Shown here piece after piece: positions 1 through 64,000 of a DNA stretch of 64,000 bases; within the stretch, counting starts at the first letter, position 1, and the number at the start of each line of letters is the position of its first letter. The translations under genes were made by a program, and so were the position numbers. The notes beneath the pieces are model-generated. The model worked only from the letters and a program-made list of their open reading frames with translations, was not told the DNA's origin and searched no databases. The DNA comes from Zootoca vivipara (Eukaryota), in contig NC_083277.1 of assembly GCF_963506605.1 (NCBI RefSeq), positions 58,032,001 to 58,096,000 of the forward strand, read 5' to 3'.

Positions 1-12585: not shown

Positions 12586-12879
12586 CTGTAAGGAAAACAG
12601 TTGGCTGGGCATTAACATTTTTAATGGAGCCAAAGACAGCCTCTGCAGTCTTCTGAGTCTTTCCTTGTTCCCATCCCTATCTCTGTGGAGTATCTCCTGC
12701 CATTGTTGTTGTTGTTGTTTACTTTCCCCACACTACATAAAAACTAACAGTTTGGGTTTCCAATGAACTCAGTGTCAGGAAAGATTTCCTTTAATAGAGG
12801 AAGCCCATGTAGCGATGCTCCAATCCTCACTAGTAAGACTTAGGAAAATGTACCATCCAGCTGAATCTCCACCCCCAAA

Positions 12880-13225
12880 CATACCTGCCAAGTTGCTGTC
12901 AGAGAAATAAGGGACCGGGCCGGAAATAGTAGACCGGAAGTAGCGCTGCCGCCATTTTGGAACTGGGCGGAGCATGCTCAGAAGTGACTTTTGATGCTGC
13001 TTTGCCCAGTTCCAAAATGGCCGTCGCGCCAGAAGTCCCACTGCAGCCATTTTGGAACTGGGCAGAGCAGCATCAAAAGTCGCTTCTGAGCATGCTCCGC
13101 CCAGTTCCAAAATGGCTGCCATGCCAGAATAAACCGGAAAAAAACAAAAAAAATCCATTTTTTCAGCTAGGAACAGCTGGAAAAACGGGGATTTCCCAGG
13201 GAAAATGGGAGACTTGGCAGCTATG
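12880..13225. mobile_element. hAT-type MITE with internal palindromic repeats
   Basis: TIRs catacctgccaagt / acttggcagctatg, perfect 8-bp TSD cccccaaa. Confidence 0.9.
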
Positions 13226-13488
13226 CCCCCAAATACTGTACTAAGGAGCAGTAGACAAAACAGGTGCCGTTCTAGACCTCTACAACCCAGTCCTATGAAT
13301 TTGTATGCAAATGCTACTGGCATTAAGCTGCAGCATTGAAGATTGCAGCCCTAGCCTTCTGAGGCAGTCATCCCACCCACCACCAAGGTGGGAGGCCTGA
13401 TGACTAGGCACAAGACCACACTGTTTCCACAAAGAGAGCAGGGGAGCCTTTGTAGCAAATGGATAACCTTCATCGTGGAAAATCTTAC

Positions 13489-13534
13489 CTACTGCCAGAA
13501 ACATGGAGAGTATCGCCCATGATAGCCAAAGCAT
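13489..13534 (-). CDS. CDHR2: CDHR2 coding exon 1, signal peptide MLWLSWAILSMFLAV (exon begins at 13553)
   Basis: ATG at 13534, hydrophobic signal peptide like recalled human MAQLWLS..., tttacag acceptor at 13554-13555, GTAAGA donor giving phase 1 as required. Confidence 0.88.
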
Positions 13535-14766
13535 CCTGCTAGGGCAAACAGACCTGTAAACACAGTGTATGGAAGGATCAATTGTTGGTAACGATATGCT
13601 TTATTTCTTCCCATCACTGAACATAAGAGGAGCCTTCTTGGATCAGGCCAAAGGTCCATCTAGCCCAACAGTGGTTCACCAGATGCCTGCGGGAAGTCTG
13701 AAAGCAATGGTGCTCTCCTCACCTGTGATTCCCAGCAACTGGTCTTCAGAAAGTCACCCTCTGTGAGTTGAGGTAGAACATAGCCATCATGGCTAGTAAC
13801 CACTGATGTTCTTACACTGCATGAATTTGTCTGACTCTCATTTACAAAATCGGCCAGGCACAGGAACAGTTTTTTCCCTTGTGCCATTAAATTGTTAAAT
13901 TTGTAGATGTGCAGCTGAAGGGGAGGTCAATTATGGGTGGGTTTCTTTGCTTATTTGTATTGTGAGTGGAACAGTGTGTGTATGTTTACACTGCAATGTA
14001 GCTGAAACAAATTCCAAGTATGTTGGAAAATGTACTTGGCCAATAATAAATTATTATTATTATTATTATTAGCCATCCAAGTTGGTGGTCATCACTACCT
14101 CTTGTGGCAGTGAGTTTCTTAATTGAACTATGCACAAGCAGTTCCTAGTGGCCTGCATGACCCCACAAGCCTGTTGAGCTTGGTTTCCCTTGGAAAACAT
14201 GGTGCTGTGCATACTGCAAACACTCATCAGGGAGGAAAACATGCCTGGGAGGACAGATACCAATAGAATACTGTTCATACTCTGGACTTCCTCACTGACA
14301 ACATTTTATATGCTTATTTAGGCCTCTTGGGTGCCATAAATGACTTGGTTCTGCAGGTGGCATTGATCGAGTAAGTTCAACATATCCAGGAAGTGGCAAC
14401 AGAAACCTGCTATCTCTTGTTATCTTAGTAACTCATAAACAAGTGAGGAGGTCTATGCTTATCCCAGGAACTCAGTTTCTCCTCTTATCAAATCACATGG
14501 CATAACCAAGCCAAACTGATGATGGATGTTGTGCGTCATGCAAGCTGAGGAGTGGGTCCATGTATTGCTGGACTAAGTACAGAGACCCCGGGGGTGTGGT
14601 GAAGCATAATGTGTCGGTGCAATATTCAACGACTATATTTGATACAATGAAATGTTAATAGAATGCTTAAATGGCTTTGTACTCACTGGACCAAACAGTG
14701 GAAGCTGGAAGTTAAGGTATTTCTTACTCAGTGACTGGGAACACTGTGAGCTGCGCATCTCCTTAT

Positions 14767-15024
14767 GACCCCATCTGCACTAGATATTTAAAGCAGTACC
14801 GTACCGCTTTTAAACAGTCATGGCTTCCCTCAAAGAACCCTGGGAAGTGTAGTTCCTTAAGGGTACGGAGTGTTGTTAGGAGACCCCTATTTCCCTCACA
14901 GAGCTTCAATCCCCAGAGTTCCCTGTGAAGAAGAGGGATTGATTGTTAAACATTCTGGGAATTGGGAGAAGCCATAACTATTTAAAGTGTTACAATGCTG
15001 CTTTAAATGTATAGTGCAGATGGG
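14767..15024. mobile_element. Palindromic MITE (superfamily uncertain)
   Basis: Long imperfect TIRs cccatctgcactagatatttaaagcag / ctgctttaaatgtatagtgcagatggg. Confidence 0.7.
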
Positions 15025-15801
15025 ACTATATCTCTATTAAGAATAATGGGACTATAGAGACCCATTAACTTTGACATAATTAATCTGTCTATCAGTCTAT
15101 CTATCATCTCTTCCCTTAAACCAGCCCCAGCGAGCATGGCCCATGGTCAGGGATGATGGGAATTGTAATCCAACAATATATATATGGCCACAGGTTCCCC
15201 ATTTTAGACCATACTTTGAGCCACAACATTGCCTCACCTACAAGGCCCCACCCCACCTACAAGCTCTTTGGATTAAGGGCCAGATAAAGGGACTATTTTT
15301 CTTTCCCAGCTAGGCTTGGACTCTGACCTACCATGAACCTGTTACAGGAACTGTATTCATAACTTTATATGGATGGCCCTTTGACTGTCAAGCATTACAT
15401 CCTTCCTCCACAGGGATGGGGCTATCATCCTGTGAGCCTTGCGGGAATCTAGTTCCTTTACTGACTGTGCAGTGGGAGATATGCTGAACTTGCTAGAGAG
15501 TGGAATTTCTACGCACCCCTGTAAATCTACCTCATCTTTCCAAAACTTCCCAAATATGCACCACATGTCAACAAAATGCTTTGTGCACAATAATTTATGG
15601 AGACACACACTGGTCTCACCATCTCCCAGAACGTTTTGGGCAGTGCTTGGAATGTCTGTTTTAAAAAGTAACTAGTTCTACTTCAAGTTCGCCTTGTCAA
15701 AAAAAGGAACTTGTTCCAGTTCATCCCTTTACAAAAATGAACCCACCTGGGTCACTTCAGTTCAATGTTTAGCTCAAGTTCATCGAAATAATCCTCACAA
15801 A

Positions 15802-15804
<3 letters not shown>

Positions 15805-15847
<43 letters not shown>
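15805..15847. repeat. (AAT)n microsatellite
   Basis: Direct observation. Confidence 0.97.
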
Positions 15848-16051
15848 TCCAGCATTCATAATGCTACAAGCTGCTGTGCTGGCATATAAAATGTGCTTAA
15901 GAAATTATGTTCTTTAAGTTTAAAGACCCCAAGGATCCAAAGTATTAAAAAATTATGCAAGTGGACTAAGAAAACCTCAATGTACACACATGGTAGGGTA
16001 CTGATGCCAAACTTTTTGGGCGTGGTGGTACATTTGGATTTTTGAAGGAGT

Positions 16052-16097
16052 GTTGTTGTTTAGTCGTTTAGTCGTGTCCGACTCTTCGTGACCCCAT
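16052..16097 (-). mobile_element. Very short 5'-truncated RTE/BovB-like 3' end
   Basis: Reverse complement reads ggggtcacgaagagtcggacacgactaaacgactaaacaacaac, flanked by the direct repeat tgaaggagt. Confidence 0.75.
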
Positions 16098-16854
16098 GAA
16101 GGAGTACTCACACAATAACCACCACAGGTTGTGACCAGACTAAAGTTGCTAAAGTTGAATAAATGTATGGCACATAGATGTCACCCAAGGAGCTCAGATA
16201 GAGCTTTCCAAGGTGCTACATGGCTCCATCATGCCACCAAAAGAAGAAGAAAACCCCTCAGTCTTCCCTGCCTGCTCAGCCTGCTCAGCCGCAAGTTCTT
16301 CTTCTTGTTATTATTTATTAAATTTCTATACTGCTCTTCATCCAAGGATTACAGGGCAGTTTACAATATAAAAACACAAAAATGCATAACCTAGTAACAA
16401 ACAACAATACCGACACACACAGTTTGAAAGGCCATAGAAAGCCCTGATTCAGCACAACTGATGGAAACTGACAGTTTGTGAATCTGCTTTAAACAGAAGA
16501 TGCCATTACAAAATATAGGCTTAGGCAGCCATATATTGTTTGCCACCATTCTAGGGTGGCCTATATGAACAGCCCTTCAGTCTACTCTGGTGCCTGCAGG
16601 AATCCATGATCCAGCCCTTTCACCCTCAGTTCTGGCTTTCAATGTTACCCCATCCTGTTAACGCAGAAGGCTTTCCCAGGCCCCACAACTGCTCTTAGGG
16701 CCTGGCACCTGCTGATCTATGCAGAGCACTCATTCTCCAGTGGACCAGGGATGTTTTCCCATGGTGCTGCAGAATTCCCTAATGTCATTGTAATTCCCCT
16801 GGCCACAGCACTGATGGGCAACCAATGATACACGTAACAGCCCCCTCCCCTTAC

Positions 16855-16970
16855 CTTGTTTCCTGAAGGACCATGAGAAAGTGGCTCAACTCTGTTGCAG
16901 GCGACAGAGATCTAAGTACTTCACTCAGACTTTGGCTCCTGCTGCAAATTAGCTGATCAATCATTAACTG
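16855..16970 (-). promoter_or_regulatory. CDHR2: Putative CDHR2 non-coding first exon and proximal promoter (HNF4-like and HNF1-like sites)
   Basis: Donor AAG|GTAAGG at 16855/16854. HNF4-like GAGCCAAAGTCTG at 16926-16938 and HNF1-like GTTAATGATTGAT at 16956-16968. The ATG exon has an acceptor, so an upstream exon must exist. Confidence 0.55.
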
Positions 16971-17196
16971 AAATTAGTGGATCAGGCGTTCAGCCCAACT
17001 TTCCAGTATCTCAACGTCACAAGTCATCTATCTTGCTTGAGGCTTGGCTGTCAGTCCACCCCCTCCCCCCAAGGTGTCCATGCTGTCGTTCTTCCTGGGT
17101 GTTCTAGAAAGGAAATATCCCAGCCACAGGCCACACCCAACATGACTGACAGCTTGTCACCCTGAGGGGTCTCATTCCCAACACCTTGCTCTAAGG

Positions 17197-17421
17197 CAGG
17201 CATGTCCAAAGTCCGTTTCGGGGGCCTAATCCAGCCCCTGTGGCAGTTTATTTCCTAGGGTAAAATCTCCCCAAATACTCAATAACTTCAATCCTAAAAG
17301 CAGCTCAAGAACTTCATTCCTAAAAAGAGGTTAACAACTTCGGTCGGTCCTTTGGTCTGTCCCCACGGCCCCTCACTTCATCAAATCTGGCCCTCTTTGA
17401 AAAAAACTTTGGACACCACTG
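17197..17421. mobile_element. hAT-type MITE
   Basis: TIRs caggcatgtccaaagt / actttggacaccactg, partial TSD ctaagg. Confidence 0.65.
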
Positions 17422-19214
17422 CTAAGGGGAGTGGAGAAGAAGTGCCTACAGATTATTCTAAACAAACAAATTGTCTCTCAGTACTTGCAATAACCTTTTA
17501 CAAACTTACTTTGTGAGATCTGCCTGGAAAATGGTTTATAAATACATAAAATTAGGGTGAGGACATCTTTGGCCCTCGGGGTGCTGTTGGGACTACAGTT
17601 CTTGTAATTCTGGTCCGATTAGCCATGCTGCCTGGTGCTGCTGGGAGTTGGCATCCAATAACCTCTAGAGGGCACCTTATTCCCCACCACTGCCTTAAAT
17701 TAATAAACAAACACAAGCCTGCTTTTCCATTCTTGCCACTCTACCTTCTGTATGAGGTTCTGGTCCAGACTACTTTATATGGCCCAGCTGCTGCCTATGC
17801 ATGATGATGACTCATTAGCGGTTGGAGTATCTGTTTCGTTGGCTGCTGTGTGACATGCAGGCCACACCGCAGAGTAGACATAGAGAGGTCAAGGGGGGGA
17901 GGGGTAGAGAATCACTTGAGGGAGATGTATTAATCTATTGCGCTGCAGAAATGAAGGGCCAAGCGTGGGGTGGACCAGAGAGAGGTGAGCTGCTTCTGAA
18001 CACCACTTTTTACCATACGGCATCCCAGCAACCTTGCATTTATAGGTGACCTATGAAAGCACCAACCTATGAGGCGGGACTTCCTGGAGAGACCCCTCTT
18101 TCCCCAAGTCACCAGCCCACCTTTCAGCCCCTTCCTCTCCCCTTCAACACATAAGACCTTCCCATGCATGTAAGAAAAAGTTGCAGGCGCAGTATGCTCT
18201 TTTAAACGCACACCTGTGGTACTTCTGAAGGATGTGAGTGCTGCTGTCACCAGTGCTAGGATTACCATCTTGGTTGGGTTCGATTTCCTGGTTGGGCTCC
18301 TCTCCCTTTCCATAGCTGCCTAGCAGGCAGAAATTCAACAGCCCCAGCTTCCCTGATGATTGCTTTTGCGTGTAGCGAAACAGCTGGATTTCTACCTGCT
18401 GTTGAGCTGTTCAAGGCAGATCAAGACGACAGCTCTACCCATGGGACAGGCAGGGGAGGAAGCTACCATCTTACCCCAGGCTCCTGAGCTTGATCCTGCC
18501 TCATGGCCCCTTCCACACTCGGGCTTTGCATTTGGGAGCCCTGCATAGGGCCAGGGATGCCTGCGCTCTGGCAGGGCAGATGGACCCCATTTCCTGGTGC
18601 TGCTGATCTATGCCTTTGACTTCAGCCTGAAAGAAACTGACAAGCAAGAGGATTCACCAGACAGGGTCCCTGCATCTGTGTGTTCATAGGCGGGAGAGAG
18701 TGGCTGCAGCCTCCCCCATGACCTACTTACAGGAACAAATGGGGATTGTGCGATCTCCATTCAAGCAGAAGATGGGTTAGGGTGGAGGAAGTGAAGGAAA
18801 TCGTGTCAGCCTGATGATGTGTTATTTGGGCTAGGGAATGTACTGTCACTCCTGTTGCTGTGACCAGCAAGGACACAGCAGGGGCATCCTTGGCAGTAGG
18901 GGGGGGGGAGGGCAAAGAGACAAGCCATGAGGCTCACTGCTGGTGCAAGGGGGCCTTTGGCCTCTCACAGCTTCCTGCTTTCTAGGTGCAGAGAGCATTC
19001 CCAGTTCTCAGTCTGCAGGATCCCAGCATATTACTTACTTAAAAAAACAACAAAAAAACCAGACCAGACCAGTCAAGTCAAATTTAGATTTTAACAATGT
19101 TACTAGTTTTAAAAATTGTACTGTACTAAAATTCCAGGCATGAAATATAGTAACAAAAAGAGGAATGCAAGATAGAATGATTTCTTACAAAAACAAAACC
19201 TGATTGATCTTAAC

Positions 19215-19352
19215 CAGTGTTTCTCAACCAGTGTGCCTCCAGATGTTTTGGGACTACAACTCCCATCATCCCTAGCTAGCAAGACCAGTGGTCAGGAATG
19301 ATGGGAGTTGTAGTCCCAAAACATCTGGAGGCACACTGGTTGAGAAACACTG
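19215..19352. mobile_element. hAT MITE (about 138-bp hairpin family)
   Basis: TIR cagtgtttctcaaccagtgtgcctccag, TSD atcttaac/attttaac. Confidence 0.9.
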
Positions 19353-19531
19353 ATTTTAACTAAACAATAAATAATACCATAAACTGTTGTTGTTTCATTA
19401 CCTTAAAAACAAATGCCTCAGAAAGCAACAAATGTATGTTTCAATTACTTCTACCTCACTTTAGAATTTTTGTATGTCTTCAGAAATATAATTTCTAGTT
19501 CTGGAGAATGCAGTGTTTTTTTAACTTAGAA

Positions 19532-19667
19532 CAGGCACCCCCAAACTCGGCTCTCCAGATGTTTTGGGACTACAACTCCCATCATCCCTAGCTAACAGGA
19601 CCAGTTGTCAGGGATGATGGGAATTGTAGTCCCAAAACAACTGGAGGGCCAGGTTTGGGGGTGCCTG
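19532..19667. mobile_element. hAT MITE (same core, different TIR)
   Basis: TIR caggcacccccaaac, perfect TSD acttagaa. Confidence 0.9.
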
Positions 19668-21545
19668 ACTTAGAAAGTCAGCTCATCATAGTAATTCCTG
19701 GGTACTGACCCAGAGACATTTCATGTGCCAAAACTTACAGCGTCTGATTTTGTTCTGAACCCCCACACTCACCTTACTGCTGCCTCTAGTTCTCTCAGTG
19801 TACACCTGAAAAGTGAGAAGGTACTGACTTTAGCCAGATGACCTTCAGTCTTCTATTTCTGGCTGACCCTGGGCATTACTTGTATCATGGAGGTCTCCTT
19901 TTTGGGTGGAGAAGTTGTAGAAGCCACATGGTGGAATTTTGTGACATCCTACTTTGAGTGGTAGCAGCCCTGTGAGCATAACCAGTGGTGTGGGATGATG
20001 GAGTACATCCTAACAACATCTGCAGGACCAGGGGCTCCCCATCCCTGAACTAAGGTGACAAAGTCATTTATGGACATTAAGCACCTTATTGACAGTTTTC
20101 AGTTTCTTCTTCTTCAGCAAAGCCAAATGCACCTATTCTAAGGTTGCAGTCCAATGCATGCTTACCTAGGAATAATCCTCAACTCAATAAGGGATGATGT
20201 ACTTTTGCTTGGGTTGCACTGTCACCTAGAAATTCAGCACGGGATCTGCTGGCTGGACAGAAGGGTCAGTGACTGATTCAGTGGTCTGATATAGGAAAAT
20301 GGGCAAGTGAAAGCTGGAGCTTCCAGAGGATACTCAAATATGCCAGAGGCAAAACTGCAATCCGATAGATATGGGAGACATTTGGAGGCTTTGTGCTGCT
20401 GCACCTTTGGATTACAGTACTTTTAAAGCAAAAAATACCACTTTGCTTGTTTCAGTAACTATTCCCCACCCTCCTTAAAGCCATTATGTATCTGTGGACA
20501 TCAGTTTTTGCGAGCAGCCTCCTCTACATTCCTTTCCTTATCAAAACTAAACAGGGCATGTACATCCTATACACATTCCCCTTTTTCCTCCTCCTCCTAT
20601 CTCTTGTGCGCAGCCTGAGGCAGCAACAACTTTAGGACGAGCAGAGCTGAGCATAAGGGGTTAGTGGTAAGGAAACCAGCACCGTGTCTGTATCACCCCT
20701 GTTTTGCCACCAACGTTTATGCATGTGTATGTGTGTGGCAGAGATACGTTTCATGCTGTTATGTACATCAGCATTGTTATATCTTGACTGTGATACAGCT
20801 ATGCTTTATGTTCTCAATTGCAAAGGGAAATCTGCCGTGGTCACAAGAAATTCTCCACACTGGAACCTCAAGAGTTTCCTGCTGAACTCCTGCCATGTGG
20901 TCATTTTCATACTTGCCGGGATTTCTGCCGGAATACTTGCAGAGTATTTTCACTCCTATCTAAAAGGACAAGTATCCCCTGTACATGTTGAAGCTGCTCT
21001 GAACTTTTGGACTCCACAATTTACTAAGCAGCAGTAATCATGATCTCCAGCAGAGGTCTTTCTCAGTCTGTCACCTAAAGTCACTTTAATTGGAGATGTC
21101 AGGAAATGAACCCAAGATCACCTGCATGCAAAGCTCTGCCACTTACCCATGTAGCTCTTCCCTGGTGTCTGATTTGAAATGCCTGCCCATGCATACATAC
21201 ATACCTTTGTTACATTTAGATACAAGCTTTCAGTCAAACAATTCCCAAAGCAATTTACAGAAAGAGTAAAATAACAATAAAATCAGTATTAAAATCACTC
21301 GGGATCAATCAATTCATGCCTAATGTTTGATTTGGCATGCCTCTCTGCAATTGCATCAAATTGTCTTTCAGCAATAAAGGAATGACAGAAACGAACAGCA
21401 GGTGTGTCTTGGATAGTTAAGATGTTTGTGAATTTTGTGGGGCCACTGCTGTTGCCTGGTGTACATTATTTGGTTTGCTTTGAACTGTTTCATTGTATTT
21501 TAAGGTGATATGGTAGTAACAAACCCTTTGATCTTATGCTGAAGG

Positions 21546-21635
21546 CATAGCTGCCAAGTTCTCCCTTTTTTAAAGGGAAATTCCCTTATGCTGAATAGGC
21601 TTCACCGCTAGAAAAGGGAAAACTTGGCAGCTATG
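21546..21635. mobile_element. 90-bp MITE of the CATAGCTGCCAAGT TIR family
   Basis: TIRs catagctgccaagtt / aacttggcagctatg, flanking repeat ctgaagg. Confidence 0.8.
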
Positions 21636-21907
21636 CTGAAGGGTAGGTAAGAAATCTTTAAAGTTGTTATTAAATAAATGTATTCTCAAAAGTAAATCCC
21701 ATTTATTTAACTGGGGCTTGCTTCCACATTAATTAAAGTAGCACTGTTTAGGAATGTAACTCTTTAGGTATTTGTAACTGTTTAACTCAATGTAACTTTC
21801 CGGAAGTAGCCTGTATTGTTTTTACTTGGTGCAACTCTACTGTGACACAAGATATCTGATATGACAGACCACATTGGTCCAGCTATTCACACCTTGACCA
21901 ATTAGTG

Positions 21908-23924
21908 CAGCGTTTCTCAACCGCTGTTCCGCGGCACACTAGTGTGCCGCGAGACGCTGGCTGGTGTGCCGCGATGTGCGACGACGAGAAGGGCGATTTG
22001 CATTGTCACGTGCCTGGTGGCCGCCAATACTCTACACTGACCCGCCGGAAAGGAAGCCGGCCGGGTCCAATCCAGTGAGTTGATCAGGATTTATAAGTCA
22101 ATTTTTACTTCACTTTGTATTTCTGGACTTTGTGGAATTTCTTTTTTGGCTTAAGTGCTTGTGAAATGTGAGTTCGAACTTTATTGTTAACAAGACTTGA
22201 AGAATGCAGCCAGCTTGTTAAAATGGAGTCGAGAAAATAAACTGTGATCATATTCCACCCCACGTGATAAGTTTTGACCTTGGCAGGACTGAAATATGTC
22301 AACAAAAAAGTGTTCCCCTGAGTTCCAGCGGTCTGTTTTGACCTTAATGTGGGAAACAAGAATAGAGTTATGTCAAGAGGAGACACGACGACAGGAGTTA
22401 CAGCAGAAATTTCAGGAGGTGATGGCGGAATATGATTTTCTAGGAGATGAAGCTTTTGACACCGAAAAAGAGCAATGTGAGAATGACAATGATGGGGAAG
22501 GAAAAGATGAAGATGAGGACTGTGATGATTCAACACAAAATGAAACACACCATGAAAAAAATGATGACTCTACTCTACAAAAAGTTGGATGGAGTGCCCT
22601 GCCTTTGAGGGGGGCACGATTGGTATTATTGGAACTCCAGAACGCCCACAGGGAAGAAGGAAAAAATATGCAGAGAAGAGAAGAAATTCAGGGGTCCTGT
22701 ATGGTGACCTGGATGGCAAGAGACTGTAAACAGGGGGTGGGGTGAAGGGAAAGTGATGTTGTGATTATAAGGATGGATTAACAGGTTTATAACTGGTCTG
22801 CTGATTTTGGAATTTGCTGGATTGGGGGGGTGGAGCCGGTAATCGGGGATGTAAGGTTAAATTGAGAATAGTTATAGTTTTAAAAGTGAATGGACTTTGG
22901 AAAATGTGAAAATATGGAGGCTTATAGAGGGAGAAAAAAAAAATTAGGCACGGGAAGAGAAAATGGGAGTTTGAATTTTCAGTGATTTGAATATTAGATG
23001 AAAATGTTAACAATTGATTTATAAGTTGTATAAGATACAAAGGTGTATTTTTATAAAGTAAGAAACTGTTGCAGATGATAAAAAAGGGATGAAAACCGGG
23101 GAAGGGGGGGAGGGGAAGCCCATAAAATATGGTTTTTCAACTATGAATGCAAGAAAAATTTTTCTGTTTTGTATTGTTTTTTTCTTTTTCTTTTTTTTCT
23201 TCGCCCTTTCTTTTTCCCCTTTTTTTCCTATTTCTATTTTTCTCTTTTTTTGGTATAACAATAGATGGTTGGATGGATGTCCTCCTGCGTACTGCCCTGG
23301 TTTGCTGGAGCTCCCTGGTGGCAGGGGGGGGCTTTGGGGTCAGGGGAGGGGGAGGAGGACAGAAATCCAAGCATAAAATGGACCATTTCTGACTGTTCAC
23401 AAACATGGGATACTTCTGTGGCAGGGGAGGACCCATGTGGGTGGGTAGGAAGGAGGTGGAAAAGGGGTTTAAGTATGTACCGTTTTTTTTGTTTTTTTGT
23501 ATTTTGTAAAATTAATAAAAAGTATGTTAAAAAAAAAAATGCACGGCACTTTTGCAATCTAAAAAAAAAAAAAAAAAAGGAAGCCGGCCGGGTCACGACG
23601 CGGGGCGAGCGCAGCTCTCAACAGCCACCACCACGGGAGGGTGGTTTTAGAAAAACTTAAAGAAGCTGGTTGGATGAGCTCAACCTGAAACTTGCTGAGC
23701 AAAGGATTGTGCTGGCAGAGAAATCAGCGGCTTGTGAAGCCTTATTACAGGAGATTGCAACCAACACAGCAATTGGCAAGTGTTTCTTACAGTCATAATT
23801 ATATAGTCAATATAGGGCGGCACAGAGTTAAATTTTTTAACTTTTTTAATGGTGGTGTGCCTCGTGATTTTTTTCATGGAACAAGTGTGCCTTGCCTTGG
23901 CCCAAAAAAGGTTGAGAAACACTG
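21908..23924. mobile_element. Non-autonomous hAT (Charlie/Buster-like) element interrupted by a retroposon
   Basis: TIRs cagcgtttctcaacc / ggttgagaaacactg, TSD aattagtg/aattagag. Confidence 0.88.
22068..23575 (+). mobile_element. About 1.5-kb polyadenylated L1-type retroposon inserted in the hAT element
   Basis: 19-bp TSD aaaggaagccggccgggtc (22049-22067 and 23576-23594), AATAAA near 23514 and a poly(A) tail. Contains the acidic ORF 22296-22745. Confidence 0.85.
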
Positions 23925-24667
23925 AATTAGAGCCTCTGATCTCATCTTGTTCTGATCTTCCTAGTAGGCTCACCCCTGATCAAAGCAACCTCTGCTTGGA
24001 AAACTGTGCTGCAATGTCCCCTCATGGGCACATGGTGGCAGTGGATAGCATGTGCGCTGGGCAGCTCACTGTACTGTATTGGGCAAACCGCTCAGAGTGG
24101 CTTCTTTGAGGCATCAGTTGTATCTTTATCCACGTCAGAAAGCACATGGCTTCTAACTCATAAGGGGAATATATAATATTAATATTAATAACCCCACAGT
24201 AAACAAGCTCTCTATATTGTTGTATAAATTTATTCATATGACTTTTTAACACTCCGGGATAGTTGTGCCAGTAGAGAATGGGACTCTTAATCTCAGGGTT
24301 GTGTGTTCAAGCCCCACTTTGAGCAAAATATTCCTGCGTTGCAGGGAGTTGGGCTAGATGTGATCTCTTCCAACTCTACAATTCTAAGATCCTATGACAA
24401 TCTCCCTCGACAAAGGTGGCCCAAACATGCAGCTGAAATGTTTAAATATAGGCTAGAGACAGCCACAAGGACATGCAATCAGGGTTTCATCATGAGATAC
24501 TTGCATACATAGTTGCCCCCACCACCACTGCCCTGAGGGGGACAAACCTCTACCTCATGCTAGTAGCAGGCCACTTAATCACATTGTGGAACACCTCCCC
24601 ATCAGATGTCATAGAGAAAAACAGCTGCCAGATTTTTAGAAGACATCTGAAGGCAGCCCTGTTTACA

Positions 24668-25203
24668 GTAATAGTACCACTGTATTCTGCTCTGGTCAGA
24701 CCTCACCTGGAGTACTGTGTTCAGTTCTGGGCACCACAGTTCAAGAAGGATACTGACAAGCTGGAACGTGTCCAGAAGAGGGCAACCAAAATGGTCAAAG
24801 GCCTGTAAACGATGCCTTATGAGGAACGGCTTAGGGAACTGGGTATGTTTAGCCTGGAGAAGAGAAGGTTAAGGGGTGATACGATAGCCTTGTTCAAATA
24901 TATAAAAGGATGTGATATAGAGGAGGGAGAAAGGTTGTTTTCTGCTGCTCCAGAGAAGCGGACACGGAGCAATGGATTCAAACTACAAGAAGATTCCACC
25001 TAAACATTAGGAAGAACTTCCTGACTGTAAGAGCTGTTCGGCAGTGGAATTTGCTACCAAGGAGTGTGGTGGAGTCTCCTTCTTTGGGGGTCTTTAAGCA
25101 GAGGCTTGACAGGCATATGTCAGGAATGCTTTGATGGTGTTTCCTGCTTGGCAGGGGGTTGGACTGGATGGCCCTTGTGGTCTCTTCCAACTCTATGATT
25201 CTA
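24668..25203 (+). mobile_element. CR1 LINE 3' fragment (RT C-terminus and 3' UTR), nested in an L2-like tail
   Basis: Translates to [27 protein letters not shown]...[21 protein letters not shown], ends with the CR1 tail ctctatgattcta. Confidence 0.95.
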
Positions 25204-25271
25204 GGGAGGCTTTTAATCTTTAATCGATTATTTTATTCTTCTGTTGGAGAGTGGGCAGGGTATAAATAATA

Positions 25272-25272
<1 letters not shown>

Positions 25273-25325
<53 letters not shown>
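25273..25325. repeat. (TTA)n microsatellite
   Basis: Direct observation. Confidence 0.97.
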
Positions 25326-25328
<3 letters not shown>

Positions 25329-25599
25329 AAAATGCTCAGAGCCAAAGAGCCAAGACTCATAGGGCCTAAAACCAAAGACTAATGGGGTGAAATCCTTACT
25401 GGGCAACTCCTTTCAAAAACAGACAAAAGGGAATGTTGTGCATGCGCATTCACACATCACATATGTACTGAAGAGAAAGGAATCTTATTCCATTCGCTTA
25501 TTTGGAGGTTCTAATGTGGAAAGGGGGGGTCACCCCACAGCTGAAGTCACCATGTCCCAAAGGCCTGGAATTGGGCGGGTGGGCGTGGGCAGCTGCAGG

Positions 25600-27400
25600 G
25601 GATGGGCGGGGGGATGCGTTCCCCTCAAAGGATTTCCACCATTAGCCAGGAGGAACCGCTTGAATTCTGCCCCGTTGAGGGCAGGGCAGCCAACTTTTCA
25701 AAATACTTCTCTCCACCCCCGCGCCCCCGGCTTTTTTGAGCCTTTAATACCTGGCGCACCAGCAAGCAGGCGGTGCTGTGTTTTAAATGGCTGCGTTTGA
25801 GCTCCTCTTAAACGCCTAGGCGGGACAGTCCGTCCTAGAACAACCCTAAACGGAGAGGCGAGGGCTGCGGCGCCTTTCTCAGGCGCCTTTCTCCGAGAGC
25901 AATTGCACGAGCCTGCCCGCGAGAGAGCAGAGCTAAGCGGCCTTGAAAGGCGCTCTCTCCCGCCCGCCGGCGCTTTCGAGACTTCTGCTCTCCACTGCCG
26001 GCCCTCTCCTTTTCCGGCGAGTTCCATAGCATTCCCGCCGGTTACCGGTACCCAGCGAGCAGTCCCTCCACTCCCGCAGATCGAGGGGCGCGTGCTTTTG
26101 ACGCATTACGGGCGCAGCCGTCGGAAGCCCTCCGGAGGGGCCGAGGCTTTTAGGAGCAATACGGTCTTCTACCCGAGCTTCTCTCTCTCCCTTGCCCGTA
26201 GGTGCAGATGGAGACCGCTGCGGACGAGCCCACTTCCTCTGGAGGGGGAGGCTGCTGCTGCTGCTGCTGCCCTCGCTGCCGCTTCTCCTCCTCCTCCTCC
26301 TCTTCGACGAGCTGAGCACAGCGGCCGGTTCCATCGGGGGAGCTGTCTGGGGGGAAGGGGCTGGGAAGCCGAGGCGCGCGGTGGCGAGCAGGAGGCGGAT
26401 CCAAGAGAACGGGCCCGAGCCGGGACCTCCGAGGAGGAGGACTGAGCCCGCGGGGCTCCCAGCGCCCGGCTATGCGAGGTGGCTGAGTTGGCGGCGGGGG
26501 AGAGGAGGTTCGGGTGCCGTCAGGTAAGCGGGGCGGTCAAGCGGGGCGGGCGCTCTGCACCTGCAAGGCCGGCGGTGATTCGCGGGCTTCTTTCGCAATC
26601 CTCGCCGGGAGAGGCAGGCGGCTGGCCGGGGATGAGGCAGCTGGGAGGCGGAGGCTGCGGGAGGAAGCGGAGGTAACTGCAGGAGCCGCTTGCACCGGGG
26701 AAAGGCGGAATGGACGGAGCCGGTGTGTGCGTGTGTGTGAACGCTCTCTCTCTTTCTCTCCTTGGAACCGGGGGTGTGGAAGCGGGCGAGCCGAGCCGTA
26801 GGCAGAAACGGATCGGGAGCCGCGGGCGCTCTTACCCCGGCGATCGGGGCCTGAAGGGCGGGTCCCGCTTGCAGGGGTGATGTAGGGAGCAGTTCCTTTC
26901 CGCGGGGGCTTGTTGGGGGACGAAGAGAGGAGGGCGTTCCCCCATTCCCGGGGCGGCTTGCCTCTGGCGCTTGAGTATAGTGCAGCGTAGGCTGCTAGGG
27001 AGCCCGAGCGGCAGCAGGCTCCTTTGTTCTGGGGTTACGGATTGGGACATACAGCGAGAGAATTATGGGGCTGTGTCGTCGTCTTCCCTCTCCACCTCCA
27101 CCCCCTCCGAACGCATGCATTGGCCGATTACTTAAGATCCCTGGAGATGTCCTTTGCAGATCCCCTGGCTGCAGGAGAGGCTGTTGCTTGTGCAGCGTCT
27201 AGGCCGGGGGAGCAGCGGGAATGTCGTGGCTGCCTAGCGGAAGGGCTGTTGTGTTTAGGGAGGGCGTAGGGACCGCCTGGAGTTGCGCTGGGCCTGGAGT
27301 GGCGGCGGGGACCTGCCTTGGCCATTTGGGCGACGGAGGAGGGGCGATTAGTCGCGCCTGGACTTGGTGTTGGGCGACCCAGTAATGTCAAGCGCACTCA
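25600..27400 (+). promoter_or_regulatory. CpG island promoter with probable non-coding first exon ending at 26523 (gene divergent from CDHR2, RNF44 candidate by synteny)
   Basis: Very GC/CpG-rich, GC boxes, YY1-like aaatggctgc near 25785, strong donor CAG|GTAAGC at 26523/26524. Gene identity rests only on the recalled human head-to-head RNF44-CDHR2 arrangement. Confidence 0.75.
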
Positions 27401-29064
27401 AGGGGCCTGTTGTGTTGGGCGTGGCATGGACCGCCACTGTGAAATTCCCACCACCACCCACTTTACCGATTTAACGCAATGCATTGCTTGGCTCTGGGCT
27501 GCAAATCTCATTGGGATCACTTAGAAGGCTTTGCAGTAAGTGTGAACTCTTGGCGTGACTACTGGGGTCGGGCGGGGGTGGGTGGGATCGGTGCCAGTAA
27601 AGTTTTTGTACACCAGCACCGTGTGTGTGTAGATTGTAAAACACCGCAGGGAAGGACTCCCCTACAGACACATCTTTCATTTATTTATACGCTGTTACAG
27701 TGACTTACGAGGCCAGTGCTGTGTGCATTTGGTACCTTTGTCTATGTTAACACTAATGAACTGATGCAATGAAGTCTCTTCTGGAGTTTGATAAATGTTT
27801 AGCTCTGCCTCCCCATCCCCTTTTCCTCTTGGATACTGGCAGAGGTGCGAATGCTTTTGCCTGCCTTCTGTACTGCATCATATAGATGTAGATTTTCTTC
27901 TTAACATGAAGGCACAAGTTAACAGAACCTCATATTCTACTCTTCTGGCAAAGAGCGAGAGCTGTAACTTGCATGATGGGATTTGTAGTTCAAGGTGTTT
28001 GCTGTTGTATTTTATAGATTCCTATTTGGCACCTTTTTTAATGGGGGGGAGGGTGTATTTTCAGCTGAGCAAGGGCTGAAGGGCCAGCAACATTGGCCTT
28101 GCTCACTGATTCACTAGTATACCAGGTGCTGGGCTCTTTAACCCTCTATTTCTCCCAGTGAAAGCAGCACTAATGGCTTTGGCAAAGTCCTATCCTTAAA
28201 TAAGTATCTCAACTCTACACTCCTATATTGAAGCCAAGGTAACAGGAAAATGGTACAGAACAGCTTAGGTGCATAATCAGGAGGCTGTACCCAAATCTCT
28301 CATTTAATGCTGTTATTATTTTTCGAGTATGTATAGCACTGCTCTCTATCTGTGTGTGTGTTTTTAAAAAGTAAACTGTACATGCAAAAAAGGGAGCAGA
28401 ATGTGACTAGTAATTGCAGTCCCCCCCAACAAATAAATCACCAAGGAGTTGGATGGCACAGAATCATATGCTGCAATTACAAAGCCGGTATCATTGCTGT
28501 GATTTTGGAAAGAGGATCCCCCCCTTGTGCTTACCCACTTCCAATTTGTACTTTGCCCCCCCTCCCAAAAAAATATGGTGACCTGTGTCAGGCTTTGAGA
28601 AAATATGGAAGAGATAAAAATGGGAATAGTAGAACTGTGTAAGTTTTGATATGACACATGAAGACTAGTGGCAAGTTACTAGTGGAGGACTGGGCATCCT
28701 AGAATTGGGTGGCTAATCTGTGCCTCTCCAGATGTTGTTGGACTACAGCTCCCACCAGTCCAGCCACCAGGTACCAATGGGCAGGAAACTGTAGTCCAGC
28801 AACATCTGGAGGGCTGCAGGTTCCCCGTCCCTGTACTAGATAGAAAGTTGAGCATGCTGCGGAAAAGCCAAAGGCATACTGGCTGAAATTCCCCTCGTGA
28901 CAGTAAAGTGGTTTGTTCAATATTTCTCTGTTGCTCGGTTGTGGCATCATTTGGCAGCAGTGAGGCCTTGCCATATTTTACGAGAATTTGCAGAGGAGTA
29001 GCTGGGTTAATCCATTGCAGCAAAATGAACAGACACTCCCGAGACATCATAAAGACTAACAAAC

Positions 29065-29899
29065 TGTTAGGGCAAAATTCTGGGTGCGAGAATGCTCAGC
29101 CACCCAGCTCATCAGGCAAGGGCCTGTGGTCGTTGCGGAGTATAAAAGGAAGGAGTCCAGCCATGATCCGGAGCAAACAGCAAGGTTTATTACTGCGCAG
29201 CAGGTTCAATGCCAGACTGAACACTGTGAACAGGGCTGCAAGAACTTTTAAAACTTCCCACCACCATCCCATAATGCACATCGAAAGCATCATACATACA
29301 TCACTTGTGACAGGGTAAAAGGTCAGAAAAGGGGAAGGTGCAAGGGGCATTAGCATACAGGTAAACAGGAGGTAAGCAGGATTAGCATAAGGATGTCCCA
29401 GGACATTGTTAAGCAAGTACCAGTAAGTATCTGGGAAGGGATCCTTGAGTACCTGGTGGGGGGAAACAATGGGTCCAGTTGTGTGTATTGCCTCTGGCTT
29501 CGGAGGGTTGGGAATGGCAGGAGATGGTACCTGAATGGATTATGGATATGCAGAGGAGCACCACCCTGGCTACCTGACCTCTTGCTTAAGGGATTATGGC
29601 TGTTCCCTGCATCCCTGAGAGCCCTTGGCCAGAGTCGCAAAAAGGAGGTTTCATTTAGAAATAAAGATACACTGTATTCATTCATAAAGAAATATGGTTA
29701 CATAGAGTCTCAGGCAACAGAGAAAGGGTAGGAAAGGGAGCCTTTATTACTCAGGGCTTGATCTTGAGGGGTTCGTGTTGGTGCGATACTAGAGTGGTGT
29801 TGTAGGATCAAATGGGGTCCCCTTGAGGGCATTAGTGCCAATCTTGATTCCCAAATGAAGCCTCGTTTGGGTGCCCCCCCCCTATAAAATTCCCTAACA
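29065..29899 (-). repeat. 3' LTR
   Basis: Direct repeat of 37874-38708 (offset 8809), 8-bp terminal inverted repeats, minus-strand AATAAA near 29185-29190. Confidence 0.97.
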
Positions 29900-29910
29900 G
29901 TCCCCCATTC
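29900..29910 (-). other. Polypurine tract (short, GAATGGGGGAC)
   Basis: Purine-rich run directly 5' of the 3' LTR on the minus strand. Confidence 0.6.
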
Positions 29911-30023
29911 GGAGATAGATTCGTGACCCAGTTCTGAAAGAACAACGAATCTTTTCTCCGCTCCTTCCTGCCCTTCCCTGGGGTCCTGGGTGCCAAAGCT
30001 CTGTGATCTGGTATTCTCCTTCC

Positions 30024-31348
30024 TCAAGTGTCGCATCTGAACATATTCTGGGAAGAGGGTACGGTGCTGAGAATAAGTTCTTTAGGGAAAGAGATTTGAG
30101 GGGTTTGTGTCAGGGAAGAAGCGGAACAGGGAACAACAAGGGTTAATACAATGCATGGCACAACAAAACACAGGTACACATAAACTAAAACAATTCCTTT
30201 AAATAACCATCCTAGGTTGGGGGGGGGGGCAGCCCCATATGTCAAAGTCCGAAAGTCCTTCATGTTGAATAGCTTCCAGTTGTCCAGCCAACTTATGGAT
30301 ATTGTTCAAGTATCCCGGAATATGTAGAGTCTGGTCTGTGACATACGTGCAGCACTCAGAGTTGATCAGGGCACAAGTCCCGCCCTCACTGGACAATAAA
30401 GAGTCCGTAGCAATTCGGTTCTGTTCTGTTCTGCCTTCTGCATGAATTTTAAAAGTACGCCTGTAAGTTTAAGATGTCTACATGGTTGGAGCTAGCTCCA
30501 TACACAGGGAATAGTGCCCTGCCCCATGTTTCCCTATTGGCAGCCACGTCAGAGAGTTTGGGGAGGGATTTTGATTTTCCCTTATTCCTTTTCCTTCCCG
30601 CCGGTAAGTCGCGAGTGATAAAGCAAATCAGGTTCAAGAAAAGTTGGATCTGCTCCGAGCTGGCATGGGGCTGTACTGGTAGGGTGTGGGGGTTAGGAGT
30701 TTAAGAGGGTTATGTCCTTTGCAATCTCCCCGCAGCGCTGTGGTCCGGTGTGGTCCCATACTGGAGAGGTGGGTGAAGGGCCTATGGGGTGGTACCAACC
30801 CTCAAGGTACTCTTCCCCCTTTCCAGCCCTCTGTGTGTCCAGGATTCCACAGGCAGCAAAATCGCCTCAAACAAATCCCTTGTAGTTGGGGCTTTGAAAG
30901 TTTTGGGGTCAAGAGGAGGCACTGGAACCCAAACATTAGGTTTTCCGTTTGGTGTTGCTTGTCAGTATAAACATGCACAGCCCCTCCCTGCTCTATTTCT
31001 GTCCAATTTGGGTGGCGAAGGGCCTCACCTTGTCCATAGAGGAGGTACGATCCATTAGCACAGTCCATATGGTAGTATTGTTGTTCCATGGAAAGGTTGG
31101 CATATAGAGAGTTCCCAGTACTGAGTCCCAGTGATTTTAGGCACCAGCGAGTGACGTAGTAAGGTTTGGGAACCCGGGTGACAGAAGTTGAAATCCCCCA
31201 TTCGGTCAGGGTTGTGGTCGCCCCCTAGGTCTACAGTGTGGTAGTCGAGGAAGTGGCAGTCAGCTTGCAGTCTGGAGCATTGGTCCGACAGGACCAAGGC
31301 AGGTTGAGAGCAGAAGAACAGGGTAAGGAGGTAAAGGATGGGACCCAT
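30024..31348 (-). pseudogene. env: Retroviral env pseudogene (gamma-type TM), multiple frameshifts and stops
   Basis: Signal peptide MGPILYLLTLFFCSQPALVLS, basic cleavage-like RKRNKGKSKS, fusion-like WGRALFPVYG, ISD plus CX6CC (QNRIATDSLLSSEGGTCALINSECC) and hydrophobic anchor (GWLFKGIVLVYVYLCFVVPCIV), spread over at least five frame segments. Confidence 0.92.
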
Positions 31349-31374
31349 GTTCAGTTCAACGTGGAGCGACAAAC

Positions 31375-31570
31375 AACTGACAGCTGTCAAAGCATGAGTT
31401 GTCAAACGAAGCGATGAGTGAGCGGCTGACAGCTGTCAAAGCAGGAACTGTCAAAACAAAGCGACGAGTGAGCGGCTGAAGCGACGGTAGGAAGCAGGAG
31501 CGAAGCGAAGGCTGAAGCGACTGCAGGAAGGCTGAAGCGACGGCATGAAGGCTGAAGATAGACGGCAGGA
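31375..31570. repeat. Short tandem repeats between the pol relic and env
   Basis: 49-bp duplication containing TGACAGCTGTCA, followed by repeated ggctgaagcgac units. Confidence 0.85.
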
Positions 31571-31645
31571 ACTATTCACGTCTTAGGCGCAATTTGATGG
31601 TGTTGGGGTCTGGAACTATCTCCGAGGTCCAGATGTCCAAAGCGG

Positions 31646-31880
31646 TTTAGAGGAGATCCTGGTCTGGTCCGGTCTGTTGGGCCCGATCTTGGTCCCGATT
31701 CAGGTCCGGTACTGTTTTCTTACACCTAGTGTGATGCAGCCAAGAGTTCTTCTCCCCTATTTTAGAGCAGTGGGTGAGGTGAGGAGAACTTGAGATGGTC
31801 CCTCCCAAGGTGGTCAAAGTGGCTGCTTCTGGTACACTTTAACTGAAATCCAGTCTCCAGACTTCATGGATTCTGAAGCC
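31646..31880 (-). pseudogene. pol: Integrase C-terminal (GPY/F-like) relic of pol
   Basis: Translates to SGDWISVKVYQKQPL*PPWEGPSQVLLTSPTALK / GEKNSWLHHTRCKK with one stop and a 1-bp frameshift. Matches the gamma-type WxGPxxVLLTxPTA...WxH motif. Confidence 0.85.
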
Positions 31881-34800
31881 TCTTTTTTTGGTCAAATGAG
31901 TTAAAACAATTAAAAAAGATGTGTAGAGAAGGTTGGCACACTGCAGAGTGCCAGGTGGGACAAGAATATGTGGTGATAAGTTGGTCTAACTTAATAAATT
32001 GGTCTTAACAATAGCCTGATCTACTGGAAAGTATAAAAATGCATGAGAACCCTCCAATGGGGTAAAAGCAAAAGTATGGTAAACATAAAAACAATTACAC
32101 AAAAACTGTGATCCCCCCTCCCCCCATGGAAATAACACACTATCAGACATAGTTCAGCAATTCTACATAATAACACATAATATACACAACATACAATTAT
32201 TAATTCCACCCCAGTTGGATGTATTTGAGGAAATCTGTGGTTTTGAGGCAGTTCTTGCCTTTTTCACACATCTTTAGCCATTTGGCACATTTGCTTGAGG
32301 TTAGAAAGGGACAGAAAATGTCCTTACAATTCATCTCCCCCCCCCTTTTTGTCAGTCCATATCCTTTTGGAATGTGATTGTTGTGGCCAGAGTCTTCTTG
32401 GGAAGCTGTAAACAATAAAATCTTAATGCATTTAAGTATTTTATTCATCGCCTTTCTATATAGTTACTACTGTTATTACCTGCTAAGTTTGTTTGGTTCT
32501 TTTGCTAAAAGAGAACTTTATGAAGATAACTTAAAGGTGCTACCTGACAGAATGCAGTTACAAAACAATACTGTATTTGGAAGTACTTAGGTTAATTTCA
32601 TAGACATAATGGAAAAATAAATAAATAAATGAAAGCAGATTATTTGCAACCTAAAAAGAAGCATCAAAGCCCAAAACAGAGGGAAGTCAACTTTATATAG
32701 CAGGGGGGAAGAATGCCTGTAAGGGAAGAAAGACTAAAAGAATAAAAGGGATTACTGTTTGTATCTCCTCTCTTTTTTTTTTTTTTTTGCTGTGGAAGAA
32801 AACAAGAGGCAAAATACACCAGGATTAATACCAGTATATGGTAGAGGTAAATGTGAGATTAGTACATCTCAAGGAAGCATTTACTGACGAAGCATTTGCC
32901 CAGTGACCAGAAGATAGCAATTTTCTATTAATTTACAAGTGTGGAGGGGGCGTCCCCCCTTTTGTGTAAATAACATACTGTCAGACGTACAGTAGTTCAA
33001 TGTTTTTGTTGAATATCACACAACGTAAATTATATATCAGTTGTATGTCTTGAGGTCATCAAGTGAGCTTGAGACAATTCTGGCTGCTTTTAAATCCTAG
33101 GGCACAGAGTCTTGAGGTCGAAGAGAGAAAATATCCTTGTAATTCATCATAGTTAAGCATTTTATTCATTTAAATATTATTATTATCATTTATATTTAAT
33201 TACTGCTGTTATTGTCTACTCAGTCTGTTTAGTTTACTTCACCTAGTTTGGCTGTGGAGGAAACAAAGGACAAAAATGTTGTTAATTAGGACACAATTGA
33301 TAAGTTATTAACATTTTCCTTATGTGGTTCTGAATTCTCTTTGAGGTTCGCGTATCCTGTTTGAAAGGGACTATTATTACTATTATTATTTACAGGAAAG
33401 AATGACTTAGATGCTACATTCGTATGTACAGGAAGAAAAGGTAGAAATGCAAAAAAATTGCATAAATAAAACAAAATGATATTTAGATTACCACTCAAAC
33501 AACATTTTTTTCAGATGGACTGGACACAAAGATATCAGATTAAAAGGAAAAAGTTACTATCAATTAATACGAAGACATTATAAAGACCACACATGTTAAT
33601 ATTGGACTGTAACCTTAAAGATTTGAAGGTGAATGGGAAAATAATGGAAAACTGATTTAATAAATGGAAGCTAGGAAAAGGACCCATACGTCACAGAAGG
33701 GGTGTAGCCCAAGACCGCCCTCCCTAGATTCATCATAGGTACATCATGAAAGGGGAGGTCTGGTAGCAGTAATCTGAGCAGTCTGGACCCTGCCCCCTGC
33801 CCCCAAAACCCAATCAACAAGAGATATTTACATTTCCCTGTTTCCCAGCCAAGTTAATCACACCCTTTTGTCTGGCACTCGGGTATCAGGATGCCAGGGA
33901 TTACCTGAGACAATGAGAAGGTTCCCCCCACCCCCTTCTTCCTTGCAGAGGAACACCTGCTCAGAGAGTCAAAATGGTGTCAGTCAGGCCTGTCTTCCTG
34001 TGCTGCTTCAGACATGTGCCTGTACATTCATGTACATGTTTTATGAACAATTATTATATATGTGACCTTAAAATTCTTATAACAGAGCCTTAGTTTGCAT
34101 AGTCTGTCTGTCAACTGGGTGGATCTGACCATCAGGGTAGTATGAAGAGAAGACAGCTATTTTCTATGAATTTCCAAGTGTGAAGGGCGCTTTACATTAA
34201 GAAATTTGAATAATATTTCATGTGCAGAGTATAACCTTGACACCTCTTAAGTTACAACCTTCTTTTTCTCCTCTCTTTCTCTTCAAGCTGACATAGTCTC
34301 TGTGCATGTACAGAGTTCATGATTTAGAAATCCATTGTACCAATTGAAAGTGTTGCAGCTGTTGGCTAAGTCACCATTTGAATAGAGGAAGGGAAGGGTG
34401 AATAGGTTAGATTTTACCCAGAAACCCAGCAATTTACACTTCCACCAAACCAGCAACAAAAGTGGTCAAATTAAATTCTTTGGTAAGTTTAAATCCATTT
34501 CTTTAGCCTTTGTGTCCTGAGATATTTCTGACCTCTTATTTCCTGTTCCTTGCTGCTTAGGAGGCAGGCTTATAAATCTTAAACTTTAAATATATAAAAC
34601 TTCAATATCCAGACAACGCAATATTTTCACCAGAAAGCTGCAAGAAAAGTTTGGTCAAATTAAACTCCTTAATGAAGTCATGGCACTAATTAGCCATGTT
34701 TACTGTACTATATAAACATCTCATACCCCAGGCAAAAGAAATCTAGATTTGCCCCCTTTATCTACAGGGTTTTTGGGGTGCAGACTTTTATTCAAAATAT

Positions 34801-35627
34801 TTCACAAATGTGGATTATTATTATTAGTGTGCTTTCCCTCTAGTCATTAGCGGAACAATGACCCGCCCCCTTATGTACGGGTAAATGACCAGTCAGAATT
34901 CATAAATTGCAAATGTTTGTTTGTTTTAAATAACTTCAGCCATGGGCAGACTAAAATTCCCTGCCCCCTCATATATGGGAAAATGGCTACAGGGTCACAA
35001 TTCATAAGATATATTCTGCCATTTATTTACAAGGGGAAATGGTCAAGACTTTTATATGTGCTTAAACTTTAAACCTTAATAGACAAAATGGTAAAACTCA
35101 TATAATCACTCCTTAAAAAAGACACTCTTGTTCTAACTCTGAAAACCAATAATCTTTCCTTGCCAGAAAGCAGAGCTGGGCTGAATTTCAACCCATCACC
35201 ACATCAGACACATTGCCTTTCACATAGCTCTAAAATGGGAGTTAGAAGGGACCCTGTGGTCATTTAGTCTAACCCTCTAAGATACAGGATCCACAAGATT
35301 TGAATTAAAATACCAACTTTATACAGAACCCTTTAGCAGATGAGTTTTTCCTTAAGAGGTTATATCAGGAGCCCAACACAATTGAAGTTAAAACTAGACT
35401 CAGATAGACAATTCCTGGCTAAGGAAGCTCTACTTTTGACAAACAAATCACCTTTATAGGAATAGCTGTTCAATTTTCCTTTAGTCAATATTCCTCTAGT
35501 CACTTGAAGAAAGACTCCCCTTTTGAGCCTCTCTCAATAACAAACATTTGCACACCTCATGAAGTGAACATTTTCAAGTTTCAAAATATTTTCAAAGTAT
35601 TGAGCAAGCATTTTCAAGGTTACTTAC

Positions 35628-35894
35628 AAACACATTCTCTTTCTCTCCTACCTACCTAGCACCTTCGCATCACATACAACATACAATTTCAGACACATTC
35701 TCTCTCTCTCTCCTTCTACCTACCTAGCACCTTCACATCACATACAAAATGTAATTTCAAACACATTCTCTCTCTCTCTCCTTCTACCTACCTAGCACCT
35801 TCACATCACATACAAAATGCAATTTCAAACACATTCTCTCTCTCTCTCCTTCCACCTACCTAGCACTTTCATATCACATACAACATACAATTTC
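35628..35894. repeat. Minisatellite, 4 copies of 63-68 bp inside the ERV
   Basis: Unit aaacacattctctctctctctccttctacctacctagcaccttcacatcacatacaaaatgcaatttc, starting at 35628, 35691, 35759 and 35827. Confidence 0.92.
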
Positions 35895-37850
35895 CTCATT
35901 TAACTCCCCCCCCCCATTTGCAAGAGTCTGGTAGGGTTGGAAGGGATCTTGAGTAATCTAGTCCATCCCTTCTGAAATATGGGGATCTCAACACTATCAT
36001 CGCCCTTTCAAAGCAGGATACACATACATTTGAGTACAGATGGCTAACTGGGAAGGAAACACGGGCTATGCCCTATCACGGAAGCACACATGTGTACTAA
36101 GGGAAAAGGAAGGAAGGGGAAGATTAAAAGTACCAACTTTACATGGAGGCCTTTAGCAAACCTGAGGGTTGGATAAACAGTTTTAAGAGGGAATTTACTT
36201 TCTCACTACCACCATTCTGTCCAACTGGACCAAGGTTAAACTGACTCAGATAGACATTTGCTGGCTATGGAGCCTCTACTTTTAATAACATTTCCCTAGA
36301 AGGAACACCATATTTCATAGTCACATGGTCCTAATACTTCCAAGGATTCCTCATAACAACAACACTCTTCTCTCAGAAGGAGACCTACCTAAGGCTTTAT
36401 GAAATATAGACACTGCATTTTAGCTTGCAAAGAGCTGTTGTGCTCAATGAAGCTGGTTGCAGCAGAAACATTACATACAGAGCACATGGCTCCCTTGTTA
36501 CACAGACCTTAAACATTGTGAGTTCACAAACAAACATTTTCAAAGTTACAATCTCCCTTTTCCTAGCTTCCTGCTCCCCCTTTCTGTACAGAAAGGGGTA
36601 GGTATACACACACACCCTCTTTTACTCTCTGGAGAAAGATTGGCCTTCTACAGCCTCTTACAACCAACAAACATTCACACACCACTTCCACCCTTTTTCA
36701 ATATTTGCCATGTTTTTGGGTTGATCAATCCCTTAACATAAAATTATTTAAGCAAGCTTGCATTATTATTATTTTTAAACTTTTTTTTTTTTAACTTAAG
36801 GAAGGCAGTCTGTAGAGGTCATGGCCAATTTTTAAACACAAACTCCTTACATTCCCAAACCTTGATTACATTTCTTATTTATTTCAAGGGAAACAACGAT
36901 CTCTAGCAGACACAAGGAACAGATGCACACACACTTAACAGACAAAACAAATAACAGACAACATGTAACGTGAAAACATATATATACCATTCCTATTGTT
37001 TCTCAGTCCTAAATAAAGTTACCTAGCTATTTCACAGAGTTTCTCCTGAGCCCTAGCTATCTGGTTTCCTCCCCAGACCTTTGGTGCTCACTTTTCCCGT
37101 TTCTCTTTGGGGTGCTTCCAACCACTCTGCCATGTCCTGCCTAATCCCTGTTAGGCTACCCCTCCTGGCAACCTCCTACCTATCGTCACAATCTTGAGAA
37201 ATAGGGGACCCTACTGGACGCCCACGCTTTGCGGTGCCAGATCAGGTACCCCCTTGGATAGAATTTTCGCTCCGGAATACCCCCCTTGCTTTTGGAAGCG
37301 GGCTCACGCACGATACACGTGTTACGTGGCTCGACCAGTGCGGCTGGGGTAAAGACAGGACAGAAAAGGCTTCAGCCTGCTGGCTGAAGTGGTTGAAAAA
37401 GAGCCTTTGGTCCCTTGCTTTTGGACAGGGCCTTCCTGCCAGGGCGGCTGACCAAAGGACCCCCACTCTTTTCTGGAAAAGGGGGGGTGGAGAAGCAACA
37501 GAGATAGAGCTCAGAACTCCCCTTTCGAGTTGAGCACGGCACACGGTCCGGAGAGACAGGACAGAAAGCACGATAGATAAGAGGGCAGAGAATTCAGTTG
37601 CCAGGAGATACCACCCCGCTACCACCAGTGCACTGGGTTTTAACCTTATACTCACACACTCCTCCGTGTTGATCCTGGGGATGAAGAAGCTGGCCGGCCG
37701 GTTCTTGCCTTTGCTCCCTGGCTGGGTCCTTCGAGACTTGCAGATTACCGCCTGGAGGATGGCCGAGGGTCCAAAGGGGTCTTCCCAGGCAAAAGGGCCT
37801 GGTGCCGGCTGAAGATCTTGGGGCCCTCAGTCAGCCACACAGGAGAACCG

Positions 37851-37871
37851 CAAGTCCCTGTTCGGGCGCCA
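37851..37871 (-). other. Primer binding site, tRNA-Lys3(UUU)
   Basis: Minus strand TGGCGCCCGAACAGGGACTTG, 2 nt from the 5' LTR. Canonical 18-nt Lys3 PBS plus 3 more tRNA-complementary bases. Confidence 0.95.
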
Positions 37872-37873
37872 AA

Positions 37874-38708
37874 TGTTAGGGCAAAATTCTGGGTGCGAGA
37901 ATGCTCAGCCACCCAGCTCATCAGGCAAGGGCCTGTGGTCGTTGCGGAGTATAAAAGGAAGGAGTCCAGCCATGATCCGGAGCAAACAGCAAGGTTTATT
38001 ACTGCGCAGCAGGTTCAATGCCAGACTGAACACTGTGAACAGGGCTGCAAGAACTTTTAAAACTTCCCACCACCATCCCATAATGCACATCGAAAGCATC
38101 ATACATACATCACTTGTGACAGGGTAAAAGGTCAGAAAAGGGGAAGGTGCAAGGGGCATTAGCATACAGGTAAACAGGAGGTAAGCAGGATTAGCATAAG
38201 GATGTCCCAGGACATTGTTAAGCAAGTACCAGTAAGTATCTGGGAAGGGATCCTTGAGTACCTGGTGGGGGGAAACAATGGGTCCAGTTGTGTGTATTGC
38301 CTCTGGCTTCGGAGGGTTGGGAATGGCAGGAGATGGTACCTGAATGGATTATGGATATGCAGAGGAGCACCACCCTGGCTACCTGACCTCTTGCTTAAGG
38401 GATTATGGCTGTTCCCTGCATCCCTGAGAGCCCTTGGCCAGAGTCGCAAAAAGGAGGTTTCATTTAGAAATAAAGATACACTGTATTCATTCATAAAGAA
38501 ATATGGTTACATAGAGTCTCAGGCAACAGAGAAAGGGTAGGAAAGGGAGCCTTTATTACTCAGGGCTTGATCTTGAGGGGTTCGTGTTGGTGCGATACTA
38601 GAGTGGTGTTGTAGGATCAAATGGGGTCCCCTTGAGGGCATTAGTGCCAATCTTGATTCCCAAATGAAGCCTCGTTTGGGTGCCCCCCCCCTATAAAATT
38701 CCCTAACA
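37874..38708 (-). repeat. 5' LTR
   Basis: Adjacent to the PBS. No difference from the 3' LTR by eye, and the three ORFs lying wholly inside the LTR translate identically in both copies. Confidence 0.97.
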
Positions 38709-40692
38709 CAAACTTATTGTGATATACCGGTAAGTCTTTTGTGGGTCAGAGCTCACTTTGTCACTGAGATATATGAAGTGGAATATGACTAAGTGAGCAC
38801 ATATGGTAGGTAAACCTACAAAAGAGAAGTAAATTGGTTTTGATCTGTGCTTCCCCCCCAAAATGTTAAGGATTGGCTTTTCCTGTGTGCATCTCCTCAC
38901 ATGCTTACATAAATGTGCGGCTTTCACCGCCAAATAAACACCCCCCCCTTTAGTTTGGTAGTGTCTTAACCTGTTGTCGCACCTTTGTTGGACAATGTCT
39001 TCTGTAGGGATGGGGAATGTCTGGCTTATTAATGGCTGTGCTTTTGACATTAGTGAAAACCAGCCTTTTCTATCAAGACTTTTGGGGGATTTGGCAAATT
39101 GGGTTTGTGGGCCATTGTGTTGGTTGTTGAGTGCTTTCATTGATTTATGTTGCTAGCCATCCTGGTTGTTGCTGCGTGTTCACTTTGTTTAGAAAAAGAG
39201 GCAGGATATATAAACTTTTAAATAAATCAAGTTAAACAGCAAAATACTGCTATAGAGCTGGCATAGTACTATGCAAAACATGCAGCAGCAGCAGCAGCAA
39301 CAACAACAATTTTTCCAGAGAATGTTTGCCTGGCTTGGTCTCATCCTGAGTTAGTATCAGTTGTTGCACTTCTAAAGGGGAAAAAAATCATAGCTCTTTT
39401 GTTGGACTTTACTCTTTAATGATTGTGGTTTGACATGGTAGCATGTTATCAACAGTTCTAAGAATTTTGGCTAGGAAGTGGTCTGTAAATAAGATTCTTT
39501 TGCTGCTTAAAAATATTATTTTGAAAATCTTTTTTTTAAGCAACTCTTAGGTGAAATGACTGCATAGAGGGCAGCTCTGAATCACTTGTATTAAAAAAAC
39601 CCTGCCTTGAAAACTAGCTGTGTGATAGAGAGGTCTTGACATAATAATGACTTTGGTCTTACTTGCACATACAAAAGGCCAAGTCAATATTTTAGGGCTT
39701 GCTTGATCTTGTAAATTTCCTAAGTGACCACACACAGTGCAGAAGGTAGACCAGCAAACAGACTTTTCAAACAAACAGTACCACACAAACTGTGCTAGAT
39801 TTAGCTAAGTGCATTGCAAGAAGTTTTGTCAGCATCAAGAAAATGTCAAATGCCCACACTCAGTCCTTTCCTCCCCCTCTTATCCACCCAGTGATACTAA
39901 AGATACAGATAATAAGTGCTAAAAGGTTTCCTATCTTGAGCCTGTTGTTGTTTGTTTACATCAGGAATGGGGCTTGTATCTCCCACCATCCCTGATTATA
40001 TAGGTCATGCTGCCTGAGGCTGAGGGAGTGGTAGTCTAACAATACCTGGTTTATATGATCAAGTTCTATATCATAACTCTTCAGGGAATATACATGATGT
40101 ATAATCTGTTGTTTGAAGTACTAATTCTACATTTATTTCACTGAAAATACCTGAGCAGTTAAGTTATGGCCTGGAACCTGGACCAGGAGTTGCTTGGTGT
40201 ATCTGTTGGCATCTGTTGATGGTCCTGCCATCTCTACCATAGAACCAGCTCATTTTTTGTACCTGTCTGTATGGCATTCTACCTCCCTCCCACAACACCC
40301 ACCATGTTCTGAATTATTTCCCACTTACAACTTACCAAGCTAAGGTAATGCCCACAAGGTATGGGGACGTTACCTGCGGAATTCATCCCCCTCTAAGGCT
40401 AACCCTATTGCTCCATTGCATAACACAGTGGGAATCTGTTGCCCCATAGCAACTTAGCAGTTGCCTTTGCTCAACAGAGATGCTGTTTTTTCCTGACTAG
40501 CAATCAAATGACATGAGAGCATTATGCTGCCACTGTTCATTCCCATGGGGTGATAAAGCAGCCAGTTACCCCCATATGCCATGGAGCAAATGATTGGCCA
40601 TGGCCCTAGATCCATCCCAGAAAGTACTGACTGTTGGCAAGCAATTCCTTCCTCTGGGTGGAGATGAGGAATAGATTGGTGCTTTGCTCTCA

Positions 40693-40955
40693 AGTAAAGG
40701 TAAAGGTAAAGGGACCCCTGACCATTAGGTCCAGTCGTGACCGACTCTGGGGTATCGGCGCTCATATTGCGTTATTGGCCGAGGGAGCTGGCGTACAGCT
40801 TCCAGGTCATGTGGCCAGCATGAAAAAGCTGCTTCTGGCAAACCAGAGCAGCACACGGAAACACCGTTTACCTTCCCGCTGTATCTACTTGCACTTTGCC
40901 ATGCTTTCAAACTGCTAGGTTGGCAGGAGCTGGGACCGAACAATGGGAGCTCACC
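40693..40955 (-). mobile_element. Sauria SINE (5'-truncated)
   Basis: (ACCTTT)n tail on the minus strand and typical body (gggagctggcgtacagcttcc, ccagagcagcacacggaaac). Confidence 0.88.
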
Positions 40956-41367
40956 TCACTTAGTGCAAATGTGCTTTACACTACTGTAACAGCACTTACA
41001 AAGAAATGTTTTGTCATCTGACCCCACTGCCTGTCAAGCAAAATAGGGAGAGCAGCTGCAATTCTGCACCTTGTCAGCTCTACTCAGAGGGTGAGTGTTC
41101 TGGGTTCTGGTGGCTTTGTAGTGCTATGTGGGTAATTATGCACATCACAATTAAAATAATAAGCCTGGGTTCATAGCAGAAGCTAAAATACAAATAGTAC
41201 CAACTGCCTGTCCCTGAGCTTTATTATATGTCATCTTTGGCTGCTTGATTTCAGGATGCCGCCCATCAAAGCGGGAATATGGACCTTCTGTTATGGTTTG
41301 CTCCTGGTTTTTAGCTTGAAAAGTAATTCTTATTTTTCTATCTCCTTAAAAAGAAAACTTGATGCAC

Positions 41368-41440
41368 TGAGTGAAGTGGATTGCAGCCCACAAAAGTTTG
41401 CCACAATAAAGTTGTTGGTCTTTAAAAGTGTAACAGGCCT
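41368..41440 (+). mobile_element. Older degenerate Penelope-like terminus
   Basis: ctgagtgaagtggattgcagcccacaaaag...aataaagttgttggtctttaaaagtg resembles the same terminus with a decayed hammerhead core. Confidence 0.45.
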
Positions 41441-42606
41441 CTCTTTGTTTCTTGTGTGTATATGTGTCTACCTGTCTTCCGAAGTTGTGGAAAGCCTTAA
41501 GGAAGTCCTTGTTGGAAGAAACAGATATGAAGTTCAGTTTTGCCAGAGAGGTTGTGGAATGGACAGGGGAAATCCAGGCATGATTTATAACAACTGTGGG
41601 GCGACTGCTGGCACGGTAACTGAATGGGGAACAATTTACTTCAGCCTGGTTCAAGATAGTAGGTTACAGTACTTTGTCCCCAGTAAACACCTGATAGAAA
41701 TGCCTGCAATTCTCATCTTTGTTGCCAGTCCTGATGGGAGAGGCAGTGAATGGAAAGAGCTGTGAGAACTTTACTGTGCATCCTAACAGGAGATCTCTTG
41801 GAGGAAATGCCAAACAGTCGAGCCTGCTGTTGCACCGGCTTGATAGGGATATTTCAGAAATGCTCCTTCTTAACAGCACAGTTGTGGCTTTTGTTATTCT
41901 CATGATGGACTGTATCCTTTCAGTGTTGGCAGCAATATGGGCTCCTTGCATGCCACCCTCAGCCTCTACCCACAATGTGGGCTGCAGAGAGTGCTTAGTG
42001 TTCACTGTGGCCATGGCACAGGGATGGTCAACCTTTGATTCTCCTGAGGTTATTGGAGTCCAGTTCCATAATCCCTGACCATTGACCATTCAGGCTGAGG
42101 CTGATGGGAGTCCAACAATCTCTGGAGGGACTGCAGCTTCTTCTTTATTCTCTTCTGTCCCGAGAGAGACCATGTCCCTTCTGAACTTTGCCATGCACAT
42201 CAATTGTGGCACAATGCTGATATGGAAAGAAGCTAGCACACTTGTCATATCAGCACTGTGCAAGGCGTTCAATATTTCATATACAGTCTGTGCAAATGCA
42301 CTCTGTATTTTCTCAGGGCCTGCCTGTCTAGAAGGCTGGTTTGAACTGGCAGGTGAGTGTGCATTCATCTTGAGTTCCTCCCCTTCATTTGACATGTGCC
42401 AGTACAGCATGTACACATCACATCCTGTACAGGATGTGCGCCCAGTCCCCATGGGCCTAGCTCTCCTAAGCCTTATTTGCATGCCCACAGCAATGCTATG
42501 TCAGTGAGTTTAAGTGCCAGGAAAACTGTCCCCTAAGCTGCACTCCCTTCTTTCCCTCCCACCCTCCCTTCTAGTGCTAGTTGCATCTGCTGACTTCTGT
42601 TTCAGT

Positions 42607-42700
42607 GTATCTGAAGAAGTGTGCATGCACACGAAAGCTCATACCAATGACAAACTTAGTTGGTCTCTAAGGTGCTGCTGGAAGGATTTTTTTTATTTTT
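42607..42700 (+). mobile_element. Penelope-like terminal fragment with hammerhead core
   Basis: gtatctgaagaagtgtgcatgcacacgaaagctcataccaatg...taaggtgctgctggaagga. Confidence 0.75.
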
Positions 42701-45683
42701 TAGCATGATGTCACCTTCATTGTCCCTTCTTTCCCAATAGTCAGGCACAGTTTGTTCCTTAGCTGCATTGGCTATGCCTCTCCACGTTTGGCTTTCCAGT
42801 AGTTTGGGAGCATGTTAAGGTAGCCAACAATAGCCTTTGTGTTCTGGCCTTATATAAATTACCTGGACGAAGGTGTGGTATTTGCACTTGTCAAAGGAAA
42901 GTGCTTTCTCAACGGGAGTGAGGGCTAATCATACAAGTGTTTGGAGAAGCCCCTTGCTTGCTAGGTGTGTGATTACAAAGGATGTGGGAGGAAGAGCCTT
43001 AATATAGTACATTATTGGGTAGATCAGTCTTTTCCCACCTGGTGCGCTCTAGTTTTGGACTACAAGTCTTATCAGCCTCAGTCACCTGTGACCAGTGGTC
43101 CAGGATTATGGGAGTTGTAGTACAAAATATCTGGAGGGTGCCAGGTCTGGGAAGGCTGGTTAAACTTAATTTATTTGCTACATTTGTATCCCACTGTTCC
43201 TATGAGAAGAGCAGAATAGTATTGTATCCTCCAAGCAACTGTATTGATAGTCCGTGTTGACGTTGGGTTGCAGATGGCCTGGCTATGTAACTTATACATG
43301 GGATGGGGCTTGGAGGGGAGTGAGTCTTTGGCTCATATACCCACCCTACTAAGCACAAACCTTGCCAAATGAACTTGAGTTCATGTGAGCAGACCATACT
43401 CATATGATCTCTCCAGCCACCTACAGAAAAGTGATGGGTTGTGGCATATTTAGAGTTGACATTTAAATATTCCAGATGCAGTTGGAGGGGGTGTCTGGAT
43501 TCACGGTTCACCCCCCACGCACCATTCCATGTATAGCTTATGACCCCATACGTCATTCATCAATTACAGCATTTGCCAACCTGGTGCTCTCCAAAGGTTT
43601 TGGAATCCCAACTTGCATCAGCCCCAGCCAGCGCGGCTGTAGTCCATAACATCTGGCGGGGCATTAGGTTGTCAGTGGCTGATCTGGGGAGGGGGGTTAA
43701 GTGTTCCCTACTTGTTAGAGCACAACTTGCTTTAGCCGAGGAATGCTGGAAGTGGAGCTTGTTGCTTTGGTATTCCCCCACACCCATTTAATGCTGAAGT
43801 CTGATAAAAAGATAAATGGCACAGTCTCCCCTTTCATTGAGGACTAAATCTGGCTTGTAAAAAACGACGGTAGAAGTGACGTTCCCTTCAGCAGCTGCTG
43901 CTGAATGACATGGTTTATGGCTCCCATTTTCAGGCAACGTGTAATAACAAACAAGAGCAGGGGAGGGGAGGAGGATGATCTGAGGCTTGTGCAGGGGCAA
44001 TACTTGCTCCTTGAGACTGCCTTGTTTCCTTTGCCTGTGACAGATGCTGCCCCAATGCAAGGAATTGATTGGGCAGTAAAGCCCAAAGTCTTGCTAACCA
44101 GGGGGGGGGGTGCAGTACAGGATAAGATGGTGGATTTCTTGGTATTAAGTGGAAGGGAGTTTTTAAGAGAGATTCGATTAGTCCCGTTTTATGAACCCGT
44201 TGGAAGAATGGAAGAGCGATGAGTGTGGGATGGTTAAAGAAGCCTAGAAACGTGGATGCTTACTGTTGAGATATGCTGGCTACCGTGAGCCCATGTGCTT
44301 GGCAAACAACACCAGCAGATGCCACCCTGTTTGCACTGGGCCTTGACTAATGAAAGGCAGTTTCCTGATTTCCTTAGTTATTCTGACACATCCCACTGCT
44401 TTGCTGGAATAAGAACTACTTGGCATAGGCAGGATCCTCTATTAAACTAGTGAACTGCAAGAGTTCCAGGATAAATGTTTACACTTTTCTCCTTTTTAAA
44501 TGTGAAGGCTGTGTGCACTTAAAATAATAATTATGTGGCAAGATTTCCCAGCTTTCATGTAGAAAAAGCCCAAACCCTGCAACCTGCATAAGGAAAATAA
44601 TATTGAGTGTATTTACATTATATTTTGTTTAATTTGTCCCATTTCTCCTGTTCATGGGAGACTGAAGAGGCATGCAAAAATGTCAAGTTAGAACTTATCC
44701 AAACCTCCAGGAGAATGCTTTGAAGCTGCCCAATGCTTATGGGACCCCCTCCCCTCAGTTCCTTATTTGTAATTGTCATCTGGAGTTATCACACATTTAA
44801 TGCAAGTTGTGCAATACCGGTAACATTTTTGATTGGAGCAAATCACTGTCAGTCTTGAAGAGCGTAGTCTCCCAGTCATGGGGATACATGATAATAGGGT
44901 TTAGGGCATATAAACTTTCCTTGCTTGTTACATTTGCTGATTAAGATGTGTTTTGAACAGGGAACTAGCAATCAACTTCTCAATTGTTCTTACGCTAGGT
45001 TTTCCCACCTCCTTTTCAAATCTATCCTTGCTGTCCTCAAGGTTTGTCTCTTGACTTACCTATTTTTTAAAAAGCTGGAATTTTGTGCTCTGTATCACAT
45101 AGGTTTCCCTGTGCCTGCACAGAATATATGCAGCCCAACTTGGGGTACCTCTTCTACATTCCTTTAAGGACTCTGCTTGCCACAAAGCATAGGTTATCTA
45201 TTGGAAGGTCCTTCTGATGTAAAACCTGAGGACTGGCTTTCCTTTTATAGTCCCCACACTATGTAGCGACTTGCAATAAAATGCATTGAATGAAAGTTGA
45301 CTTGCATGACACATAGGAACAGGAGGAGGAGACCTCCATGTTTGAGGGCAAAAGCAAAGATAATTTCCCACCACCCGCATTTAATTAGGACCAAAAACAC
45401 ATTTTTGACCATGGAGAGGTTCTGGTATAAATTGTTTTTTGCTGAAGTAAAGGAGATATTGGGCTGAACATTTCCTCTGTGAACTCAGAGCTTAAATACA
45501 AACCATGTTAGATCAGAGAATTCTTAAGAAATGCTGATGGAATCCAAACAGTCTAATCCTTTTGCTGAACTGGCCTTATGATGCATATTCTTGCTTTACA
45601 GAGTGTTTGTAGAATTGCTGTGGGAAGCAGGGGGGTCTGCTCAGTTCGTTAACAGTGGATTCCTGAAAACTGATATATATATT

Positions 45684-45980
45684 AGGATGCTGGATAGTCA
45701 GTTGGTCAGAGCATGGTGCTACTAACTCCAAGGTTGCAGGTACAATCCCCGTATGGGACAGTTGCATATTCCTGCATTGCAGGGGGTTGGACTAGATCAG
45801 GCATGGCCAAACTTGGCCCTCCAGATGTTCTGGGACTAAAATTCCCATCACCCCTGACCACTGGTCCTGTTAGCTAGGGATGATGGGAGTTGTAGTCCCA
45901 AAATATCTGGAGGGTCAAGTTTGGCCATGCCTGGACTCGATGATCCTTAGGGTCCCTTCTAACTCTACAATTCTATGATT
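45684..45980 (+). mobile_element. Squam2-like SINE (tRNA head with CR1 tail) carrying a hAT MITE at 45798-45933
   Basis: tRNA-like head, CR1-type tail ggactagat...ggtcccttctaactctacaattctatgatt. MITE TIR caggcatggccaaactt with TSD gactagat/gactcgat. Confidence 0.85.
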
Positions 45981-46619
45981 GGCATGGAAGATGGATCTGG
46001 TTTCCTTTGGATCAGCTAGTGCCTGATTGCCAGGATGCTTGCAAAGAATGCTAGTCTAGGTAGACCTTGACTCGATCTAGCAAGGCACTTCTTATCCTCT
46101 TAAGAAAAATCTGCTTGTTGGCACTGTGGATTTGGTGGGGTTTTTGCGGGTGTATTGTGCAACAATAGTGCTTTATACTGGACTGTCCGTACATCATTCA
46201 GCTTTATTCTGTGATGTTTCCCCAATGTTGCATATTATTGCCATCTGGAAGGGGAACTCTTATTGAGCTATAGTGCAACAAATGCAGATAACCTCCCCCC
46301 CACTCCCCCCAAAACCACCCAACCCTGAAACATCTGTGGTATGAAAAATTACAGGAATTCAGCAGGAAGCTTTCCAATTGGAAACTAAGTAGTATGATCA
46401 CCCCAAAACTTCTGCGGGCACAAATAGAACTGAATTTGGGACCATGTTTAAACCACGCTGATACTGTGATGAGCACAAAAAAAAATCATGAATGCAGCAT
46501 AAAAGGACATAAGGAGAGTTCCCATTGCTGTGTGTAGACTAGTTGTGTTTTTTGTTAAGAGATGCGGAGTATGTACTCCAGCTTTGTAAACTAATTGCTG
46601 TATGCAATTTTCTGGGGTT

Positions 46620-47350
46620 ATTTTATTTATTTATGTTGTTATATCCCAACCATTCTCCCAAAGGAATCCGAACTATTCCAGTATAGATGAAGACTGGGAA
46701 AGATCTTGGCTTAAAAGATTTGTTGCAAGAGGAAGGTATTCAGTAGGCACTAGAAAAAGACAACAGAGATAGTAATTGTATCATATTCCTCAAGGGGAGG
46801 GAAGTCCAAAGGGAAGGTGCCACAAGACGAAATGCATAATAATCCTATATTATGCAGAATGGACCTCTTGAGAAGATGGTATTTGCAGGAGGCTCCTACT
46901 TGCAGGGGGTAGTGATCTATTGGGCACATAAGTGGTTGAGATGATCTTTCAGGTATCCTGGTCCTAGGCTGTGTAGGGCTTTGTACGTCAAAACCAACAC
47001 ATTGAACTTGACCCAGAAGCTAATTGGCAGCCTGTGCAAATCTTTCAAGAGTTGGGTAAAATGGTGACAATATCTTGCCCAAGTGAACAGTCAAGCTGCT
47101 GCATTTTGCACCAGCTGCAGCTTCTGGACCAACCTCAAGGGCTGCCCCACGCACAGTGCATTGCAGTAATCCAGCCAGGAGGTTATCAGTGCATGGATGA
47201 CAGTGGTAGGTTGCCATGGTCCAGAAATGACCATAGTTGTTTTATCAATCAAAGGCGATAAAAGGCACTCCTAGTTACTGAGGTCAGCTTGGCCTCTAGA
47301 GGAAAGTGGATTTGGGAGCACCCACAGACTTCAAACCTGCTCTTTCAGGA
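46620..47350 (-). mobile_element. L2 LINE 3' fragment
   Basis: Minus-strand VIHALITSWLDYCNALCVGQPLRLVQKLQLVQNAAA, a typical L2 RT C-terminal motif. Confidence 0.8.
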
Positions 47351-48425
47351 AAGAGCAAGACCCCATCCAAAATATGCATTTTGCCTAGTTATCGCATCAC
47401 CAGGATTCAGACCAAGTTTGCTGTCTTTCGTTATTTAATGCCTTAGTTGTTAATAGCTGGTTTTGTACTTTGGTGTTTTTCAGGCTTTTGTATTTAATCT
47501 AGATATATCATAGTCTTTGTTTTGTAAGCTACTTAGGATACACTTTTGTACAATAGCAGGATTGAAATAATAGGTCTGTTTAACAGGCATGTTTAAGCAT
47601 ACTGGGGTTCAAAAATGAGTTTGGTTCTTTTTTTGTGTACGATGGGTGAAAAGGCGTCTGCAAAAATGAAGGTGTTACTCGGTATCAGCTCCTGCACAGA
47701 TGATAATGACTGAAAGCTTTTCCTATGAATAGCTTTGTGAGCTGGCTGTTGGTATTGAAGCGTTTTCTTATGTCCTTTACATATTTAGAAATAGTGTCAA
47801 TATTGTTAGTTCTGTAGTTCATACACCTTGGTATCACCTCCATCTGCGGCAGGTACTGCCCCTAGCATTGCAATTCTATCCATACTCTGACTCGTGGCCT
47901 CAAACTGGCCAGGTGACAACCTTGCTTAGGTCTGACAGTAGTGAGTGTCAAGTGGGTCACACCCTTTCTATAGTTAAGCGCTAGCTTTTCGGGACAATCT
48001 TTTCCAAGTTGCTCAGAGCAGAGGGAGCGGGCCATATCTCTGTAATTGTTATTTTGGTAAAAATCCATGGTATCCACTTTTGCTGTGTGGTGTGCTGTTA
48101 ACATGGCTGTCCCTATTTTCAAAAGTATTTATATACTGCCAACACATACAAAATATCAGGGTGGTGTACAATAAAACACGGGGGGAAATGCTGTAAAATG
48201 GGCATTAAAATGACTGGCTACTGAAAAAAATGTAAACAGCTGCATAAGCCTGTTGGCATAAAAAGGCCTTCAGGAGGATCCTCAGCATGCGGCTGGTGAC
48301 ACTGAGTCTAGGCAAGCTTTGGACTTACACACTCTTCCTTTTGCCATGAGGAACTTGTAGTTCTCATTTAGTTTCTCCATAGCTTGCTGTGTCATCTGAA
48401 CATGGCAAAGTTGGTTAATCTTACC

Positions 48426-48665
48426 CAGGGGTCAGCAAACTTTTTCAGCAGGGGGCCAGTCCACTGTCCCTCAGACCTTGTGGGGGGCCAGGCTATATTT
48501 TGGGGGGAAATTCCTATGCCCCACAAATAACCCAGAGATGCATTTTAAATAAAAGGACACATTCTACTCATGTAAAAACACTCTGATTCCCGCACCGTCC
48601 ATGGACTGGATTTAGAAGGCAATTGGGCCAGATCTGGCCCCCAGGCCTTAGTTTGCCTACCCATG
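48426..48665. mobile_element. hAT MITE
   Basis: TIRs caggggtcagcaaact / agtttgcctacccatg, perfect TSD atcttacc. Confidence 0.88.
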
Positions 48666-50500
48666 ATCTTACCTATGAAGTAAGCCAATGTCAATCCATA
48701 GTTTAAGAAGCAGGCTTTTTTCCAACTGACAGCAATTAAGATTGACCACAGTTCAAGATCTGGACATAAATCCAAACTCTGGTTTGAAACAGGCTTCTGA
48801 TCCCTTTGTGACCCTACAAGAAGGAAGAGAGAGTTTTAATGTTACATCATGGTTTAGTGCCAAGCCTGAACTGGGCTATATTCATAGTTGAGCCCATTTT
48901 ATGTGGAATGTGGCCACCTGTTTCCTTGTTATCAGTGTATGTTCTAGGAGAACATTTCTAAAAATAAAACAAAGCAAATCTGTGGGAACTCTCCTCACAA
49001 GCCATTCACTGTTGTGGTTGTCAAAACATACTTTCTACAAAACCAACAAACCACATGAGTGGTGTTGGAGATGAAATGCTCATGATGTTAATTAGCCATC
49101 ATAACCAGGAACTTACTGCATTAATTTTTTTTTTTTGTTTAAGTCTCTCAGCGCATCTTCTTGTGTGTAGGATGCAAGCCACTTTCCTTAGCCAAGGCTT
49201 GCATTAGTAAGATATGGGCAGTAACACTGGCCTTTTTCACCCAGCTGCTCCAAGGATTAATACAATGATGTGAAACAGTTTAAATTCTTATGAAAAGTGC
49301 TATATACATTTTAAGCAGTAGTAGCTTTCTTCTTCCAAAGCTCACAAAGTAGAAGGGTACATGTTGTCTATATGTTCTGGTGAAATTAGGTTGTTCTAAA
49401 GAGGCTGACAGAAGCTGACATCTAATATGTTCCTAAGTCTTCTTTCACTTCCTCTTCTCCAAATCACGCAAAGTAATACATTAATCACTCTTTTTGAAAG
49501 TATACCTTGCATTTTCAGTTATATTTCCTATTTGGGAGACAACTGCGGCTTCTATGTTTTGATGAATTTTTGAAGTCGCTCAATTGCATAATATTCAAAT
49601 AACTCCCTCCCCTATTCATCCTATGGGGAGTGCAGCAAGGATAAAAATAGTGATTGTGGGAGATCTTTCTCTCCATATTTCTTAATGGTCGTGGGGGAGG
49701 GGATTTGCTCGTATTGTATGGCAGTTTTAAGGGGGGGCAACACCCCTTTTGGAGATTCCTGGTTGTCTTCAGTGCACACAATGGAAGTAGAGTATGCAGG
49801 ATATATGCCTAAGATTCTGCTTCAACCCTGCTTGCAACATTGTTGTATTTCTCACAGAGGTGCTAGACCTGTCTGGTATGTACCATTTCAGACTTCTAGT
49901 TGCGAGCTGCCTGGATGAGAGAGATATCTTCCCGATACCAAATTTTCTATATGCAGGGAGCTTCCTAGCCCCCCTATGGCCTATTTACCCATGTAGGCTC
50001 CAACCTGCTCTCTGAAGTTCACCACCTCTGTAATAACTAGGTGTAGGTTTCTTAGATTTTACTTTCCCCCTTCTTGTTTTGCTAAGAAGGATCCTTTTCC
50101 GTTAAACAAAATGAATGTCTTAGTTGCTAAGACACCTCAACGCCACATTTGTTTTCTCAAAGGCAAAAAATGAAAACCCTTCCTCCTATTTTTACAGATT
50201 CTGATGAGCAGCATTGCTCCTGCAACAAAGAGAGAATTCGTATGGATGTGTGTCTAGCTTATTCTAAGGCAGGCATGGGGAAGCTCAGGCACAGGGATTG
50301 AATGTGGCCCTCCAGGGATCTCCCTCTGGCCCCCCACCCCACCCTATACCCTTCTCCAGTCCTGCTCTACATCCTTCTTGAATGCTTTTGCCTGGTTGGA
50401 ATGTGTTCTTCAACTCTTGAGGCCTCTTGCTTGCCTGGATGAAAGACTGAAGTGTGTATAGAGACTTCTGGTTCTTGTGTAGCTGCAGTGTAGCCTACAA

Positions 50501-50636
50501 CAGTGTTTCCCAACCTTGTGCCTCCAGCTGTTTTCGGACTACAATTCCCATCATTCCTGACCACTGGTCTTGCTAGCTAGGGATGATGGGAATTGTAGTC
50601 TCAAAACATCTGGAGGCACAAGGTTGGGAAACACTG
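50501..50636. mobile_element. hAT MITE (hairpin family), nested in an older element at about 50269-50745
   Basis: TIR cagtgtttcccaaccttgtgcctccag, TSD gcctacaa/gcctacag. Confidence 0.88.
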
Positions 50637-52120
50637 GCCTACAGTACAAAGGCACTGCATCCACTGCTCGACTGTCTGCTGTTGTCCCTGATCTTATCCA
50701 CACAAGAGAAATGCACCCCTTGAGCTGAATATGGTCCCCCAGCCCTGTTCAGAGTGGCAGCCTCTAACAACCAACACTGCCGCTGCCCTTTGGTTCTTGC
50801 GGCTTAGACTTAGCCTTGCTTTGAAAAATGAGGAGGCGGTGGCATAGACTCTGGCTCCTGGGCAGCAGAAGGGGATTAGTGAGGGCAAGCTTAAATTGTT
50901 TACAGCCTGCTGTTTGAATAGTGGGAGGTTGCTAGACCGTCTGTACTAGAAGCAGCAGTGCTGGTGGCTGCCTGACACAGCTGGAGTCAGCCCAAGGCAT
51001 TTTGATACCTGAGGCAGAAAAATCCCACCATGGCATGCCTCATGGTGATAAAAATGCAGGAAATTAAGAGCTGTAGCCAACCAAGTTCCATTTGCAGGTG
51101 TCCTTGTGTGAACGGGACAATTTTGTTGGATGCGAACCAGAGGAATTGACAATTTGCTGCCCCCCCTTTTTTATTACTCCCAAATCTTCTGCCTGAGTTG
51201 GGCTGTCTCACCCCGGCTAATGGTGCCTATGGTCCTTACCACAGGCTTTCTCCCCCCCCTCTCCCCCATATTCCCCCAGTAAATTTGGGATAAAAGTGGG
51301 GAGGGTTCCCAGACAGGCAAGAAACGATGTACACATGAATGGCCCTAGGCATATTTTACCAGATCATACTTGTTAATTTGAAAATGCTAAAAGAACACTG
51401 AAAACTCCTCTACGCTTATAAATCTTGCTGCATACCAGCATTCACATTTAATTATGAGGAAATTAATGAGGGGAAAATTACCACAAACTCTGAAACACAT
51501 CCGTGACCTCTTGTCGTCTGGCTTCTTCCTTCTTGGGCCCCTTTGCAGAGTTACATAAAAAGATGTGGTAGGGTTAGGAACTTTTCAAAAATGAGTTCAA
51601 ACTGCCACTTATTAAGTAAGTCAGAATGCTCTATGGCTGGTTGGAAAATTTTGAGGGCCAAGCTAGGCATTACATGTGGCAGCATTTAATGTGCCTGGCT
51701 TTTGTCCTTTTAATATTAGGTACGGTAAGTGGCTCTGATCAGAGCTGGAAGACTCTGAGGTAAAAACTTCATCTCCCAGGGCTAAACACTTCATCTCCCA
51801 GGGCTGAGACCCCGAAGCTGCTCTTGACCCCAGCATGTGAGCCTTGTGATGGGTAGCTTCCTCACGGTGTAATGGGATGAGTTTCAGTGGCACCCGATGG
51901 GGGGAGAGTTAAAAGACTTTCCCACCCTTGCATTGCAGTCCCAGTCCTGATTGATACTCCCACCCTGTGACCACTCTACAAATAATTAAAAGCAGGTCTA
52001 CACACATTTAACATTATGACTGTTTTGGCCATGAGATGCACTATTATAAACAAGACATAGAGGTAACTTAGCAGAAGTACTCAATGCTGACCAGTGTGAC
52101 TTCCAAAATACATGCAGGGC

Positions 52121-52121
<1 letters not shown>

Positions 52122-52204
<83 letters not shown>
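52122..52204. repeat. Compound (TG)n(AG)n microsatellite
   Basis: Direct observation. Confidence 0.97.
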
Positions 52205-52213
<9 letters not shown>

Positions 52214-52517
52214 GCAGGCCTATTGTGTGTCTAGTACTGTATAATATAATGGGTTTTTGTTCAGAGTACACCCATTAAAATGAATGAACATGAATAAGTT
52301 CATTAATTTCAATAAGTCTACTCCAAGTAAAACATAATAGCACCCAATGTATCACAATTATGTTTTATCCTTGCACTAACCATTTTATACCAACATACAG
52401 CTTTTTAAAACTCTCTTCACCCTGAGCACTTTATAATTTCTTATGTTCCCATATTAACATCTCTGCTCAATGCAAAACATGGTTTTCCACCTTCTGACCA
52501 TAGGAAAGTGTATAATA

Positions 52518-52934
52518 CAGTGGTACCTCGGTTTATGAACACAATTGGTTCCGGAAGTCTGTTCATAAACTGAAGCGTTCATAAACTGAAGCGAACTTTC
52601 CCATTGAAAGTAATGGAAAGTGGATTAATCCGTTCCAGACGGTCCGCGGAGTAACCGTTCATAAACTGAAGCGAACTTTTCCATTGAAAGTAATGGAAAG
52701 TGGATTAATCCGTTCCAGACGGGTCCGCGAAGTACTTAAACTGAAGCGTTCATAAACTGAAACATGGGTGTAATTGGTTCCGGAAGTCTGTTCATAAACT
52801 GAAGAGTTCATAAACTGAAGTGAACTTTCCCATTAAAAGTAATGGAAAGTGAATTAATCCGTTCCAGATGAGTCCGCGGCGTTCATAAACCGAAAATTCA
52901 TAAACCGAGGTGTTCATAAACCGAGGTTCCACTG
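52518..52934. mobile_element. Tc1/mariner (Tigger-like) MITE with internal tandem repeats
   Basis: TIRs cagtggtacctcggtttatgaac / gttcataaaccgaggttccactg, TA TSD. Three copies of ttcataaactgaagcgaactttcccattgaaagtaatggaaagtggattaatccgttccagac. Confidence 0.9.
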
Positions 52935-53338
52935 TACATAAAACACATCACTTATTTTTGTTCTTGATTTGGGGGACCCTTACAACAGCAACAAGCTTTC
53001 TGCTGTACAAAGTTTTTCAATATATAATTATGTAGGATTTCTCACTGCAGAAAACTTGCACCATTAGATTGGCTTGCAAAGTGAGATCATACCATATTGA
53101 TGTTGCTGTTCGGCTTGTTCTTAAAAGTAACCAGTAACCAGTAGGGACTAGGCTTGCAATGCTGTGCATAGTTTCTTAGTGTTCAGTCTCGTTGAACACC
53201 TTTGTAAATATTCAAGTTGTCCCAGATTTTGATGATTGTGATGAATGCTAGTGTCAAGAATGCAAGCATCTTATATTGGAGCTGCTTTGTACAATGTGGC
53301 AGCAAATGTGTATTTGCTATCCTGTATGTGCATGCCAT

Positions 53339-53649
53339 GGGACGTAGGTGGCGCTGTGGTCTAAACCACTGAGCCTAGGGCTTGCTGATCGGAAGGTTGG
53401 CAGTTCGATTCTCCTGTTGCTCGGTCCCAACTCCTGCCAACCTAGCAGTTTGAAAGCCCGTCAAAGTGCAAGTAGATAAATAGGTACCACTGTGACGGGA
53501 AGGTAAATGGCGTTTCTGTGCACTGCTCTGGTTTCGCCACATGACCCGGAAAAACTGTCTGCGGACAAACATTGGCTCCCTCAGCCAGTAAAGCGAGATG
53601 ATCACCGCAACTCCAGAGTCGTTCGCGACTGGACTTAACCTTTACCTTT
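53339..53649 (+). mobile_element. Sauria SINE, near full length
   Basis: Head gggacgtaggtggcgctgtggtctaaacc, tail acctttaccttt, 14-bp TSD tatgtgcat(g/a)ccat. Confidence 0.92.
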
Positions 53650-54767
53650 TATGTGCATACCATACAGATATGTATATTGTCACATATTTGCATTACATTT
53701 CTAGAAGTTCTGTCCCCCCCCCCCCCGGTTTAAAGTAACCCGATGCTGTTTTGGCAGCCTTCACCAACCTTCTCAACTTTTCTCTTGCCTCATATATGCT
53801 AGTTATACTGCCTTAGTGGAGTGGGTGTAATACTAAGAGCAAATGAAAAGGACTGTTAAGTAACCCTTGTAAATCTGATTTCTAAATAAGAGGGCTTTTT
53901 TAAAACAACAACAACAACAACCCTCTGCTCAAATTTTATTCAGCCAAATCCCACGTGTTTACTGAAAAATAAGCCTTGGCGAAGTTAGTGAGCTTACTCT
54001 CAAGTATGCAAATGTGTGTGCTGCCTACCAAGTATACTTGCAAAGTGGTTGCTTTCCTTTCAGCAGCAAATAAAATCTGGGGTGCTCCTTTCTACTATTT
54101 CTCATGCAAAAGAGGAGCATCCTGCTGGGGGATGCCTGTAGGCAACAATCACTGGGTGATATCTAAGTAGTACTCATAAATCAGCGGACCTTCTCTTATG
54201 TGTAACTACTGCTGGATGTCACCCATGTCTCTCATCAACACTGTCAAGGTGATTGTTTCACCACATATCACATCTGTTTTAACAGCACTGTGCTTATTTT
54301 GCATCAATCCTTGCTCTGATTGAATTACCACTATCAATATTTCTTGCATTTCATCTCCTCCTGACCCCGCTGCTTAACTCTTCCTCCTTGTGGGCATATA
54401 CCTGCAACTGAGGATTACACTTTATGCATAATATGTCAATTCCAGCTCACAAATGGTTATGCCATGACATTTTTTAGAAGTCTTTATGGAGCCATAAAAA
54501 TATTTGCTGCTTTTGCTGCAGCAAACTAACATGACTACCCTTCTGAGACTTGTTTCAACTCTAATGCTGGAGTACACCCTCTTGTCCCCAGATGTGCATT
54601 GCGTTGTTGTGTAGATTGGGGCTTGCTCAGCCCATTTAGGTATAAGCAATTGGCCCAAAGGGTACCAACCAATCCTAGGTAGGGATGGATTCTTGCTGCT
54701 AGCAAAAAAAGTACTTGGGCCACTGGGAAATAATGCTTTCTGGCCTGCAAGGATAACTGGCATCTGT

Positions 54768-54813
54768 ATTGGTATCTGAAGAAGTGTGCATGCACACGAA
54801 AGCTCATACCAAT
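54768..54813 (+). ncRNA. Minimal type I hammerhead ribozyme motif in a Penelope-like terminus (element runs to about 54875)
   Basis: Stem I attggtat/ataccaat (8 bp), core CUGAAGA, extra A, stem II gtgtgc/gcacac, GAAA, palindromic AGCU stem III, predicted cleavage after C54805. Confidence 0.75.
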
Positions 54814-54886
54814 GACAAACTTAGTTGGTCTCCAAGGTGCTACTGGAAGGATTTTTGTTTGTTTGTTTGTTTCAACAATGTCAGAC

Positions 54887-55102
54887 GTCAAAATGCAAGT
54901 AGATAAATAGGAACCGCTACAGCGGGAAGGTAAACGGCGTTTCCATGTACTGCTCTGGTTTGCCAGAAGCAGCTTTGTCATGCTGGCCACATGACCTGGA
55001 AGCTATACGCCGGCTCCCTCGGCCAATAATGCAAGATGAGCGCGCAACCCCAGAGTCGGTCACGACTGGACCTAATGGTCAGGGGTCCCTTTACCTTTAC
55101 CT
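54887..55102 (+). mobile_element. Sauria SINE 3' part
   Basis: Body with acctttacc tail, TSD atgtcagac. Confidence 0.88.
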
Positions 55103-55329
55103 ATGTCAGACCAACCCGGCTACCTACCTGTAACTAGCATCTTTATTGTGAAGAGAGGCTTACTACACTTGCTCAGAGGAACATTATATCAGAATGCAAT
55201 GCTGCCAATGATCCTTCCTGGTTCTCCTCCTCTCTGAGACTACCCCAGTTGTAACACCTTACCTTGGCCAGCTCCAGCTGTTGCTGCTGTTGCTTTATTG
55301 CTTCAAGGAAGACGAGGTAGCAGAGTGCC

Positions 55330-55500
55330 CAGGGCCGTCTCTAGCAGGTCGGGCGCCCTGGTGCTGAGGCGCGGAGATCGCTCCGGCGCCCCCACCCTCA
55401 CAGCGCGCAGCACGGCTTCCGCGCAGCTTCGTTGCGCAGCGCCCCCCTCCTGCCGGCCCGGCGCCCCGCGCCACCGGGACTGCACCTAGAGCCGGGCCTG
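55330..55500. mobile_element. GC-rich hAT (Tip100-like) MITE
   Basis: TIRs cagggccgtctctag / ctagagccgggcctg, perfect TSD agagtgcc. Confidence 0.88.
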
Positions 55501-55839
55501 AGAGTGCCAATGTAATGATTCCCTAGGAGGAGCTGCGATCTTTAGAGCTTGCTGCTCTAGTAGGAGGTTGATAGTAAGCACTGTGCCTCTTATGGAAGTA
55601 TAACAGTCTTGTGGCGTCTTAGAAGACTAGGAAATTTATCATGGTGTAAACTTTTGTGGGCCATGGTTTCTCGCCATATTACCAAAGTCTACCCCCGTCT
55701 CACCACCTTTCCTTTCTGTATTATAAAGTTGCACCATGAATTTCATTGCTCTGCTCTCCCTGCCCCCCCCCCACCTTGGGCACACCGTATTCCAAACCTG
55801 TTCCAGGCTCTGTCCCCAGTTGCCATGGCTCCATCCTAA

Positions 55840-57200
55840 CACCTGCTCTTCAGGCTGCAAGTCCCGCTGCTGCCGCGTGCAGCCGATTCCGGCGACAGCA
55901 GCGCGGCTGCGCAAAGATGGCCTGTGGCTGGGGAGGGAGGCGCGGCGGCGCGCCTGGTCACGTGTCCATAACCCGGGCCCGCGCTCCCGCCCTCGGCTTG
56001 CTGGAGGCCGGCGCGCGTGCGCGCTCTTCTTTCCCCTCTCTTCTTTCCCAGCTCCGAATGTTGTGAATAAAATGCGCCGTTTGTTACATCCTGGCGGCGC
56101 GGGCGGCTCTTAAAGGGCCAGAGACCCTGGGGCCAGGGTTACCCTCTTTCTACCTCGCCCGGCTCAGCTGGGAGCGCAGAGAGGGTCGCAGCTCGCCCCG
56201 AGCGTAGAAGAAAACAAAAGAAGCGACCGGAAACAGCCGCGGCGGCGGGGGAGGGGGCGCGGGCCCAGAGCCCAAATCAGGCGCCCACGAACAAACAAAA
56301 AGAGAAGAGGGGTGTGTGTGTGATTTAGGTGCATTTGCACCCCGAGCAGTCAGCGGAGAAGGTAGGTCTCGGGGGCGGAGGGGTGTGATTGCATTTCAGC
56401 CGCAAGCTGGCGATGCATGGGGTGGGAGGAGAGAAAGAGAAGGGGGTGGTGGTCGTGCAGCTTGGACAGTTGCGCTGCAAAGCTTCGGGGGATCAAGTCC
56501 TCTTAAGCCACACTAAATAAATAAAAATCCAGTCCGGGTGCTGCTCGGCAATGTCGGGGGGTGGGGAGGCATGGATGGGCCGGTATTGCAAACTGCGGCT
56601 TCCCTCCAACACCAACACGGCCCGGGGCATTTCCTCGCCTTTGATGGTGTGATGCACCTGCAGCGACGGGGGGGGGGTGCAACTAAGATCATCCTCTCCC
56701 CTTCCTTGCAGACGGTGAGCAGCACCTTCTTGTTCCTCATAGCGAAATAGCCCCTAAGACCGCTCACCCCCTGAAAGGGCCGGTGTTTCCTCTGCCTTTT
56801 TTTCTCCTGGCTAAGGAAGAGGCGATTGTGACTCCGAGGAAAGGGGTGCTGGCTTGCTGGGAGTTCAGCTGAGGCGGGGAGGAGGAGGAGGAGGAGGGCA
56901 GCCTCTCCTGCTTCAGTGACACGTGCTGCTCCTTTCCGATGTTGTTGATGCCTTTGTCTGATAGCGGCGAGGAGGTTGATTTCTTTTTGCGGGACTTGGG
57001 GGGGGGGATCCTCCGTGGGATCTGCTACCAGGAGGTAGGATTGGGGCTTTGTGTGTGCTCCTCTCCCCCGCTCCTCTTGCTTGTCCTTCCCGTTGTTTTT
57101 CCGTTTTGGCTGGGGCAGGCCGGAGGACGAGGCTGCCTCCGTTCTCTTTGTTATTGCTTTTGTTTCGCACGGAGCACATGGCCTGTGATCTCGCTGCTCT
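55840..57200 (+). promoter_or_regulatory. Second CpG island promoter with candidate first-exon donors
   Basis: CpG-rich. E-boxes (gtcacgtg near 55957, gacacgtg near 56918), NRF1-like gcgcgcgtgcgcgc near 56011. Donors AAG|GTAGGT near 56361, ACG|GTGAGC near 56714 and GAG|GTAGGA at 57034. Confidence 0.7.
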
Positions 57201-59199
57201 TAAAGTTACAGAACCCCAACCTTTGCACAAACGGATCGATTCCCAATTGTTTGGTCCTCCAAGCGGGAGGGGAATTATTCCCTTTGGGGCCTCGATACCA
57301 AGAATTACAAAGGCCCAAAGCACATTAAAGTGATTTTGGGTGGGTAAGTGGGTGTGTTTTTGCAAAAGGCACAGCAAAGCAAGCGGTGGAGGGTACAGAG
57401 GAGAGAGGGAAATGTACAATACCCGCGGATTAAAATAAACTGCATTGCCTCGCCTGTGTTCTGTCCAGCGGTCTGGAGTAAGCCCAGTAATAGCAGTGCG
57501 GTAATTAAAGTGCTGAATGTGTTCTGAACGGGAGTTGGCAGCTGTCTGGGGAAATGACAATATTCCAAACGGAAAAGTGGCACGTTTGTTCTGGATCCCC
57601 ATTGTGTCTGATAATGATGATCCGGTGTCTGTGTTCTAAGAACAAGTTCCTGAAGGTGAAGTGGAGAATGAAAGTGAGCAGTGGTGCAAAAGAAGCAGGA
57701 ACTATTAATTCTAGGCTTGCCTGAATACGCTTCCTAGTACTTTGAGGGCGGTAGTTAAAATTCGAACTGGCTTTCTGGTGCTGTTCCGTTTATCTCATGT
57801 GCATAGTAAAGGGTTGGGTTTTCTCATTTTCTTGTATTTCTCTTTTTAAGGAGTCCTGCCCCATGGCTTCCTTACTTGTGAAGTGTTTAAAGGAGCGTTG
57901 CTGGCACAGTCCCCACTGGTTGTGTGTGCATCGATAAGACAGTTTTGTTAGGCCTTCTTTCAGAGTGTATTTGTTCCTTTCACAATTTTGCTTCTTGGAT
58001 AAGAAGGGAGCTTAGGGAGGTCTCTCAACTCCCACTCAGAATAGTGCCCCCAAAGCTTGTTGTGTCTGCTGTTGCCCATGAGCACTGAAATGGCATTTCA
58101 TGCTGTTTTGTTATCACAGTTCTATCAATGCTTTGCTTGCAAGAAGCTCCTGGTGGGTTTCTGCCTCCTCTCAACCATCCTGTGAAGTAGGTTACGCGGA
58201 GAGAAAATGACTGGTCGAGCTTGCTTTGGGGAGGATTGCACACAGAGTTTTTTAGCTTTCCCCCATAACTTTTTGTATGGTATAAGGATCCCGTGATCTA
58301 CCAGAATCAGCCAGGGATCTACCAGTAGATCACAATCTACTGGTTGGACATCCTGCACTATTACCACTGTAGCTCTTTCCATCCCATCTGTTCTACAAAT
58401 AAAAGGAGTGTGTTGAAAGCAGAAGTGGGCATAGAAAACATACTCAGGAAGCAAAGACATTTTTGGCTAACTTTTGGAAGTAGATCAGATTAAAGTGGGA
58501 GGTTTCTGCAGGTGGCAGAAGCGAAGAGCCTTGGTTCATCATGGAAGAGTCTGTTTGCATTGTGATGTGAGATGGAAGGAGAGCGAGCTAGCGAGCTGAG
58601 AAGCCAGTTAGGACTTGGATTTTTTTTTGAGGGGGAGCTAAAATAATGCGGCCCAAATTCTGCCCAGCTCAAACCTGTTTGCTATAAGATATGATATAAA
58701 TGTACAGTACAGGATTTTGCATGCATCAACTTACATAACTATTTTAAATGCTTTTTTTCTTCTACTTTGGGTTTTTTTTTGTGGTTAGGAGTAAGATGTA
58801 GGCTGCTGAAGCACAAGTGACATGTGCCAGGGAGGCATTGAATTGTGCAAGGAATAGAGTGGATGAATTCCTTTGATAAGTTATTAACATCTGTTGAAAA
58901 TTTATTGGCATATCTAGAAGTGTATCTGCAATCATGAGGTCCAGTAACATTTTTAAAAAAACGACACATCATACAAAGCAGATTCTCTGTTCTGCGCATG
59001 AACATCCACACCCTTAGGCATAGAGATATTATAAGTGTTCACTATTGCTGGTATAAAAGTGTGTGAGGAATGTGCTGCATTCAGAGAGGTCACAGTGAAG
59101 GGAACTGGCTGTCTGGAGCCAGAGAACATCATTGCTAGATGAGTAGTAACATGGTGGAGAAGGTGCACAGTTAATCTGTTAGAAGAGAAGTTGAAACAA

Positions 59200-59406
59200 A
59201 ATTAAAAAATTCCTTCCAACAGCACCTTTGTTGTTTAGTCGTTTAGTCATGTCTGACTCTTCGTGACCCCATGGACCATAGCACGCCAGGCACTCCTGTC
59301 TTCCACTGCCTCCTACAATTTGGTCAAACTCATGTTTGTAGCACCTTAGAGACCAACTAAGTTTGTCATTGGTATGAGCTTTCGTGTGCATGCATACTTC
59401 TTCAGA
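59200..59406 (-). mobile_element. Penelope-like terminus interrupted by an RTE/BovB-like 3' fragment
   Basis: Reverse complement of the same Penelope end. RTE tail at about 59229-59339 between agcacctt repeats. Confidence 0.75.
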
Positions 59407-60306
59407 AGAGAAGTATTTCAGTTAACTCGGTCCCTTTGGAAGTGTAGACAAAGCGAGACAGATTCCTTAGTCATCTCACTTTCCAACTCAGGAAGCCTCC
59501 AGTATTGCTCCTGAAGTTTCTGTGCTCCACTGCAATATTGTATATAATTGCCCCATGACATTATCGCAAAGAATCTCACTACAGTAGTTGACTTAGTGTT
59601 GACCATGCTTTTGTGGACAATGCTAATCAGTGCAAATCTTGTTTTTATTATGTCAGTTAACTCCATTTGAAATGCTGGGAAGGTTTTATAGCAATGACCA
59701 GCCAAGGTATGTTTAGATGAATTGGCAGATTGTTAGGCGGTGGAGAATCATTAAAGATGGAATCTGGGGCTTCTGGTGTGCTATTGGGAGAAGCAGAAGA
59801 GTGGATGGTTGTGGTGATAAAAGTGCTGCCTCTTTGCTTCTGGTTCTGCTGATCAGTCTCAAGCCAGTGGGATGCTCCATGAGTCAGGCACAGAGGGACC
59901 ACTGGATATGGTAGGCAAGAGTGACCTTAAACCCTAGATGTGCCTTTGGGGGAGACAATACCAGAATTGCCTTTTCTGCCCCTTCTCACAGAAAAGGGAC
60001 AAAAAGCTGAACAGCAACCTCTGTTAGTGTGTCTCATTGCCACACTTCACACCCTAGCTGCTCAGTGTGTCATTGAAAGAAGCCTCCTTATGCTGGTAGT
60101 GGATTCCAATCCCCAAAGCAGCTATAGGCAGCAATACCTATAGAATTCCTGTTGTCAACCCTCACTTGCAGCAAAGAGAAAAATACTGGTTATCTGCTAC
60201 CAGGGCTTCACTAGGTCTTTTTCTTGTTTTTTTCTTGTTTTTGTTTTTTTGCTAGAGGTGTGGCAGATTTCCCCCAGCATTGAAACCATTTTATTTCTTG
60301 TGTTTA

Positions 60307-60640
60307 GTGGCGCTGTGGTCTAAACCACTGAGCCTCCTGGGCTTGCTGATCGTAAGGTTAGCAGTTCGAATCTGCATGACGGGGTGAGCTCCCGTTGCTT
60401 TGTCCCAGCTCCTGCCAGCCTAGCAGTTCGAAAACATACCAGTGCAAGTAGATAAATAGGTACTGCTGCAACAGGAAGGTAAATGGCACTTCTGTGCACT
60501 CTGGGACTCGTCACTCGGAAGTGGTTTAGTCAAAGCTGTCTGCGGACAAACGCCGGCTCCCTTAGCCTGAAAAGTGGAGGTGAGCGCCACATCCCATAGT
60601 CAAATTTGAGTGGACTTTACTGTCCAGGGGTCCTTTACCT
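60307..60640 (+). mobile_element. Sauria SINE
   Basis: gtggcgctgtggtctaaaccactgagcc...ggggtcctttacct. Confidence 0.85.
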
Positions 60641-61585
60641 ATTCCTTGTGAGTACTGAGAGATGTTTATAAAACTGATATTTGTTAAAAGACTCTGAGTG
60701 TGTCTGGAAGATGCACTTGATGGACAGCTTTTTGGTGGAAATAAAAGTGGCATGTCATGGTGGGCAACTTTTCCACCCTACAGAGTTCTCTAAGAATCCC
60801 TGTCATAAATAGCCTTTCCCCCTGCTGTCTCCTCACCTGTATATTAGAACTGGAAGGAAGTTTTTGTTTTTTCTCTGTTGTGCTATTTGCAGTTAGGGTT
60901 GAGTATGACAATGTCTCATCCTGTTACCCTCTCCGCTGATACTAAATGGAATTGCTGTTTGATGTATTAAACTGGATAATCCAATAACATTTGATTGGAA
61001 TGTATTATTTGGACAATTGATTCTATTTGTTTTGAAGTCAGGGAAATTTGGCTTTCCAGGCTCTAGAATTTTAGTTCTTGATTTGCATTAAACGAAGTCT
61101 TCCTTCATGTCATTCAAGCAAAAATGCAGGCAGCAGTTTCATCATGGGTTGATAATAGCATTTTTGTTAAAATGGGCATTTAAACTTTTTTTCTGAGCCA
61201 CGATAGCCTGTCTGGATGGTGAGCTTGCAGATAGCCACTTGCTTGGTTGCCTGTGGCAAGTAAGAGCCTCTTAGGTAGGGAGGCTTTTGCAAAATCAAAG
61301 ATAATTGGTTGTTCTTTCTTTCAGGATGTTGATAGATTGCAAATGCTGTCTGGACACTCAGACAATAAAAAATAGTTGTGGACAAGTAACCATGGTTGAC
61401 TTATTTATAAGATTGCTGTACATGCAAACCCGACTCTGCACATGGAATCAAATATGAACCTGGAAGAAATGAATATTTTGATTACATGGAAGACAAACGT
61501 GTGTTTGGATGTGTGCAAACTGATATGTTGAGGCTGTAAATGCAATACGTAGAGTCAGTGATATGGTGTAAAAACGTTCTAGAAC

Positions 61586-61745
61586 AGGCAATGGCAACCT
61601 CCGGCCCATGGGCCAGATGCGGCCCACGGAGGCCGTTTATCCGGCCCACAAGCCGCCCGGTCACCGAGCCACCCGCTCGGCAAGTCACCGCGCTGCGCTG
61701 TGCTAAACCAGCGGAGCTCGGTGCGGGGACTTGCAGAGTGGTGCC
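61586..61745. mobile_element. hAT transposon end fragment
   Basis: caggcaatggcaacctccggcccatgggccagatgcggccc, a typical hAT subterminal ggccc repeat pattern. No partner TIR seen. Confidence 0.55.
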
Positions 61746-62901
61746 GAAAATTTATGTGCAGTTCTCTTCAATTTGCAGCTCCCTTGTGATCTCGGGGTTT
61801 GTTTGTTTTTACCAAATAAATATTTCTTTCTCTGATTGTTCAGCCCTGTGGTTGTTGACTGCTGTCCTGCTGTCTTAGATCTGTGTAGGATTCTCCCCCC
61901 CCCCAAAAAAGCATGTTCTTATTCAATAAGTCAAAAAGACAACAGGTGGCTGCAGACAGATGGCTAGGGCAACGCTGATCAGCAAGACAGGCCATCATCT
62001 CCATATGCTGCTTGTCTTGCTTGTGTTCCAGCTGAACCAGAAGGTCTAGGTTGGATAGCTGAGTGAACTTTTATAGCCTCTGTCTTTCAGACAAGTGGTC
62101 ATTTCAAATCACTTTCCCCAAATCTATTATAACTGCATTGGCCTCCTTGAGTTTAGTGTGTTGTTACAGAGCATTCATGTGGGGCCTTTAACATCACAAA
62201 CTCTCAGCTATAATACTGTGTAATCTGTTTCAGGCAGGTACTGGAAAGATTGGTACCTTTGTTTTTCCACTGGCATGTATGTCTGAGATGTTGGCCTGAG
62301 CTTGCTGCAACACTTGCATATTGTCCTGTTTTTGTAATGCTGTGCAGAGATAGCAGTTGGTATGAGATAGCTGTCCTAAGCAATTAGGCAGATGAAAAAA
62401 ATGATCGACAAGAGGTGGGCGTTAAGAGGGGCATTCCAAGCTTTCTGCTGCCTGTTAGAAACTGTCCCCAGTTGCCAGCAGCAGAATAATTATAGAAGAG
62501 CACCTTCCTCTGAATAATAGTTGTTGCAGGTGCAGAGAGCACTGTTGCACAGTCTCTGCTTGAGGACTTCAATAGATATCTGGTTGGCCACTGGGAGAAC
62601 AGAATGTTGGACTAGATGGGTGTTTGACCTCATCCAAAAGGGATTGTCTTATGTTCTTAACCAACAGAGGTAAAATTGGGGTCTAATTGATCAGGAATAG
62701 AATAACAGATCCATAGTTTTACAAAGTTGGGGCACCTGAGTCGGGGTGTGTGTCTGTGTGTGTGTGTGTAAAAGAATGCCTGCCCTGGTTGCCATTTCTC
62801 TCTGTGTTGTAGTGGGGGTTGCAATATAACTTGGCTTTGAGAGACCAGTAGTGTTATGAGGGGAGCTCCTTTAGGGAAATCTTCATATCCTGCAGAAGGT
62901 A

Positions 62902-63136
62902 CCCTGTTTCTCATATTTTAAGACATACCCATAAAATAAGCCATAGCCAGATTTTTAAGCATTCAAGGAATATAAGCCATACCCCGAAAATAAGACATAG
63001 GGATAGGCGCAGCAGCAATGCCGGCCGCGGCAGGAGGAGGAGGAAAAAAATAAGACATCCCTTGAAAATAAGCCATAGTGTGTTTTTTTGAGGAAAAAAT
63101 AAATATAAGACGTGTCTTATAATATGAGAAACACGG
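62902..63136. mobile_element. Tc1/mariner/pogo-type MITE
   Basis: TIRs ccctgtttctcatattttaagaca / tgtcttataatatgagaaacacgg, TA TSD, internal aaataagacat/aaataagccat repeats. Confidence 0.82.
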
Positions 63137-64000
63137 TAGTGAGCAATGAACATGGATGTTCATATGTGGGAGAAATGGGAGAGAGAGGTGGAAATTCATG
63201 GATGTGTTTATGGTAGAGGTGGGGAGCCTCAGGCAGGGGGGGGCAGGGGCAGCCTCCAAGCCTTTCTCTTTGGCCCTTGAGACTCTTCACCCTCTCCTCT
63301 GCCCCATTCTGCACTCCTTGGGGGCTTTTGCCTGGCTGGAATGTGTTCCTGATCAGCTGTGATGAGGCCACTTGCTTGCCTGGAGGGAAGATGAAGAGGT
63401 GTGGTGTAGACTTTTGTGTGGCTGGATGTGCACAAAGGTTAATAGCTGCCTCCATTGCTCTGCTTGCTTTTGCCTTTGCTTCCTAGCCACAAACATTCTG
63501 GCCCCCCAGAAGGTCACAAACAAAGGAATGCAACCTCATGTATGAAAAAGGTTCCCAGTCCCCGTTCTCTGGTGAAATGTCATATTCTTATTTTTCTGAA
63601 TTTATACACCATGCTTCCTACACCGTGATATCCCCATTTGCTTGTGGAAGGGTGTTGCTTGGCATGTTGTGACTGGTTTCAGCAGCAGCCTAACTACAGT
63701 GTGGGAAAGGGTAGAGGAGCTGTGGTGCCAGAAACCTTCAAAACTAATCATGCATGATCCAGAAAGCTATATTGTAGTGTACAGGAGATACCCAGAAGGA
63801 GGGTTTAAAGAGCTATTTGCTTGCAGGATGGGTTGAAGAAGTGGGTGTCTCTGCTTTTAAGGTACTCCTTGGTTTTTTTTCTAAGATGTGTGAGCCAACT
63901 GTCTCCTGTATTCCTGTTTTTTTCCTTCAACAAATGTCAAAAAGAGGTCCTCCTCTCTGAAGCTGGATGGGCAGTAGCACCTTCAGTTTATTCTAACAGA

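Follow-up and report, generated by a model that had tools for sequence, protein, structure and literature searches.

How can a provirus combine LTRs without a single difference with genes that no longer code? This question is raised by the element on the minus strand at 29065-38708 of the window, the 64-kb stretch of Zootoca vivipara DNA analyzed here, which a first-pass annotation had read as a non-autonomous retrovirus mobilised in trans. Our analysis supports that reading through the many loci, common env lesions and open-frame relative with a Lys PBS described below. The element belongs to a family, termed A, of at least 12 near-identical, recent, non-coding class I ERV copies, likely packaged, reverse-transcribed and integrated by the proteins of a sister family, B; we assign this account a probability of roughly 70%. 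Its features, in the direction of transcription, are as follows.

29065-38708, minus strand: complete family A element (LTR, TSD and PBS features)
38709..38713, unstranded: upstream TSD copy, CAAAC on the plus strand (sequence)
37874..38708, minus strand: 5' LTR, 835 bp (LTR alignment, comparison with family B)
37851..37871, minus strand: PBS, 21 nt complementary to tRNA-Lys(TTT) including the CCA end (match to tRNA gene)
37733..37858, minus strand: predicted long leader hairpin, candidate packaging or dimer signal (covariation in A, B and three other relatives)
37122..37873, minus strand: B-like 5' leader, 75% identity, stopping just short of B's gag start (alignment)
31859..37121, minus strand: non-coding filler, 5,263 bp, replacing the gag-pro-RT-RH-IN core (comparison with families B and C)
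35627..35894, unstranded: 68-bp tandem repeat, 4 copies, within the filler (repeat detection)
34087..35560, minus strand: filler segment nearest family C (92-95% by BLAST)
31575..31876, minus strand: C-terminal remnant of integrase, interrupted by stops and a change of frame (63% amino-acid identity to B)
31377..31571, minus strand: short tandem repeats from the IN tail to env, homologous to a longer B repeat block (sequence comparison)
29996..31348, minus strand: env remnant that keeps a start codon and opens like a signal peptide (comparison with B and 15 copies)
29900..29910, minus strand: candidate PPT, a short purine-rich tract adjoining the 3' LTR (identical in 12 of 12 complete copies)
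29065..29899, minus strand: 3' LTR, same sequence as the 5' LTR (LTR alignment)
29060..29064, unstranded: downstream TSD copy, CAAAC on the plus strand (sequence)

The ends are those of an intact provirus, as had been claimed. The LTRs match at 835 of 835 bases (29065-29899 against 37874-38708) and carry TG..CA termini, CAAAC is present without mismatch at both 29060-29064 and 38709-38713, and the 21-nt PBS, which begins 2 nt past the 5' LTR, matches CCA and 18 nt of the 3' end of a tRNA-Lys(TTT) gene of this genome, with a purine tract beside the 3' LTR. No tRNA gene was found within the 64-kb window. In the leader hairpin, 13 of 49 pairs are changed on both sides, a value reached in 0 of 500 shuffles, in a test comprising only 6 related sequences, the same from which the structure was derived; the hairpin is a candidate packaging or dimer signal. 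Regarding MLV-type GACG hairpins, the leaders of A and B each hold a single GACG, at positions that do not match. A candidate splice donor near 37655 is present in B too.

Between these ends, coding capacity for gag and pol is absent, which defines a non-autonomous LTR element. Using family B proteins, tblastn matched only the integrase tail and env, and no gag, pro, RT, RNase H or integrase core was detected, in line with the first reading of gag, pro and RT as unrecognisable. Profiles from seven related families returned no gag or pol match in the filler (best iE 13), the same search recovering the IN tail at 7e-12 and env at 1e-38, while scanning 23 frames on the element's minus strand against Pfam gave only a weak TLV_coat match (E 0.01) and two unrelated sub-threshold matches. 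Gag, pro and RT were swapped out rather than decayed. Stops and a frame change interrupt the integrase tail in 12 of 12 complete copies. The env region carries several frameshifts, as proposed, with frameshifting deletions near 31103, 30620, 30425 and 30185 that are common to 15 of 15 usable copies. The suggested TM deletion holds in part: the largest deletion (~570 nt near 30620) lies in SU rather than TM, costing SU its C-terminal half, but smaller ones affect TM near 30425 and the membrane anchor near 30207 and 30185. Between A and B, env shows pS of 0.45-0.82 and pN of 0.02-0.24, whereas dN/dS among A copies is 0.62-1.3 (small counts), indicating a gene selected while viral and relaxed since.

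The filler that occupies the center measures 5.3 kb rather than the ~6 kb first estimated, with 37.5% GC, a CpG o/e of 0.14 and, as a point against the account given here, five AATAAA on its sense strand. Seventy-six percent of it matches the interiors of family C, a second non-coding LTR family of at least 75 copies, and thus the central segment has been exchanged for a piece of another retroelement. Capture of a host gene was rejected as its source, given that the best matches are family C interiors; ~24% of the filler is without an assigned match. Substitutions between filler and C amount to 2.4-4.2% in a 1.2-kb part of 34087..35560, against 17.5-28.7% between A and B in the parts common to both. 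Older A copies hold an extra C-type piece of 377 bp that young copies lack. The filler tree is unrooted and A does not fall inside C, so we infer the direction of transfer. Family C itself has an Arg(ACG)-type PBS and shares its R-U5-leader (83% over 1.9 kb) with family F, which has open frames, an Arg primer and cis ends that match those of C. The filler is within ~2% of the length of the B segment replaced (5,263 against 5,375 bp), and genome size may conceivably have been retained by selection; selection on length is not claimed here, since older A copies are longer and the C interior is ~3.6 kb shorter than the F segment that it replaced.

The genome-wide copies establish when these defects arose. 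Twelve complete copies were recovered, each with its own flanks and different TSDs (5 bp in 7, 4 bp in 4, and 5 bp with one mismatch in 1), which, together with complete LTRs, excludes LINE-mediated copying or segmental duplication. They are 1-19 substitutions apart over ~9.6 kb, and their LTR pairs display 0 substitutions in 10,019 paired bases. The claim of a very young insertion is carried by the 12 copies taken together, the single identical LTR pair only bounding divergence at ~0.36%. The same env lesions are present in all 15 usable copies, including copies 2.2-3.8% diverged, so that the defects predate the spread, as the first-pass annotation had argued from one locus.

As predicted, a related element with intact gag-pol and a Lys3-type PBS exists: gag, pol and env frames are open in 4 of 8 family B copies examined, with Gag_p30, RVP, RVT_1, RNase H, rve, MLVIN_C and TLV_coat domains, and LTR pairs differ by 0-1 substitutions in 5 of 5 measured. 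Gag_p30, MLVIN_C, a gamma-type env with CxxC and CX6CC, and gag and pol sharing a reading frame that only one stop interrupts assign B to class I (gamma/epsilon-related) ERVs. It does not belong to the genus Gammaretrovirus: in an RT tree with 28 rows, rooted at the midpoint and omitting one short row, a clade of their own (99/98) unites B, D, E and F, apart from the clade (100/99) of MLV and its mammalian relatives. Whereas mouse MusD is not known to carry env, B keeps it; this env and the MGxxxS form of the Gag start suggest that B particles may bud. B and A have the same LTR termini, PBS core and leader hairpin, and their PBS, LTR ends and leader match at 71-88%. Open frames combined with these common signals make B the likely helper, and from signals and equal youth alike, mobilisation of A in trans by B proteins appears probable. 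Exact U5 ends number 205 of A type against 19 of B type, an excess of the parasite such as that described in cattle (PMC10924933). TSD length was uninformative as a helper marker, because B and C also give 4-5 bp.

The resemblance has limits. The first 49 nt of the 5' LTR are 88% alike and the R-U5 part ~74%, but most of U3 is unrelated; across the alignment, the leader is 23% diverged and R-U5 29%, with no significant match in U3. Such divergence (18-29%) makes B a cousin of A, not its parent, and the assembly yielded no parent virus. The helper could consequently be that true parent, bearing A-type LTRs and either exogenous, segregating in other lizards or recently lost. The ~170 A-type LTR ends without attachment to a known interior could partly be relics of the parent; koala populations with recKoRV but without KoRV, described in part of the reports consulted (PMC6112702; bioRxiv 10.1101/2024.12.11.627920), would offer a precedent. 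However, of all the candidates scored, not one coding element has a leader or env of A type, none of those (35 of 35 and 37 of 37) was a closer coding relative of A than B, and B LTR pairs are as young as those of A. We consider this explanation unlikely, though deserving of weight.

Somewhat less probable still is a reading in which A depends chiefly on cross-packaging by a different active class I family, be it F, which partners C, or E, which has more loci, much as VL30 RNA travels in MLV particles although VL30 does not derive from MLV. For filler to have been exchanged between A and C, RNAs of the B and F systems must have met, B, D, E and F group in one clade, ~30 E loci score almost identically in RT, and MLV packages VL30 RNA according to the sections of PMC4859993 drawn on here. 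Nevertheless, the PBS, LTR ends and leader of A match B only, neither its LTR ends nor its PBS occur in any of the 10 loci taken from D, E, F, G and H, the other open-frame families, and no DNA match between A and F or A and E was found. The RT search scored 141 of 3,882 candidates, so another helper could be missed, and searching the genome with PF00078 yielded long frames belonging to other retroelements, no help toward a helper.

With B as the probable helper, the history of A may be envisaged as follows. RNA of a B-related virus and non-coding family C RNA would have entered one particle, where two template switches would have exchanged gag-pro-pol for the C interior. The recombinant would have retained the viral LTRs, Lys PBS, leader hairpin, IN tail, env region and PPT, env decaying afterwards without selection. 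In each subsequent round, full-length A RNA would enter B particles via its leader, tRNA-Lys(TTT) would prime copying so that both LTRs come out identical, and the DNA would be inserted with a TSD of 4-5 bp. A helper may still be active in this lizard, and A itself may still be moving.

Polymorphism and expression data bear on the remaining explanations. The host-LTR junction was observed in 3 of 3 DNA samples from 2 studies, two at full flank depth and one at half, and no empty-site allele of the 29065-38708 insertion was seen among the matches listed for these three samples, which, like the low RNA depth given below, counts against the main account. An insertion that is common rather than private, and the weakness of a single LTR pair as a clock, might suggest that the copies are older than they appear, with gene conversion or assembly collapse having made the LTRs identical and the genes having decayed after insertion. 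This is very improbable: whole copies on different chromosomes differ by no more than 0.2% with their own TSDs, identical lesions across copies contradict decay in place, and single-base LTR variants specific to a locus occur in both of its LTRs, which also makes assembly collapse unlikely. Still less credible is retention for host benefit through a secreted receptor-blocking peptide from the env start or an LTR serving a host gene, since the 97-codon frame with its signal-peptide-like start, although ending at codon 97 in 13 of 15 copies (93 in 1, 32 in 1), has only 82 codons in the env frame, substitutions among A copies look neutral, depth over the A env and IN region is at most 1.2 reads (one RNA run, 6% read, tissue not known), and, although the element lies antisense ~1.4 kb downstream of a CpG island, A sites are not significantly enriched near such islands (8 of the 15, compared with 7 of 20 controls at even spacing, p = 0.32). 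The flanks of A sites are slightly higher in GC than those of controls (p = 0.027), and we claim no site preference from either figure.

Because the interior of a different non-coding family has replaced its middle, the closest analogues of A are mouse ETn/MusD, koala recKoRV and bovine ERVK D-type, the first of which had been named at the outset. The MER4-group and plant LARD elements, also named there, would serve as analogies only. The accounts cited below were consulted in part. In recKoRV (KoRV x PhER), viral LTRs, leader and env end likewise surround the interior of a high-copy non-coding retroelement, TSDs are present and co-packaging is the proposed route, but its LTRs are often identical to those of KoRV, whereas A is 18-29% from its likely helper with U3 unrelated (PMC6112702). 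Unlike recKoRV, A resides in a reptile, in one genome with both C, the donor of its filler, and F, the open-frame partner that matches C. The D-type of ERVK[2-1-LTR] in cattle is also a defective morph with a swapped central segment and flanking coding remnants, and it too outnumbers its competent partner (85:15 D-type against C-type, compared with 205:19 exact U5 ends); however, that pair is betaretrovirus-like, its morphs share LTRs, recombine widely and have measured germline mobilisation, where that of A is deduced, and A lacks any gag piece (PMC10924933). ETn resembles A as a non-coding element with the LTR, PBS and leader of an open-frame partner acting in trans, ETnII and MusD being >90% identical at their ends and the A-B match looser at 71-88% (PMC2265474). 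VL30 is similarly non-autonomous, class I related, present in many copies with identical LTRs and different TSDs, and helper-packaged, but, in the account consulted, lacks env and retains traces of decayed gag and pol, the reverse of A with its foreign interior (PMC4859993). HARLEQUIN and other human ERV1 mosaics are inter-family recombinants with MER57I and MER4I interior segments; HARLEQUIN is an ancient fossil, while the parasites, donors and candidate helpers around A all have near-identical LTR pairs (PMC5753468).

The design of a parasite with a swapped central segment has been noted for mouse, cattle and koala (PMC10924933, in part), and no reptile description of a recombinant ERV parasite of the ETn/MusD, recKoRV or bovine D-type kind was found in the literature searched. 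With family A, the known replacement of a central segment by an old retroelement extends to reptiles, and such a fate may be general among endogenous retroviruses; the A copies are recent insertional mutations too. This single genome contains two candidate pairs of helper and parasite whose LTR pairs are near-identical and which have filler in common. Population sequencing alone could therefore test whether class I viruses as distant as these (63% RT identity) cross-package, and whether helpers are driven to extinction by defective elements. More tentatively, and with low probability, the AT-rich, CpG-poor filler could be a portable parasite cassette, a cis-acting RNA module aiding packaging, export or silencing escape and moving between non-coding ERVs with different helpers and primers (B with Lys, F with Arg). 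If so, a defective lineage would outlive its parent by switching from one host virus to another, and the network of such exchanges would continue in wild lizards today.

The studied copy of family A, a non-coding class I endogenous retrovirus, was resolved into the following features together with its surroundings:

26000-27500: CpG island (GC 0.61-0.68, CpG observed/expected 0.66-0.92); a sequence resembling a splice donor occurs near 26524
28715-28822: short left-flank element with inverted repeats, probably MITE-like, over which read depth is very high
29065-38708, minus strand: family A element, bordered by a 5-bp duplication
near 30185, 30425, 30620 and 31103: frameshifting deletions in env
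31377-31715: shortened forms of the integrase-tail repeats and pre-env repeat block of the sister family B
31859-37121: filler of 5,263 bases between leader and integrase tail

The element lies approximately 1.4-2.5 kb downstream of the CpG island, antisense to a presumed plus-strand gene. Its LTRs, each of 835 bp, have zero mismatches. Beginning 2 bases past the 5' LTR, 21 nt match the 3' end of tRNA-Lys(TTT), a gene for which is present in the same genome. The identical LTRs and the perfect duplication and primer binding site (PBS) described in the first-pass annotation were thereby confirmed. Both LTRs of a provirus derive from one RNA during reverse transcription, for which a tRNA primer and particle proteins are required.

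Copies of family A were sought in the 1.44-Gb assembly. The LTR query returned 462 candidates, with at least 40 matches at 97-100% among those scored, while the exact U5 end occurs 205 times; the env region and leader retrieved 16 loci (95-100%) and 17 loci (98-100%), respectively. Twelve complete copies, the studied one included, possess both LTRs and their own flanks, differing pairwise by 1-19 substitutions over approximately 9.6 kb. Their target duplications, which differ between loci as had been anticipated, are of 5 bp (seven copies), 4 bp (four) and 5 bp with one mismatch (one). The pooled LTR pairs contain 0 substitutions in 10,019 bases, a divergence below 0.03% by the rule of three, and at an assumed rate of 1-3 x 10^-9 substitutions per site per year the mean age of the complete copies would be less than about 50-150 thousand years. 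Assembly collapse had been named as a possible source of such identity. Private LTR variants at several loci are each present on both LTRs of their locus, a pattern that collapse across loci would not produce. Older members also exist, one with 6 substitutions across 843 LTR-pair bases and three with env 2.2-3.8% away from the studied copy. The closest sibling, L011 (G000:C12:14.943-14.952 Mb; 99.97%), is deleted across the purine tract, and its 3' LTR is truncated.

The coding defects are shared. All four frameshifting deletions were found in each of the 15 usable env copies from 16 loci, and stops interrupt the integrase tail in 12/12 complete copies. The env defects of family A therefore predate its spread, which bears out the proposal that decay preceded integration. 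The env frameshifts had been recognized correctly, but the largest deletion, of approximately 570 nt near 30620, affects SU rather than TM, removing the C-terminal half of SU including its CxxC motif; deletions in TM are smaller, and the furin-like site and CX6CC regions persist. Between A and B, env differs by 0.45-0.82 synonymous and 0.02-0.24 non-synonymous changes per site, whereas among A copies the non-synonymous/synonymous ratio is 0.62-1.3 with few changes, implying that env evolved under selection as long as it was viral and by drift thereafter. No trace of gag or pol was detected in the filler, which stands in place of the gag-pro-RT-RH-IN core; the first-pass description of it as non-coding holds, though not its size of about 6 kb. 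Family A represents repeated integrase-type insertions of an element unable to encode Gag or Pol, and its non-autonomous spread is assigned a probability of about 0.97.

Reads over 27600-35600 were examined in three DNA samples from two studies, one sample possibly being the source of the assembly. All three runs yielded a contig of 294 bp that extends from the host flank into 26 bases of LTR, fewer than the 31 that the read method takes as bridging; its depth equalled that of the flank in two runs and was half of it in the third. No empty allele was seen among the contig ends listed for these samples, so the insertion is common, if possibly polymorphic. Over env, contigs reached roughly 6-10 times the flank depth, which fits a multi-copy family, although depth is no measure of copy number. 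In one RNA run, at most 1.2 reads covered env and the integrase tail; 30-48 reads on parts of the filler carried many differences and probably come from family C, described below.

Family B came to light in the searches with env and the leader, the latter locating 11 loci; it is a provirus of approximately 12 kb with LTRs of 1,146-1,188 bp. Gag, pol and env frames are open in four of the eight copies examined, with the expected retroviral domains and catalytic motifs, and the PBS core matches that of A; a relative with intact gag-pol and a Lys3 PBS had been predicted. In each of the five LTR pairs measured, the two LTRs are 0-1 substitution apart. The nearest solved structure for its RT is of MLV type, yet in an RT tree (single search, midpoint root, one short row excluded) B groups with families D, E and F and Podarcis sequences in a clade separate from that of MLV, placing it in class I but outside Gammaretrovirus proper. 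A and B have in common the first 49 nt of the LTR (88%), the R-U5-PBS-leader (75%), the integrase tail and env, together with a leader hairpin whose covarying pairs, drawn from six related sequences, are suggestive only. At 10 loci of other open-frame families, LTR ends and PBSs differ from those of A. B is not the parent of A: divergence is 17.5-28.7% and U3 is without a match. With 141 of 3,882 RT candidates scored, B is the best helper candidate found rather than a proven helper, and is probably the main helper of A. The tail of its integrase (L025:4349-4800 region) carries tandem repeats of 13 residues, and between it and env lies a long tandem-repeat block.

Long open frames, together with LTR pairs of 99.4-100% identity, also characterize at least five other class I families (D, E, F, G, H; L064-L083, several contigs), and about 30 loci of E have almost equal RT scores; several recent retroviral invasions seem to be under way at once. 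At L082/L083 (G000:C3:102.646-102.659 Mb), an E provirus splits a young A-type solo LTR near base 62-66. L056, L057 and L058 may represent further lineages in which the primer was switched: their U5 and leader resemble those of A and B (68-80%), their primer sites differ, and neither B proteins nor C match them. On a small contig (G000:C18:1.45-1.67 Mb), B, D, A and C copies cluster, some as near-duplicate pairs approximately 32 kb apart.

Part of the filler as query gave 1,680 candidates, 40 of them scored, and disclosed family C. Six loci examined (7.7-8.2 kb, LTR pairs with 0-9 substitutions, duplications of 4-5 bp) contain no match to B proteins. C is fully non-coding and apparently transcribed, with at least 75 proviral copies by its exact U5-PBS junction (75 occurrences), some with 0 LTR-pair substitutions. 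Its PBS fits tRNA-Arg(ACG), and over 1.9 kb its R-U5-leader shares 83% identity with that of the open-frame family F, of which C is likely a parasite. The six copies and one further locus cover 76% of the filler, 55% at no less than 88% identity, the best segment being 2.4-4.2% from C; older A copies retain an extra C-type piece. With a C-like middle between B-like ends, A is a mosaic. The greater number and diversity of C copies make it simpler to suppose that the filler passed from C into A, a direction that the unrooted filler tree does not prove. One of the older A copies has a reverse-oriented C-type solo LTR within its filler (L021:283-1367), and conversely an A-type LTR lies within a C copy (L024).

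Recombination of unlike RNAs requires co-packaging. A B-related virus would have recombined with C, and A would since have made use of the proteins of B by virtue of its leader, its Lys primer site and its LTR ends. This design matches recKoRV (PMC6112702), bovine D-type ERVK (PMC10924933) and ETn (PMC2265474), and partially VL30 (PMC4859993) and HARLEQUIN (PMC5753468); the bovine ERVK authors name a swap pattern common with ETn/MusD and recKoRV (PMC10924933). No squamate case appeared in the literature surveyed at title and abstract level, with few subscription journals covered. It is well supported that A represents a known design in a new host class. What it adds to the known systems is that C, the probable donor of its filler, is young as well and likely parasitizes a second helper, one that can be identified and that uses another primer.
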